A DNA stretch of 64,000 nucleotides, from positions 188,017-252,016 of the forward strand of contig RDOB01000001.1 in the NCBI GenBank assembly GCA_011364965.1, written 5' to 3'. Below, in pieces: positions 1-64,000 of this stretch (position 1 is the stretch's first letter; the number at the start of each line of letters is the position of its first letter). The DNA is from Candidatus Heimdallarchaeota archaeon (GTDB taxonomy: Archaea > Asgardarchaeota > Heimdallarchaeia > Hodarchaeales > Hodarchaeaceae). Under the pieces are notes generated by a model. The model was not told where the DNA came from. It did no database searches and saw only the letters and a program-made list of their open reading frames with translations. Position numbers and translations under genes: made by a program.

Positions 1-219
1 TGGATTTTCAATACGATTTTATATGTATTTATGTTAAATCTGATGTTTGCTTTGATGAATTTATTACCTATTCCTTTTCTAGATGGTGATAGGCTATTGA
101 ACTCATTTCTAGGACCTAAGTATGGGAAATACACTTCCTTCATCCGTTATTTCGCATTGGGTGTCCTTGGACTTAATTTACTCCTTTCCTTGCTTGTTAC
201 AGGTTGGCAACCTATTTGA
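1..219 (+). CDS. Site-2 protease (peptidase M50 family), C-terminal part; 5' end outside window
   Basis: Frame open from base 1; NLLPIPFLDG matches the M50 NPDG-like motif. Confidence 0.8.
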   Translation, partial: WIFNTILYVFMLNLMFALMNLLPIPFLDGDRLLNSFLGPKYGKYTSFIRYFALGVLGLNLLLSLLVTGWQPI

Positions 220-339
220 GCTCTTTGCTACTTAAATGCAATTTGAAAAATGGAGCATAGCAGTAATCATTAATACCGTAAGATAATCATATAAATATAT
301 GAAATATCAGTATTAGCTCGGACTTTAAAGTAAGTTCAG

Positions 340-948
340 GTGAAGCACGAAATGCCTTTGGATACCATTTTTTCATTACTTGTAACTTATGATTTTATAA
401 TCCTCATAATTGGAGGATTATTAGCTGCAGCTTGGTTAACAGTAAGACTTGCAGGCGTGAGTGACGAGGATATCTCAAAAACAGTTCGAAATCTATCAAT
501 TATTGGATTTCCTGTTGGTGTAATCGCTTTGATAACCATAGGAGCAGGAATTTATGTCATATCCAAAGAAATATTGATTCCAGAGACATTTGACCTTGTA
601 ACGGTTATATGTCTTGGTTTGCTTGGATTAGTACTAATCTTACGTCCGATTAAGGACTTCAGATTTGGAGCTTTCCTATCTTTAGCTATCGGATTATTAG
701 GAGCAGGATTAGTCGTAATGCTGGGAGCAGATTCAGTTAAACTACTAGCTGGAGTGTTTATAATTATTTTTCTAATTATCTATGGAGCAATAAAAATCTT
801 TGAAGATATGTATCAGCTTATTGCAGAGATCCTAGCTTCGCCATTAGTCTCAGTAAGTATAGGGCTGATTACAATTATACAAGGTATTTTGCTGATATTT
901 AATCTATCTCTTGGTGGTTTACTTACCTTTTTAGCTTTGAAAGGTTAG
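340..948 (+). CDS. Multi-pass membrane protein, unknown function
   Basis: 202 aa, about 6 hydrophobic segments. Confidence 0.7.
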   Translation: MKHEMPLDTIFSLLVTYDFIILIIGGLLAAAWLTVRLAGVSDEDISKTVRNLSIIGFPVGVIALITIGAGIYVISKEILIPETFDLVTVICLGLLGLVLILRPIKDFRFGAFLSLAIGLLGAGLVVMLGADSVKLLAGVFIIIFLIIYGAIKIFEDMYQLIAEILASPLVSVSIGLITIIQGILLIFNLSLGGLLTFLALKG

Positions 949-1451
949 TTATGAATCTCCAGGCGTACAGGATTATTAGCTATAAGTTCAGCAATCTGTT
1001 TTAGTTGATCAATAGAAAACCTAAGAGAGTTAGGGTCTCCACGAAGAGTGATCTTGAGTTCAATATCACCATCGGGAGGCACATAAATTTGGTCTATTTC
1101 CACAATATCCAACGGATGGAACAGATCAGCAAAAGTTGTTCTTGTATCTGTTTTTCTTTCAATTATTTCTATTGGAGCACGAATTTCAGACTCAATAAAC
1201 TGGCGAAGCTCAGTATTTTGGATTATTACATTACCATTTCTTGTTAGAAGAAGAATAGATTCATTCATCTGGTGCGCACGATCCAAAGTTACATTCTGAA
1301 GTTGTTTGAGATATCTTTGTTCCGCTCTGGCAAAAACCTTAGATACTTCAACTTCTAGATTAGTAATTTTCCCTTTACGGAGTTTCTGCTTACATTTTTT
1401 GCATAAAACACCAGTTTTAGCACAGAAATTGCATATTGGAGTCGTTACCAC
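945..1451 (-). CDS. Archaeal NusA-like KH-domain protein with N-terminal Zn site (NusA paralog)
   Basis: PICNFCAKTGVLCKKC..KL..GKIT..EVEVSK N-terminus, typical of this archaeal family. Confidence 0.75.
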   Translation of the reverse strand: MVTTPICNFCAKTGVLCKKCKQKLRKGKITNLEVEVSKVFARAEQRYLKQLQNVTLDRAHQMNESILLLTRNGNVIIQNTELRQFIESEIRAPIEIIERKTDTRTTFADLFHPLDIVEIDQIYVPPDGDIELKITLRGDPNSLRFSIDQLKQIAELIANNPVRLEIHN

Positions 1452-1551
1452 TAGATAATCCTCAATAATATTATATATTAATTCAGAGATAGTTTTAATT
1501 ATCTCATACTAATCTTCTGGGTGTATTTCATTATGATTACTTATTTCTTTT

Positions 1552-2475
1552 CTATAATAAATTCTTCAACACTGCAGCTACTGTATGCAAACGATTCTCT
1601 GCCTCATCAAACACGACAGAATTAGGGCCATAAATTACTTCATCTGTAACTTCTTCTTTATGCCGTGGAAGGCAATGCATAAAAATGAAATCACTTTTTG
1701 CGTAGCTAGTTAAACTAGAATTTACTTGGAAAGCTTTGAATTTTTCCAATTTTTCCTTTGCTTGTTCCTCTTGTCCCATTGAAATAAATGTATCCGTGAC
1801 AACCACATTTGCCCCTTTGACGGATTGAAACGGATCGTAAGTTAAGGAAATCTGTCCACTTTGAGATTGTAAACCCCTGCAATAGCTGATAACATCTGGG
1901 TCAGGTTCATATCCCTCTGGTGTCGCGATAGACATGTTAATCCCCATTTTTACGGCAGCTACCATTAAAGAATGACAAACGTTATTGCCATCACCGATCC
2001 AAGCGATTTTTATGCCCTCAAGTCTTCCAAGGTGTTCTTCAATTGTTAATAGATCTGCAAGAGCTTGAAGAGGATGATATTGATCCGACAGAGCGTTTAT
2101 AACGGGAATTCCTGAATATTTAGCTAATGCTACCACATCCTCATGGTTGAATACTCTAGCGAGTATACCAGAAACCATTCTACCGAGGACTTTTGCGGTA
2201 TCATAGAGAGATTCATTAACACCTAGCTGAATATCATCTTTTCCTAGGAATAAAGCGTGACCACCCAACTCAACCATTGCAGTTTCAGTTGAAACTCGTG
2301 TGCGAGTGGATCGTTTCTGAAAGATCATCCCCAAGGTCTTCCCTAGAAGAGGTTGGGTTTTGATTATCTTATTCCGATTTTTCTTAAATTCCAAAGATTC
2401 GTCAAGAAGAAACCTAATCTCACTTTTGGTCAAGTCTTTTAAGGTTAAGATTGACCTACCCTTTAGATTTATCAT
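1552..2475 (-). CDS. argF: Ornithine carbamoyltransferase
   Basis: STRTR, HPLQ, TDTFISMG, HCLP and EAENR motifs. Confidence 0.97.
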   Translation of the reverse strand: MINLKGRSILTLKDLTKSEIRFLLDESLEFKKNRNKIIKTQPLLGKTLGMIFQKRSTRTRVSTETAMVELGGHALFLGKDDIQLGVNESLYDTAKVLGRMVSGILARVFNHEDVVALAKYSGIPVINALSDQYHPLQALADLLTIEEHLGRLEGIKIAWIGDGNNVCHSLMVAAVKMGINMSIATPEGYEPDPDVISYCRGLQSQSGQISLTYDPFQSVKGANVVVTDTFISMGQEEQAKEKLEKFKAFQVNSSLTSYAKSDFIFMHCLPRHKEEVTDEVIYGPNSVVFDEAENRLHTVAAVLKNLL

Positions 2476-2496
2476 TTCATTTCACTCTTGTCTTTT

Positions 2497-2820
2497 TTAT
2501 TTTATATCTAGAGCTGTTTTTGTAAATAAGTTAAAACCACCATGAATGACTGGTATAAAGGAAATCATTGTGTTAGCATCGATTTTAGTATTAATACCAT
2601 CCAAAGCAGATATTTCTTGGTCATTGATGAAAATTAATAAAGATCGTTTTAATTCAAGGTTATCAGATAAATACTGTCGAAGTAATTGAAACTCTTGTTT
2701 GAGAAGAAGTTCACTTAATAGATCTTTCAGAGTATGATTTGCATTTGACAATGAATATTCAATACTTTGTTGTTTGAAGTCATATTGGAGCGAACCAAGG
2801 AACTTTAATTTAACTTTCAT
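2497..2820 (-). CDS. Urm1/MoaD/SAMP-like ubiquitin-fold protein; GG followed by 12 extra residues
   Basis: MKVKLKFLG start, LIFIND, FIPVIHGG. Confidence 0.85.
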   Translation of the reverse strand: MKVKLKFLGSLQYDFKQQSIEYSLSNANHTLKDLLSELLLKQEFQLLRQYLSDNLELKRSLLIFINDQEISALDGINTKIDANTMISFIPVIHGGFNLFTKTALDIK

Positions 2821-2844
2821 AATAACATCAATTCAGGAGAGACA

Positions 2845-2958
2845 TGCGCCGACCGGGATTTTCAGTTGAAAGGATAACTGAAAGTAAAACCCTTCACCAT
2901 TTGAACCCGAGTTACCAGCTTGGGAGGCTGGAGTCTTACCAGACTGGACCATCGGCGC
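2845..2958 (-). tRNA. tRNA-Gly(CCC) with a 41-nt intron at position 59/60 in the T-loop (intron 2859-2899)
   Basis: Acceptor stem GCGCCGA/TCGGCGC; anticodon arm CCAGC-CTCCCAA-GCTGG; removing the intron gives a 73-nt cloverleaf; BHB motif present. Confidence 0.93.
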
Positions 2959-3034
2959 AAAATAGTGCAAAAAACTACTGATTTTAGTTGATTTAAATAA
3001 TCTACGGTGCATTCAACGATTTCAATTTTCCCGT

Positions 3035-3778
3035 TTAGCGAAACACATCGGTTTGTCGATCTCGATTTAAATCCATTGCAGATGAATCTGCATGAATAAA
3101 TTCTACTCCTCGTACAATAATAACTGGTGTTCCTTCCCCTGCCTGTCCCATCACGAGACCTGCTGCTGCTGCAATTTCATCCGCTCTTGCGACAAATGTA
3201 GATTTCAATTGATATCCATAGAGGTCTTTTCTTCCTCTGAAATCTTCTATTGGCATAATTCCAGCTAAACCAATAGCCACATTCACTGTGCCAACTCTCA
3301 GCGGTCTACCAAATGTATCACTTATAATGACAGCTACATCTTTGCCTAGGTTTTCGAATATAATTCCTTTAATCTTCCTAGCAGATAAATCAGGATCATC
3401 AGGTAATGAAATTACCGTTTCTCCAGGAGAATTAGATTTATCAATCCCACCATTGGCGCAAACAAATCCGTGTTTTGTTGCAGTAATTAAAAGTCGCTCA
3501 TTCATTCTTACTATTTCATTACTCTCTCTAAGTATAACCTCAATTTTACGAGGATCCTTATTTTGAATTTTACCAATATTTATTGCTAAATTACTAGGTT
3601 CGATCTCATTAAGATCAAATATTTTGTTTTCTGCCTTAGAAATCACTGTATGAGCAATAACTATGATATCATTATCTTTTAAGGATATTTTCTTTAATTC
3701 TTCAGTCAAAATCTTATTGAAATCATCTCCAGGATTAATAATTGGGAAATTAAGCAATGGAAAAATCATAATTCTCAT
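3035..3778 (-). CDS. cofE: Coenzyme F420-0:L-glutamate ligase
   Basis: VISKAE, GFVCANGGIDKSN, DTFGRPLRVG, ADEIAAAAGLVMGQ. Confidence 0.95.
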   Translation of the reverse strand: MRIMIFPLLNFPIINPGDDFNKILTEELKKISLKDNDIIVIAHTVISKAENKIFDLNEIEPSNLAINIGKIQNKDPRKIEVILRESNEIVRMNERLLITATKHGFVCANGGIDKSNSPGETVISLPDDPDLSARKIKGIIFENLGKDVAVIISDTFGRPLRVGTVNVAIGLAGIMPIEDFRGRKDLYGYQLKSTFVARADEIAAAAGLVMGQAGEGTPVIIVRGVEFIHADSSAMDLNRDRQTDVFR

Positions 3779-3922
3779 TTTAAATCATTCTCTTTTATCT
3801 AAAGGATATTATATGATGCCTCAGACCGCTCATCGATCATCAAATCTAGTTTCAGTTACCTAAAGGTATCATCATTGGCATAGATCATAAATACAAAATA
3901 ATCTGAGTTATATCATTTAATC

Positions 3923-4672
3923 TTAAATTCCGAACTCTGAAGGCCGAGTTTTGATCTGCTGAGTTAAATCTTCGAGTAATTTTCTCACTTTCTCAGTTTG
4001 AGAAGCATTCCCAATTTTTTGGTATTTATCATGAGCTTTTGCTAGAAGGTCAATAACTTCCTTTATGTTCTCACGTGCACTTATCAATGCCTTAGCTTTA
4101 CGATATAAGGCATGAGCTTCATATCTTGTTGTATCTTCGCGTCCCTTCTTAAATTCCTCGACTGCTTTTTCCAAATAGTAAGCTTTATCAAAATCTGATT
4201 CCATTGCAGCGGCCCTTTGCACAAATGAACGAGCACGGGCCCGGGCGGCCTCTGTTTCCATCCCAGTTGTCTGATATAGAGCTCCAGCGGATTCAAAAAG
4301 CCTTGCTGATTCGATAAATTCACCCTCTTGAGCTTTAACTTTTGCTAATTCCCCTTGAGTTTGAGCTTGAATGGTTCTTGCTTGTTTTGCTTCTGTTGTA
4401 AATCCCTCAGTGGAAAATACCACATTTGCTTTTCCGAAACAACGTATTGCATCAAGAAAATTCGTTTCTAACATATAAATGTAACCATGAGCACAGAGAC
4501 GATATGCTTCGGCACGTTGGCTTAATTTTTTTTCCCCAGCACCAGAAAAGCGTTTAGAAGCGGCTCTAAATCTTTCTAAAGCTTCCTCATAGCGTTGAGT
4601 TTCATAATAAACCATTGCCTGATCAAATTCCTCCTGAGCTTTCTTTACCTTATTTCCTTTGAATATTGGCAC
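3923..4672 (-). CDS. Alpha-solenoid (TPR/SNAP-like) protein
   Basis: Repeated helix pairs: YEEALERFRAASKRF, FLDAIRCFGKANVVF, FIESARLFESAGALY. Confidence 0.7.
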   Translation of the reverse strand: MPIFKGNKVKKAQEEFDQAMVYYETQRYEEALERFRAASKRFSGAGEKKLSQRAEAYRLCAHGYIYMLETNFLDAIRCFGKANVVFSTEGFTTEAKQARTIQAQTQGELAKVKAQEGEFIESARLFESAGALYQTTGMETEAARARARSFVQRAAAMESDFDKAYYLEKAVEEFKKGREDTTRYEAHALYRKAKALISARENIKEVIDLLAKAHDKYQKIGNASQTEKVRKLLEDLTQQIKTRPSEFGI

Positions 4673-5098
4673 TGATTTTATCTCCCAGCTATATTAACTT
4701 GTTAGGAAGTTCTAGCGCAAATAACCTTTTAATATCTTCTCAACGAAGAGATCCTCTTAAGACTTCAGAGATGGTAGATTTAGGTTCTACATAATGCATC
4801 TCAATCAAAGCGTATAAAATTACCTATTCTAGGAATTTTAACCACATGTTGAAACATTATTCCAAATCCTCAATCTGTCTTAAATTTAATCTGAACACTA
4901 TCGTACTAAAATATAAATATCTGATCAGATTAGTTTGGTAGAAGTAATTTCTTTGGTAAAGATGTTTGCAAACATAAATAAACTAAAGAAAGTATTGTAA
5001 GGCCTAATAACTATTACTTGAAAATACCATCCTGATTTCATAATAAAGTAATCTCAGGGATCTATTACTCTGATAGAAGAAATTCATTTCCCAGGGTT

Positions 5099-10201
<5,103 letters not shown>

Positions 10202-10332
10202 ATTTTAGAAGTTGATAGAATCGATATTTAAGGTGAAAAGATAAAGATATAATATAAAAACCAGAAAGGGAATTAAATTAGTATCAAAGGAAAATAAGGA
10301 TTAATATCAAGAAAAGAAATGAAAGAGAAATA

Positions 10333-10851
10333 GTGATAAGGATGAATGGAACCAAATTATTTGCTCAACTTGAAGTGCCACAATTGATTTTCATTTTCAC
10401 GTTTGGTGCTTTGATTATCGTGGGTTTTTTACTGTTTTACTTCAGACAACAAATCATTGATGCTTTAGGAATAAGTTCCGCGAAGAAAACTATTCTCGAG
10501 CAAGAAATTGAACAACGTTTAGTGCAGATTCGACAACTTGCCCGTCAACAAATGTTCAGAGAAGCGGCAGTTCTCATGTGGCAAACAATGACACTCGCAT
10601 CTGAAGGATTTCTTGGTGTAGGCCGAGCTCCTAATGAATCTGCACGTCAATTAGGAGTGAAATTAATGAATAGGGGAGATCTAGATCCTAGCGCAATAAA
10701 TGCAATAGTAATTGCATTTGAAAAAGCTAGATATGGATTAAATACTCCTCTAACAACCCAAGAATTTAAAGATGGATTATCTGGCTTGCATCAATTTTTA
10801 CAAGCTGCAACTTCAGTTGGTAGTATTTCTACTGAAGAAGAATATCAATGA
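10333..10851 (+). CDS. DUF4129-like membrane-anchored protein
   Basis: TM helix followed by RAPNESARQ...FEKARYG; located in a MoxR operon. Confidence 0.75.
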   Translation: MIRMNGTKLFAQLEVPQLIFIFTFGALIIVGFLLFYFRQQIIDALGISSAKKTILEQEIEQRLVQIRQLARQQMFREAAVLMWQTMTLASEGFLGVGRAPNESARQLGVKLMNRGDLDPSAINAIVIAFEKARYGLNTPLTTQEFKDGLSGLHQFLQAATSVGSISTEEEYQ

Positions 10852-10875
10852 AGAATTATGTAAACGTGAAACTTA

Positions 10876-12591
10876 ATGGTAGAGATCAATCGAACGACAA
10901 GTGCAATGATTGCCCTTGCTTTATTTGTTAGCTATCCATTTGTAGCTGCAACCTTTTTTGGTTTCTTATTTACAAGAAATTCGACAAATTTCTCTATCTA
11001 TAATACTGGATGGAATGGCACTAGTACATTCAAAGAAAAATTTCAAAATCATCCCAATGAAGGGCAAATCTCTACAATTATAGGAAGTAGTAACGTTTTA
11101 AATCGTTTGAATTCTTCAGAAATGAATGATAGTCAGGGCACGTTGATCATTCTCGGACCCGCTGTGCACTATGACTTCTCCGAATCTTTAGCAATATTAA
11201 TGTATGCCATCAATGGTGGTCGAGTTTTAATTGCTGACGATTTTGGGACTGCAAATGATATTCTAAGTGTATTTTCAATATTCTTGGGATTTATGTCCCA
11301 GATAAATATAGGAGAACTAGGATTTGGGGACACAGGAGGAGAATTAAACATGTTCGGGTTAAACACGACCAGTAATGAAAACACATCTTCTTCTCCTTCT
11401 AATTTTCCAATTGCAGGAATTGCCATTAATGGTAGTGTCTTGGCAGATCAAGGAAGCTATAATAATACTCCCTTAACGCCGGTATTTCAGTCCCCTAGCA
11501 CTTCTACTCAAACTGAAACAAGCTATCTCATGCCGGCTCCTTGGGTAACTGATTTCACGAATGGATTGAGTGGAAGAGGTGTTATAGGAAATTTTGCTTC
11601 CATAATTACTATGAAAGTTCGATATCCGAATACCACTGCACCTGGTTATCCGGAAACAGTTGAATGGATCACAAAATGGGTTCCCATGGGGGAATTTCCA
11701 GCATCTGCATCTAGTGCGTTCGCTGATCTTGGACAATACGATATAGAAATTCCTGATGTCACTTTCAGTCTACAGATTGCGGTTCTTTATAGCAGCTCAG
11801 AAGCATGGCTCGAATCCGATATTGCAGCAGCAAAACGAGATGTTAATGATATTAGTCCTAATACAAATGAATGGGGAAATCCAAACATTGGATTTCCTGT
11901 GTTTGTTTATTTTCCTTTTCCACTTGGTGGACAGATTATACTATGTTCAGATCCATCCATATTTATCAATCAATATCTTGATACGACAACCTACCCAGCT
12001 GCGTCCCAATATGATAATGAAGCGTTTGCAGATAATGTAATCGCTCTTATGATGGAGGATAGAACAGGACAAACAATTATCTTTGATGAAGGGCATTTAG
12101 CTAATCATCCATTATCACCTGTTCTTCCATTAAGTTTATATTTAAAATTCCTTGATATGGTGACAATGTTTCCCTTATTTGCAGCAGGTTTACCGATCAT
12201 TGCTTTGATATTATCTAGACGCTTTATGCCAAAAAGAACTCAGGCAAAACCATTGCTATTGACCCGAGTGGAACGATATTATGGTAGAAGTTTCTTTGCT
12301 GTGAAAATGAGGTGGTTTCTAGAGTATAAACAATATTCTAGAGGTCTCGAACTAATTTATCGACGATTAAGAAGGAATATTCATAGAAGATATTCTCATG
12401 AGGCCGAATTAACACCAGAAATCACAGCTGATTATCTCACTAAAGAATTTCCTGATAGGTTTAATTATAAAAATATTGCTGATGGATTAAGAATGATTGA
12501 GAATATCATTGTTAATCGAACGTTAATCACTGAAGAAGAGTTTCTTCATCATTATTTGTTCTTAAAAACAATAGGAACAGAAATCGCATAA
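10876..12591 (+). CDS. DUF4350-like membrane protein
   Basis: FSIYNTGWNGTS, GGRVLIADDFG, SDPSIFINQ and FDEGH motifs. Confidence 0.8.
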   Translation: MVEINRTTSAMIALALFVSYPFVAATFFGFLFTRNSTNFSIYNTGWNGTSTFKEKFQNHPNEGQISTIIGSSNVLNRLNSSEMNDSQGTLIILGPAVHYDFSESLAILMYAINGGRVLIADDFGTANDILSVFSIFLGFMSQINIGELGFGDTGGELNMFGLNTTSNENTSSSPSNFPIAGIAINGSVLADQGSYNNTPLTPVFQSPSTSTQTETSYLMPAPWVTDFTNGLSGRGVIGNFASIITMKVRYPNTTAPGYPETVEWITKWVPMGEFPASASSAFADLGQYDIEIPDVTFSLQIAVLYSSSEAWLESDIAAAKRDVNDISPNTNEWGNPNIGFPVFVYFPFPLGGQIILCSDPSIFINQYLDTTTYPAASQYDNEAFADNVIALMMEDRTGQTIIFDEGHLANHPLSPVLPLSLYLKFLDMVTMFPLFAAGLPIIALILSRRFMPKRTQAKPLLLTRVERYYGRSFFAVKMRWFLEYKQYSRGLELIYRRLRRNIHRRYSHEAELTPEITADYLTKEFPDRFNYKNIADGLRMIENIIVNRTLITEEEFLHHYLFLKTIGTEIA

Positions 12592-12629
12592 TTTACTGAT
12601 AATCTACTAGCTAATTAAAAAAAACAGAA

Positions 12630-13694
12630 GTGGAAGACATGAGCAGAACTGACATTAAAGGAAAAGATTTCAAAAGCGATGAATTGACTTTTGAGATGTT
12701 AGAAGTCAACGACGTAGCACGAGCTTACCAACAAATTATGGCTGAAATCCGGAAAGTTTACATTGGACGCACTGAAATCTTTGAAATGCTGTGGATTGCC
12801 ATGCTAACAGGCAAACACGTATATTTAGAAGGTGTACCGGGAATTGGAAAAACATATATGGCGAACACCTTTTCTCAGTGCCTTGGTACTGAATTTAGCA
12901 GAATTCAGTTTACACCTGATATGTTACCTTCAGATATTGTTGGAACTAATATATTTAATCCTAAAACAGGAACATTTCGACTTAAAAAAGGACCAATTTT
13001 TGGTAATGTAATTCTAGCAGACGAAATTAACCGCGCACCTCCAAAAACACAATCCGCAATGCTTGAAGCCATGGCTGAAGGTCAAGTATCTATTGAAGGT
13101 GAAACACACAAACTCGAAAAACCATTTGTAGTATTAGCAACTGCAAATCCCGTTGAACAGGAAGGTACATATCCTTTACCTGAGGCACAACTAGATAGGT
13201 TTATGATCAAGGTTATTATCCATCATTCCTCACCTGATGATGAATTGAGAATTATTAAATTTAAAAATGAGCCAATTCCAGCAATAATCAATCAGGTAGT
13301 ATCTCCTCAAACCATTGTAGCGATGATGGAGGTAGTGAAACGTGTGTATGTTTGTCCTGAAATTTTAGAAATGATCAGAGATATCACTGTTGCTACCCGT
13401 ACTGATCCTCGTTTAGTATTGGGTTGTTCTCCTCGTGGAAGTGAAAGCTTATTATTAGCTGGAAAAGCCCGGGCAGCTATTCATGGACGAGATTTTGTAA
13501 TTCCTGACGATATATTACTAATGATCCCCCATATAGTCCATCACAGAATAATTTTAAAACCAGAAGCAGAGCTTGAAGGAATCACTCAGATAAGAATATC
13601 TGAAGACATCCGAGACATGGTTGCTGTTCCTGTTGATCCAGTTGAAGAAGAAATGGTTTATGAGGAATACGTAGAAGAAATTAATGAAGAATAA
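12630..13694 (+). CDS. moxR: MoxR-family AAA+ ATPase
   Basis: GVPGIGKT, RIQFTPDMLPSD, LADEINRAPPKTQSAMLEAM, YPLPEAQLDRF. Confidence 0.96.
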   Translation: MEDMSRTDIKGKDFKSDELTFEMLEVNDVARAYQQIMAEIRKVYIGRTEIFEMLWIAMLTGKHVYLEGVPGIGKTYMANTFSQCLGTEFSRIQFTPDMLPSDIVGTNIFNPKTGTFRLKKGPIFGNVILADEINRAPPKTQSAMLEAMAEGQVSIEGETHKLEKPFVVLATANPVEQEGTYPLPEAQLDRFMIKVIIHHSSPDDELRIIKFKNEPIPAIINQVVSPQTIVAMMEVVKRVYVCPEILEMIRDITVATRTDPRLVLGCSPRGSESLLLAGKARAAIHGRDFVIPDDILLMIPHIVHHRIILKPEAELEGITQIRISEDIRDMVAVPVDPVEEEMVYEEYVEEINEE

Positions 13695-13745
13695 AACAAA
13701 TAATTCTATATAAATGTAAATATATATTATATTAGGTGTACTTGA

Positions 13746-15215
13746 ATGCTTTCTTCAAGAGGCGCGTTTATAGCGATCGGTGGGATCTTGCTTCTATCCG
13801 TTGGATTAAGTGCCAAAGGTATCGGCACCGTAACAACAATGATTCCAATCCTTTTCGGAGGAGAGGGACTTACACAACAATCAGGTCAGAATCAAACTGT
13901 TGGCTACCCAACTGGGATGGAATTTCTTAGTGCATTTGAAATTCTTAATAGTTCTCCTATTGTTGATTATGGTATGTTTTTGGGTATCTTATTACTATTA
14001 GCTAGTGTTATTGGTCTACCCTTCTTCCAAGCATCAGCAAATGCTTCGCTTATTCGTGTCACGAGAACAGTTGACCGTGAAAAAGCATTCGCAGGAGAGT
14101 ATGTTCATGTCTCGGTAAAAATCGAAAATACAGGAAGACGTCGAATGGATTTTATCGAAGTATATGACGCTATTCCTGATATGTTTGAAATTGTCCTAGG
14201 AGAAAACTTTATCATTACCCAGCTAGATGGAAAAGAAACCAAGGAGTTTTCTTATATTATTCAAGTCAGTACACGGGGAGTTTACCAAATAGGCCCAGTA
14301 AAAGTCATTATTCATGACAGATTAGGATTTTATTTTGAAGAAGACGTGAGACACTTTTACACTGAAGTTTTATGTTACCCTTCATATGAAGATATCCGTA
14401 GAATGGAAGCATTGAGTAAAAGAAGACAACAAGGGAAAATGTTTGGTGCACATAAAACAAAACAAAAAGGAATGGGAGATGATTTTCATGCTTTAGCGCG
14501 ATATTACCCTGGAGCCCCTTTTAAGTCGTTAGATTGGAAAGCTTTCAGTCGAACTGGTGAACTAATGGTAAGGGAGTTTGAAGCGGAGAAAAACATTCGC
14601 TTGCTGGTATTCTTAGACCATAGTGGAAGTATGGGGGCTGGAATTCCATATAATACAAAGCTCGATTTTGCAATCCGTTCTGTGATGCTTGTTATGAAAA
14701 TGGCAGAAGAACGTCAAGATTTATTTGGTTTAATTACTTTTGCAGATAGACCAACCTCTTATCTTCCTCCCGGCGCAGGTAAAGCAAAGTTTTTTCAGCT
14801 TCTAGAAATTTTAGCTTTAGTTGAACCACAAGGAAGATCAGATCCCTTAGCTGCTGTAGATTACGTCATGCAAAGATTACCGCGAGCCTCTTTCTATGTA
14901 TTTTTAACTGATTTGGAATCTTCGGATTCTGAAATATTCACAGAAGCAGCAAAGCGGGCTAGATCGGCAAAAAATAAAATTACGGTTATTTCACCTTTTG
15001 GTCCATTATTTGAAACCAAATTAACTGATCTTACTTCTACGGAACGTGCAATTGCAGAAGCGATTTTCGAAGAATATCTTGGATACCGAAAACAGGTGGA
15101 AGATAGCTTAAGAGGCCTTGGAGTTGAAATTATTAATGTAGGCCCTGATGATATTCTTCCTAATGTCATTAAAACATATATGAAAGCGAAACAAGCAGGA
15201 AAAGGATCGGTGTAG
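13746..15215 (+). CDS. DUF58 / vWA-domain membrane protein
   Basis: DFHALARYYPG..KSLDWKAFSR..LMVREFE; MIDAS-like DHSGSM. Confidence 0.92.
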   Translation: MLSSRGAFIAIGGILLLSVGLSAKGIGTVTTMIPILFGGEGLTQQSGQNQTVGYPTGMEFLSAFEILNSSPIVDYGMFLGILLLLASVIGLPFFQASANASLIRVTRTVDREKAFAGEYVHVSVKIENTGRRRMDFIEVYDAIPDMFEIVLGENFIITQLDGKETKEFSYIIQVSTRGVYQIGPVKVIIHDRLGFYFEEDVRHFYTEVLCYPSYEDIRRMEALSKRRQQGKMFGAHKTKQKGMGDDFHALARYYPGAPFKSLDWKAFSRTGELMVREFEAEKNIRLLVFLDHSGSMGAGIPYNTKLDFAIRSVMLVMKMAEERQDLFGLITFADRPTSYLPPGAGKAKFFQLLEILALVEPQGRSDPLAAVDYVMQRLPRASFYVFLTDLESSDSEIFTEAAKRARSAKNKITVISPFGPLFETKLTDLTSTERAIAEAIFEEYLGYRKQVEDSLRGLGVEIINVGPDDILPNVIKTYMKAKQAGKGSV

Positions 15216-15220
15216 ATTAA

Positions 15221-16588
15221 GTGCCAGCAGCTCAAAATACAGCTCATTTTTTTAGAATAATTTACGTTGTTCTATTTGTTTTTTCAAGTCTACTGGTTTT
15301 ATTCAGTATAGACCAAACGAAAATGTTTGATTTCACCCAAGTATTCAAAATTATTGATTATCTGATGTTATTTGTACAGGTACTCCTTGAAACGCTTACA
15401 AATCTGGCAATCAATATTACTCTCATTATCATTGCTGCAAAAGCAGCTCTTCCCTTTATTGGGGATCCAAATTTTGCATCTTTGAACCAAAGCGGAATTG
15501 CTCAAATAAGAAATCTTGTCAATCCATTAAATAATTTCTTTCCGCATTCGAATATTGATCTTACGAATCCTCAAGCTCTAGAGAATTTAATCACTGATTT
15601 TTCGGCCTTCTTTGGCGCTACTACTATATTAATATTACTTCCAATCGCTATTTTGTCAGGTTTTGGATTTCTCAGAGAGGGAGATACAAAATTAGCCATA
15701 TACTCTTTTCTAGGATTTCAGCTGATTCTAATTGTTGCAATTTTTACTGAAAATATCTTAATTTCCACAGAAATAAATTCTTCTAATATTTTCGCAATGA
15801 TTTTCAGCCCTCTCTTTACATTAGGCTTCCTTTTATATTTACAATTAGAAATTGCTTTTCAAACTTCCTATACTCTAAATATCCTAAACCCCATGACCGA
15901 AAGAGAAAAAAGAATTCAAAAACATCTAGCAAGAATTCGTGCATTTGTACCAAAATCAGAGGAAGAAGAAGAGGGAAAAGAACGGACAGTTGGAAGTATG
16001 CAGTCTAGTAAATTTGATCTACTAGCTGCAAGTTATCTTCGAGAAATGGTTGAACGGCGGGTATTTAAAACTGGAGAAATGGCAATCGATGCAAAATCGA
16101 TGATGAGATTGCAATCATATTTAGCTAGTCTAAATCAGTCTGATCCACAAACAGATCTAAAGCTAGCAGCTAAAACTGCACAACCTGATATTTCAGCTTT
16201 GATTAAACACTTCATCCCAACGATGATATTTCGGATTTCAGCTGTAGTTCTTTTAGCTTATATTATTATGTCACCTGAAGGTATCCTAAACTTTTTCATG
16301 TCTTTTTCTTTTCCAGCTTTACTTGATAGCCTTGAATTAAGTCAACCAGAATTCCGAACAATTGCAATATTGAATTTTGTTCTTCTTTTCATTTTAATTG
16401 GTGCAGTACTTCATTATCTTAGTTCTGGAAGAACAGTAAAAGTTTTAGAACGAGTTGTTCAGCAAATCGACACTCTAGTTGACTTTGATAGAGGTAAACC
16501 TAGTAGAACTCCCTCAGAAGGACAGTCTTCTGAAGAGGAATCTGTGGAAGAAGCTTCGCCTGAAGACCAAGAAGAAGTAATTTCCTAA
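15221..16588 (+). CDS. Multi-pass membrane protein of the MoxR operon, acidic tail
   Basis: 455 aa, several TM segments, 5 nt downstream of the DUF58 gene. Confidence 0.75.
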   Translation: MPAAQNTAHFFRIIYVVLFVFSSLLVLFSIDQTKMFDFTQVFKIIDYLMLFVQVLLETLTNLAINITLIIIAAKAALPFIGDPNFASLNQSGIAQIRNLVNPLNNFFPHSNIDLTNPQALENLITDFSAFFGATTILILLPIAILSGFGFLREGDTKLAIYSFLGFQLILIVAIFTENILISTEINSSNIFAMIFSPLFTLGFLLYLQLEIAFQTSYTLNILNPMTEREKRIQKHLARIRAFVPKSEEEEEGKERTVGSMQSSKFDLLAASYLREMVERRVFKTGEMAIDAKSMMRLQSYLASLNQSDPQTDLKLAAKTAQPDISALIKHFIPTMIFRISAVVLLAYIIMSPEGILNFFMSFSFPALLDSLELSQPEFRTIAILNFVLLFILIGAVLHYLSSGRTVKVLERVVQQIDTLVDFDRGKPSRTPSEGQSSEEESVEEASPEDQEEVIS

Positions 16589-16608
16589 ATTTATGGAGAG
16601 AAAGAGCA

Positions 16609-17142
16609 ATGCCAAAGCTAGATCCAGAGAGTAATGAAGCAAGAAAAAGATTAAGGAACGAGATAACAGGATATGTTACTTATGAAAAGCAAAACGATAG
16701 AAAATACACCGAAGACGCTTTTCGTGATTATTTAGAAACTAATTTATCGAATTCCTCTGATGAGATAAAAAAAATTCAAGAAGCAGCTCTTATGAGTCAA
16801 ATGATCACAACTTGGTCAGATTTAGATCGTTTAATCAGCACTTTTACCGACCTTCGTCTTCTATTACAAAAAACTTCCTATGGGATAAGTACATTTTTCG
16901 ATTCGGAAGTGATTAAGGAATTTGATCTCAATTATCTTTATACACTGGAAAAAACCATTCTAGACATAATTTCAAGTTTAAAGGAAAAAATCTCACATTT
17001 TAATGACGCTATTGAAAGTGGAATGCTCTCTGATAGTAGTAGAATCACAAATGAAATACTGGACGACCTTTCAGCAGTCCAAGACGCATGGGAAGAAAGA
17101 AGAAGGTTAATCGCAGACTTCCAAAAACTAGGTCTGGTCTAA
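16609..17142 (+). CDS. Soluble alpha-helical hypothetical protein
   Basis: 177 aa, GGAG upstream, 20 nt after the previous gene; ITGYVTYEKQNDRKYTEDAFRDYL resembles a conserved archaeal hypothetical family. Confidence 0.7.
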   Translation: MPKLDPESNEARKRLRNEITGYVTYEKQNDRKYTEDAFRDYLETNLSNSSDEIKKIQEAALMSQMITTWSDLDRLISTFTDLRLLLQKTSYGISTFFDSEVIKEFDLNYLYTLEKTILDIISSLKEKISHFNDAIESGMLSDSSRITNEILDDLSAVQDAWEERRRLIADFQKLGLV

Positions 17143-17232
17143 GAATCATACATTAATTTTGCTTCGATATAATAATCATAATTTAAACCGAGGGAATGCC
17201 TTTTTTACTAAGAAAAAAATGCTCTGTTTGAC

Positions 17233-17265
17233 TGCATATTTTCGATTTTCGCAAAAAAATATGCA
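17233..17265. promoter_or_regulatory. Inverted repeat upstream of the MFS gene (candidate operator or hairpin)
   Basis: TGCATATTTT-N13-AAAATATGCA. Confidence 0.45.
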
Positions 17266-17301
17266 TTGAAAGGAAATCTTCTATATATATAGGTGTAAAT
17301 T

Positions 17302-18573
17302 ATGTCTACAGAAATTATTTCAGAAGATCGCCAGAAATATATGGTTATTGGCGCTGCACTTGTAGTTCAGCTCTGTCTAGGATCAATTTATGCATGGTCA
17401 ATCTTTAAAAAAGCCCTTTTAGCTGTCCCGTATTCAGCATCTGATGTCAATGCATCACTGCCATTTTCAATTGGATTACTATCTTTTGCATTGGTTATGA
17501 TTGTAGCGGGGAGATTGCAGGATCAAATGGGTCCGAAAAAAATTGCTACTATTGGTGGTATACTTCTTGGAACAGGTTATCTTCTTGCAGGATTACCAGA
17601 ATTCCTCAATATTTTTGCAGCTGACGATCCTTTGCTTACTATCTGGCTTGTATTAACCTATGGTGTCATTGGCGGAGCAGGTATTGGATTTGCATATGTT
17701 TGTCCAATTGCTGCATTAGTTAAATGGTTTCCAGATATTAAAGGCTTAATAACTGGTATTGCAGTCGCAGGCTTTGGTGCAGGGGCATTAATATTCGCTC
17801 AAGTTGAGAGAATCCTTATCAACTTTGGAACTGAACCAAATATTGGATTTGCTTTCATTATACTCGGAATTGTGTATTTGATAGCTGTGACTGGATCAGC
17901 ACAATTTTTAAAAAATCCCCCAGAAGGATACTCACGAAAAGCAGCTGTTGCAAAGACTAGCGGTGACGTTACTCCTTCTGTAGAATATGAATGGAGAGAA
18001 ATGATCTATACCCCTCAATTCTGGTTACTCTGGTTTATGTTTGTTCTTGCCGCAAGTGCAGGTTTAATGACAATTGGAAATGTTTCACCTTTTGTACAAG
18101 CACAAAATACTGCAATTGATGGAATTATGGCTGCGAACATTGTTGGAGTACTTTCTATATTTAATGCCCTTGGACGTATAGTTTGGGGAGCAACTTCAGA
18201 TAGATTGGGAAGAACAATTACCATGGCAACAATGTTTGCAATTTTGGGAATTACAATGATTCTTTTTGGTTCCCAAACCGATGTTCTTTTGTTAACGATT
18301 GGTGCAGCAATTATAGGCTTTTGCTTTGGTGGAAACTTTGCTTTATTCCCATCTTCAACTGCTGATTTCTTTGGCACCAAAAATGTTGGAAGCAATTATG
18401 GTTTTGTGTTCACAGCCTATGGAATTGCAGGCGTTTTTGGACCTATCCTTGCTGGAACCATTGTTGAACAAACAGGAGGCTATGGTTCAGCGTTTTTCAT
18501 CCTAGGCGTGCTAGCTTTTGTTGCAGTTATATTAGCTCTTGTTTCAGAGTATCTTCAAAGAGCAAAGAAATAG
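17302..18573 (+). CDS. MFS transporter, OFA (oxalate:formate antiporter / monocarboxylate) family
   Basis: QLCLGSIYAWSIF, KWFPDIKGLITGIAVAGFGAG, FFGTKNVGSNYG. Confidence 0.92.
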   Translation: MSTEIISEDRQKYMVIGAALVVQLCLGSIYAWSIFKKALLAVPYSASDVNASLPFSIGLLSFALVMIVAGRLQDQMGPKKIATIGGILLGTGYLLAGLPEFLNIFAADDPLLTIWLVLTYGVIGGAGIGFAYVCPIAALVKWFPDIKGLITGIAVAGFGAGALIFAQVERILINFGTEPNIGFAFIILGIVYLIAVTGSAQFLKNPPEGYSRKAAVAKTSGDVTPSVEYEWREMIYTPQFWLLWFMFVLAASAGLMTIGNVSPFVQAQNTAIDGIMAANIVGVLSIFNALGRIVWGATSDRLGRTITMATMFAILGITMILFGSQTDVLLLTIGAAIIGFCFGGNFALFPSSTADFFGTKNVGSNYGFVFTAYGIAGVFGPILAGTIVEQTGGYGSAFFILGVLAFVAVILALVSEYLQRAKK

Positions 18574-18577
18574 CTCT

Positions 18578-18613
18578 ATTTTTTCCTTTTTTTTCCTTTT
18601 TCTTTATTTCTTT
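18578..18613 (+). terminator. Oligo-T archaeal terminator
   Basis: Long T tracts immediately after the stop codon. Confidence 0.6.
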
Positions 18614-18897
18614 AGTTATTCCAACCCATACTCGATTGTCTACAATCTGTTATCAAAAATAGTGCGAAAGGGAGAGAAGTGGACCTTTTAGATGTTTAAA
18701 TAATGATTACCAACCAAATATGCTGATTAAAAATTGATTATTATTTGGAAAAGAAAATTCTTAACATTAGTACGAAAAACTCTATTTCAGACTACAGGAC
18801 AATATACGTCTCTGTATCGGCACTAATGACTATTTAAAAAGATAGACTTTAGGCCACTTCTTGCAAGAACAGAATTAAAATTTTTATAGGCGATAAT

Positions 18898-20931
18898 ATG
18901 TCAGAGCTTACAGCAACAGAGAAAGAAAAGGCAAAAAAGTATTATCCTCTGCCTAAATTGGCAGAGAAAGCCAGAATTAAAAGTATGGACGCATATTTTA
19001 AAAAATGGAAATATTCCGTAGAACATATGGAAGAATTCTGGGCAGATGAAGCGAAGAAACTTGATTTCTTCACTCCCTATGAGAAAGTGTGGCAACCACC
19101 AACTGGTCGAAATGACGAATTTGTTGGAAAATGGTTCGTAGGTGGTAAACTCAACGCTACTTATAATTGTTTAGATCGGTGGGTAGAAAAAGGGTATGGT
19201 GACGAAGTAGCACTCATATGGATGGGTGAAGATGACACAGTAAAGAAATTCACATATAAATCACTAATGGAAGAAGTAAATAAAGCAGCAAATGCTTTGA
19301 AATCGTTAGGTGTGAAAAAAGGGGATCGAGTATGTCTATGGTTACCAATGGTTGATTCTCTTGCCATTATTATGCTTGCTTGTGCAAGGATAGGAGCAAT
19401 TCACTCAATAGTATTCGGTGGATTTTCTGCAGAGTCAGTTAAAGATCGAATTGATGATTCTGCATGTAAAATATTAGTCGTTGCTGATGAGGTACGACGT
19501 GCAGGGAAACCTAGACCAATGAAGAACAGTCTGAAAGGAGTAATTGAAACCTGTGATTCCATTGAGTATGTTGCTATCATTAAACTCACTGGTGGAGAGG
19601 TATATCAATACGAGAAAGATGTTGATTTCTTAGCTCTAATGGAACAACAATCTACTGAATGCAAAAGTGAACCAATGGATGCAGAGGATCCATTATTTAT
19701 CTTATATACATCTGGGACAACTGGAAAACCGAAAGGTGTTGTTCACACAACAGCAGGTTATTTAGTATATGGTATATCTTCCAATTACTATGTATGGGAT
19801 TATTCCTGTCTTCTTGATTTGAAAGGTGATACTCCTGCAACCCGTGATGTTTGGTACTGTACAGCAGATATTGGCTGGATTACTGGCCATACAGAAATTA
19901 TATACTCTCCTCTTGCATTAGGCGCCATCAGTGTAATGTATGAAGGTATCCCAACTTGGCCACATGGAGGTAGATTCTGGGAAATCTGTGAGAAATTTGG
20001 TGTAACTCATTTCTACACTGCTCCTACAGCTATTCGAGCTCTCAAGAAGCTAGGTGATGAAAACGTTACAAAATGGGATCTATCGAAACTCAAAATGCTA
20101 GGTACTGTAGGTGAAGTATGTAATTGGCCCGAATGGAAATGGTATTGGGATGTTGTTGGAAAAGGAACAAGTGGCGATAAGCCTGTTGGCCGTCCGATAG
20201 TGGATAGTTATTGGCAAACTGAAACAGGTTCATATATGATGGTAAATCTAGGAGCAATTACTCCAATGAAACCTGGAAGCTGTACATTCCCATTCTTTGG
20301 AATACATCCTATTTTGCTTGACGAAGATGGCAATAAAGTTACAAAACCTAATACTCAAGCCTATTTCACATATGATTTGAGCTGGCCTGGGTTGATGAGA
20401 ACGGTCTGGAATGATCATCCCCGTTTTGTGAATACTTACCTAACCAGATTTCCAGGTTATTATGTGACTGGGGATTATGCATTGATTGACGATGAAGGTT
20501 ATTATTTCATTCTAGGTCGCTCCGATGATGTAATCAAAGTATCTGGTCACCGTCTTGGGTCTGCAGAAGTTGAAGCTGCAATTAATTCTCATCCAAAAGT
20601 GGTAGAATCCGCTGTAATCCCATATCCACACTCAGTCAAAGGATCCACGATTTTTGCGTACATAACCTTGATGAATGACGATGAAGCCAGTGAAGAGTTG
20701 AAAAAAGACATCCAAAATCACGTTCGTTCAGTAGCTGGCCCAGCTGTCTATCCTGAGGTCATTATGTTCGCTGGCGCAGTTCCTAAGACTCGTTCTGGAA
20801 AAATTATGAGAAGAATTCTCAAAGCTGTAGCAGAACAGAAGGACATTGGTAATACTATGACTTTAGCTAATCCAGAAGTAGTTGAAGAACTCATAGCGCG
20901 TCGGAAAATGATGGGAGAAATTAAATTCTAA
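18898..20931 (+). CDS. acs: AMP-forming acetyl-CoA synthetase
   Basis: LYTSGTTGKPKG, DSYWQTETG, GRSDDVIKVSGHRLG, PKTRSGKIMRR. Confidence 0.95.
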   Translation: MSELTATEKEKAKKYYPLPKLAEKARIKSMDAYFKKWKYSVEHMEEFWADEAKKLDFFTPYEKVWQPPTGRNDEFVGKWFVGGKLNATYNCLDRWVEKGYGDEVALIWMGEDDTVKKFTYKSLMEEVNKAANALKSLGVKKGDRVCLWLPMVDSLAIIMLACARIGAIHSIVFGGFSAESVKDRIDDSACKILVVADEVRRAGKPRPMKNSLKGVIETCDSIEYVAIIKLTGGEVYQYEKDVDFLALMEQQSTECKSEPMDAEDPLFILYTSGTTGKPKGVVHTTAGYLVYGISSNYYVWDYSCLLDLKGDTPATRDVWYCTADIGWITGHTEIIYSPLALGAISVMYEGIPTWPHGGRFWEICEKFGVTHFYTAPTAIRALKKLGDENVTKWDLSKLKMLGTVGEVCNWPEWKWYWDVVGKGTSGDKPVGRPIVDSYWQTETGSYMMVNLGAITPMKPGSCTFPFFGIHPILLDEDGNKVTKPNTQAYFTYDLSWPGLMRTVWNDHPRFVNTYLTRFPGYYVTGDYALIDDEGYYFILGRSDDVIKVSGHRLGSAEVEAAINSHPKVVESAVIPYPHSVKGSTIFAYITLMNDDEASEELKKDIQNHVRSVAGPAVYPEVIMFAGAVPKTRSGKIMRRILKAVAEQKDIGNTMTLANPEVVEELIARRKMMGEIKF

Positions 20932-20971
20932 TTTTTTATTTTCCCCCTTTTTTTATTTCATTCCGTTTTTT
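20932..20971 (+). terminator. Oligo-T terminator after acs
   Basis: T tracts right after the stop codon. Confidence 0.55.
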
Positions 20972-21004
20972 AGGTTATTATAAATTCCTGAATTCGTATA
21001 TATA

Positions 21005-21427
21005 ATGAATATACAAGCATTCAGAGGATTCATTTTGATGAATTATAATGATTTAACAATATTACAAATCTTTAGCATTACCTTCTTCGGAATACTTTTT
21101 GGCGTTTTTGAACTGATTACTAATGGAATTTACATTATTACTAGAAATTATTCTCTTCCCTCCAAACAACACCGTTTTGAGCTCCCTCTTAATCCATCAT
21201 CAAAGATAGTTTGGCACAAAGTTGTTCAAATGCACATTTTGGGATTTTTACTTACAACCACTGCTATAATAGCATTGTTGTTCTCTCCTTACATATTCAT
21301 TGTGGGTGTAGCCATGATATTAATAAATGGATTGATAGATTATACTAAATTCCACAAATCTAGTGTTTTTTATTTCTGGATAATTTTAGCTATACTTGCT
21401 GGCTCCTCGCTCTTAATAGTCATATAA
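21005..21427 (+). CDS. Small membrane protein (about 4 TM); true start may be 21038
   Basis: Hydrophobic ORF filling the intergenic gap. Confidence 0.6.
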   Translation: MNIQAFRGFILMNYNDLTILQIFSITFFGILFGVFELITNGIYIITRNYSLPSKQHRFELPLNPSSKIVWHKVVQMHILGFLLTTTAIIALLFSPYIFIVGVAMILINGLIDYTKFHKSSVFYFWIILAILAGSSLLIVI

Positions 21428-21709
21428 TGATTTAATTTTTTCTAGAATATCTTCGTATTTAGCACTTTTGATCCGAAATACCTTTTTTGTTGATGTTTCG
21501 CCTCTTTCTAGCCTAATTTCCTTTTTAAATTGCTTTTTAAGCAATCTAAGTATCTCTTTATTCGCTTTTCCCTTTACTGGTTGTGATGTTACGAAAATTA
21601 TCAAATTTTCATTGTTTATTTGTATTTTTGATTGTTTCTGTCCAGTTTTTATTTGAGCGATAAGTAGAATATCTTGTGAGTCTACCTTCAACCATTCTGG
21701 AGGGTGCAT
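21413..21709 (-). CDS. DUF167/UPF0235 (YggU) family protein
   Basis: SQPVKGKANKE..L and GETSTKK motifs. Confidence 0.88.
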   Translation of the reverse strand: MHPPEWLKVDSQDILLIAQIKTGQKQSKIQINNENLIIFVTSQPVKGKANKEILRLLKKQFKKEIRLERGETSTKKVFRIKSAKYEDILEKIKSLYDY

Positions 21710-23679
21710 TCTATTCCATCTGCATGTAAAGAAGTGATATCAGAAAATGATATTTGTTTTAAAGTAAATTGCCTTTCAATTATTTTGAGGGCATCCATTA
21801 AAGGTAGATTTTCTTCAATCCATATAAAATTAAGAAAATAACGAGCTAGATTACTTGGATTCAAGCTCTCACTATAGGGAATACCTAATGCGAGAGAAAC
21901 TCGTTTTTGAAATCTACTAATATATTGAGGGGAGGATTTTCGTCCAATCTCACGAATGATATCTTCTGGTTGTTTAAATGTCCCAAGAATGTAAAAATTT
22001 CCTCCAATTACCGTGAATCCATAGATAATTCCTGTTTCTTCATCCTGTGTAATGAATTTCTTCCCTAATAAATACCTAAAAGTTTCTGGTACAGAATGAA
22101 AATAAACACCGATTTTTGCATGAACTTCATCTGAGAGGAATATAAATGCTGAAGTAGGGAGAACACAGTAGTAAGAAGTAAGAATTTCGTGAGGTGAGAC
22201 CAGTAAGCGTTCAATGTTATTTAATAACCAGAGATTTTCTGGAGAAAATGCGTTTCCCTCTCCAATATTTAACTTCTTTGCAATAGAAAAACGAAGATCA
22301 GCTAGATTCTGCTTTGCTAATCCTTCAAGAAATATATCGAGTAAATAAGAAGGAGGAACAGGTCGTTTGATGATGATTGCTTGGCCATAGGGAGAAGCAT
22401 TAATTAAACCCGCGATACGCCCAAAATTCGATCCTGCCATTCCTTTAATTTGGTTTCCGATAATTGATTCATTGGTTTTAGCCCTTCCTGCAGCTGGAAT
22501 CCAAGCAGGAATTTTTAACACCTCTAGAGCTTCATTGTTAACAATAGATCGTTCTAAAGATGGATTTTTAAACTTTTTATCTTCCAGAAACCATGCTTTT
22601 GTTAAATTTGGTTTAATTGGGCTAGCTTCAACTCCAGATTGCGTCAGCCACTGGTTAAATATTGAAGGGATCAAAGATATCTTTTCAGGTATATTTAATG
22701 CCTGACTAATAATTGCAGTCAATTCTTGGGTTGTGATAGACTTCAAGTCAATAGAAATCCTTCTTAATGAGTCGTAATACTTTTTTTTCAATATAGATAT
22801 GTCCAAAGGAGCCTCTTGAACAATGGGTATGTAAATTCGGTCATCTATTCTCACTGGGGGTCGAAATAATCCAAGTGGGATTCCTTCAATATCAAAAGCT
22901 ACTCTACCTACAAAATCCCATAAATCTACAGCTATTTGTTCACTTATTTGATCTTCAACAGAAGGACAAGACGGGGGAATGAGATCTTTAGATTCCTCTA
23001 TATCTTGAATGGGGGTCGAAATAATAGATGATACTCCTTGTTGCAAACTAAAAGGCTTTATCATCTCTTCTAAATCAAAAATTTTGTCAGATTCATCTTT
23101 TATAGGAATTTTTAATGATTCAAGGATTTCTAGCTCAACTTCGTTAAGAATTTCTGTATCCAAGGCTAAGTCGTTTTTATAAAAACTCTTAAGTGAATAA
23201 TCTTGCCATATTCTGGCAAATTCACTAAATAAACTCTTCAGAGATGCAAATTCATGCTCAGAACTAATTTGATTTATGAAATCTTCAATATCTATACTAT
23301 TTTCTTTTTCGATATTACTTAATCGTTTTAATTTTAAATTCAATCGGTAATTTAACTGGTTCTGCTTCAACGAGTAGAATTCTTTTTTTCTGACATAATT
23401 ACTGATGATCTCTTTAGCTCGTTCACGATCTAAATTCCCAGTTTCCCATTCTTTGACACTTTTCTTGATTCTTGTTTCAGTTTCATGAATTAATAATTTT
23501 TTAGATTGGATCTCTTTGTTTATAAAAACAACTCCAAATATATCAATAAATGGAACTCTCTCCATTTTCTTTTGAACATCACTTGTCTTAAGATCATCCA
23601 AAAATTGAATTAAAGTACTTTCATTTAGGATTCCAGTATCTCGGAGATCTATTAGGATTTTACGTAGATCATTCATCAA
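21688..23679 (-). CDS. Coiled-coil protein with three PRC-barrel-like repeats (CdvA-like architecture)
   Basis: Repeat starts FVGRVAFDIEGIPLG, IIGNQIKGMAGSNFG and LLGKKFITQDEETG, each followed by a homologous helical insert. Confidence 0.6.
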   Translation of the reverse strand: MMNDLRKILIDLRDTGILNESTLIQFLDDLKTSDVQKKMERVPFIDIFGVVFINKEIQSKKLLIHETETRIKKSVKEWETGNLDRERAKEIISNYVRKKEFYSLKQNQLNYRLNLKLKRLSNIEKENSIDIEDFINQISSEHEFASLKSLFSEFARIWQDYSLKSFYKNDLALDTEILNEVELEILESLKIPIKDESDKIFDLEEMIKPFSLQQGVSSIISTPIQDIEESKDLIPPSCPSVEDQISEQIAVDLWDFVGRVAFDIEGIPLGLFRPPVRIDDRIYIPIVQEAPLDISILKKKYYDSLRRISIDLKSITTQELTAIISQALNIPEKISLIPSIFNQWLTQSGVEASPIKPNLTKAWFLEDKKFKNPSLERSIVNNEALEVLKIPAWIPAAGRAKTNESIIGNQIKGMAGSNFGRIAGLINASPYGQAIIIKRPVPPSYLLDIFLEGLAKQNLADLRFSIAKKLNIGEGNAFSPENLWLLNNIERLLVSPHEILTSYYCVLPTSAFIFLSDEVHAKIGVYFHSVPETFRYLLGKKFITQDEETGIIYGFTVIGGNFYILGTFKQPEDIIREIGRKSSPQYISRFQKRVSLALGIPYSESLNPSNLARYFLNFIWIEENLPLMDALKIIERQFTLKQISFSDITSLHADGIECTLQNG

Positions 23680-23839
23680 TTTTAATTCCGGAGCTTTCCT
23701 TCATAAAACAATCTGGTAAATACTTCAACTAGTCTCATAAATCACTTTGCTATTGAGAAAATAGACGAGGAAACGCGACGCACCTAGTTTATCTTTAATG
23801 ATTTTATCCGATTAAATCTTCAGTTATTACGAATTTATT

Positions 23840-24856
23840 TTATTGAGACTCATTAGACTTAGAACCTAGGTTTTCTGGAACTGTGAACTCAAATGGAGGT
23901 TTTGTAGTTACAATTACTCCCTTTTCCTCGGTTATTATGAATGTGTGCTCATGCTGAGCAACATAACTTCCTTTTTCATCAGCTAAAGGAGGATAAGCTA
24001 TCGCGCCGCCTCCATTTAGTAGCTGACGAAGTGTAAACCGAACTCGTGATTGATTGAATCCGTCAAATGATGTAAGATGTCTTTCAGCAAAAGGTAAAGA
24101 TTTGTATCTTTGGTATGTTGTAGAGTAGATTTTCCTAGATACTGGATTTCGGATTGCAATCCGCCTCGGAAGTAGCATATAGATGAATTTAGACCCAGAT
24201 ACTTCATGGACGCTGCCTGTTCCTGTAGAAGCGAATGTTTCCAACGCAAAAGCCTCTCCCACCTGCAAATCACCCTCAGCGGGATCATATGGGACACTTA
24301 TGTTCGGTAAACGCTTATCTCCATGTAATTCGTACCTACCAAGCTTATGTCCAGTTAACTCTCGTATTGGTCTATAATCATAACTAAGAATGGTTTCTTC
24401 GATTTGTTTTCCTATAACAGATGGGAGTGTACCTGCTTGTATGATCTCCATTCCAGAACGGAATCCCTCTTCCGCAGCTTTGACCAGGTTCTTATAGGTA
24501 TTAGAGAGAGGGATGGATACAGCTGTGTCTGCAATGTATCCATTTACATGAACACCAATATCCAATTTTACTATACCATCGTTTGGTATAACGCTTTGAT
24601 CTCCATATGGACTTGAATAATGAGCAGCAATATTATCAATCGAGACATTTGTAGGAAAACCTAAACCATCGGCCCCTTTTTCCAAAATCAGATTCTCTGC
24701 TGTTTCGCACACATTAATAATTGGGATATTGGGCTTAATCATTGATTTTACTTCATCCAAAACTTCGTATGCAATCTTGCCAGCCTTCTGATAGTAATAA
24801 ATCTTTTCCTCTTCTGTTATTCCCTCTTCAGATGTCCAATCACTCACGAGATTCAC
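23840..24856 (-). CDS. map: Methionine aminopeptidase type II
   Basis: AAHYS, KLDIGVHVNGYIADTA, LTGH, ALETF, QHEHT; type II helical insert. Confidence 0.96.
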   Translation of the reverse strand: MNLVSDWTSEEGITEEEKIYYYQKAGKIAYEVLDEVKSMIKPNIPIINVCETAENLILEKGADGLGFPTNVSIDNIAAHYSSPYGDQSVIPNDGIVKLDIGVHVNGYIADTAVSIPLSNTYKNLVKAAEEGFRSGMEIIQAGTLPSVIGKQIEETILSYDYRPIRELTGHKLGRYELHGDKRLPNISVPYDPAEGDLQVGEAFALETFASTGTGSVHEVSGSKFIYMLLPRRIAIRNPVSRKIYSTTYQRYKSLPFAERHLTSFDGFNQSRVRFTLRQLLNGGGAIAYPPLADEKGSYVAQHEHTFIITEEKGVIVTTKPPFEFTVPENLGSKSNESQ

Positions 24857-25005
24857 CTAAATCCATTTTAAATATATAAATACAACTAATTAGTTTCATT
24901 AGAAAATTTTTTTTATCCTAGACTTTTTTATTAATCTTAACTTGATCCTTAATTCGGAAATCCTACAAACAATTTTTAATGATATGAGTTTCAGAGGTTC
25001 ACCAC

Positions 25006-26271
25006 TTGAACAATGAAAATATAGTATTAGAACTTGAAGAATTATTAAAAAGGCAATATATTCTATCATCAGAGAGAGCAGTTGAATTTATTAACTTTTG
25101 TGACCTTTTGGGAGAGAAAATTCATTCTATCGATGAAGAAAAAAAAGATTTTTATCTTTATATTATTCAACATCTTCGGTTATTCTTTAATTCGGAATTT
25201 ATGTACCATAGCAATTTAGTTGAAAAAGCACTTAAATCTTACCAGAAAATGAAGGAAAATTTGTCCATTACACAAACGGAATTCCCTGATCTTTATGCAA
25301 CTTGGCAATATGATATTGATCGATTAATATACAGGACTGAGGCGCGAATCCAAGAGCTTAAAGCACAATTCGCAGTAATTCAAGAGGATTATATCCAAGC
25401 TGATGTTTTATTTGTTGAAACTCTAAATAGATATAATGTTGAATTAGAATTTGAACAAAAAAATGAAGACTACGAACACTACTTTGACTCATTGGCACAT
25501 ATTTTCTATAATACTGGATTACTCTATAGAATACGAGGAAAAACAACAAAAAATCAAGCTGATTTATACCAAGCTTTGAAAAATTTGAGGAAAGCGGAAT
25601 TTCTTGGTAAAACAGGATTTTCAGCATTAATTGACGAAATTAAAGAGGAAAAGTTTTCATTTACTCAGATAAAACTAGAAAATCAAGCAGATACTTTTTT
25701 TACGAAAGGATTAACTGAATCAGAAATGGAGAATTATAATATAGCTAAGAACATGTATCAGAAATCTGCTCAAATTTATCGATCCTTAAATCATCTAAAA
25801 CCTGCGTTTGAATATGAACTTCAAGAACAGATCCAAATTTCCTCATATTATGAAGCTACGGCAAAGAATTATATGATTCAAGACATGAATGAAGAAGCGG
25901 CAAAACAATTCTCTAACGCAAGTCAAATTCTACAGCAATTGCTAACGAAACTCAATAATGAAGTTTTATCACTACAATTTGCTCCACAAATTAAATATTT
26001 TGATGCTATGGAATTATTTTGCCAGGCAGTTACAGAATATGACAAATTAGATACAAAAGCTGCAGAACATTTCGATTTGGCCCAAAAAATGTTAAATAGG
26101 GCTAAACTGGAATCAGATGAGCAGAATAATCAACCTCTTGCAAAAAGCTGTACTGATGCATTGGCTAGATTGAACTCTTATCAAGAGATTGTTGAGCTTA
26201 TGCTTTCACCGTCTCAAATTGATAGAGAAGAGACTTTAGATGAATTTAAGGAAAATCTAGAAGAAGAATAA
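25006..26271 (+). CDS. Alpha-solenoid (TPR-like) protein
   Basis: All-helical; repeats YNIAKNMYQKSAQIY and NEEAAKQFSNASQIL. Confidence 0.65.
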   Translation: MNNENIVLELEELLKRQYILSSERAVEFINFCDLLGEKIHSIDEEKKDFYLYIIQHLRLFFNSEFMYHSNLVEKALKSYQKMKENLSITQTEFPDLYATWQYDIDRLIYRTEARIQELKAQFAVIQEDYIQADVLFVETLNRYNVELEFEQKNEDYEHYFDSLAHIFYNTGLLYRIRGKTTKNQADLYQALKNLRKAEFLGKTGFSALIDEIKEEKFSFTQIKLENQADTFFTKGLTESEMENYNIAKNMYQKSAQIYRSLNHLKPAFEYELQEQIQISSYYEATAKNYMIQDMNEEAAKQFSNASQILQQLLTKLNNEVLSLQFAPQIKYFDAMELFCQAVTEYDKLDTKAAEHFDLAQKMLNRAKLESDEQNNQPLAKSCTDALARLNSYQEIVELMLSPSQIDREETLDEFKENLEEE

Positions 26272-26282
26272 GCTTTATTTCC

Positions 26283-26606
26283 TTATTCGCTAGATAGTTG
26301 TAATTGTTCTAGGATTACATAAGCCTCAAGCAATGATATGCCCAGGTCTTGAGCTAATTCCTCTGGAGCGATATTTGGATTCGAAGGAAGTATTTTTTGA
26401 CGGGTCCAAGCAAGATTTGAAGCAAAACCAGGTATCCGCGTCATAAGAGGATCAAGTAACTCAATTATTTGTTCTTTTGATAATTGATTCAGTATTGGAG
26501 CAGATCCACTTCGATTGATAATTTTAGGGAGCTTTTTCACGTCTCTTGAACTTTTTCCTTCACTATTTGCTTTTTTTTGTGATAAGAAATGATTCAAGTC
26601 TGACAT
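26283..26606 (-). CDS. Hypothetical protein, possible C-terminal HTH
   Basis: PEELAQDLGISLLEAYVIL. Confidence 0.6.
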   Translation of the reverse strand: MSDLNHFLSQKKANSEGKSSRDVKKLPKIINRSGSAPILNQLSKEQIIELLDPLMTRIPGFASNLAWTRQKILPSNPNIAPEELAQDLGISLLEAYVILEQLQLSSE

Positions 26607-27084
26607 CTTTTCTCTTAACCTGGTATAAGCTGGGATCTGAATTATAAAACTTTATGTATATGATAATTTTTGTCCAATAAAGGCAATTTAATATTTAAGT
26701 CCTCGGTTTGGACGCTGATAACTCCTTGAGTTCTCTCGGGCTAAGGGAAGCATGATTTATACTTTTTCGAGATACTTATTGAGGGGATACAAATAATATG
26801 AACTCATTATAAAAACCGTGAATGAATTCCATGGTTAGATCCATTCAATAGATCTGTAGTTAGTGGACATAGATTTGTAGAGGCAAATGAAACTCCATAA
26901 GATTAGCAAAACATTTTCTTTTGTAAAAAAAGGAAGAAATTGTCCTTTCAAGCACAAAAGAGGTTACCATGTGAACATCTAGCCTTAAAAAATTTAACTT
27001 ACCATTTTAATAGTAATATTTTTATATATAGAGGCAGATCCCCTTTTTCCGACCAAAAAAACTATTAGAGGTTTATACAACAAA

Positions 27085-27396
27085 ATGGGTGAAACTTGCC
27101 GTACTTGCGGATTGCCACTAGAATTATGCGCATGCGAAGATATTTCTCGAGAAGAAACCACTTCAATCCGAGTTTTTATCGAAAAACGTAAATGGGGTCG
27201 GGAAGTAACAATTATCGATGGATTAAGCAAGGATATTGATCTAAAAAGTCTTGCTAAACATCTTAAAAAGAGTTTAGCTACTGGCGGGACTTTAAAAGAA
27301 GGAAGAATTGAGCTTCAGGGAAATTTTATGCGCCTAGTTGCTCCTATCTTAATAAATGAGGGTTTTCCAGAATCCTCTATTGAGCTTCGTGAATAA
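27085..27396 (+). CDS. sui1: Translation initiation factor aIF-1 (SUI1)
   Basis: CRTCGLPLELCAC, KWGREVTIIDG, ATGGTLKEGRIELQG. Confidence 0.95.
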   Translation: MGETCRTCGLPLELCACEDISREETTSIRVFIEKRKWGREVTIIDGLSKDIDLKSLAKHLKKSLATGGTLKEGRIELQGNFMRLVAPILINEGFPESSIELRE

Positions 27397-27547
27397 ACCG
27401 CAACTTCAATCTGTTTACATATCGCATTTATCAGATAGATAAATGCTACCATCTTTTTTTTTGGTAAATGGGGATGTAACAATGAATGTAAACTTTTAAG
27501 ATTCCAGAGTCTATTAAGAATGCGTTTCTACTTCGTAAAGCTAAAAA

Positions 27548-27694
27548 CTAGTCCGTTTGCAACCTTTTGATAATTGGAGGTCGCTTTTTCAAAAGAATTC
27601 GATGACCACAGATAATGCATCTGATACCCGGTAGGGTTTCTAACTCTGCTGGATCAATTTCTTGATGGCACTTTTGACATAAATAGGTAGTCAT
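27548..27694 (-). CDS. rpoP: DNA-directed RNA polymerase subunit P (Rpo12); not in ORF track
   Basis: Hand translation MTTYLCQKCHQEIDPAELETLPGIRCIICGHRILLKKRPPIIKRLQTD (48 aa): Zn ribbon plus IRC..CG.RIL.K.RP signature. Confidence 0.93.
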   Translation of the reverse strand: MTTYLCQKCHQEIDPAELETLPGIRCIICGHRILLKKRPPIIKRLQTD

Positions 27695-27737
27695 TTTCTC
27701 ATCCTACGTTCTAAAATTTGTGAGGAGGATAACTCAC

Positions 27738-28142
27738 TCAGATCGGTCGCTTGAGGTTTTGTTTGATATAATTTACGATCTCATCTGTATCTGTCCCTGG
27801 ACCAAAAATCCCTTCTATTCCGATCGCACTCAAACTTTCATAATCCTGATCTGGGATAATTCCACCTGCAATAATCAATGTATCCTCAAACATATCTTTT
27901 TCTTTTAACAGCTCAACAATTCGCGGAAACAAGGCCATATGAGACCCACTTAAGCTTGATAAGCCAATCACATCAGCATCCTCCTGTAAAGCCGCTTCAA
28001 CAATCTGCTCGGGGCTTTTATGGAGCCCTGTGTAAATCACTTCCATACCCGCATCTCGCAGTGCTCTCGCAACAACCTTTACACCACGATCATGACCATC
28101 AAGGCCTGGTTTTGCTAATAATACTCTAATTTTTGGTCCCAT
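27738..28142 (-). CDS. Cobalamin-binding small subunit of an acyl-CoA mutase
   Basis: [10 protein letters not shown] (DxHxxG), SSLSGSH, GGIIP. Confidence 0.95.
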
Positions 28143-28157
28143 TTCATCACATTCCTA

Positions 28158-29837
28158 TTAAAATAATTGATCACCTTTCCATTCCCCAAAAACTTCTCGT
28201 AATACATCGCAAATCTCGCCAATTGAGGCATACAACTTCACTGCTTCTATAATTGGAGGCATCAAATTATCTGTTCCCTCTGCAGCTTTTTTAATTTTAT
28301 CCAAAGCAGATTTTACTGCAACATTATCTCTTTCTTCTTTTACCTGATTCAAACGTCTGATCTGACGATCTGCAACTTCATCACTAATATAAAGAATTGG
28401 GATTTCTATCTTCTCATCCTTTTGAAAATCATTGACACCTACTATTATACGCTCTTTTTCTTCAATTTCTTTTTGGTACCGATAAGCTGCATTAGAAATT
28501 TCAGTTTGAAAGAATCCTTTTTCAATTGCAGGTATCACTCCACCAAGCTGCTCGATTTTGTGGAAATATTCCTCCGCTTCTTTTTCCATTTCGGAGGTTA
28601 ACCTTTCAATAAAGTAACTCCCACCCAAAGGGTCGATTGTATTTGTAACTCCACTTTCGTGAGCAAGTAATTGCTGAGTTCGGAGAGCAATTTCCACTGC
28701 CTCCTCGCTTGGCAACGCTAGTGCTTCATCTAACGAATTTGTATGAAGTGATTGAGTACCTCCCAATACAGCAGCTAGAGCTTGAATAGTTGTCCTAACA
28801 ACATTTAAGTATGGTTGCTGTGCAGTTAAAGAGCAACCAGCTGTTTGTGTATGAAACCTTAGCCATAAAGATTGTTGATTTTTGGGATTGTATTGCTTAA
28901 TAAACTTTGCCCAGATTCGTCGAGCTGCACGATATTTGCAGATTTCCTCGAAAAAATCGTTATGTGAATTAAAGAAAAAGGAGAGACGAGGAGCAAATTC
29001 ATCAATGTCCATTCCTGCCTCAACTGCCCATCTGACATATTCCATTCCATCAGCTAGTGTAAAAGCAAGCTCTTGTGCAGCAGTGGACCCAGCTTCGCGA
29101 ATGTGATATCCAGAAATTGAAATTGTATTCCATCTCGGGACATGTGTTGAACAATATTTCATAATATCCACAATAATGCGCATAGAAGGAGTAGGAGGGA
29201 AAATATACGATTTTTGAGCAATATATTCCTTTAAAATATCATTTTGAATAGTTCCTCCAATTTTGTCGGAACTTACTCCTTGTTTTTCAGCTACAGTAAT
29301 ATACATTGCTAGAAGAATAGCAGCAGGAGCGTTGATTGTCATTGAAGTTGTGACTTTATCTAATGGGATACCATCAAATAATATTTCCATGTCTTTAAGT
29401 GTATCAATTGCTACTCCCAGTTTCCCCACTTCACCTAAAGACATAAGATGGGTTGATTCACGCCCATATATTGTAGGAAGGTGAAACGCAACACTTAAAC
29501 CAGTCATCCCGTTTTCTAGTAGAAATTTAAATCTTTGATTGGTCTCCTCCGCACTTCCAAATCCAGCAAATTGCCGCATCGTCCATAACCGCCCACGATA
29601 CATCGATTGCTGAACTCCCCGAGTGAAGGGATATCGACCTGGATAACCGAGATCCTCTTGATACGACCAGTCTTCTGGAATATCGGTTGGGTCATATAGA
29701 TTTTGAATCTCCTTGCTTGATGTAGTCATGAATTTCTTTAATCGCTCAGGATGCCTATTTACTCTTTGGTTATAAGATGATTCCCATTTTTCTCTTAATT
29801 CTTCGATATTTACCAATTTTATTGACTCTTTAGTCAT
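28158..29837 (-). CDS. Acyl-CoA mutase large subunit (methylmalonyl-/isobutyryl-CoA mutase family)
   Basis: [47 protein letters not shown]. Confidence 0.95.
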
Positions 29838-29869
29838 AAATCTTTACTCTCCAATCGAATTCCAAACCA

Positions 29870-30424
29870 TTAAAACTCAATACCTTTCCGTGCAAGAATA
29901 CCTGATTGAAATGGATGCTTAGGAGTTGAAATTTCAGTGTAGTAATCAGCAAGTTCGATTAGTGCTGGTGAAGCATAACGGCCAGTCAATAATACTTCAA
30001 GTTTCTTAGGTTTTTGTTGGAGGAAGGAAAGGACTTCCTCTTCAGAAATCAATCCAAAATTAAGAGCAACGTTGATCTCATCTAAAACAAGGATATCCCA
30101 ATCTTCTTCTGACATTACCTTTCTAGCATAAGCCAAGGCAGCTCTAGCTTCTTGAAAATCAATATCTTTAGGATTATTTTTATCAACAAATTCAGGAGTG
30201 CCAAATTGAATGATAGAAATTAAAGGGATTTGGTTAATACTGACCAGTTCACCATAATCCCAACCTTTCTTCATAAATTGAATGATCAAAGTTCTGAAAC
30301 CATGCCCTGATGCTCTCAGAGCTAATCCAAGTGCTGAAGTGGTTTTTCCTTTGCCATTGCCCGATATAACATGTATTAAACCGTGATTAGATTTTCCATC
30401 TTTATGATTGAGTGTCTTGGTCAT
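29870..30424 (-). CDS. cobO: Cob(I)alamin adenosyltransferase (CobO/BtuR type)
   Basis: GNGKGKTTSALG, QFMK, LDEIN, TGR, KHPF..GI.ARKGIEF; start set at the ATG. Confidence 0.93.
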   Translation of the reverse strand: MTKTLNHKDGKSNHGLIHVISGNGKGKTTSALGLALRASGHGFRTLIIQFMKKGWDYGELVSINQIPLISIIQFGTPEFVDKNNPKDIDFQEARAALAYARKVMSEEDWDILVLDEINVALNFGLISEEEVLSFLQQKPKKLEVLLTGRYASPALIELADYYTEISTPKHPFQSGILARKGIEF

Positions 30425-30555
30425 TTTAATCCCAATCCAAACCAATTAAATCGAAAATTAAAATTAAGTAAAGAAGTTTATGAGGAAGACCCCCTGTGCT
30501 AGTTAGTAAACAAAAACCATATAAAAATAGCATTTGTCTTTTAAATTGAAGCTCA

Positions 30556-30656
30556 GGCCGGTGTAGGATAAATTCAGACCCAATAAGAGCTGAAATCAAA
30601 CGGTAGTCTCGGCGGTTGTGGCCCGCCATGTCGGGGTTCGATTCCCCGCTCCGGCC
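30556..30656 (+). tRNA. tRNA-His(GTG) with encoded G-1 and an intron of about 28 nt in the D-loop (approx. 30572-30599)
   Basis: Anticodon arm GGCGG-TTGTGGC-CCGCC; T-arm CGGGG-TTCGATT-CCCCG; G-1:C73; insert forms a TTCAG/CTGAA hairpin. Confidence 0.9.
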
Positions 30657-30801
30657 CTCCATAAAAACCCCGCTTTTTGTATCAGTAACTCCCTTTTTTT
30701 CTAATTTAACAAAATGTCAAGATGTAATTTCCAAGAACTTTAGTTGTAAGGAAAAATGATTAGCCAGAAAGCTTATTCGATGATCCTCGAACTTCATATT
30801 T

Positions 30802-31809
30802 ATGAGTGAATTGGGTTCCAAACTAGGTTTTATCCTAAGTTATGACTATTTACCACCTTCTCTATGTCATGATTTACTTGCACTTCTAGATAACAGTTCA
30901 TTTACTCATGTATTCGTCCCAGAGTTATGGGGATATGACGCATTTACCCAACTAGCAACCATGGCTACTCATTCAAAAAACTTAAACTTTGCTACTGGAA
31001 TCGTTAACTTATTCTCTCGAACTCCTGCAACCTTAGCGCAAACTGCAGCTAGCTTAAGTCATCTTACCGAAGGAAGGTTTATTCTTGGTTTAGGATTAAG
31101 TGGTCCAATTGTGATACGAGATTGGCATGGTATGGATTACTACAAATTCTCTCCATTGCAACGAACACGCGAATACCTTGAAGTATTACGCTTAATATTT
31201 AGTGGAGAAAGGGTAAATTATTCAGGAAAAGTCTTTTCTCTAAGGAATTTTAAATTATTCAACGTTGAATCTCCTATTAATATTCCATTATTCTTAGCAG
31301 CATTAGGACCTAAGAATATTAAATTAGCAGGAGAATTAGCTGATGGTTGGATGCCTGTTTGGGCTCCTTTCTCTGAATTGCCCACTCTAAAATCTAAATT
31401 AGAAGAAGGGATGAGACTCCGAGATTCTAGACTTCCTTTATCTCTTGATATTGCCCCATATCTGATAACATGCGCATCTACTTCAGAAAAGGCGAAAAAA
31501 CTAGTTTCAAAGCATATAGCTTATTATGTTGGAGGAATGGGAACGTTTTACTATGAATTTGTTAAACGATTAGGGTATGCACACGAAGCTAATAAAATAA
31601 AAATCGCTTGGAATAACAACCAAAGAGAATTAGCTGCTCAATGTGTTTCGGAGCCCATGTTGAATGATATCGCTGTATTAGGTACACAAGAATATATTAA
31701 AGAACGATATCAGGAGATCTACAAAGCAGGAGTCAGTTTACCTATTGTAATGCTTCCATATAGGTGTCCATCTGAACTCGCAATGGAGACGATTGGAGCT
31801 TTTTGCTAA
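30802..31809 (+). CDS. LLM-class (luciferase-like) flavin/F420-dependent oxidoreductase
   Basis: PELWGYDAF, SRTPATLAQTA, GRFILGLG.SGP, AALGPKNIKLAGELADGW. Confidence 0.92.
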   Translation: MSELGSKLGFILSYDYLPPSLCHDLLALLDNSSFTHVFVPELWGYDAFTQLATMATHSKNLNFATGIVNLFSRTPATLAQTAASLSHLTEGRFILGLGLSGPIVIRDWHGMDYYKFSPLQRTREYLEVLRLIFSGERVNYSGKVFSLRNFKLFNVESPINIPLFLAALGPKNIKLAGELADGWMPVWAPFSELPTLKSKLEEGMRLRDSRLPLSLDIAPYLITCASTSEKAKKLVSKHIAYYVGGMGTFYYEFVKRLGYAHEANKIKIAWNNNQRELAAQCVSEPMLNDIAVLGTQEYIKERYQEIYKAGVSLPIVMLPYRCPSELAMETIGAFC

Positions 31810-31823
31810 ACGATTATAATTCT

Positions 31824-32957
31824 TTATTTGTCCATCAATGCTATTACAACAGGAGGATCATCAGGAGTAATACTAATGAGATTACGACTAACAAGATCTT
31901 CTAGCATTTGCCTTAATTTTCGTGGATGAGCACCAACTGACATTGCAAGTGTAGGAAGATCTAATGACCCTCCAAGGTTCAGTAATATTAGAATTGATGC
32001 ATATAGAGGGTGAGACGATAGCAACCTTTGTGTATAATCTAAGAGAAGATTTCGCTCAAAAGTTTCTTGAGAAACTTTCTGCAATTTTTCTTTAAGCTCT
32101 AAGTTCTCATCCTCAGACATAATTAAGGATTCTTCTAGTCTATTTACCGTTGTTTTATGTTGTTTTTCGGTTTTTACACTTCGATCCATTTCATTTTGGA
32201 GTCGAACTCTCATTTCCTCTAATTCAAGATCGTATTCTTGTCTTATCTGTTTCATCCTTGATTGGACACTCTCTTCAACCATTCGTGCGTAATAATCTTC
32301 TTGAAGTTTATATGTCTCTGCAACAGAATTTAAAGCATCTTGAACATCTTTTTCTTGGAGCTTATGATCTCTTTTTAAGCTCTCAATTACCGCATCCTTC
32401 CCAGCAAGCTCTGTTGAAAGCTCTTCAACTTGTTTTTGCAAAAGCTCGAGTTGTTCATGAGTATTTTGAAGCTGCTGATGAGATTTTTTTAATTCCATTT
32501 CGAGATTAGCTATCTGATCTTCGCTTGTTTCTAGACGTTTTTTATTTTCCTCCCGTGCGTGTTCCAACTCTGAAATTTGGGAATTTTTATCCTTAATCTG
32601 ATTACGAAGCTTTTGAAGCTCTTCCTCAAATTGCTTCATTTGGTTTTCATCAGGTGCAACAACTTCCTGAATAAATCGTGTTTCCCCTGTAATTATTTCA
32701 CGGATCCTACCTAGGGATTTTATCGTAATGCGAGTTAGTTCACTATCTACTATACGAGCAGTCTCTTTTCGAAGGTACTTAATAAAATCGTCAAGGTCAC
32801 GATACGTGAAATGAGGTGTTCCTTGAGAAGTAAGTCGACTTTTACTTCCTGAGATAGCAACTCCTATTTCTTGCTGTGCAACCTCACGATCCTTTGCTAT
32901 CTCATTGATAAACTCCAAACCGTATTCTTTTACTGTCTTTAAGTTCTGCGAAGGCAT
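31824..32957 (-). CDS. Long coiled-coil protein with C-terminal winged-helix domain
   Basis: About 200 aa of E/K/Q heptads; LPTLAMSVGAHPRKLRQMLEDLVSRNLISI. Confidence 0.75.
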   Translation of the reverse strand: MPSQNLKTVKEYGLEFINEIAKDREVAQQEIGVAISGSKSRLTSQGTPHFTYRDLDDFIKYLRKETARIVDSELTRITIKSLGRIREIITGETRFIQEVVAPDENQMKQFEEELQKLRNQIKDKNSQISELEHAREENKKRLETSEDQIANLEMELKKSHQQLQNTHEQLELLQKQVEELSTELAGKDAVIESLKRDHKLQEKDVQDALNSVAETYKLQEDYYARMVEESVQSRMKQIRQEYDLELEEMRVRLQNEMDRSVKTEKQHKTTVNRLEESLIMSEDENLELKEKLQKVSQETFERNLLLDYTQRLLSSHPLYASILILLNLGGSLDLPTLAMSVGAHPRKLRQMLEDLVSRNLISITPDDPPVVIALMDK

Positions 32958-33319
32958 TAATTTCCCTCAGTTAACGAATTAAAGGATTGTTATCCAACAT
33001 TCCAATTCCAGAACCCACTACTGATACGAACAGGTCCTACGTGTTGGAAATAAAGACGAAACCTTCTCTCAGGCATCATTCGAATATATATGAAAATCCT
33101 TAATGGAATGAACAGACTAGAGAAGAAATCGGTCTTTATATACAATTAACCTCCACATTTTCCCTCACCTTTAAAGTATTTTATGATAAAGAGAACAGAT
33201 TCTAGAACCGTAATGAGATCCGAATATAATTATCAAAAGAACTTCATTAAGATCTTGACAGTAATCTATCTGAAATCACGTTTCCTCTGTTCTTGTGGGA
33301 AAAAATTAGGTGAACGCTC

Positions 33320-34054
33320 ATGAGTGATAATAAAAATCTCTCTCCGATTTTAAAAACATTTAATGAAAAGTGGAGACTTAATTTATCCATCTCATTATTA
33401 GAACAATCACTAACTCATCGCTCATTAAAATCCTTAAGACCAGATACCAAGGATAACCAACGATTGGAAACCCTAGGGGACGCTGTTATTGATTTAATAG
33501 TTCTTGAATGGTTATATCACGAAAAAGCGGAGAACGAAGGAATTCTAACAAAAAGTCGTGCTGAGGTTGTGAAAAATGAGACCTTAGCTGAAGTAGGAAA
33601 AAGACTCAATATTGAAAGGATATTATTTTGTGCTCCAAACTACCAGGTTCAAAAAAAGGACCTCGCTGACGCTATTGAAGCGATTTTTGGAGCGATATTT
33701 CTTTCTCAAGGACTAAGAGCTTGCCAAAAGCTGTTGATCTCGCTTTTGGGAGAGAAAATGGCTGAAGCTCTTCATTTTGAGAAAAAAAGTATGAAAAAAT
33801 GGGGAACTAATGAATATAATCCAAAAAATCTTCTTCAGGAGCATTTTCAAAAACAGGGGTTACCACTTCCTTCCTACAAGCTTATAAGAAAAGAAGGTAC
33901 GGAACATAACCCAATTTATACATATCAATGTAAAGGGATTGTAAATAATATAGCATTCCATGAACTGGGAGTGGGGAAGACAAAAAAGATAGCTCAAAAA
34001 GAAGCTGCAAAAGCATTATACCAGAAACTCGTGGAGAAAGGATATATAATTTAA
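33320..34054 (+). CDS. rnc: Ribonuclease III with dsRBD
   Basis: LTHRS, NQRLETLGDAVI, LADAIEAIFGAI; dsRBD NPKNLLQE...GKTKKIAQKEAA. Confidence 0.93.
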   Translation: MSDNKNLSPILKTFNEKWRLNLSISLLEQSLTHRSLKSLRPDTKDNQRLETLGDAVIDLIVLEWLYHEKAENEGILTKSRAEVVKNETLAEVGKRLNIERILFCAPNYQVQKKDLADAIEAIFGAIFLSQGLRACQKLLISLLGEKMAEALHFEKKSMKKWGTNEYNPKNLLQEHFQKQGLPLPSYKLIRKEGTEHNPIYTYQCKGIVNNIAFHELGVGKTKKIAQKEAAKALYQKLVEKGYII

Positions 34055-34079
34055 TGCTAAAGGGAAAGAGAATTAGGGA

Positions 34080-34475
34080 TTATTTCAAAGGGACAAATTG
34101 AGACCCACGAGTTGCACCTATACCTGGTGCAGAATGTTTCACCTGTTTACAAGTAGGAGCATATTCACCTAAATAATGGCCCAGCATTTCTGGGATTAAA
34201 TTGACTCGTAAAAATTCTCTACCATTATATACTTGTACCGTAGCTCCGATCAACTCAGGAAGAACGATAAAATCGCGGCAATGAGTTCGAACTGGCCGAT
34301 TAGAATCTTTAGATGCCATAATTCTCTCCATTAATTTAATGTGCTGTGTACTCATTCCTCGAGTTAATGAACGACGTTGTCTCGATGGAAGGAGAGAAAT
34401 AAATTCATCCATAGATTTTTGACGGAGTTCTTCTAAACTAAAACCACGATAAGTAAATCCACGTCGAGATGACAT
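34080..34475 (-). CDS. rps19p: 30S ribosomal protein uS19
   Basis: FTYRG, RTHCRD, EMLGHYLGEY, PGIGATRGSQFVPLK. Confidence 0.97.
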   Translation of the reverse strand: MSSRRGFTYRGFSLEELRQKSMDEFISLLPSRQRRSLTRGMSTQHIKLMERIMASKDSNRPVRTHCRDFIVLPELIGATVQVYNGREFLRVNLIPEMLGHYLGEYAPTCKQVKHSAPGIGATRGSQFVPLK

Positions 34476-34915
34476 TAATCTTCACATTTATACTTCAATT
34501 TTTTTCAAACAGGACATAATAGGACTCATAGAATCGTATTATTCCATGTATAAACGAAAATTCAGAATAGTTAAAAATCTGGAGGATAAAAAGAAACAAG
34601 CAAATCCAACATCAAATTCTATTAACTCACATCTTTCTCAATAATCTACTCAAAAATTTGACATATACTAACCCTAAATAGGAGAAAAATTTGGATCCAA
34701 TTCTATCAGTCATATTAAGAGAGACGAGTTATCTAAATAGTAATAATTCGAATTGTAGGCACTTAAACCAATAATTTCTCGTAATACGTAAGGGGAGATG
34801 ATTTTTATAACGAATAAATGGTAACCTCACATGTTTGAATTAAGCCAGTACTATAAGGAAATGGCATAAGACAATAATTTCATGTAAATGTCTCATTATC
34901 TTTCCATTAAACATA

Positions 34916-35392
34916 GTGGTTGAAGTTAAATTGCCAAAATATAAGATCTCAGTCTTTGGATTGGACGCAGATAGAACAGCGATTGCTACAGGCAGAAATA
35001 TGCGGATTTCCCCGAAACATGCACGAGAAATTTCGCGGAAATTAAAAGGAATGTACCTTGAATCTGCTCAAGAATATCTCGAAAAAGTGATCGCTCTTGA
35101 GAGAAGCGTTCCTTTTAGGCGTTATAGAAGAAAAATCCCACATAGAAAAGATTTAAGAAAATGGCCTGCGGGAAGGTATCCTCAAAAGGCTGCAAAAGAA
35201 ATTTTGCGAGTCCTCGAGAACGCAGAACAAAATTCATCCTTTAAAGGCTTAGAGGTCAGCCGATTAAGAATCACACATATGGCAGCTCAGAGAGGACGCA
35301 AAATTCGTGGATTTACACCTCGGGCACATGGTCGTTCCTCACCAAGCTATCAAACATTAACTCATGTTGAAGTCGTAGTAACAGAGGAATAA
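34916..35392 (+). CDS. rpl22p: 50S ribosomal protein uL22
   Basis: ISPKHAREI, VPFRRY, GRYPQKAA, PRAHGR. Confidence 0.97.
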   Translation: MVEVKLPKYKISVFGLDADRTAIATGRNMRISPKHAREISRKLKGMYLESAQEYLEKVIALERSVPFRRYRRKIPHRKDLRKWPAGRYPQKAAKEILRVLENAEQNSSFKGLEVSRLRITHMAAQRGRKIRGFTPRAHGRSSPSYQTLTHVEVVVTEE

Positions 35393-35396
35393 CAAT

Positions 35397-36176
35397 ATGG
35401 CAGCTCAAAAACACTTTATCGATCAAAATCTTCAATATGTCCAAGTTACCGAGTTCTTAAACAGTGAATTGAAGCTTGCAGGACAAGGTAAAATTGAAAT
35501 CCATAAGACTCCAATGGGACATCGTGTTGTGATTCACGCAGTTCGTTTGGGTATGGTTATAGGACGAAGAGGGAGAAATGTAAGAAAAATCACTGATGTA
35601 CTCGAACACCGATATGGATTAGAAACACCTCAGTTGGAAGTTCGAGACTTAGAAAATCCTCGATTAAATTCAAGAGTAATGGCAGGAAGACTAATCTCAC
35701 AAATTCAAAAAGGATTTCATTTTCGACGTGCAGGATATGCTCTGGTTAGACGAATAATGGCTGCTGAAGCAAGAGGAGTGGAGATTACTATTAAAGGTAA
35801 ATTAACTTCTCAACGTGCAAGAGCTGAAGTTTTCCGTGAGGGATTCGTAGCAAAATGCGGAGAACCAGCTGCGAAATATGTTGATGAAACGGTATTGGAA
35901 GTGACTCTCAAACAAGGAGTTATTGGAGTTCATGTCAAAATTATGCAACCAGACGCGATTCTTCCTGATGATGCAAAATTGATTCCAAATGCATTCGGAG
36001 AACCTGAAGAAGAAGATATCCTTGCAGAATCTGAAGCTCTGCTATTGGAAGAAGAAACGGAATCCGAAGAAGTTGAAGAATCTGAGGAGAAAATAGAAAA
36101 AACCCTCAGTGATTTAATTCAAGAAGTTGACGATGAAGAACTCCTAAAGGAAGATGATTTTGAAACAGAAGAGTGA
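35397..36176 (+). CDS. rps3p: 30S ribosomal protein uS3 with long acidic tail
   Basis: GMVIGRRG KH motif, HFRRAGY, GVEITIKGKL. Confidence 0.97.
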   Translation: MAAQKHFIDQNLQYVQVTEFLNSELKLAGQGKIEIHKTPMGHRVVIHAVRLGMVIGRRGRNVRKITDVLEHRYGLETPQLEVRDLENPRLNSRVMAGRLISQIQKGFHFRRAGYALVRRIMAAEARGVEITIKGKLTSQRARAEVFREGFVAKCGEPAAKYVDETVLEVTLKQGVIGVHVKIMQPDAILPDDAKLIPNAFGEPEEEDILAESEALLLEEETESEEVEESEEKIEKTLSDLIQEVDDEELLKEDDFETEE

Positions 36177-36185
36177 GGACTCAAA

Positions 36186-36389
36186 ATGGCAATATTAAGG
36201 AAATCTCAAATCCGTAAAATGTCTATAAAGGAAAGAGATGAGAAAATAATGGAATTAAAGACAGAATTGCTTACCTTAAGAGGCAAAGCACGAACTGGAG
36301 GACTTGAATCTTCTGGTAGAGTACGAGAATTGAGAAGGACAATTGCACGAATCTTAACGATTAATCAGGAAGAAAATGAAGTCATTTAA
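36186..36389 (+). CDS. rpl29p: 50S ribosomal protein uL29
   Basis: MAILRK..IR.MS, RELRRTIARILT. Confidence 0.95.
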   Translation: MAILRKSQIRKMSIKERDEKIMELKTELLTLRGKARTGGLESSGRVRELRRTIARILTINQEENEVI

Positions 36390-36666
36390 AAAGAACTATA
36401 TAGAATCGGAAAGTAACCTCCCCAAATCACGCTTAACTGGACGAATATGTGAAATACAGTATAATAATAATCTGTTCAAAGGAGAAATATTATCAGAAAC
36501 AAAAAACACCCTAGAAATTCAGACACCTAGAGGTATTAAAATCCTACCCAAGACAGAATCAACGATTAAAATAAAAATTAAAGATCAATACTATCAAATA
36601 AATGGTACTCAATTAATCGGACGTCATGAAGACCGTATTAAAAAAAGGATGAAACGTAAATGGTGA
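36376..36666 (+). CDS. rnp1: RNase P protein component 1 (Rpp29/Pop4)
   Basis: GEILSETKNTL..LPK..INGTQLIGRHEDRIKK; canonical position between L29 and S17. Confidence 0.88.
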   Translation: MKSFKKNYIESESNLPKSRLTGRICEIQYNNNLFKGEILSETKNTLEIQTPRGIKILPKTESTIKIKIKDQYYQINGTQLIGRHEDRIKKRMKRKW

Positions 36667-37004
36667 AAAAGAAATATTCAAGACATATTGGTATTGCACC
36701 AACACCAAAAAGAACTTGTGATGACCCAAACTGTCCATTCCATGGTACATTATCTGTAAGAGGACGAGTGATGGAAACAGAGGTTGTTTCGGATCGAATG
36801 GATAAAACTGTCACAGTTCAAAGATCTCAACTCGAATTAGTTAGAAAATATAAAAGATATGGGCGGTCGACGATCCGCATGCACGCACATAATCCTCCTT
36901 GTATAGATGCTAAAGTAGGAGACCAAGTAAGAATTGGCGAATGCCGTCCGTTAGCAAAAACTGTTTCTTTTGTAGTAATTGAAAAACTAGAAGAAGGAGA
37001 ATAA
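36660..37004 (+). CDS. rps17p: 30S ribosomal protein uS17
   Basis: CDDPNCPFHG.LSVRG, AHNPPCI, ECRPLAKT. Confidence 0.97.
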   Translation: MVKKKYSRHIGIAPTPKRTCDDPNCPFHGTLSVRGRVMETEVVSDRMDKTVTVQRSQLELVRKYKRYGRSTIRMHAHNPPCIDAKVGDQVRIGECRPLAKTVSFVVIEKLEEGE

Positions 37005-37008
37005 GAAA

Positions 37009-37425
37009 ATGAAGAAAAGACGGGCAATGCGGCATGTAACACGCCGAATTACACGTGCTCTCCCCACTGGTGCAATTATTCCTGTTGCAGATAATTCAGG
37101 AGCGCGAATGATAGAAGTAATTAGCGTTAAAGGGCATAAAACTCGTTTAAGTAGACAACCTGCCGCCAAAGTAGGAGATCTAATAGTCTGCTCTGTCAAA
37201 AAAGGGAGTCCTAAGCTTCGACGGCAAATTGTTCATGCAGTAATAATCCGTCAAAAGAAACCATACAAAAGAGCTGATGGAAGCTGGGTTTATTTCGAAG
37301 ATAATGCAGTAGTTGTTACCAACGAAGTTGGAGAGCCACGAGGAAGTGAAATTCGTGGAGCAGTCTCGAAAGAAGCAGCTGACGCTTGGCCACGTATAGC
37401 GAGTGCAGCGAGAGTTATTTCTTGA
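37009..37425 (+). CDS. rpl14p: 50S ribosomal protein uL14
   Basis: ADNSGAR, FEDNAVV, GSEIRGAV. Confidence 0.97.
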   Translation: MKKRRAMRHVTRRITRALPTGAIIPVADNSGARMIEVISVKGHKTRLSRQPAAKVGDLIVCSVKKGSPKLRRQIVHAVIIRQKKPYKRADGSWVYFEDNAVVVTNEVGEPRGSEIRGAVSKEAADAWPRIASAARVIS

Positions 37426-37444
37426 ACTAAAAGGAGATAGAAAC

Positions 37445-37870
37445 ATGGGTTCAAAAACACGAAGTCCTTCAAAACAAAGGCGCCGAATTGCCAATGCTAG
37501 TTCATTCAAACGGTCGAAATTAATAAATGTCCGATTATCAAAGGATTTACAAAAAAAATATCATATCAAACGTATGCCAGTGAGAACTGGTGATGTTGTG
37601 TTTGTAACAGCAGGTGATTTCGTTGGTACAGAGGGAAAAGTTCTTGGAATGGACTATAAAAACCAACGAGCAGAAATTGATGGCATTGCTCGTGAAAAAG
37701 CTGATAAATCAAAAATAATTTATCCAATTCATACCTCAAATATGATTATTCGTCGATTTGGTAAAATGGACAAGTCAAGAAAAGCAATCCTTGAAAGAAA
37801 GGCCAAAAAAGTAGTTGAAATCGAGGCAGAAGATTTAGCAGAAGAAATCGATTTCGAAGAAGAAGAATAA
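37445..37870 (+). CDS. rpl24p: 50S ribosomal protein uL24
   Basis: SPSKQRR, MPVRTGD.V.V..G KOW motif, IHTSN; start moved to the ATG after GGAG. Confidence 0.95.
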   Translation: MGSKTRSPSKQRRRIANASSFKRSKLINVRLSKDLQKKYHIKRMPVRTGDVVFVTAGDFVGTEGKVLGMDYKNQRAEIDGIAREKADKSKIIYPIHTSNMIIRRFGKMDKSRKAILERKAKKVVEIEAEDLAEEIDFEEEE

Positions 37871-37883
37871 AGGAAGGAACCAT

Positions 37884-38660
37884 ATGGGTAGTAAAGGTAG
37901 TTCCCGACATAAAAAACGATTAAGCGCACCAGTACCTTATACGATCATGCGAAAGCATGGGAAGTTTACAATACGAACTCATCCGACACGAGCTGTCCAC
38001 GAATCATCTATACCTCTTGGTGTTGTCGTGCGTGAAATGTTGGGGTATGCAAACAATTTAAGGGAAGTTAAACGGATCCTTTCACGGAAATTAATAAGAA
38101 TTGACGGAAAAATACAGTCTAGTTATAAATTCGGAATAGGTCCAATGGATATCATTGAGATTCCTAAAACTGAAGAGACATTTCGATTTACACCATATAA
38201 AGGTAAAAGACGTTTCCGTCTTCATCCCATTACAAAAGAAGAAGCCAATTGGAAGCTGCTTCGAATACATCGAAAACAGACTGCAAAACAAGGAAAAATT
38301 CAATTAACATTCCATGATGGACGAAATCTATTCCTAGATCCTGCTGAAGATTATAAATTTCAGATTTCAGATCTTTCAATTAAAGATACAGTGAAATTCA
38401 ATTTAGAGAACCGTACAATTGAAGCTCATTATCCTTTTGCTGAAGGAAATACTGCTATAATTATGGGTGGACATAATATTGGACTTGTGGGAAAAATCCG
38501 AGCGATCGAAACACAAGTTGGGCGAAGATCGCGATCGATTTTACTCCAAACTGCTGAAGGGGAAATCACAACTACAGATACGCATCTATTTATGATTGGA
38601 TATGAAACTCCAGTCATTGAAATACCAGAAACCGATGGAGAAGAAAACAATGAGTCGTAG
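37884..38660 (+). CDS. rps4e: 30S ribosomal protein eS4
   Basis: HKKRLSAP, SIPLGVVVRE, QLTFHDGRN, GGHNIG. Confidence 0.96.
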   Translation: MGSKGSSRHKKRLSAPVPYTIMRKHGKFTIRTHPTRAVHESSIPLGVVVREMLGYANNLREVKRILSRKLIRIDGKIQSSYKFGIGPMDIIEIPKTEETFRFTPYKGKRRFRLHPITKEEANWKLLRIHRKQTAKQGKIQLTFHDGRNLFLDPAEDYKFQISDLSIKDTVKFNLENRTIEAHYPFAEGNTAIIMGGHNIGLVGKIRAIETQVGRRSRSILLQTAEGEITTTDTHLFMIGYETPVIEIPETDGEENNES

Positions 38661-39252
38661 AGGCAGACGAGTTGCACAGATAGAGGAAGAACGAGAGCCA
38701 ATTCCATTGACAGAGGAAGAAAAAACTTTTGTTGAATCTTGGAATAAGCAACCGATGTTAAAACCTAAAATCCTCAAAGTTTCAGTAAATTTTGCTGTAG
38801 GAGCCTCTGGTCCTCAGCTAGAAAAAGCTCGAACCCTTTGTGAGAGGTTAACCGATCAAAAACCTTCTGAAGGACGTGCTAGGGAATCCGTACGAGGATT
38901 TGCAATCCGTAAGCATGAGCCTATTGCAGTATTTACAACTTTAAGAGGAGAATTGGCCACTAGTTTTTTGAAAAAGGCTTTTTGGGCTGTTGAAGAAAAA
39001 GTCCAACCCAGAAATTTCGATAAGCATGGTAACCTCTCATTTGGGATAGATGAACATTTAAAGCTTCCCAATATCAAATATGACCCCCAAATTGGTGTGC
39101 ATGGTTTTAACACAACCGTAGTTATCGAAAGAGCTGGTTATCGAGCAGCTAGAAGAAGACGAAGACCAAGTAAAATTCCCAACGCACATAGAATTACAAA
39201 ATCGGAAGGAATTGCTTTCTTTAAGCACGAGTTCAATCTTGGAGTCGAATAA
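38650..39252 (+). CDS. rpl5p: 50S ribosomal protein uL5
   Basis: [40 protein letters not shown]; start set at ATG 38650. Confidence 0.96.
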
Positions 39253-39254
39253 AC

Positions 39255-39413
39255 ATGCAAAAAATCGCAGAAAACAAACGGAAATATGGAAAAGGAACAC
39301 GTGTGTGTCGTCGTTGTGGAACTCATAGAGCAATTATCCGTAAATACAATCTCTACATATGCAGAAGGTGTATTCGGGAAATTGCAAAAGAACTAGGGTT
39401 CCGAAAATATTGA
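39255..39413 (+). CDS. rps14p: 30S ribosomal protein uS14 (Zn-binding); not in ORF track
   Basis: Hand translation [52 protein letters not shown] (52 aa). Confidence 0.96.
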
Positions 39414-40285
39414 CATCAGAGCTGAAACGGACTCCATTCCAAACTATAAAACGAACAATTCGAACTCAACAAGTTATCCCAAAAGACTTATGGGCTTTTC
39501 TTCCGCGGGGATGGAAACGAATAGGCACCGTTGGAATCCTAGAATTAAACTCCAATCTACATCCATGGAAACATCAGATCGGAGAGGTTTATCTTAAAAG
39601 TATTCCTGAAATCGATACAATCATCCATAAAGTTGGAGTTACTCGAAAAACCATTCGAGAACCAAGTTATGAATACTTAGCAGGTAATCCAAATACTATA
39701 ACATTGCACAAGGAATTAGGATGTAAATTTTGGATTGATGCCTTGAAAATAACCTTTTCGAATGGAAATCATGCAGAACGGTTACGAATGATTAAAGAAA
39801 TACGCCCCTGCGAAACAATCCTAGACATGTTTGCGTGTGTCGGAAATCTATCCATCCCAATCGCTGTTAACCATTCATCAGTAAAAGTGATAGGAATAGA
39901 AATCAATCCATATGCTTTTCAGTTTCTGAAAAAAAATGTACAAATGAACGGGATTGAAGAGCAATATCAGCCAATCAAAGGAGACAATCGAATTGTATCC
40001 CCTAAGAATTGGGCATCTAGGGTACTTATGGGTTATTTTGGTATACAAAGAGATCAATTGTGTGTTGCTTTAGCTAGTTTACGATCAGATAAGGGAGGAA
40101 TACTTCATGTCCATGGTTTGGCAGGAAATCAAGAAAAAACGGATTTTCGAGACGAAATCAACCAAATAATTGTAAATTCTTTTCCTAATTTTCAGGTAAC
40201 ACAGGTAAAAAAAATTACTATAAAAACAGTGGCAGCAGGAGTCCATCATTATGTTGATGACATAACTATTAGCCCCATTAAGTAA
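39410..40285 (+). CDS. Taw2/TYW2-Trm5 (Met-10+) family SAM-dependent tRNA modification enzyme
   Basis: [41 protein letters not shown]; probable TTG start overlapping the S14 stop. Confidence 0.88.
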
Positions 40286-40357
40286 CTAAGTCGAAGAAAG
40301 ATAAAATTCCATCAATTCTAATTTTTTGGAGATTAAATACTTTAGAGAAAATGAATA

Positions 40358-41305
40358 ATGAGAAGGTTGATGTCTCATAGAACCCAATTAGTCCATGAAT
40401 TTGTCGAAAAACTAGAATCACATCCGAATGGAGCAAATATAATTTCAATTGTCCAAGAAATATTTGAAAAACCTAATGATATTCCTGAATCTACCCTTAT
40501 TAGCCAATTGAAATTGCTAAGTGAGAACAATCTTGCATTACTTGAAGATCTTTGGATTTTACGGGCATCAATATTTCAGGAGGAAATGAACCTTAAGAAA
40601 ATGTGGCAGGTGTTACAGGATTGCGCATCTTGGATCCCATTCAATCCCAAAAGGATTGAAAGAGTAATTCAAGTCTTAATAGATAGTGAACAGTATCTTA
40701 AGGCGACGTTTCTTTTTCAGAAATATAATTTGAACAGTAACGCAGAATATCAAGAAGATTATGACTTGGTAATGAAATGTCTTATTCATGGATTAAGCTT
40801 GCCTTCAGGGATTAGAATAGATCATGAAAAACAAGGCAGATGTCTAGCACGAGAGGGAGTTGCTAATAGTAATAACGTTTCAGAAATAGGGAGTATCGTA
40901 AAAAATGAAAAATCAAGTAAAATATCACTTGATCGAGATTCAAACGAAAAACTAAAGAAAGAGTCTATTCAAGTATCCGAGCGAGCCTTAAATAACTGGG
41001 ATCAGGCGCGTGAATGCTATGAAGAAGGGGTGAAAAAAGATAATGTCACTTATCTGCAGGCATTCATCCACTTTGCGCATTCAACTGCTCGTGAAGCTTT
41101 AGGATTGGATGGTCGGTTTAAAGCAGGATTGGAAGCTAAAATCGCACAATTCGGATTATATGAATACAAAAGGTTTTTAGTGGAGTTGAATCGTGTGCGA
41201 AATGCGGTAATGCATGATAATTACTTAATCACATGTAATGAAGCTAAACATATTTATCAGAAAATGGAAGAACTTTTGAATTTACTTATTAATATCAACC
41301 CCTAG
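40358..41305 (+). CDS. Helical protein with a C-terminal HEPN-like (RxxxxH) domain
   Basis: LNRVRNAVMHD motif followed by a terminal helix. Confidence 0.55.
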   Translation: MRRLMSHRTQLVHEFVEKLESHPNGANIISIVQEIFEKPNDIPESTLISQLKLLSENNLALLEDLWILRASIFQEEMNLKKMWQVLQDCASWIPFNPKRIERVIQVLIDSEQYLKATFLFQKYNLNSNAEYQEDYDLVMKCLIHGLSLPSGIRIDHEKQGRCLAREGVANSNNVSEIGSIVKNEKSSKISLDRDSNEKLKKESIQVSERALNNWDQARECYEEGVKKDNVTYLQAFIHFAHSTAREALGLDGRFKAGLEAKIAQFGLYEYKRFLVELNRVRNAVMHDNYLITCNEAKHIYQKMEELLNLLININP

Positions 41306-41338
41306 TATTTCAATTGTTAACAGGAAAAAGCTATCAGC

Positions 41339-42286
41339 TTACGAACTAATGAACATTAAATCGTCATCTTCCTGCTTCACTTCCTTTAGAATTTGTTTAT
41401 ACCAATACCGTGTTAATCTTTCAACAATCTGGGTATGATATGGCCCTCCTTCAGCCCAAGACTTACGAGATTTACCGGGATGCTCAGGAAATTTCTGTTT
41501 CCAAATCAGTCTTTCAGGAACACCTTTGTCGCGATATTCTCTTAATTTTTCCAGATAAGCTTCCATCCAAGTTCTAATTTGAATTAGATAATCCTTTCCA
41601 ACCACTGGACCACGACTAGGAATAATTTTATCGATTTCTAGATCCTCCCATTTCCGATATAAACTTACACCAGTAATTGGCCACATAAAAGGAGGCATAA
41701 CACTTTGAATAACACTTCCTGCAAAAAGTGTCTTATCTGCACAGCAAAAGACCGAAATTCCTCCTGCTAAGGTCACCTCTAATTCAATGGGATAATTCAC
41801 ATCAAGACTGAGTTTCTTGATATTTGAAAATCCTGTTGTAGGAACAAAAATTTCATTTTTTAAAAGACTCTCATGTAGTTTATTGTCTTCTGGAATTTGA
41901 TGGATTATCCATTCGCGATATGAAGCATCTATTCCCTTTTTTATATTTGTACGTATTCCTGATTTTGTAGCAGAAGAACTCATAACTTCTACATCTTTGA
42001 ATGCATTCATTCCCCAAATAAACTCCCAAGATTTGCTAGTTAGGATCAAATGTGTCGTTTTTTTCTTAGTTAGAGATTCCATTTCTTTTCTGAAGGTCTT
42101 GGCAAGATCAGCGAAAGGAGTACAATTCACAAAAATTAACTCATTAGAAAGGATAATACAACTCATATTTGAATACAAATATGGTCTAATTAGCTTATCT
42201 GTCTCCTCCATCATTATTGCAGTCATAATAATGTTTGGCGTTATTTCAATGTAGTTTAGATCTGTTACCATAAAATTACACCTCAT
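41339..42286 (-). CDS. Metallo-beta-lactamase-fold protein lacking its metal ligands
   Basis: Motif order retained: IFVNC, LILTSKSWEFIWG, TLFAGSVI, KIIPSRGPV. Confidence 0.7.
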   Translation of the reverse strand: MRCNFMVTDLNYIEITPNIIMTAIMMEETDKLIRPYLYSNMSCIILSNELIFVNCTPFADLAKTFRKEMESLTKKKTTHLILTSKSWEFIWGMNAFKDVEVMSSSATKSGIRTNIKKGIDASYREWIIHQIPEDNKLHESLLKNEIFVPTTGFSNIKKLSLDVNYPIELEVTLAGGISVFCCADKTLFAGSVIQSVMPPFMWPITGVSLYRKWEDLEIDKIIPSRGPVVGKDYLIQIRTWMEAYLEKLREYRDKGVPERLIWKQKFPEHPGKSRKSWAEGGPYHTQIVERLTRYWYKQILKEVKQEDDDLMFISS

Positions 42287-45153
42287 TAATTCCTAAGATA
42301 TTCCTTGAGATACTGCCCAGTGAAAGATTTCTTTACTTTGCATATTTCTTCTGGCGTTCCTGAGGCAACAAGATATCCTCCTTCACTCCCACCCTCAGGA
42401 CCAAGATCAATGATATAATCAGCCATTTTAATGATATCGAGGTTGTGTTCAATCACAATGACGCTATTTCCGTTATCAATGAGCTTATCAACGGTAAAAA
42501 GGAGTTTCTTGATGTCAGCTAGATGAAGTCCAATTGATGGTTCATCAAAAACATAGAGATTGTGTTCATGCCGTTTCAGTTTGCCCAATTCATTTGCTAA
42601 TTTTATTCTTTGCGCCTCTCCTCCGCTAAGAGTAGTAGAAGATTGACCAAGCTTTAAATAGCCGAGTCCAAGATCATCCATGACCTTTAATTTGTAATAG
42701 ATTAAACGCACATCTTTAAAAATAGCCAGTGCTCTCTCAACAGAGAGGTCTAGGGTATCAGCGATGCTATAGCCTTTATACTCAATCTCTAGGATCTCAG
42801 CTTTAAACCGTTTTCCTTTACAGACAGGGCAAATTGTCCGGACATCAGGCATAAATTGAAGTTGTGTCACAATTTCACCTGTTCCTTCACACTCATCACA
42901 TCTACCAGAATCTTTTGAATTATAACTAAAAGTAGATTTATTATAGGCACGATTCTTAGATTCGGGGAGATTTGAGAAAATATCTCGGATTTTATCATAA
43001 ATGCCAACAAATGTAGCGGGATTAGATCGAGAATTTCTTCCAATGGGAGATTGATCCATGATTCGTATATCTTTAATAAAATCTAATCCAATTATTTCAT
43101 CATGTTTTCCAGCAGTAACCCTACGATCTCGAAAACGTGAAATGAGTGCATTAGTTAATATGTCATTGACTAAACTACTCTTACCAGATCCTGACACTCC
43201 CGTAACACAGACCAAAACGCCAAGAGGAATTTTTACATCGATTTTTTTAAGATTATTCTCAATTGCGCCAAGAATTGTGATATAATCACCATTTAACGGA
43301 CGCCTCCGTTTGGGAATTTCAATAATTTTCTTTTTTGAGAGATACTGACCTGTGATCGATTCAGGAGTATTTTTAATATCCTCTACTGTGCCTTTAGCTA
43401 CAATTTCTCCGCCATAATCTCCTGATCCTGGGCCTAAATCTAAAATCCAATCTGCAGCCTCCATCATCTCAGTATCGTGTTCTACAACAATTACTGTATT
43501 TCCAATGTCTCTGAGTTTCTTAAGTGTTGTAATGATGCGGAAATTATCTCGTTGATGGAGTCCAATACTTGGTTCATCTAAGATATAAAGCATTCCCATT
43601 AATCCAGATCCTATTTGAGTAGACATCCTCACACGCTGAATTTCCCCACCTGATAAAGTATGAGCATTCCGATTCAAGCTAACGTAACTTACACCAATCT
43701 CGCAAAGAAGATCTAATCGTTTTTTGAGCTCCTCAATTATTGGTTCCTCAATGTGTTTTCGGCCTTTCTCAATAACTAAAGTATCTAAGAAAGAACGAAG
43801 CTCAGCTAATGTCATTTCCCCTAACTCATGCAAATTCTTTCCGTTTAAACGTACCAATAATCTCTGGGAAAGAAGCTTGGTTCCTTGACAGTCAGGACAA
43901 ACGACATTTGTCATACCACGGAAATAAATATGATCATCCATGGTTCTTGCAGATCGACGCGCCTCATTTCGGACACGCTCCTTATACCAACGATTAATGG
44001 GGGGAATAAGACCTTCAAATGCGACTTTTTTTCCAACATTAGAGAAAGTGTGCTCTAGATCTTTAGGTTGTATCAGAACAAATTTCTCTCCTTGGGTTCC
44101 ATAAAAGATTATATCTTGATTTTTCGGATCTAAACTTTCAAAAGGGGTATCTAGACTAAAATTATAATGTTTTGCGAGACTATAGATAACTAAATACTTA
44201 AATGGGTGATCTAAATTGAAAATATTCTCATTAATTGCTCCATTACGAATACTTTTCTTTTCATTCACTATAATCAGTCTTGGAACTGCTCTTCGATATA
44301 CTCCAAGTCCACGACAAGTTAAACAGGCACTATCTCCCTCATTTGGAGAGAAATACCAAGGTAAAAGTTCACCCATTACTAGATGATGGATTGGACATGT
44401 AAAGTCCTGATAGAATGATTGAAAATTCACAGTTTCTTCAGGAATATGAATTTTAATGTAACCTTCTCCGATTCTCTGACATTCACGGATCGTATCTAAC
44501 ATATTCTGGTGAAGATCAGAATTAACTTCGAATTTATCAATGAAAGCTTCTATCTGGTAAGTTCTCTGTTCATCGAGATCTATCTGTTCGCCCACATCAT
44601 ATTCTTGACCATCAATACGAATCTTTCCAACTCCTCGCCTTCTCAGAGTATCAAACAAGTACCGATAATCCTCGTCGTAGATTTTGAATACTGGAGCATA
44701 TATTTCTACCATTGTATCTTTAGAAAGAGAAAGTAATTTCTCAACTATCTGGCTAGCAGTTTTTACAGAGACCTCATGCTCACAATAAGGACAGTATGCT
44801 TGGCCTTTAGTAGAGTAGAGAAGTCGAAGGTATGTAGATACATCCGTTAGGGTTCCAACAGTTGAACGATAATTCCGTAAACTCTGATGTTGTTCGATGG
44901 AAACAACAGAGGATAAACCAAATATAAAATCTACATCAGGTCTACGAACTTGAATAACTCGTGATCGAGCATATGTAGATAATGATTCGAGGAATAATCT
45001 CTGACCTTCACCAAAGATCACATCAAACGCAAGACTAGATTTGCCAGAACCACTTACTCCAGTTACAACAGTTAACTTATTCCGAGGGATTTCGACATTG
45101 ATGTTTTTTAGATTATTTTGACGGGCTCCAATTACTTCAATTGTGTCTCTCAT
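42286..45153 (-). CDS. Divergent UvrA-family ABC ATPase
   Basis: GARQNNLKN, two GVSGSGKSSL, LSGGE twice, DEPSIGLH twice, CxxC Zn modules. Confidence 0.93.
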   Translation of the reverse strand: MRDTIEVIGARQNNLKNINVEIPRNKLTVVTGVSGSGKSSLAFDVIFGEGQRLFLESLSTYARSRVIQVRRPDVDFIFGLSSVVSIEQHQSLRNYRSTVGTLTDVSTYLRLLYSTKGQAYCPYCEHEVSVKTASQIVEKLLSLSKDTMVEIYAPVFKIYDEDYRYLFDTLRRRGVGKIRIDGQEYDVGEQIDLDEQRTYQIEAFIDKFEVNSDLHQNMLDTIRECQRIGEGYIKIHIPEETVNFQSFYQDFTCPIHHLVMGELLPWYFSPNEGDSACLTCRGLGVYRRAVPRLIIVNEKKSIRNGAINENIFNLDHPFKYLVIYSLAKHYNFSLDTPFESLDPKNQDIIFYGTQGEKFVLIQPKDLEHTFSNVGKKVAFEGLIPPINRWYKERVRNEARRSARTMDDHIYFRGMTNVVCPDCQGTKLLSQRLLVRLNGKNLHELGEMTLAELRSFLDTLVIEKGRKHIEEPIIEELKKRLDLLCEIGVSYVSLNRNAHTLSGGEIQRVRMSTQIGSGLMGMLYILDEPSIGLHQRDNFRIITTLKKLRDIGNTVIVVEHDTEMMEAADWILDLGPGSGDYGGEIVAKGTVEDIKNTPESITGQYLSKKKIIEIPKRRRPLNGDYITILGAIENNLKKIDVKIPLGVLVCVTGVSGSGKSSLVNDILTNALISRFRDRRVTAGKHDEIIGLDFIKDIRIMDQSPIGRNSRSNPATFVGIYDKIRDIFSNLPESKNRAYNKSTFSYNSKDSGRCDECEGTGEIVTQLQFMPDVRTICPVCKGKRFKAEILEIEYKGYSIADTLDLSVERALAIFKDVRLIYYKLKVMDDLGLGYLKLGQSSTTLSGGEAQRIKLANELGKLKRHEHNLYVFDEPSIGLHLADIKKLLFTVDKLIDNGNSVIVIEHNLDIIKMADYIIDLGPEGGSEGGYLVASGTPEEICKVKKSFTGQYLKEYLRN

Positions 45154-46089
45154 TTAACTTTCTCCTCCAATATAATATATAGTTGTCTCATCTACCGTAG
45201 TTCGACTTCTAGCTGTAATTCTCTTGGGTTTCATCCCGATTATTAAGACACCCTGATCCTTAAGCCAGTTGATGGACTCAACCAATGTTAAATTAGGAAG
45301 GCCAGTTGCTTTCTTGAAATAAAGATCCAGTTCAGAATGAGTTCGCTCTCCAAGACTTTCCTTAAGATACTCGAATAGAGGTTTATAAAAAATCTCAATA
45401 TTGTCTATTAGAAACTCATTTATAAGAGTTAAAGCATATTCAACGCTTTCCCTTGACAACCCTTTCTTGAATACGTTAGTTATGATATTATCAATGATTT
45501 TATTTGCTGAAACTTCCTGGGCCTGAGTTAGAATGTCTCTACCTGGAATTTTTCCCTCAAGAAAGATCAAAATTCGTGCAATATCTTGAGTTGCCAGAAA
45601 AAGCCAATTAAAGCTCTTTTCGAGTGATTCTTCAATGTAGAGTGTCTTCTTGAGTTTATAGATCGCTCCTACTAGCATTTCAGAACGCAATAGGATTTGC
45701 AGCTCTTTATCCCTTTCTGCAACTCTAAACATGTCTCGATTAAACTCTGAAATCCCTCTATCAGCTGAATGTATTAATTTACTTGTAGAGAGCATATGAT
45801 GAGTTATACTCCCCTGAAGAAATCTCTGCTGATTCCGACGATAATCATTTCGAGAGATGACATAAGCATTGATATTTACGTCATTTTCTCGTACAACTAT
45901 CAAATCTTGAAGAACTCGTTCCTCATTTGTTACAATCACTATATCAATATCCGATTTTTCCCATATAATCCCATTAATATAACTACCAAGAACAAAAACA
46001 GCGAGTATACTATTATCAGATTTAATTCTGTTTAGAAATAACTCGAGAGCTGTATCAAACTTCTGACGTAGATTTGCATCTTCAACCAA
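45154..46089 (-). CDS. Pol-beta-superfamily nucleotidyltransferase with helical domain and wHTH-like tail
   Basis: VLGSYING..WEKSDIDIVIV (GS..DxD). Confidence 0.85.
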   Translation of the reverse strand: MVEDANLRQKFDTALELFLNRIKSDNSILAVFVLGSYINGIIWEKSDIDIVIVTNEERVLQDLIVVRENDVNINAYVISRNDYRRNQQRFLQGSITHHMLSTSKLIHSADRGISEFNRDMFRVAERDKELQILLRSEMLVGAIYKLKKTLYIEESLEKSFNWLFLATQDIARILIFLEGKIPGRDILTQAQEVSANKIIDNIITNVFKKGLSRESVEYALTLINEFLIDNIEIFYKPLFEYLKESLGERTHSELDLYFKKATGLPNLTLVESINWLKDQGVLIIGMKPKRITARSRTTVDETTIYYIGGES

Positions 46090-46122
46090 ACTAGTTCCTC
46101 CGGCTAAATGAAGAAATTAATT

Positions 46123-46171
46123 GTCTAGTAAAAGAAAATCTCTCCTTTAAAAAGAGAGGATTTCTCTAGAC
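46123..46171. promoter_or_regulatory. Long imperfect hairpin just upstream of the NTase-UvrA-like operon
   Basis: GTCTAG..AGAAAATCTCTC / GAGAGGATTTCT-CTAGAC. Confidence 0.45.
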
Positions 46172-46423
46172 GACAAATAAAAGGGTAAATTCTCCTCAAT
46201 AAAAGTATTTTTTTCGTGGCAAGCCGGAGGAAATTTGATTGCCAATTTAAGAAAATACTAAACCAATTTTGGCTAATTCAGACAATTTAAATTGAGTAAA
46301 TTAAAAAAAACTTTACATATATAGATTTCGGTAAAGGTAATATATTAACTTCAAAAAATACTAGGAGAGTAGATCACGCAATTCACATCTAGAATTTTAT
46401 CAGTTAATATCTCAAAAAGTGGA

Positions 46424-47194
46424 CTAAATCAATTTTATTAAACGACCAAAACCAGTGCTCAATTGTAATGTCCCTTGATAAGAGGATGTTTTTCCAAACT
46501 CAACCCGAATACGATCCCCTAGCTTTACTTGAGCAATCTGTTCATTCCAAAATACAAGTACAATATCCCCAGAACTATCCTGCAGTATTGCATTAGCAAC
46601 AGTCAGTATTTTACCGTCTCTTTTGGATTTTACCTCTCGAGAGGGATCTAAATGGACAACTTCTCCCTCAACAAGTACTTCAGTCATACCTTCCCTTAAA
46701 GACCTAATAGTAGCAATCTGTGTAGGATTACCACGCTGAAACCAAATAAACTTACATTCAAACCCATGAACCCACCCAATATGGACAAAACCTAGTTTCT
46801 CATAGAACTGGCAGGTTCGAGCATTCCAAACAGGAGTGTCTAAGGTCCAAACAGTTTCAGGATATTGATGAAACAGAAGAGGCATAAGCTGAGTTGCAAT
46901 ACCCTTATTATGATACTCTGGGTCAATAAAAATTCGCTTAAGTATAAAACGGCCTTTCTTTCGAGAGTTGAATAAAAGTCCTCCGATGATTTGATTTTGA
47001 TAAAGGATTTTAAGGTAATCAAAGACCTTCATGTACTATAGCTGTGATTTGACCGAATTATAACCAATAAGACCCCCATTAAGGCTGAGAGGGCCATCTA
47101 ATCCAAAATCTGCGTGAAATGCTGCTTTAAATAATTTAATTAGAATTTCTGTGTCCTCAAGGGTGGTTTGAATAAGTTTGACATTAAGAGACAT
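46424..47194 (-). pseudogene. GNAT acetyltransferase fused to an RPA/SSB-like OB fold, interrupted by an in-frame TAG at 47036-47038
   Basis: ATG 47194 reads MSLNVKL..GYNSVKSQL*YMKVFDY in one frame; RIFIDPEYHNKGIAT, FYEKLGF, LQDSSGDIVLVFWNEQ. Confidence 0.75.
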
Positions 47195-47354
47195 AAGATA
47201 TCAAATAAGTAAACTTGTTTGCAATAATTAAATGCTGGGATACTGGTAAAATAAAGATATAGAATACCTTTAAAAAATGAATTTAAAAGGGATATATAAA
47301 TAAGAGAATAATATTAGGTAGAGGAAAAAGTCACAGTATAGAGATGATTAAAAC

Positions 47355-48857
47355 TTGCCTTATAAGTCTGAAGTCTTGAAACGATTCATTCAAACCATTC
47401 TGAATCAATTGCCACGCTATATTGAGGCATATAGCGTAGAGGAACAAGTTTTACTAGATTATTTGCTATCTATCCTAAATAAATATCAATTAGCAGACTA
47501 TAAACGAGACGAATTGTCAATTATCTTAGTAGAGAATCGGAATACCTTCTATAATCACCCACGTTACATTCAGTTACCATTTTTGTGGTTTTTTGTGGAT
47601 TTTTTACGGATGGCGAATGCTACTCTCAACACAAGTACGTTTCATGCAACTGATTTCTATAGCTTCTTATTAAAAGGTTTACGAGGAGAAAAAGGTGTGC
47701 TGGGCATCTTTAAATTATTGAAGAAGAGTACCCCATTGAACGAGCTGTCCTGGGAAGCTCTCCAATATGAATGCAACAAATTAGATATACCTCTTAATCA
47801 AGAAGAGCTGACTCTTGTAAAAGCCTTGTACAAACTGACTTATAGCTCAAATTTACACAATCTAAGTCAGAGCTATCTAAAATCTTATTTAGCAGGGTAT
47901 GGAAAGAAAAGTTCTCGCTTAAGATCATTTACTAATTTCTTTGACCTCTTAGAGTTAAATTGTTTCCTAAATTATAATCCTCGTGCTTTCGGTCTTTCTC
48001 AGGTAATTTTTAAAGGAAATTTACCACCTGATAAGGTAGCTTGGACAGAAATTGTTAACATCCAGAATACTCAGAATACTACTCTTCTGAATAGCAATAT
48101 GTACTTGACAAATGACAACAAATCATGCATTGGAATATTAATAATTCCATCCAACACTTTGAAGAAGCTACAAGGATTTCTCAATACAAAAACTGATCTA
48201 GGATTATTAGAAAATTTTGAGACAGAAGAGATTAAACAATCATATTATTCGGGATCCCTAGAGTATTATAATGCAGATCAGGGATGGGATTACCCACAAA
48301 TAATATCTAGAACGAAAAAAAGGGGAGAGAGAGAAGCATTAAGTTCAGAGAATAGTAATTTCTTCATCACACCACCTTTTAACTCAAAATGGACATTTCA
48401 AGATTATTATCAACCAGCTGAGTTAATAACTTCTTTATGTGAGTTAACTCAGGAGATTCCTTTATCAAAGCTATTAGTTTCAGATAAAATAATTCTAGAA
48501 AGATTCAATTTCCTTGATCCAACAATAAAAAATCAAGTTTTGAATCTAGTGATATCCTCTACCCTTTTACGTTCCGACTTCTCTCTGGATTATTATTGGA
48601 TTCGTATTTCGAAAATTGAACAGGAGGAATTGTCTCAACTCCTTAGAGGATTCCCTTTATGCAAAATCTATGAATCAAAAGATAGTTTTCATATATGGAC
48701 CCAATTCACCCCTGAGATTGCAGAAATAATACGAAAAGAATGGAACGGAGAAATCTACAATACTAAGACTCAATATCAACCGCAGAATTTAAGACAGGAG
48801 TGGTTTAACAAAGAAGAATTAGCATGGAAAATCCCAGTTGATTTATTAAGACAATAA
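47355..48857 (+). CDS. Hypothetical 500-aa protein, possibly a wHTH/Lrp-like regulator
   Basis: LNQEELTLVKAL...YNPRAFGL pattern resembles a wHTH-to-RAM junction. Confidence 0.5.
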   Translation: MPYKSEVLKRFIQTILNQLPRYIEAYSVEEQVLLDYLLSILNKYQLADYKRDELSIILVENRNTFYNHPRYIQLPFLWFFVDFLRMANATLNTSTFHATDFYSFLLKGLRGEKGVLGIFKLLKKSTPLNELSWEALQYECNKLDIPLNQEELTLVKALYKLTYSSNLHNLSQSYLKSYLAGYGKKSSRLRSFTNFFDLLELNCFLNYNPRAFGLSQVIFKGNLPPDKVAWTEIVNIQNTQNTTLLNSNMYLTNDNKSCIGILIIPSNTLKKLQGFLNTKTDLGLLENFETEEIKQSYYSGSLEYYNADQGWDYPQIISRTKKRGEREALSSENSNFFITPPFNSKWTFQDYYQPAELITSLCELTQEIPLSKLLVSDKIILERFNFLDPTIKNQVLNLVISSTLLRSDFSLDYYWIRISKIEQEELSQLLRGFPLCKIYESKDSFHIWTQFTPEIAEIIRKEWNGEIYNTKTQYQPQNLRQEWFNKEELAWKIPVDLLRQ

Positions 48858-49170
48858 AAAAGAAGGAGGAGAGATGGTTGAAGACTTTTATTTCGTGTTC
48901 GACCATTAATTTATCCAGTAACACCTGGAGGTCTTTCTGTTGGGGGCATCATTTATATTATAACTTCCTAAAGATCACCTGATTTGGGGATCCTCACAAT
49001 CAATAATTACATAATGTATATAAGCACCCTTATTTCCTTCCAAAAAAGCACAAAAGGAGAGAGCAAACTAAAAATGATGAAAATTAGAACTAAAACGGGT
49101 ATACCATAGAATTGGTAGTGGAATTTTGCTTCTAGGAATTTGATACTCAAATAGTTATACCCATTCCAGA

Positions 49171-49694
49171 TCAAAATTTAATTAATTCCAATGGTAGGTT
49201 AATGATTACTTCGCAACAATTATCCCCCTTAGGGATACTTTTAGTCTGGGCAAGATCAAAATTAAAGTCAGGAAAAGCTCCTTGGAGCATCCCTTGATAC
49301 CCTGCTTGATGTACTTTTGAACACATCAGACCAGCTTTCGCATATTCCGAAAATTATGCTTTCTTAATACCTTCCCAATATTGGCAATGTGATATTTGTG
49401 AAATAATTACTCCATTTCTCACTTCAAGTTTAGCTTGAAAACCTAAAATCTGACTGGTTAAATCAGCGATTTGAGGTAAAGAACTCAGGGTAGTAACGTA
49501 ATCATCCCGCTCAATATTAAGAAGCTTCTTAATTTTCCAAGTCATACGCATACATAGATCTTACCGGACCTCAGCATCAATGTCCACCGCATCCTCCATT
49601 CCCCAAGGAGCAGTCACGAATCGAAACCATGCCCATCCAACCGAATGAAGGCATAGGAAGCTAATAAGCGAAATGTATCCTCATCTAGCTTCAT
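49171..49694 (-). pseudogene. Decayed DUF6125 / V4R-like (ATC-hydrolase-like) gene
   Basis: RLDG/(frameshift)/AWF..WGMEDAVDIDAEVR*..CQYWEGIKKA*..SIPKGDNCCE: one frameshift and two stops. Confidence 0.7.
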
Positions 49695-49808
49695 AATAAG
49701 AATCACACCAAATTAGATTATAAAAGAAAACAAAAGTTACTGAACCACCATCTATAACTCCTCTCGCTTCAATGAGTCGATTTAATATACCTGATTGAGG
49801 AAAAAATT

Positions 49809-50459
49809 TCACTCAACCCAAGAGATGAGCATTTCATAAGAGGTGACACCAATGTTTCTGTGGCCTTCAACGAATTCTGGGGTGAAGTGTACAAGTGTTG
49901 GCATATGAGTTATTCGTAATTTAACTGACATATGGTACTTATCATGAAGAACTATCCACGATATATTGTTTATGGTCACGAAATTATTTAATTCATCAGT
50001 CGATTCTTCTGAAAAAGAAACTACAACTATATTTGGAGAATCGATAACAAAATCTTTAAGAATTTCAACCTGCTGTTTACAGGGTATACAATAAGTTCCC
50101 ATATAATCCAATATTATATGTTTTCCTTTGAACTGAATCAGATCTAATGTGCTTCCAGAAAGATCTTGAAAAATATATCGTCCTGAAACATCACTATCTG
50201 GATCACTCGGTTGACTTGTATTAACATTATCAGCAAAATAAATCATAGGAATAGCCAATACGAGTAGAAATACTGGAATTATGACGTAAATTCTGTTAAA
50301 TGACTTGGGTTTGACCTTTAATATCTCATTGTCTCTTTTTTGCGTTTTTACTCTTACTCTGTCAATTTTCTTTATAACTTGATCAATATCATCATTTGTC
50401 TGACTGATAGCTAATTTATGGTTTCTTCGTCGTCTTTGACTCATTTTATTCCACACCAT
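49809..50459 (-). CDS. Membrane-anchored TlpA/ResA-like thioredoxin
   Basis: TM segment, then LDYMGTYCIPCKQQ and cis-Pro motif HMPT. Confidence 0.85.
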   Translation of the reverse strand: MVWNKMSQRRRRNHKLAISQTNDDIDQVIKKIDRVRVKTQKRDNEILKVKPKSFNRIYVIIPVFLLVLAIPMIYFADNVNTSQPSDPDSDVSGRYIFQDLSGSTLDLIQFKGKHIILDYMGTYCIPCKQQVEILKDFVIDSPNIVVVSFSEESTDELNNFVTINNISWIVLHDKYHMSVKLRITHMPTLVHFTPEFVEGHRNIGVTSYEMLISWVE

Positions 50460-50758
50460 GATTAATTAAAGTCTGATTTCTACTCACTAGTTACTTCATG
50501 TCTTAGTAATCAGTTTTGCCATGTATTGATTGTTTTTTCACTAAATAATCATTAAGATTACTTTCATTAGTTGGAAAGCATATATCAAATGAAATCTTCG
50601 AAATATCAGCATTTTTTGCCAATCGAATTGCTTATTAACAAATTACGCAGGTTCTTCGACAATTTTTTTAGTCTACATCTACTGATATCCATCCACAGCA
50701 ATCACAGCTTTCATTGAAGAAATTTGGAGCTTTATTCATACAAGAATGCATGTTTTTG

Positions 50759-50806
50759 TCATATTGATGTATATCGATTTAAATACATATCGATAGATTG
50801 ACAACT
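50759..50806. promoter_or_regulatory. Tandem ATATCGA..TCGATAT boxes, candidate ArsR operator copy 1
   Basis: Gapless alignment (30 of 48 nt, hand count) to the reverse complement of 53137-53184. Confidence 0.65.
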
Positions 50807-50887
50807 ATCGAAATCATTTTAACATATCCTCAAAATAGCACTTCAAAAATGATTGTTTCTTAAAAAAGGCATACAAGGACGGAATTA

Positions 50888-51610
50888 TTGTTAAAAATGT
50901 TATTTTCAAACTCCAAAACTATCAAGCAAACAACTATTGAAATAATTTTATTATTTTGTTGCTTCTTTTACTTCTACCAAACCTATGAAAATATCTACAT
51001 TTCAAGGGGAGTTGTTATTGTAGATCGCGCAGATGGTGCTTATCCTGTTCTTTGGTGCAAATACATCAACGAAGGAGACAATCTTACATATCAGATAGAC
51101 TCTATTAAATCAGATGAGGAAATTGCTTTTGCTAAAGGTGATTATATTACTGGTTCAATTGGAGACCTCCCAGAAAAAGTGGATAGTGGATTTCATGCAA
51201 ATTTAGTCTCAGATTTTAGACATAAAGGTACAAATATTTCATCAGAGGTAGTACCACCAATTATTGTCCCCCATAAAATCTTTCGAGCCTGTTGTAACAC
51301 TTATAAACCCCTAACCTACCAACTAAAAGATTGGGGATGGAAAAATTTCTATCTATTAACAGAAAAAGCAAACGAATTCATACTATCTTATGCAGCACCT
51401 TCGTTAGATGCAACCATTATTTATAACTTAGAAGGAGTTGCTTTATCCTTTAATGCAACTTTAGCAAATTTTAATTATTCAGCGCAACTTATTACTCCGC
51501 TTCAGATAACTACTTCTTCACAAAGGTTCTATACTACTCCTTGGTACTTTTCCATGAATCTGATTAGCCTCTTTTTCATAATCGCTAAAATGAAGGGATC
51601 CTCTTTATGA
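50888..51610 (+). CDS. Secreted or membrane-anchored hypothetical protein with a vicinal Cys pair
   Basis: Hydrophobic segments at both termini; RACCN. Confidence 0.6.
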   Translation: MLKMLFSNSKTIKQTTIEIILLFCCFFYFYQTYENIYISRGVVIVDRADGAYPVLWCKYINEGDNLTYQIDSIKSDEEIAFAKGDYITGSIGDLPEKVDSGFHANLVSDFRHKGTNISSEVVPPIIVPHKIFRACCNTYKPLTYQLKDWGWKNFYLLTEKANEFILSYAAPSLDATIIYNLEGVALSFNATLANFNYSAQLITPLQITTSSQRFYTTPWYFSMNLISLFFIIAKMKGSSL

Positions 51611-51954
51611 ATATGTTGAATTACAAAATAAACATTGATCAAAGTTTAGTAACAAAAATTAAACCTGATTATGGGCTTTTAGTCAAACTCAAGAAAACTA
51701 CGAGCTGCTGTAGCATACTTGTTGAACCAGATGTTGAACAGCTTTCATTAGATAAGATATTATCGTTGGAACAAGATGGAAGTGTGATTTTAGTTGATGA
51801 GAACAATATTACAATAGCAATTGAAAAAGAGGTTTTCAAAATTTATCCTGATTATAAAAATCTCGAAATAAATCTATGTGGCATTTTAATTAAGAAACCT
51901 CATATTAATCTTCCTGTTGAACTAATTGAAAAGGACAGATGTTCAAATGAGTGA
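51607..51954 (+). CDS. Small CC-motif protein (HesB/IscA-like fold suspected)
   Basis: TTSCCS motif; overlaps both neighbours. Confidence 0.55.
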   Translation: MNMLNYKINIDQSLVTKIKPDYGLLVKLKKTTSCCSILVEPDVEQLSLDKILSLEQDGSVILVDENNITIAIEKEVFKIYPDYKNLEINLCGILIKKPHINLPVELIEKDRCSNE

Positions 51955-52627
51955 TCTGATATTACTACCCTTAGCTTATATGGCTGGAATTGTTTCCTTC
52001 ATTGGACCATGTCATCTAGCGATGATTCCCATCTTTATTTCTTATCTTTTGGCTAATAAGGATCAAGGATGGTTAAATGGGATTTTAATTGGATGTGCTT
52101 ATACTTTGGGTCTTGCAATAACATTTTCTTTCTTCAATTTTGTGCTACAATTGTTTCCTGAAGCAATTTTCTATTTACCAGTCTTTCGTATAGGTGCAGG
52201 CTTACTGGTGATGACTCTAGCAATAGGCCTTTTAGTTGGATATGATTTTGGGACATCCAAGTTATCAAAATCTGAACTTTTAGAACATCTCTCTAAAAAA
52301 TTTAATCTTCTCGGATTCGGATTATTTGGAATAATTTCTGGCCTCGCCTGGATTCCTTGCTTAACCCCAGTTTTAGCAACTATATTAACTATGATTTCTC
52401 TCAACCAAGATTTCTTATCCGGTTATCTACTTCTTTTCATATATGCATTAGGGCTTGGATCCCCCTATATTGTAATCAGTACTCTTGGTATTCAGATTAA
52501 AAGTACTACACTTGCTCAATGGGTGAAATATGGCATTTGGATCCAACGAGGGTTGGCAATTCTTTTACTCGGATTTGGATTGGTAATACTTTTAGATGGC
52601 GTAAATTTATATCAAATATATCAATAG
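51947..52627 (+). CDS. ccdA: CcdA/DsbD-type transmembrane electron transporter
   Basis: AGIVSFIGPCHLAMIP, WIPCLTPVLATIL, YALGLGSP. Confidence 0.92.
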   Translation: MSDLILLPLAYMAGIVSFIGPCHLAMIPIFISYLLANKDQGWLNGILIGCAYTLGLAITFSFFNFVLQLFPEAIFYLPVFRIGAGLLVMTLAIGLLVGYDFGTSKLSKSELLEHLSKKFNLLGFGLFGIISGLAWIPCLTPVLATILTMISLNQDFLSGYLLLFIYALGLGSPYIVISTLGIQIKSTTLAQWVKYGIWIQRGLAILLLGFGLVILLDGVNLYQIYQ

Positions 52628-52711
52628 CTTTTGTGTCTTAAGGGGAAAAATTTAAGACCCCCTAGTAAGGAAAGAGTAAATCTTTTCTTTATTTATAACA
52701 ATCAAGCTAGT

Positions 52712-53104
52712 TCAGTTTTGAAAGTTAATAAACGAATCTAGAAATGCTTTGTTTTTAATTGAAAGGAAAGTTCTCTTTCCTTCTCTGGTTCGTGTTATTA
52801 ATTCTGCATCCTCTAATAAGGAAAGATGATGTGAAACAGTTGCTTGAGCAAGATTGGTAATATATTCAATTTCACAGGGACAGGTTACGCCATTACTTAT
52901 AGCTAATAATATTTGTATTCTCACTTCGTTATTTAAAGCTTTTATTTGCTTTTTTAATGCTATAAACTGTGATTGCCTAGTTAATAGGTTAAGTCGCTTT
53001 TTAAGAAGCTTTATCTCCTCTACTCGGTCAGAGACAGATTTCCATGAGACCAGCTCTTCCTCTAGTAGATCTTTTAATTTTTCTTCGAGTACAGAACCTG
53101 ACAT
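52712..53104 (-). CDS. arsR: ArsR/SmtB family repressor
   Basis: KALNNEVRIQIL, TCPCEI, QATVSHHLSLLEDAELI. Confidence 0.9.
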   Translation of the reverse strand: MSGSVLEEKLKDLLEEELVSWKSVSDRVEEIKLLKKRLNLLTRQSQFIALKKQIKALNNEVRIQILLAISNGVTCPCEIEYITNLAQATVSHHLSLLEDAELITRTREGKRTFLSIKNKAFLDSFINFQN

Positions 53105-53136
53105 TTCAGTAGATCAGAGTCCGAATTGGATTATAA

Positions 53137-53184
53137 ATATTTCGATTTGTCGATATGTTTATATATCGAAGCTTTTCGATATAT
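53137..53184. promoter_or_regulatory. Candidate ArsR operator copy 2 in the arsR/permease divergent promoter
   Basis: Perfect inverted repeat ATATATCGAA-GCTT-TTCGATATAT (53161-53184) plus an adjacent imperfect box, overlapping TTTATATA. Confidence 0.75.
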
Positions 53185-53217
53185 CAGTTAGAAAAATGCC
53201 CTTGAAGGAATCTTAAG

Positions 53218-54603
53218 ATGGCTGGCATTGTATCAATAATTCAAGGAGCACTAGAAAGTGCTCTTATTACTCTACTAGATTATCTTTCTTTGCATGTTCT
53301 GTTATGTCTTATTCCGGCCTTTTTTATTGCAGGAGCAATGGCCTATTTTATTCCCAAAGATGTCATTACTCGCTATATGGGGAAGGATGCAGACCCTAAA
53401 ATAGCATATCCAATGGCAACAGCAGGTGGGTTTCTCTTAGCAGTCTGCAGTTGCACAGTATTACCTTTGTTTGTAGGAATTTGGAAGCGTGGAGCTGGAT
53501 TAGGCCCAGCAATAACATTTTTATTCGTTGCTCCAGCAGTTAATATTTTAGCTTTAACATACACTGGTACATTAATTGGAATGGATATTGCAATCGCAAG
53601 AGGCGTTTTAGCGATCGTTTTTGCAATTTCAATAGGATTGATTATGGCCAAAGTCTTTGGAAAAGAAATAAATTCAATTAATTCCCATTATAATGACCCT
53701 AGTACTATATCAGTCTCTGCAAAACCACTAAATGAGGTAATTAATGATGAACCAAGAGTAGGGTTCCCTACAATCGATATCATCCTGATACTTGGATTAG
53801 GCCTTTGCTCACTTCTACTTGCTACATTGGATTCCAATATGATAAGAATTATTGGGGAGAGTTTCTTTTTGGAAACACCCATAGTGAATCTTGTTTTTCA
53901 GACTCCCGCCTTACTTCAAACTTTTATTTACTTGATAGGTTTGTTTATCCTTGTGATGATAACATACAAGATTTCAAGTAAAGAATTGAGATTATTTCTT
54001 TGGTTAATCTATGTACTAATGACAGGAACCTCTCAAATCACGTACTTCACAGAGGATTTAACTATATTTGGACTTCTTATAATTCCTGCTATTAGTAATA
54101 TGGTTATCAAAGTTATACTAACAAGTATAGTAGCTTTGGGGGTGTTAATATATGTTTGGAAGCTGTTTGAGAAGGTAGACGTGAATGCTTGGATGATGGA
54201 GACATGGATTTTTATAAAATCAATTTTCCCATTAATAATTAGTGGAGTCGTAATTGCGGGGTTTGTAAGATTTTTTATACCTCCTGAAATTATTGTTGGA
54301 TTAGTAGGCAGCAATACTGTGCTTGCAAACCTTATTGGTGTGTTATTTGGGGTATTAATGTACTTTCCAACATTAATGGAGGTTCCTGTTGCTCGAATAT
54401 TCTTAGACCTAGGTATGGCACGCGGGCCATTATTAGCTTATCTCTTAGCTGATCCTGAGTTATCCTTACAAAGTATTTTGGTTACCCGTAAGTATCTAGG
54501 TGATCGAAAGAATACTGTGTATATAATACTTGTAACTATTGTCACAACCATCTCAGGATTAATATTTGGATTCTTTTTAGGTCAAGGAATTGGTTTATGG
54601 TGA
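53218..54603 (+). CDS. ArsP/DUF318-family permease
   Basis: HVLLCLIPAFFIAG, LAVCSCTVLPLF, PAITFL, MYFPTLMEVP. Confidence 0.88.
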   Translation: MAGIVSIIQGALESALITLLDYLSLHVLLCLIPAFFIAGAMAYFIPKDVITRYMGKDADPKIAYPMATAGGFLLAVCSCTVLPLFVGIWKRGAGLGPAITFLFVAPAVNILALTYTGTLIGMDIAIARGVLAIVFAISIGLIMAKVFGKEINSINSHYNDPSTISVSAKPLNEVINDEPRVGFPTIDIILILGLGLCSLLLATLDSNMIRIIGESFFLETPIVNLVFQTPALLQTFIYLIGLFILVMITYKISSKELRLFLWLIYVLMTGTSQITYFTEDLTIFGLLIIPAISNMVIKVILTSIVALGVLIYVWKLFEKVDVNAWMMETWIFIKSIFPLIISGVVIAGFVRFFIPPEIIVGLVGSNTVLANLIGVLFGVLMYFPTLMEVPVARIFLDLGMARGPLLAYLLADPELSLQSILVTRKYLGDRKNTVYIILVTIVTTISGLIFGFFLGQGIGLW

Positions 54604-54637
54604 ATTAGAACTAAGTTATCATTTGAGGTTTTAAAAA

Positions 54638-55690
54638 ATGAGTACAACAAAAATTGTAACAGAAGAAATGTCTATATTAGACAAATTCCTCCCTTTATTA
54701 ATAATTGGAGCCATGGTTCTAGGATTATTCATGAATCGATTAGTACCCAATATTCAGGATATTTTTAGCCAAGTACAAATCGATACAGTTTCGCTCCCTA
54801 TCGCCATAGGTCTACTCTGGATGATGTATCCAGTATTAGCTAAGGTACAGTATGAGAAAATTCCTCATGCACTCCAAGAATATAAGCTCTTTGGTACATC
54901 ACTTGTTCAAAACTGGATCATTGGCCCGATTTTTATGACATTCCTAGCATGGGTATTCTTAGCGAATTATCCAGGGTATCGAGAGGGAATAATCCTTGTT
55001 GGATTGGCACGTTGTATTGCGATGGTTCTAATTTGGAATATGCTGGCTGGAGGAGATGCAGAGAAATGTGCTATCCTTGTAGCTCTTAATAGTGTTTTTC
55101 AAATTTTCTTTTATGCCATTTATGCTTGGATATTCATTGGGATAACGAATATCAACATATTAGATATTGCCCGAAGTGTCTTTATTTTCTTAGGAATCCC
55201 TTTAATTGCTGGTTTCTTAACCAGGGAAATATTAAGGCGACAGAAAGGAGAGAATTGGTATACTAGTGTCTTCATTCCGAAACTTGGACCAACAGCTATC
55301 ATTGGTTTATTATTCACAGTGGTAGCTATGTTTTCTATGCAGGGAGAGAAAATTCTTGGCCAACCATTAGATATCTTAATAATTGCTATTCCTCTCTTCA
55401 TCTACTTCATTGGAATGTTCCTAATAAGCTTTCTAGTCTCATTTCTCCTAAAGTTTAGGTATCCTGAAACAGTTACCCTCTCATTTACAGCTGCCTCAAA
55501 TAATTTTGAACTCGCTATCGCGGTCGCTATCGCCACTTTCGGGATCAATTCAGATCAGGCGTTAGCTACTGTTGTCGGGCCTCTGATCGAGGTACCTGTA
55601 TTATTATTATTGGTGTATCTGGCTCTTTGGCTTAAGCAATATCTTTTCAAGACTGAATTGCCAAGTCCTCAACCAAGTCGTATTTCGTGA
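54638..55690 (+). CDS. acr3: Acr3-family arsenite efflux transporter
   Basis: MMYPVLAKV, GLARCIAMVLIW, SNNFELAIAVA, VVGPLIEVP. Confidence 0.96.
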   Translation: MSTTKIVTEEMSILDKFLPLLIIGAMVLGLFMNRLVPNIQDIFSQVQIDTVSLPIAIGLLWMMYPVLAKVQYEKIPHALQEYKLFGTSLVQNWIIGPIFMTFLAWVFLANYPGYREGIILVGLARCIAMVLIWNMLAGGDAEKCAILVALNSVFQIFFYAIYAWIFIGITNINILDIARSVFIFLGIPLIAGFLTREILRRQKGENWYTSVFIPKLGPTAIIGLLFTVVAMFSMQGEKILGQPLDILIIAIPLFIYFIGMFLISFLVSFLLKFRYPETVTLSFTAASNNFELAIAVAIATFGINSDQALATVVGPLIEVPVLLLLVYLALWLKQYLFKTELPSPQPSRIS

Positions 55691-55729
55691 AATAAAAGGT
55701 AATGTATAAATCAAAAGAACGGAGGTTTA

Positions 55730-55984
55730 ATGGATATGACAAAAGTGTTAGAAGTTTTTGGTCCAGGTTGTGCAAAATGCAAGGCATTGAAAAAAAGTAC
55801 TGAAGAAGCAGTTGAAATATTAGGCTGGCACGATGTAAAAATTCTCTATAATACTGATATGGCTGAAGTAATCCAAAGGGGAATTACTGCTACCCCAGCA
55901 TTGGCCATTGATGGGAAAATAGTGCTGTCTGGTCGGTACCTTCCTGCCAACAAACTTGTCCAACTACTTCAAGAAAATGAGTGA
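55730..55984 (+). CDS. Small redox-active disulfide protein (thioredoxin family, MTH895-like)
   Basis: VFGPGCAKC, TPALAIDG. Confidence 0.9.
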   Translation: MDMTKVLEVFGPGCAKCKALKKSTEEAVEILGWHDVKILYNTDMAEVIQRGITATPALAIDGKIVLSGRYLPANKLVQLLQENE

Positions 55985-56138
55985 ACCTATCTAATGAATG
56001 AGATTAAATATGGTAATACTGAAGTGGCTTATGCCGTAGGAGCTTGTGGATATTCATTTGCGGTTTAGATTGGAAAAATCTGGAATTTTTTCATAAAAAA
56101 TAAAAACCAACTTGAAACTACAAGTTAGATCAGGAGTA

Positions 56139-57836
56139 TTAATAGATTCTTTTAACACGCAATTCAGAACCAGAATTTATCACCACTAGTCCATCAACGG
56201 TACCAGAGTCAGAGATGATAAAGTTTACGTCTATAATAGTCCCCGTTCCTAGGTGATAACCTGTGAATTCCCTTTCTGATTTGGGCATAAGTAAAATCGA
56301 ATAGGTTACCGGAAAAGCCCCTGTAATTTCGGTAATCCCTATATCGTTCCAGTAAAACCGATAATATTCAAGTTCTTGATCGAATTTGATGACGAATGAT
56401 GTAGAAGCCGTGTCCGGGGTCTCTAACCACCATATTGGAGTCGTTCCTATGATCTGATAACCTGTACATCTTCTCCGGTTATTAGCTGAAATGAATTTCT
56501 TCTTTAACAAGAAAACCTTAAAGTTCTCAAACCGATCTTTTTCAGCCAGAAAGTCCTTGAAATATTTGTAATTATCATTTAAAATTCCTTCCACGATGGT
56601 CTCCGTTTTTTTAGAAAGCTCATCATATAGAAGACTACTTCTCTTTGAAGAAACAAGTAGATTAACTGCTTCCTGTCCGATAGCCTTCACCCTTAGCTTA
56701 TTATTGATGATATCCACAGTAAACTTGTCACCAGAAGGAAACAAATAAACTCCCGTATATCGATCTAAAAAATTGTTTTCTACCCAGTAGCAGTTGTTTG
56801 GTGGTAATGAAAAAATGGCTGTTTTGTCTAAAATCAGCTCTTGTAGTTTGATTTTCATAACATCAGCTAAGTATATGTTATCAATCCATCTATTGCATAG
56901 CAAGATGGTTATCACGTCTTTATCCACAAACCAGCTAGCGTCACAACTGAAACCGAGGTAATTTGCACCATCATGACCTCTTATCAGACCATATTTAGTT
57001 GAATTAGTGATTTCCCATCCATAAGCATAATCATCCAGATAAGGTGTCCACATTTTCTTTTTGGATGTTTCTGAAAGTATTTTCCTACCTTTCAAAGCCA
57101 AAAACCACTTGAATAAATCACCAATCGTTGTACAAACTCCTCCACTGCCAATATGCGGCCAAGATGGCTCTGGCCAAGTTCTGGGTGAACCATTGTCTAC
57201 TTTACCTGTATAAGCGTGAGCAATTCTGTTGATATCCCACGAGGTATCACCGTACCACCCAGTATTCGTCATGTCAGCGGGAATAAATACGTTTTGAGTC
57301 ACGTACTTTCTAAAAGACTGACCCGTGAGCTCCTCGATAATAATTGCTAGCAAAGAATAGCTAGGATTAGAATAATTGAAGCTCTTCCCTGGTTCTGCGA
57401 GAAGTTTCGATTCGAGGACTCCCTTGATAAAATCACTCTGGTCGTAGAAATCAAAGTCACCACCATAAAACCGTGGTAATCCCGATGTGTGACTTAATAG
57501 GTGATGGATGGTAATAGATCTTTTATCAGCAGGAATCGTAAGGAAATTGCTGATAGGATCACTGGTTTTCAAAAATCCTTGCTCCTCAAGTTGGAGAATC
57601 GCAGCTACAGTGAATTGCTTGCTTATCGATCCAATATCGAAAATAGTCTCAATAGTGTTACGAATGCGTTTTTTGACATTTGCATATCCGTACCCAGAGT
57701 AGAGATAAGGTTGATCACCTTTAGCAATAAGAACAGTTCCAGAAAAACCGAAATTCACAACTCTAGCGAGGTAATTATTGGCAATGGAACCTGTTTTTCC
57801 ATGGATTATGCTACAATCTCGGGAGAGCATTAACAC
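56139..57836 (-). CDS. Serine hydrolase of the beta-lactamase (AmpC-like) family with C-terminal extension
   Basis: GSISKQF (SxxK), LLSHTSGL, YSN, HDG. Confidence 0.9.
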   Translation of the reverse strand: MLMLSRDCSIIHGKTGSIANNYLARVVNFGFSGTVLIAKGDQPYLYSGYGYANVKKRIRNTIETIFDIGSISKQFTVAAILQLEEQGFLKTSDPISNFLTIPADKRSITIHHLLSHTSGLPRFYGGDFDFYDQSDFIKGVLESKLLAEPGKSFNYSNPSYSLLAIIIEELTGQSFRKYVTQNVFIPADMTNTGWYGDTSWDINRIAHAYTGKVDNGSPRTWPEPSWPHIGSGGVCTTIGDLFKWFLALKGRKILSETSKKKMWTPYLDDYAYGWEITNSTKYGLIRGHDGANYLGFSCDASWFVDKDVITILLCNRWIDNIYLADVMKIKLQELILDKTAIFSLPPNNCYWVENNFLDRYTGVYLFPSGDKFTVDIINNKLRVKAIGQEAVNLLVSSKRSSLLYDELSKKTETIVEGILNDNYKYFKDFLAEKDRFENFKVFLLKKKFISANNRRRCTGYQIIGTTPIWWLETPDTASTSFVIKFDQELEYYRFYWNDIGITEITGAFPVTYSILLMPKSEREFTGYHLGTGTIIDVNFIISDSGTVDGLVVINSGSELRVKRIY

Positions 57837-58300
57837 TTCCTTTGTTATTTCATTTAAAATCCATTCTATTCAGGAGTCAAGAAAGTAGTAAAAATCACAC
57901 GAATAAAGATGCTTGAAAGATAAAATAAATTTAATGTATCAGTACAGACATTATCCATCAACTGGAATTACTTTGTCAGAGGAGAGGTGGACTACGAAAA
58001 AATTTAAGCAGTCATTTTCACCTAATAACGCATGAAATAACCAATGAAAATAAAATGATTAGCATTTTTTTCAGCTTGATGGAGAGTACTATGGTATTGT
58101 TTACAGTTTCGATCTAAAGACTATTCATTGGAAAATGATATCTCTGAAGAATAATATTAACAATATACGGCCATTACTATCCCAGAAAGGATGAATGCAC
58201 AGAAACTTGCAGTGAACTGGAACCACAAGCTCCACGGGATGAATTTCCTCACACATAGGAGAATTTATCAATAAAATTATCCATAGACGAATCGGAGTTT

Positions 58301-59782
58301 TTGATGCAAGATAAAATTACTTTATTTCAGGAAGTAAGTACCTATGGGTGGAGACTTTTGTATGTTCAAAATATCCTAATAATCATCGCGATCTTGTTTT
58401 TTCCTCCTCAATTCTTTTTTTTATTCTTTTCTTGGCAATTAGCATATATTCTAGGAGGAATAATTAATTTAACCTTCACATTCGCAATTATTATAGATTT
58501 AATTGCGATTTTACTGATTTGTATTAGTTATGGAGCTATTAGTTATTATTCTGAGGAAAAACAATCTCAATGGAGGTTAATAACAATGATATTAGGGTTG
58601 TGTTGGGTTGGATTGTCTTTCATTTGGAGAATAAACCTGTTCATTTATGGACCCTATGACATTGGTTTCAGTATGAGGAGTCTAATTGCAACCCCATTCT
58701 TTGGCACTATTATATTTGAAAATCCAATATTATTTTTTATTCTATTAGTTGCTAGTCTGTTATTTTTAGCATTTTTTTACTCTAATGATATGTTATTATT
58801 CTCGAAACAGCCAGAACTACGTATCAAAGGATCTAATATCAATATTGGTACTTTTTATGGCTTTTGCAATCTTTTTGGAGCTTCATTACTTATTTTCTAT
58901 TTTAATTATTCTACCAAAGTAGATTCATTCAATGTGCCTTTAAGCCCCTTGTGGGTGATTCAACTCGCAATTTTCATTAAATTGATTATTACTCCAATTC
59001 TAGGGATACGAACATGTAGGAAATCTATGAGTTCCCAAATCCATGAACAGGAGGTAACACCAGTTGCATTTTCAATTCTCCACGAACCTTTTTCATGGTT
59101 AAGGAATATTTGGCACATTTCTGGAAAATCACGACTCTTACCAAGTAAAAGCACTTCATTAATATTTAGCGGGCTTTTATTAGTACTTTTACTCTTTCCA
59201 CTCTCTCCCTTCTCCATTCATCATCTTATTCCTCAACCTACTATTAAAGGACCCTTCATTTATCGAAATTATTCAAACAATGAGGCTTTAGCAGCATTAG
59301 AGTACTTAGAATCCGCATCAATTGCAGGGATAACTGGATGTCCTCCAATATACTCCATGGAAAATGAAACAATGTCATTTTTTCTTGATCGAATTACTAA
59401 AGGAATTTCCATTGAAGGTTCTTCGTTTCATCCATACGCGTATACTTTCATCTGGAATGTTTCTCTAAAGGAAACTGATTTTCCCACTCTAAATTATTCG
59501 ACGGTCGATATAAATTGGCTTGATTCAGTAGTAAACTGCTTCACATGGTGGGAAAATTCGACATATCATCATATTTCAACACTTTGGGGAGATGAACTTA
59601 ATGAAACTACATTCTATAAATATTCCGCTATGGTGAAATGGGTTTATTACGGGTGGTTTAAATATTCAGAAGTATTTGGAGAGGTAGGGGCTCATTATAT
59701 TGATGTGAAACAATTAATGTATTTATCTGCAAATTTTCAGATCCTTTCTATTGCCAATTTATGGGGTCATGCCGTCGCATAA
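58301..59782 (+). CDS. Polytopic membrane protein with a C-terminal extracellular domain
   Basis: About 7 TM segments followed by an NxS/T-rich domain. Confidence 0.75.
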   Translation: MMQDKITLFQEVSTYGWRLLYVQNILIIIAILFFPPQFFFLFFSWQLAYILGGIINLTFTFAIIIDLIAILLICISYGAISYYSEEKQSQWRLITMILGLCWVGLSFIWRINLFIYGPYDIGFSMRSLIATPFFGTIIFENPILFFILLVASLLFLAFFYSNDMLLFSKQPELRIKGSNINIGTFYGFCNLFGASLLIFYFNYSTKVDSFNVPLSPLWVIQLAIFIKLIITPILGIRTCRKSMSSQIHEQEVTPVAFSILHEPFSWLRNIWHISGKSRLLPSKSTSLIFSGLLLVLLLFPLSPFSIHHLIPQPTIKGPFIYRNYSNNEALAALEYLESASIAGITGCPPIYSMENETMSFFLDRITKGISIEGSSFHPYAYTFIWNVSLKETDFPTLNYSTVDINWLDSVVNCFTWWENSTYHHISTLWGDELNETTFYKYSAMVKWVYYGWFKYSEVFGEVGAHYIDVKQLMYLSANFQILSIANLWGHAVA

Positions 59783-59813
59783 AATATAAGGTTGAAAGAT
59801 TTCTTGGAGAAAG

Positions 59814-61610
59814 TCACTTGCATTCTACTGATTCTTCTAATCTAGGTTTATTCAAGAGGAAGAGAAATTTACTATCTCTTAACATGAATCCAAACGTACA
59901 TAAACCCAATACAGGAACCACAATAACTTTGAAAAATAATGGAATATAAGCTATAAGCCAATTATATGTGAATAATCCGATAATATTTCTTTCTTGATAG
60001 TATATAAAGGGAAGAATGAAACATAAAATTGCATTAACGACTCCATATAATTTAAAGAACGCAAGACCTCTTTCATCACGTATTTTTGGAATAACGCGAG
60101 AAGCTGTATATAGAAGTAGGCCACTCATCATGAATGTCAAAAATAATATCACAGGAGGGGAATCGAATCCAAAATAATCTTCAAATGGAAAATTCAAATC
60201 GTAATTACTTTCATAAAATCCACGATATATCATATAGAACGCAAAAGTCTGGAAGTTAAGGGGTTCACCATATTCATGGAGAACAAGTCCGAATGGAATA
60301 ATATATTGGATGATGATTCTACAAATTACCCAGCTTAGTAATAGTAATCCGCCCAGAAAATATTGTTTTTTTGTCTCTGATGTTAAAGTGGAATAGAAGA
60401 TAAATCCCGTTCCGAGTAAAGTAAACCCTAGTAGATCGAGATGGAAGATACTAAAGGAAATATATTCGATATCATTAAAGGTGTGCATCCCCTGAAAATT
60501 GAATACAAAAATCCCTATCAATACATTCTGGATTACCAAAATCACTAATCCGCTTCTTATAATAGAAACATAGACCTTTTGCAATGTTAAAGGATTACTA
60601 ACAACTTGAGGTATACTCTTAATCGCTATTAGTCCTCCAAATGCTCCTATGATTATGATTATTAACAATAAAACAGATAATTCAACAATATACATGGGAG
60701 GAGGACTATAATAGATAGGGGATTCTAGTAGTGGATCCAAATCGATTACTTGTATTAGAACTTCAAAAGGATTGATGCCTTTCCAAACAGTATAGTTTCC
60801 AGTTCCCTTATAATCAGACCAATAATTCCCTCGAAATGTTTCAGTCAAAAAATCTGGATCGTCTTTGATAAAATAAGCAGAAAGAATGAACCAATCGTAA
60901 TCCATGGCAACTTGCTTTTCATTATGTATAAATGAATTGAGCTTAAAACGAGTACAACTGCCATATTTATAATAGAGACCATATTCCTTATTATCAGCAA
61001 TTAGATTACCGGTAATTGAGGAGTTGCTTACCCCCGCTAAATAAATCCCAATATTAAAGTTCTGCACACAAGTGTTATTCTCAATTGACGCGAAAAATGT
61101 ATAAGGGGAAGTATCATTGGAAAAGTACTCATAAACACCATAATAAGAAATTCCAAATGCTCCATTAAACCGCAAAGAATTATTAATTATAGATGTTGCA
61201 TTTATATCTCTGATTTCAATACCTTTCCAACAACGTTCTACTGTATTATTAGCAATTGTGACTGTTCCTGGATAAACGTCATCAATGAAGATTCCAGAAT
61301 CCTTAGGAGAACTATCAGCTTCAATCCAACAATTTCTGATAATAAAATGTTTAGTTGTTCCATGAATATAAATACCATACCCGTAATCTTTTGCATTAAT
61401 GTGCCATCCTTCTAGTATAAAGGGATCTGTTTCATTACCGACCCCTTTCCCAGCAATGGCTTCTAACTCCAAATCAGTTGATATTTCTATTGGTTCATGA
61501 TTGATATAGAAACTTGCGTGTGTTTCTTGAATATTGAAAGACCTTCCAAGCACCAATAGAAATGGAACAAAGGATAATAGACAAATAACGACTATTAAGA
61601 AGCCCTTCAT
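59814..61610 (-). CDS. NosD-like parallel beta-helix fused to a polytopic membrane domain
   Basis: Signal peptide, GNETDPFILEG, N-ladder repeats, GNYWSDY, then about 7 TM segments. Confidence 0.82.
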   Translation of the reverse strand: MKGFLIVVICLLSFVPFLLVLGRSFNIQETHASFYINHEPIEISTDLELEAIAGKGVGNETDPFILEGWHINAKDYGYGIYIHGTTKHFIIRNCWIEADSSPKDSGIFIDDVYPGTVTIANNTVERCWKGIEIRDINATSIINNSLRFNGAFGISYYGVYEYFSNDTSPYTFFASIENNTCVQNFNIGIYLAGVSNSSITGNLIADNKEYGLYYKYGSCTRFKLNSFIHNEKQVAMDYDWFILSAYFIKDDPDFLTETFRGNYWSDYKGTGNYTVWKGINPFEVLIQVIDLDPLLESPIYYSPPPMYIVELSVLLLIIIIIGAFGGLIAIKSIPQVVSNPLTLQKVYVSIIRSGLVILVIQNVLIGIFVFNFQGMHTFNDIEYISFSIFHLDLLGFTLLGTGFIFYSTLTSETKKQYFLGGLLLLSWVICRIIIQYIIPFGLVLHEYGEPLNFQTFAFYMIYRGFYESNYDLNFPFEDYFGFDSPPVILFLTFMMSGLLLYTASRVIPKIRDERGLAFFKLYGVVNAILCFILPFIYYQERNIIGLFTYNWLIAYIPLFFKVIVVPVLGLCTFGFMLRDSKFLFLLNKPRLEESVECK

Positions 61611-62210
61611 CTGTCTAAGGATCTCAAATTCCCCATTCAGCTCATTTAAATATGAAGTTCATTAAATTAATTTTCCTAAGGGAATCTGAAATTTTAAAGT
61701 TTTGGATTTCGAACTATTAAGAATAAAATACCAAAATTAATTAACTAAGAAAAACCACAACTCCTATTTACCATAATGACTCCTTATTATAATATATCGA
61801 ATAAGAAGGTTTACTTGTTAATATGTAAATAAGATTGGTTTTCCAGTTTTGAGGGATCCTCTGGATCGTGGGATGCTTGAGTAGTAATTTCATAGACTTA
61901 AAGAGTAAATAGTCAATTAAATCCCCACCAATTGACATAAACTTTCAACATTACACACCGAAGTCGAGGTACATTTGAGCGAATTACACGAAACATAGAA
62001 TAATTTTTTATTTTTATTCAAAAAATAAACCAGTCACCAAATCTGGAGGAATAAGCATATCTGAGGGGATAAAGACGGGGATATCAATATTCCTGGTTTA
62101 AATTTCAGTATAGTTACAAAGAATATTCTACTCTGAAAAAGTAATATTAAATAGTATTAGAGAGAAATCATAAATGAAATTCCTAAAATCAAAAAATTGT
62201 TTGAGGAAGA

Positions 62211-63953
62211 ATGATGATACAATTATTCAGTCGATCGGGGGGCTTAATATATTTATTGGGTAGAGCATTTTCAATAATTCTTTTTCTTTCGTTGTTAATT
62301 GGAATTTTTAGCGGATTTAGCTTAATAAATCTCAATAATCAATATAAGGAAGTGTTGGATACAAACACAATAACATCATCCGTCTCCAATACAATATTAA
62401 ATAATTTCATTGAAATTAAAGATGCAGAAAAGGAGTTTATACAATCAGGAGATACTAGCCAGCGATCAGTTATTACAAGTAAAGCAACGGAAATTAATCA
62501 AGCCATTACTTGGCTAATTGAACGAGAACTTAATACTACTATAAGGGAGAGTACAAAAAGAATTCAAATAATTATTTACGAATACACCGTAGAATTCTCC
62601 TATCTTCTGAATAAATCTATTGCACGAGGAGGGGGAATTCTTGGTGCTGCAAATGGAACTGTTGGAGAGTTAAATGATTCTATCAACAGTACTGAAGTTC
62701 TATTTCAATTTTCACTTATTAGAGGGGAAATCACACCTACTGAATATTATGAATTGATCAATTCGCTTTATGCGATTAAAAAAATAGAAAATGCATATTT
62801 GAATCAATATTTTGAGAATATAAATTCTACAAACTACGTAAATGCTATTGTAGATCAAACTAATACAATTAAAGCACTGGTGAACACAATTTTTGCCAAC
62901 AATACGGTGGAATCGCTAGTAAATAACACATTTGTTGCATATATTAATGCTTTCAATAGAACTATCGAATTAAATGAAGAGATTAAGGTACATAATTCAA
63001 GGTTGAAATCATATACTATTGAAATAGAGATCCTAGCAAATTTTCTGAATAACGAGATTTTGGATCAGAGTAATCAAGAAATTGAAGCTATTCGAAGACA
63101 ATCAGAGGAAACGCAATTATTTGTGATCCTCTCATTTCTGGCGGTATTTTTGGTAGGATTATTTTACAGCGGATTATTTACCCGTAATTTGACACAACCA
63201 ATTTTTATGATTGAAGAGTCATTAACTTCCATAAGTTCGGGTGATTTATCGAAAGAAGTAAGTTTCAAAAAGCGCGCACCAAAAGAATTGGAAAATTTAA
63301 AGACTAAGTTGAACACAATGCGGAAAAATATTTCAGACCTAATTCACGAGCTTGGGAGTGCTTCAGAAACAACATCATCATCATCTGAGGAAGTAGCAGC
63401 TACTGCAGAAGAAGTTACTACGCTAAGTGAAGAAATAGCAAAATCAGTTCAACAAATCTCTAGGAGTGCATCCGTACAATTTACAATCTCTGAAGAAGCA
63501 ATAGATAAGGTTCGAGAAATATCTCAATCAGTTGATATCTCTATTGAGGAAGTTGAAGCAACATTAAAGGTGATAGAAGAGATTTCAGATCAAATCAACA
63601 TTCTCGCTTTAAATGCTGCAATAGAAGCTGCGCGAGCAGGAGAGTTTGGTCGTGGATTTTCAGTTGTTGCAGACAGCGTGAGAAGATTAGCAGAAGAAAC
63701 GAAGAAGAATTCTGCTGATATCAATAGAGTCACCAATCAAATTGTTGGGGATTTAGGAACGAAGGTAAGAACACTGGAGGGGATTCTCCAAAACTTTACA
63801 ACGCAGTCAGAAGACTTTAGTGCTGTTAGTGAAGAAGTTGTAGCAGGAACAGAAGAACAAACAGCAGCAATGGAACAATTAACTACTGCTGCTCAAAAAC
63901 TTGCCTCGCAAGCAGACCAGCTCACAGATCTGGTGAAAAAATTCATTATATAG
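62211..63953 (+). CDS. Methyl-accepting chemotaxis protein (2 TM, HAMP, signalling domain)
   Basis: [37 protein letters not shown]. Confidence 0.95.
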
Positions 63954-64000
63954 CTTCCTAAACTCAAAAGAGACATAAAACTGAATTAAATTTTCATCTA

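What the first reader, a model, noticed from the sequence alone, without database searches (positions are those of the whole stretch)
21688..23679. CdvA-like protein with three PRC-barrel repeats, each carrying the same helical insertion
Seen: three internal repeats of roughly 130-150 aa beginning near nt 22925, 22470 and 22080. Each opens with a PRC-like hhG+.h....G..hG strand pair and contains an aligned insert (LTAIISQALNIPEKISLIPSIF / LRFSIAKKLNIGEGNAFSPENL / FQKRVSLALGIPYSESLNPSNL). The N-terminal coiled coil (IKKSVKEWETGNLDRERAKEI) recalls the CdvA coiled coil. Established: CdvA (PRC barrel plus coiled coil) and haloarchaeal CdpB PRC proteins act in cell division. Inference: an undescribed, domain-permuted, triplicated division or ESCRT adaptor.
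Basis: partly seen in the sequence, partly recalled or inferred. Interest (0 to 1): 0.7.

Follow-up and report, generated by a model that had tools for sequence, protein, structure and literature searches.

The report
Triple split-PRC-barrel protein linked to profilin
This Hodarchaeales (Asgard archaeon) gene encodes an undescribed protein with a coiled-coil head and three copies of a PRC barrel, each split by the same helical insert; its relatives in other Heimdall-group archaea sit next to the profilin gene, which points to the actin cytoskeleton rather than to cell division.

Summary
The ORF at 21688-23679 (-) probably starts at the ATG at 23676 and encodes 662 aa. It is a conserved gene found in 20 of 21 genomes of its genus.

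- **Repeats:** profile-profile comparison shows three homologous repeats (probability 92-96%, P 8e-7 to 8e-9). The shared helical insert carries most of the signal.
- **Fold:** AlphaFold2 models the repeat region confidently. Repeat 2 searched alone against 48,161 PDB chains gives only PRC barrels in the top ten (RimM, MTH1859, CdpB, CdvA, reaction-centre H). The alignments bridge a roughly 60-aa helical insert between strands 3 and 4.
- **CdvA/ESCRT/division reading:** not supported. The N-terminus shows no similarity to CdvA, there is no linkage to ftsZ, sepF or ESCRT genes, and the family co-occurs with SepF elsewhere.
- **Gene context:** a wider profile finds the family in 79 of 400 Asgard genomes. 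The gene lies beside profilin in 11/11 genomes of one family, 18/28 of another and in three more lineages, in three different orientations, often with DUF167. Some members carry poly-proline tracts just before the barrels.
- **In Hodarchaeales:** only MetAP2 -> X -> DUF167 remains, and profilin lies elsewhere.

My best reading is a profilin/actin-associated scaffold, which is inferred and not shown. Other first readers of this scan noted the family in five other genomes, and none of those notes was followed up.

The parts
21688..23679 (-). Gene X: 662/663-aa coiled-coil plus triple split-PRC-barrel protein. The likely start is the ATG at 23676.
   Evidence: ORF. There are 33 full-length homologues at 35-45% identity, all annotated as Asgard 'hypothetical protein'. 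Present in 20/21 genomes of the genus.
23116..23676 (-). N-terminal all-helical region (residues 1-187). It includes a long helical hairpin (residues 42-126, nt 23299-23553) whose tip carries the invariant W-E of the WETG motif.
   Evidence: AlphaFold2 model. W77 and E78 are invariant. Only generic hairpin matches were found. The region is not detectably conserved outside Hodarchaeales.
22933..23115 (-). Disordered acidic linker (residues 188-248): 13 D/E, 5 K/R, 6 P.
   Evidence: pLDDT 25-38. Composition. The equivalent linker carries P4-P7 runs in some family-f7 homologues.
22501..22929 (-). Repeat 1 (residues 250-392): split PRC barrel. The helical insert is residues 291-352 (nt 22621-22806).
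   Evidence: Strand-helix-strand order in the model. hhalign to R2 gives 91.7% and to R3 95.4%.
22096..22470 (-). Repeat 2 (residues 403-527): split PRC barrel and the most conserved repeat. The helical insert is residues 441-498 (nt 22183-22356).
   Evidence: Folded alone, pLDDT 81. The top ten of 48,161 chains are all PRC barrels, and Foldseek agrees. Weak profile match to canonical Asgard PRC: 54%, P 1.3e-4.
21697..22080 (-). Repeat 3 (residues 533-660): split PRC barrel. The helical insert is residues 569-635 (nt 21772-21972).
   Evidence: Model. hhalign to R2 gives 95.8% and to R1 95.4%.
21413..21709 (-). DUF167/YggU gene. Its start overlaps the end of X by 22 nt, so the two are probably translationally coupled.
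   Evidence: Pfam PF02594 E 6e-14 and TIGR00251. It lies downstream of X in all 14 Hodarchaeales loci examined. In family f4 it lies in an operon with profilin next to X.
23840..24856 (-). Type II methionine aminopeptidase, 160 nt upstream of X on the same strand.
   Evidence: TIGR00501 at 270 bits, over the cut-off. The adjacency is conserved throughout Hodarchaeales, and the gene lies within 3-4 kb in f24, f25 and f32.

Best explanation
Shown: gene X encodes a soluble protein. It has an N-terminal helical hairpin/coiled-coil region, an acidic disordered linker, and three tandem homologous PRC barrels. Each barrel is interrupted between strands 3 and 4 by the same helical module of about 60 aa, so one already-split barrel was triplicated. 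The triple-barrel array is the conserved core of an undescribed family. The family is confined to Heimdallarchaeia and a few other Asgard lineages. Outside Hodarchaeales the gene is persistently adjacent to the profilin gene, often with DUF167. Inferred: X is a multivalent scaffold of the Asgard profilin/actin system. The helical head would oligomerise it. The flexible linker, which is poly-proline in some lineages as in a formin FH1 or VASP, would recruit profilin or profilin-actin. The three split barrels would be the binding modules for actin, profilin or a cortical partner, and DUF167 would act as a small co-factor. In the Hodarchaeales copy of this window the profilin gene has moved away and only MetAP2 -> X -> DUF167 remains, so the functional link here rests on orthology.
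For: Architecture and repeats. Family distribution: 79/400 Asgard genomes (f1 20/21, f2 2/2, f4 28/31, f7 12/12, f24 6/7, f25 5/5, and f22, f29, f32, f33), none in 135 genomes of f20. All database hits are Asgard hypothetical proteins. Profilin adjacency: in f7, 11/11 genomes have 89-129 nt between convergent 3' ends. In f4, 18/28 are divergent neighbours. Adjacency also occurs in f29, f32 and f33, co-directional in f33. That is three orientations with different flanking genes. DUF167 follows profilin in the f4 and f32 loci and follows X in Hodarchaeales, which ties the three genes together. P4-P7 runs lie immediately before the first barrel in 3 of 5 sampled f7 genomes. Heimdall and Thor profilins bind poly-proline in vitro and no native ligand has been identified (PMC8410842).
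Against: No direct evidence of binding to profilin or actin exists. In the window's own lineage X and profilin are 1.3-2.5 Mb apart or on different contigs. The Hodarchaeales linker has no poly-proline. Poly-proline tracts are confined to one sub-clade. Profilin occurs in many Asgard lineages that lack X, for example f5 and f6, so X is not generally required for profilin function. Gene adjacency among related genomes is partly inherited synteny. PRC barrels have no known role with actin. Seven f4 genomes have the two genes on different contigs, and the f24 and f25 members lack the adjacency.
Confidence: 0.4

Rival explanations
1. X is a cell-division or ESCRT adaptor related in function to CdvA or CdpB. 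The PRC barrels would polymerise or bind SepF, FtsZ or ESCRT-III, and the coiled coil would act as in CdvA.
For: PRC barrels of CdpB (8onw, Z 6.2) and CdvA (9s9g, Z 6.1) are among the best structural matches. CdpB chains top the full-length Foldseek list. Archaeal PRC proteins are established division factors. The genus lacks detectable SepF (1/21, weak) and mostly lacks canonical PRC proteins (5/21), while FtsZ is present.
Against: There is no sequence similarity to CdvA or to Pfam PRC. RimM and reaction-centre H match equally well. There is no linkage to ftsZ, sepF or Snf7 genes. X co-occurs with SepF in f4 (28/31 for each) and f7 (12/12 for each), and with canonical PRC in f7, so it does not substitute for them. 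The domain order is the reverse of CdvA, and no ESCRT-III-binding C-terminal peptide was identified.
Confidence: 0.15
2. X is a ribosome- or translation-associated factor. RimM-like PRC barrels would bind a ribosomal protein or nascent chains, acting together with the upstream methionine aminopeptidase.
For: The best single structural match is the RimM C-terminal domain (2dyi, Z 7.5; also 3h9n and 7cq1). MetAP2 lies directly upstream throughout Hodarchaeales and within 3-4 kb in f24, f25 and f32. SUI1 and RpoP are a few genes away.
Against: The similarity is at fold level only. No RimM N-terminal domain was found. A spacer of 93-253 nt separates MetAP2 from X, whereas X and DUF167 overlap. MetAP2 is a housekeeping gene in a block of conserved synteny. 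The tightest and most rearrangement-resistant neighbour across lineages is profilin.
Confidence: 0.1
3. X is a lineage-specific structural or scaffold protein with no functional connection to its neighbours, and the profilin/DUF167/MetAP2 adjacency is inherited synteny.
For: The adjacency is lost in Hodarchaeales, f24, f25 and part of f4 without loss of X. Related genomes are not independent samples.
Against: The adjacency persists across at least five family-level lineages in convergent, divergent and co-directional arrangements, while the other flanking genes differ: S8 protease in f7 and arginase in f4.
Confidence: 0.3

Closest known systems
PRC-barrel superfamily (Pfam PF05239: RimM C-terminal domain, reaction-centre H subunit, MTH1859, CdpB1-3, CdvA N-terminal domain)
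   Same: The barrel fold is the same, with the G-x-x-h-G first hairpin. The ten best structural matches of repeat 2 are all members. There is a weak profile match over strands 1-3.
   Different: No Pfam hit was found. Each barrel is split by a helical module of about 60 aa. Three barrels sit in one chain behind a coiled-coil head. Known archaeal members are single small proteins or have one barrel.
CdvA (Thermoproteota division protein)
   Same: It combines a PRC barrel with a helical or coiled-coil region. Its barrel matches repeat 2 at Z 6.1.
   Different: The domain order is reversed. X has three barrels with inserts. There is no sequence similarity of the helical part, no linkage to cdvB or cdvC, and no ESCRT-III-binding tail was identified.
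CdpB1/CdpB2/CdpB3 (FtsZ/SepF-linked PRC proteins of Euryarchaeota)
   Same: PRC barrels that assemble with each other. An array of three barrels recalls the three paralogues.
   Different: The three barrels of X are internal duplicates that share a derived insert, and not a fusion of CdpB1-3. No SepF is detectable in the genome. The gene context is profilin/DUF167.
Formin and Ena/VASP-type actin assembly factors (functional analogy only)
   Same: The architecture is an oligomerisation module, then a disordered linker that is poly-proline in some members, then a folded C-terminal array. The gene is adjacent to profilin.
   Different: There is no FH2, EVH1 or WH2 homology. Poly-proline is absent in the window's protein. 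No actin binding has been shown. These factors are eukaryotic and unrelated in fold.

Membership tests
PRC-barrel superfamily | Small all-beta PRC barrel fold | tested here: met
   Repeat 2 model: the top 10 of 48,161 chains are all PRC barrels, Z 7.5-4.9, 62-75 residues aligned, rmsd 2.5-3.8 A. The Foldseek top hits are all PRC. Repeats 1 and 3 are assigned by homology to repeat 2.
PRC-barrel superfamily | Match to Pfam PF05239 above the gathering score | tested here: not met
   No PF05239 hit at E<=10. The genome search with PF05239 does not find this gene. Only a weak profile-profile match was found: R2 54%, P 1.3e-4.
PRC-barrel superfamily | Contiguous barrel of about 80 aa | tested here: not met
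   Helices at residues 443-500 lie between strand 3 and strand 4. The structural alignments bridge them.
CdvA | N-terminal PRC barrel followed by a coiled coil and a C-terminal ESCRT-III-binding peptide | tested here: not met
   The order here is helical region, linker, then three barrels. The C-terminus ends with the last barrel strand.
CdvA | Sequence similarity to the CdvA family | tested here: not met
   No Pfam or PDB-sequence match at E<=10.
CdvA | Genomic linkage to cdvB (ESCRT-III) and cdvC (Vps4) | tested here: not met
   The Snf7 genes are on contig C16, whereas X is on C13.
CdpB | Small single-barrel protein acting with SepF and FtsZ | tested here: not met
   X is 662 aa with three barrels. 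SepF is not detected in the genome (87% complete) and is found in only 1/21 genomes of the genus, weakly. Interaction was not testable.
RimM | N-terminal RimM domain plus a C-terminal PRC barrel | tested here: not met
   No RimM domain hit. Only the PRC half matches structurally.
Formin / Ena-VASP (works-like only) | Poly-proline tract that binds profilin, next to an actin-binding module | tested here: inconclusive
   P4-P7 runs occur before the barrels in three f7 genomes but not in the window's protein. Actin or profilin binding is not testable with these tools.

The most novel reading that the evidence does not exclude
X is an Asgard-specific actin assembly or anchoring factor that works with profilin. 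It would be a functional analogue of formin or VASP, built from a coiled coil, a profilin-recruiting linker and three split PRC barrels, with DUF167 as a co-factor. It is retained in Hodarchaeales, the proposed closest archaeal relatives of eukaryotes.
Probability: 0.22. Interest if true: 0.9.

Novelty: new variant of a known kind. Interest (0 to 1): 0.72.

Why it matters
Asgard archaea have actin, profilin and gelsolin, but no known nucleator, elongation factor or native poly-proline ligand for profilin. A conserved, undescribed family sits next to profilin across several Heimdall-group lineages and sometimes carries FH1-like proline tracts. That makes it a concrete candidate that can be cloned and tested directly in actin assays. 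It would also give the first functional context to DUF167/YggU, a family conserved from bacteria to humans. Independently of function, it extends the PRC barrel to a new architecture, a split barrel that has been triplicated. It also shows that a PRC fold in an archaeon is not by itself evidence for a division role.

Tried and rejected
- **Self-BLAST:** found no repeats. Profiles were needed.
- **Sequence family searches:** Pfam, NCBIfam and PDB-sequence searches of the protein, of family profile A1 and of the merged-repeat profile A6 gave nothing significant.
- **Narrow-alignment hhalign against canonical Asgard PRC barrels:** not significant, P 0.04-0.07. Only the diverse alignment gave a weak R2 match.
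- **Full-length model with VIA-align:** the list was filled by generic helical hairpins (CHMP4B, SerRS, Smc, Snf7) at Z 9-11, below the helical noise level. This is not evidence for an ESCRT-III relation.
- **Complex prediction of X with DUF167:** no verdict, score 0.00. This is neither for nor against binding.
- **X as a substitute for the missing SepF or CdpB in Hodarchaeales:** rejected, because X co-occurs with SepF in f4 and f7 and is absent from f6, which also lacks SepF.
- **A hidden profilin among the small unannotated ORFs next to X in Hodarchaeales:** none found. The single profilin of the genome is on contig C9, beside an Eco57I-like methyltransferase.
- **N-terminal region homology outside Hodarchaeales:** not detected.
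- **Membrane anchoring:** no TM segment and no marked N-terminal amphipathic helix.
- **Literature:** no paper was found that describes this family or a profilin-adjacent PRC protein.
- **Eukaryotic homologues:** none among the hits, although those searches are limited.

Full report
**What is there.** The window has about 35% GC. It holds an intact ORF at 21688-23679 on the minus strand. Homologues start at its second codon, the ATG at 23676, which gives 662 aa. Residue numbers below follow that form. Pfam, NCBIfam and PDB-sequence searches find nothing significant. A word-indexed search of 5.8 billion proteins returns 33 relatives, most of them full length, at 35-45% identity. Every relative that carries a name is an Asgard (Heimdall/Hodarchaeales) 'hypothetical protein'. 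An exhaustive phmmer scan of 1.84 billion representatives finds only 27 proteins, including 25%-identity forms of 660-800 aa. The named ones among these are almost all labelled Hodarchaeales. The gene is real and conserved. Mean column identity in the alignment is 61%, and many Gly, Pro and Trp residues are invariant. It is present in 20 of 21 genomes of the genus.

**The repeats.** Self-BLAST shows nothing.
- With the Hodarchaeales-only alignment, each pair of repeats gives P about 1e-3 in one consistent register. N-terminal controls give P 0.3-0.8.
- With a more diverse 25-sequence alignment (A4) the result is clear. R1-R2 gives 91.7% (P 7.7e-7, 108 columns), R1-R3 95.4% (1.7e-8) and R2-R3 95.8% (8e-9).
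- The helical inserts alone give 85-96.5%, with P down to 9e-10.

The insert is therefore homologous in all three units, so a barrel that was already split was triplicated. This argues against a fusion of three different PRC proteins such as CdpB1-3.

**The fold.** AlphaFold2 with the family alignment gives pLDDT about 85-93 over residues 250-660. The model has three units. Each has three strands, then three to four helices, then three strands. Before them come long helices (42-78, 84-126, 130-187) and a disordered segment at 165-248.
- Foldseek with the whole model ranks the A. fulgidus CdpB1/CdpB2 chains first (E 8e-3) and also lists RimM.
- VIA-align on the whole model is swamped by the helical hairpin, so it is uninformative.
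- I therefore folded repeat 2 alone (pLDDT 81) and searched 48,161 representative PDB chains without a Foldseek prefilter.
- The ten best are all PRC barrels: RimM 2dyi (Z 7.5, 71 residues, 2.9 A), MTH1859, RimM 3h9n, A. fulgidus PRC1/2 8onw, S. islandicus CdvA 9s9g (its residues 6-69), 3htr, 7cq1 and three reaction-centre H subunits.
- The first clearly unrelated fold has Z 4.2. Foldseek gives the same families.
- All alignments run from model residue 1 to about 125-136, so they bridge the helices. The helices are therefore an insertion between strands 3 and 4.
- At sequence level the link to canonical PRC is weak: R2 gives 54%, P 1.3e-4 over strands 1-3, and R1 and R3 give P 0.015-0.03 in the same register.

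Repeats 1 and 3 were not folded separately.

**Does it resemble CdvA, or point to division?** The evidence does not support this.
- The N-terminal region has no CdvA match in Pfam or in PDB sequences.
- Its hairpin resembles any long helical hairpin (CHMP4B, seryl-tRNA synthetase, Smc, Snf7) at Z 9-11, under the level expected by chance for helical folds.
- It is not even conserved outside Hodarchaeales.
- The genome has FtsZ about 32 kb from X, and two ESCRT-III genes on another contig.
- No SepF and no canonical PRC protein are detected in the genome, which is 87% complete.
- SepF is essentially absent from the whole genus (1/21, E 0.009) but present in sister families f4 (28/31) and f7 (12/12).
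- I considered whether X replaces SepF or CdpB. This is rejected, because the wider family co-occurs with SepF in f4 and f7 and is absent from f6, which also lacks SepF.

**Gene context in Hodarchaeales.** X is preceded by a type II methionine aminopeptidase (TIGR00501, 270 bits), with a spacer of 93-253 nt. It is followed by a DUF167/YggU gene that overlaps its end or lies within 37 nt of it. The overlap is 22 nt in this window. This order holds in 35-44%-identity orthologues and in the 25%-identity Hodarchaeales branch. A co-fold of X with DUF167 gave no verdict.

**The wider family and profilin.** Three weak hits outside the order proved to be true homologues covering all three repeats (hhalign 98.9% and 95%). 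In each case the adjacent gene is a profilin. A profile of the triple-barrel region (A4) then found the family in 79 of 400 Asgard genomes:
- f1 20/21, f2 2/2, f4 28/31, f7 12/12, f24 6/7 and f25 5/5;
- single genomes in f22 and f29, and three genomes across the remaining families, which include f32 and f33;
- none in 135 genomes of f20, nor in f5, f6, f12 or f19.

I fetched 20 loci and mapped X, profilin, DUF167 and MetAP2 with local HMMs. I then compared genome-wide profilin positions with X positions across the class:
- **f7:** X and profilin are convergent neighbours in 11/11 genomes, with 89-129 nt between them.
- **f4:** they are divergent neighbours in 18/28 genomes, and profilin is followed by DUF167 in one operon.
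- **f32:** the order is X, profilin, DUF167, with MetAP2 3 kb away.
- **f33:** profilin lies directly downstream of X on the same strand.
- **f29:** the two genes are convergent.
- **Hodarchaeales (f1):** the single clear profilin is 1.3-2.5 Mb away or on another contig.

The adjacency survives three different orientations while the other neighbours change (S8 protease in f7, arginase in f4). This argues for selection on the linkage and not just for slow decay of synteny. Related genomes are not independent, however, and I did not count rearrangement events on a tree. In three of five sampled f7 genomes the linker just before the first barrel carries runs of four to seven prolines, up to six runs in one protein. 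Heimdall and Thor profilins bind poly-proline in vitro and no native ligand has been named (PMC8410842). I found no paper that describes this family.

**Interpretation.** The following is shown:
- the protein is soluble (no TM segment);
- it has a helical head, an acidic disordered linker and three homologous split PRC barrels;
- the barrel array is the conserved core of the family;
- there is a conserved neighbourhood of X, profilin, DUF167 and MetAP2 in the Heimdall group.

The following is inferred. X is a multivalent scaffold acting with profilin, and hence with the actin system. The head would oligomerise it, the linker would recruit profilin in at least some lineages, and the barrels would be the binding modules. 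DUF167 is a likely partner. I put this at about 0.4. The rivals are a function unrelated to the neighbours (0.3), the division/ESCRT reading (0.15) and a RimM-like ribosome/MetAP link (0.1).

For the copy in this window the profilin link is indirect. It rests on orthology and on the retained DUF167 coupling, and the linker has no poly-proline.

**Novelty.** At fold level this is a new variant of a known kind: a PRC barrel that is split and triplicated. The family as such is undescribed, and so is its genomic association with profilin. First readers of this scan flagged the same family in five other genomes. None of those notes was followed up.

Noticed in passing
own genome (G000) and its genus; SepF search of 83 genomes of the class: SepF (PF04472) is not detectable in this genome and is found in only 1/21 genomes of the genus (E 0.009, below cut-off). 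This includes closed and 96-99% complete genomes, although FtsZ is present (G000 C13:177667-177954). Sister families f4 (28/31) and f7 (12/12) have SepF, and f6 (0/12) does not. The FtsZ membrane anchor in Hodarchaeales is therefore open.
   Followed up: partly
L097 10113-10836 (+), L098 2421-3139 (-), L101 5177-5866 (-), L111 8881-9557 (+), L112 5746-6448 (-): In family f4, profilin and DUF167/YggU form a tight, overlapping two-gene unit divergent from X. This is a possible first functional context for DUF167.
   Followed up: partly
L094 7083-10148 (-), L096 6771-9929 (-), L089: The long (about 1020-1050 aa) f7 forms of X carry FH1-like poly-proline tracts (P4-P7, up to six runs) just upstream of the first barrel. 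Close relatives (L095, L092) lack them.
   Followed up: partly
L102 5472-7073 (-), L103 6302-7891 (+), L104 10-1575 (+): Family f7 has a second, shorter paralogue of about 530 aa that matches only the part of the profile covering repeats 2-3. It is not adjacent to profilin.
   Followed up: no
window 25006-26271 (+): A 421-aa protein with no family (only faint TPR-like hits) is transcribed divergently from MetAP2. Proteins of 407-422 aa with no Pfam family occupy the same position in L001-L004.
   Followed up: no
genus g1: G065 C1:308038, G066 C1:4812700, G074 C59:32126, G075 C218:175: The only canonical PF05239 PRC matches in the genus lie in long ORFs of 370-413 aa in 5/21 genomes, and not in small CdpB-like genes. 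None is present in this genome.
   Followed up: no
G000 C9:34780-38197 (L114 7780-11197): The genome's single profilin gene is followed by a 953-aa Eco57I/MmeI-type restriction-modification methyltransferase, which suggests that the region has been rearranged.
   Followed up: no
L061 143-3088 (+), L094 3501-6446 (+): In f7, a subtilase (Peptidase_S8) of about 980 aa lies directly upstream of profilin on the same strand.
   Followed up: no
window 21005-21427 (+): A 140-aa ORF convergent with DUF167 has no family hit and is not present at this position in L001.
   Followed up: no

Follow-up and report, generated by a model that had tools for sequence, protein, structure and literature searches.

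Prokaryotic nucleotide excision repair (NER) classically begins with UvrA, of which, to our knowledge, UvrB and Mfd are the only well-understood partners. Among nucleotidyltransferases (NTases), KNTase nucleotidylates aminoglycosides. The class IIa UvrAs (DrrC, Ecm16) have neither Zn module 1 nor UvrB-binding domain, and Ecm16, which acts on DNA with a bound drug, does so independently of UvrB, C or D (PMC9328131). Ecm16 is taken here as the functional precedent of a UvrA that works outside NER. A literature search for an NTase-UvrA pair returned no description of such a pair.

A pair of this kind is present in the window, i.e., the whole stretch of 64,000 nucleotides of an Asgard archaeon that was analysed, and is probably a module, not described before, for DNA surveillance or for the response to genotoxins. 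The explanation that accounts best for the whole of the results, and to which we give an even chance of being right, is that of a horizontally spread two-gene module, accessory to UvrABC, in which lesion or toxin scanning is joined to an NTase.

The region 41339-46089 contains three ORFs, all on the minus strand, and their coordinates as first described were borne out: (i) an NTase of 311 aa (45154-46089; Pfam Polbeta, 5e-8); (ii) a UvrA paralog of 955 aa with a class I architecture (42286-45153); (iii) ORF3 (41339-42286), which has no Pfam match and is assigned to the MBL fold, as a pseudoenzyme, from its AF2 model and Foldseek. Ribosomal and tRNA-modification genes are localized on one side and a redox/arsenic cluster on the other; the setting is not a defence island. 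The NTase starts with TTG, six bases past a GGAGGA. Its stop TAA (45156-45154) directly adjoins the UvrA ATG at 45153, and the Shine-Dalgarno sequence of the UvrA paralog (GGAGGAG) sits within the 3' end of the NTase gene. The close packing of the three genes, with the NTase/UvrA abutment at 45154/45153, is thus confirmed. The overlap reported for UvrA and ORF3 is also present, since the UvrA stop TAA (42288-42286) and an ATG at 42286 have one base in common (TAATG), but a second ATG at 42271 is more likely the start of ORF3, because it has AGGTG ahead and because ORF3 orthologs follow UvrA after a gap of 17-20 nt. ORF3 has 315 aa when read from the overlapping ATG and 310 aa when read from ATG 42271. 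Whichever start is used, the packing is that of a predicted single transcription unit.

Ahead of the NTase, on the same strand, a block at 46191-46230 is near-invariant across 8 orthologous upstream regions while its flanks are variable. It has an A-rich/TATA-like core at about 46199-46214 and is a putative archaeal promoter of the operon. A hairpin with a T-run in the 5' leader was considered as an attenuator and rejected (68.8% paired vs. 67.2% in shuffles). The anti-SD/SD pairing given by RNAalifold for the 5' leader is without covariation.

The UvrA paralog scores 1095 bits against TIGR00630 (cut-off 729.8) and 1125.7 bits against NF001503, i.e., below the cut-off of 1147. Its residues 2-953 align to 9gxk, i.e., end to end with the solved class I UvrAs. 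Walker A, Walker B and signature motifs are intact in both ABC modules. The three Zn modules, the insertion domain and a UvrB-binding-type domain (about residues 125-250) are found in the canonical order, and Pfam recognises the interaction domain (PF17760) and the DNA-binding domain (PF17755). As judged from its sequence, the paralog retains all that is needed for dimerising, DNA binding and ATP hydrolysis. Against the class IIa structures 2vf7 and 7sh1 it matches far less well, and the alignments begin at residue 267 or 378.

This protein is not the only UvrA of its host. The host genome (2.97 Mb, 87% complete) contains a second, higher-scoring UvrA (1350 bits) on contig C9, together with uvrB and uvrC; a short UvrC-like gene was also found. 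A separate uvrABC set is therefore present, and the absence of uvrB and uvrC from the window, as given in the preliminary description, is confirmed. Every other pair-carrying genome that was checked has a higher-scoring canonical UvrA as well.

A tree was obtained for 36 UvrAs by a quick LG+G4 search, in which few canonical sequences were included and class II copies were the outgroup. All 22 NTase-linked UvrAs fall into a single clade (SH-aLRT 100, stem 0.4), hereafter NT clade, and the canonical UvrAs are apart from it (support 96), so that the window UvrA falls outside the canonical cluster. With NTase-linked bacterial UvrAs the window UvrA shares 46-54% identity, vs. 43% with the canonical copy of its own genome. 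The predicted architecture is that of a class I UvrA, whereas the phylogeny and the partner domain say otherwise. The protein had been called a divergent UvrA-like ATPase: the term suits a member of a separate paralog clade, but not a protein with an end-to-end alignment with class I and 1095 bits against TIGR00630.

The linkage with the NTase is close to invariant. UvrA is directly downstream in 67 of the 68 NTase loci with enough flanking DNA, with a median gap of about 27 nt; locus L155 is the single exception. These linked loci come from Heimdallarchaeia, Bacillota, Poribacteria, Abditibacteriota and metagenomes or unclassified MAGs, i.e., the linkage is conserved across archaea and bacteria. 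The same adjacency was obtained in an independent metagenome scan, and in distant Heimdallarchaeia (NTase identity 23-35%) UvrA likewise comes directly after the NTase. In one Heimdall lineage the gene order is UvrA, alpha/beta hydrolase and a fused double NTase. Considered from the UvrA side in 41 relatives (NT-type UvrAs having at least 51% identity and canonical ones at most 46%), the NTase adjoins all 14 NT-type UvrAs with flanks, and two more lie at contig edges. No fusion of NTase and UvrA was found among the longer proteins, which is weak evidence. The idea of a separate module put forward in the preliminary description survives, because the window UvrA is neither the sole UvrA of the genome nor a member of the canonical clade, and because the linkage to the NTase is conserved, the three points on which that idea had been made to depend beforehand.

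The distribution of the module is patchy and it is horizontally spread. In the same genus, 10 of 21 other genomes have a full-length NTase match (E < 1e-100) and two more a weaker or partial one, and roughly 130 of the 151 poribacterial genomes sampled contain the NTase, in most cases as a fused double. A Caloramator-group subfamily of related NTases is without any UvrA paralog. The possibility that NTase homologs without UvrA have no C-terminal domain was ruled out: these homologs extend over the full length and have a winged helix, which is divergent. No third neighbour is conserved across lineages beyond the NTase-UvrA pair. Plasmid carriage of the pair was not found, the plasmid matches of one protein (P0040) being those of its AraC domain only.

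The UvrB-binding domain is the part of the UvrA paralog that differs most. The identity between the two clades is 59-60% for the ATPase domains vs. 24% for the UvrB-binding domain. With a small canonical sample (7 representatives), the fraction of canonical-invariant residues retained in the NT clade is 0.37 for the UvrB-binding domain vs. 0.63-0.85 for the other domains, and the fraction of NT-clade-invariant residues retained in canonical UvrAs is 0.32 vs. 0.59-0.91 elsewhere. The loss of invariants is reciprocal; the domain is therefore still constrained, with a different surface. The canonical RGRKGE is replaced by FKIYGEDY. The Zn1 ligands are CCCH, i.e., the fourth one is changed from Cys to His in 13/13 NT-clade representatives. 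The canonical invariant Arg (position 217 in the window paralog), which we take to be a UvrB contact, is Q or N in most NT-clade members. A changed conserved surface suggests a changed partner. The divergence of the NTase tracks that of the UvrB-binding domain best (partial r of 0.42 vs. 0.17-0.31, the ATPase-domain distance being controlled); this correlation is weak evidence and only suggestive, since the sequence pairs are not independent. The charge of the domain is −9.7 in the NT clade vs. −1.5 in canonical UvrAs. The NTase is also acidic (see below), and no obvious charge complementarity appears between the two.

These properties bear on the first rival explanation, i.e., that of a specialised NER branch in which the paralog loads UvrB and UvrC at a particular class of lesions, the NTase being an accessory for end processing or site marking. 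It would agree with the complete set of class I domains, among which PF17760 still recognises one of the UvrB-binding type, with a score above the TIGR00630 equivalog cut-off and with the presence of uvrB in 38 of the 41 relatives, including 10/10 high-quality genomes. On the contrary, the UvrB-binding domain alone has lost the canonical conserved residues, including the invariant Arg, the UvrA clade is distinct, and the pair is never beside uvrB or uvrC in the loci examined. A specialised NER branch is thus considered unlikely. The non-NER function proposed in the preliminary description has to be softened, as uvrB is so widely present in the relatives that a hand-off to UvrB may still occur. 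The results are best read as a response to genotoxins or lesions, which would be either separate from NER or feeding into it.

The NTase of such a module is made of a Pol-beta NTase domain (about residues 1-120), a helical domain (about 125-245) and a C-terminal winged helix (about 250-306). The AF2 model, obtained from a 65-sequence alignment, has a pLDDT of 94. In Foldseek the best match is 3c18 (TM 0.69/0.73), followed by KNTase/ANT(4') (TM 0.58/0.69) and then by other antibiotic nucleotidyltransferases. The family profile retrieves 3c18 from the PDB at 8.7e-14 over residues 40-281. Matches to the families of known function are low: 19.5 bits for NF012212 (ANT(9); cut-off 340; residues 25-58 only) and 18.9 bits for NF047752 (MntA/MNT antitoxin; cut-off 60). 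PF22339 gives weak matches only, in two relatives (L054 and L121). Among 65 NTase homologs, G35 and S36 are invariant, and each of S46, D47, D49, D110, K145 and K148 is kept in 90% or more; the NTase thus looks catalytically active. The modelled fold suggests that a small molecule is O-nucleotidylated. In the fused tandem double NTases, SDID is kept in one half only, the other half having SNIN or SDIN. This suggests both a functional dimer of the KNTase type and a selection on catalysis. The mean net charge is −8.9, of which the last 65 residues account for −1.8; the winged helix itself is acidic, with a recognition helix that is not basic. Given this overall negative charge, the NTase is unlikely to bind DNA directly.

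In some NTases a further domain is fused at the N-terminus: ECF sigma regions r2 and r4 (P0019, P0031), sigma plus ankyrin repeats (L054) or an AraC HTH (P0040, L136-L140). All the sigma- and AraC-fused NTases retain the catalytic motif. It could be thought from the three fusion architectures that the pair senses DNA damage or a ligand for transcription control, i.e., that the NTase-winged-helix protein mainly serves to report the state of the UvrA paralog, or a bound ligand, to the transcription machinery, the more so as the L054 and AraC-fused forms are followed by the UvrA paralog and as an AraC domain in N-terminal position resembles the layout of Rob-type regulators. Most NTases, including that of the window, have however no such DNA-binding domain, the acidic winged helix with its non-basic recognition helix does not favour this role, and the strong conservation of catalytic residues would be needless in a pure sensor. 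A mainly regulatory role is therefore improbable.

ORF3 was described as a catalytically dead MBL-fold protein, and this holds. Its AF2 model (pLDDT 84) matches 6uxu (TM 0.72/0.74) and also 8d2z and SPM-1. When aligned with PF00753-positive paralogs, HxHxDH is replaced by SKSWEF and the later metal ligands His, Asp and His by I, S and R. ORF3 is thus predicted to have a true MBL fold and to be a pseudoenzyme without any of the metal-binding motifs. In every locus of the same genus with room for it, ORF3 accompanies the pair, and it is absent from the other lineages. In genome G011, a divergent copy of the locus (identity of 51% for NTase, 73% for UvrA and 42% for MBL) has the MBL gene linked as well, while the closest ORF3 ortholog of this genome (69%) is alone on another contig. 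We read ORF3 as an add-on specific to this Hodarchaeales genus. The trio had been presented as a module: the NTase-UvrA pair is indeed conserved, but the dead MBL is attached in that genus only.

In one lineage, an ArsR-GyrI/Cass2 regulator overlaps the NTase start. This regulator, the alpha/beta hydrolase and the dead MBL are lineage accessories, and accessories of a small-molecule kind recur in this way, an adjacent AraC gene and the AraC and ECF-sigma fusions being counted among them. A role in phage defence had also been considered, but an anti-phage or anti-plasmid system made of an ABC ATPase and an NTase is hardly credible in spite of the patchy distribution, the horizontal spread, the insertions of defence type at two loci (an AAA_21 ATPase and a Phd antitoxin) and the PADLOC matches, since the match of the UvrA C-terminal half to mad3 (3e-82) is generic UvrA homology of one ATPase half (residues 633-949), those of the NTase to cyclase and PDC models are weak (E of about 1e-3 to 1e-4), the neighbours are ribosomal, tRNA-modification, redox and arsenic genes, no plasmid carriage was found, and the NTase is near-universal in Poribacteria, unlike most defence systems.

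The two-gene module accessory to UvrABC is preferred for the following reasons: (i) the housekeeping NER is separate, the UvrA clade is distinct and the adjacency is near-invariant; (ii) the UvrB-binding domain is altered, the NTase fold is nearest to small-molecule O-nucleotidyltransferases and the catalytic residues are kept; (iii) small-molecule-type accessories recur and the distribution is patchy. The explanation is weakened by the lack of conserved neighbours past the pair and of plasmid carriage, unlike typical drug-resistance genes, by the Caloramator-group NTases, which have no UvrA paralog, and by the lack of obvious charge complementarity. In such a module, the UvrA paralog would scan DNA for a class of lesions or for a DNA-bound toxin. 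The NTase, as a dimer, would be its dedicated partner, probably held via the re-specified UvrB-binding domain, and it would, by analogy with KNTase, transfer a nucleotide to a hydroxyl group of the small molecule or adduct at fault. In the lineages with ECF sigma or AraC fusions, the NTase partner would also couple detection to transcription. In the present genus, the metal-free MBL-fold protein would have joined the pair, most likely to bind a ligand or to act as an adaptor subunit. In a more specific form, which we put forward tentatively and hold for possible rather than probable, the NTase would take the place of UvrB on UvrA, the lesion or DNA-bound toxin being tagged by nucleotidylation and not excised, so that the bacterial and archaeal damage scanner would have a second output; in the sigma- or AraC-fused forms, detection would lead directly to a transcriptional response.

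If the re-specified domain and the obligate enzyme partner hold, a scanner UvrA would have been re-used, in a widespread clade, for a different chemistry. This would give a new handle on the way in which cells, those of the eukaryote-related Asgard archaea and of sponge symbionts among them, deal with natural products that bind DNA or with particular lesions, and a role for the uncharacterised YgxA-like NTase family, of which a structure (3c18) has been solved.

The comparison with known systems leads to the following picture. Class I UvrAs (TIGR00630; 9gxk, 2r6f/3uwx, 3zqj) have the same length and domain order as the UvrA paralog; the latter differs by its separate clade, its location in genomes that also have a higher-scoring canonical copy, its CCCH Zn1 and its NTase neighbour. 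Class IIa UvrAs (DrrC, Ecm16 and UvrA2 of D. radiodurans; 2vf7, 7sh1) are also paralogs that coexist with a canonical UvrA. They differ in that the window paralog has Zn module 1 and the UvrB-binding domain, both altered, and we know of no NTase partner described for them. The analogy with DrrC that was drawn at first is therefore kept as regards the precedent of a non-NER UvrA (Ecm16), but not as regards the class, whose members have lost domains that are kept here. With respect to MADS (mad3), no other mad component is found among the neighbours. With respect to MntA/MNT of HEPN-MNT (type VII TA), what lies beside the NTase is UvrA and an MBL-fold gene rather than HEPN. YgxA-like 3c18 from Exiguobacterium sibiricum is the best match by both profile and fold, over nearly the full length of the NTase, with an identity of about 14%. 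Compared with ANT(4') (1kny, 6un8), the NTase has an extra C-terminal winged helix, is chromosomal and gives no significant ANT sequence match. It shares with ANT(4') the NTase and helical domains, the GS...DxD motif and the conserved Lys of the helical domain, and the tandem pseudo-dimers of the NTase family fit a KNTase-like dimer.

The N-terminal fusion partners of some NTase-winged-helix proteins are ECF sigma r2+r4, sigma plus ankyrin repeats, or an AraC HTH (proteins P0019, P0031 and P0040; loci L054:4846-6939 and L136-L140). The catalytic motif is retained in the sigma-, sigma/ankyrin- and AraC-fused NTases, and the UvrA paralog comes next after the AraC-fused and L054 NTases.

At locus L121 (G027:C196, 1543-7109, reverse strand), from another Heimdall genus, the genes stand in an alternative order: the UvrA paralog is followed by an alpha/beta hydrolase gene (Abhydrolase_1, 4e-24) and this by a fused double NTase of 626 aa, with intergenic gaps of 20 and 0 nt. 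Two bacterial loci have a foreign gene inserted between the NTase and the UvrA: (i) an AAA_21/AAA_15 ATPase (L055:6931-8052); (ii) a Phd/YefM antitoxin (L057:7930-8172). In genome G037 an N-terminal piece of UvrA, interrupted by a stop codon, adjoins fragmented NTase-like ORFs (C34:15593-19377), apparently a second copy that has decayed.

The NTase is present in about 130 of the 151 Poribacteria genomes sampled (G052-G200); in most cases it is a fused double, about 630-660 aa long. It must be noted that Poribacteria are a phylum of sponge symbionts.

In the window, the NTase 5' leader (46090-46170, reverse strand) contains a conserved UCCUCC element, for which two alternative pairings are conceivable, one to a GGAGAG close by and one to the GGAGGA of the Shine-Dalgarno sequence; covariation gives no support to the pairing. 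Upstream of the NTase and on the same (reverse) strand, a single fused gene (46424-47032) encodes a GNAT acetyltransferase domain (residues 9-87) and an RPA/SSB-like OB fold (residues 105-195). GNAT is an unusual partner for a DNA-binding fold. The window also contains a redox/arsenic-type cluster (49809-55690; thioredoxin-like protein, DsbD-type membrane protein, ArsP permease and SBF/ACR3-like transporter) and a serine beta-lactamase-family gene (56139-57836).

A sister NTase-winged-helix subfamily is found in Caloramator-group Clostridia (L066, L069, L071-L074, L076 and L077). The UvrA paralog is absent from all five genomes of this group that were checked, which have canonical UvrA only, and this subfamily has its own conserved neighbourhood, unlike that of the UvrA-linked NTases.
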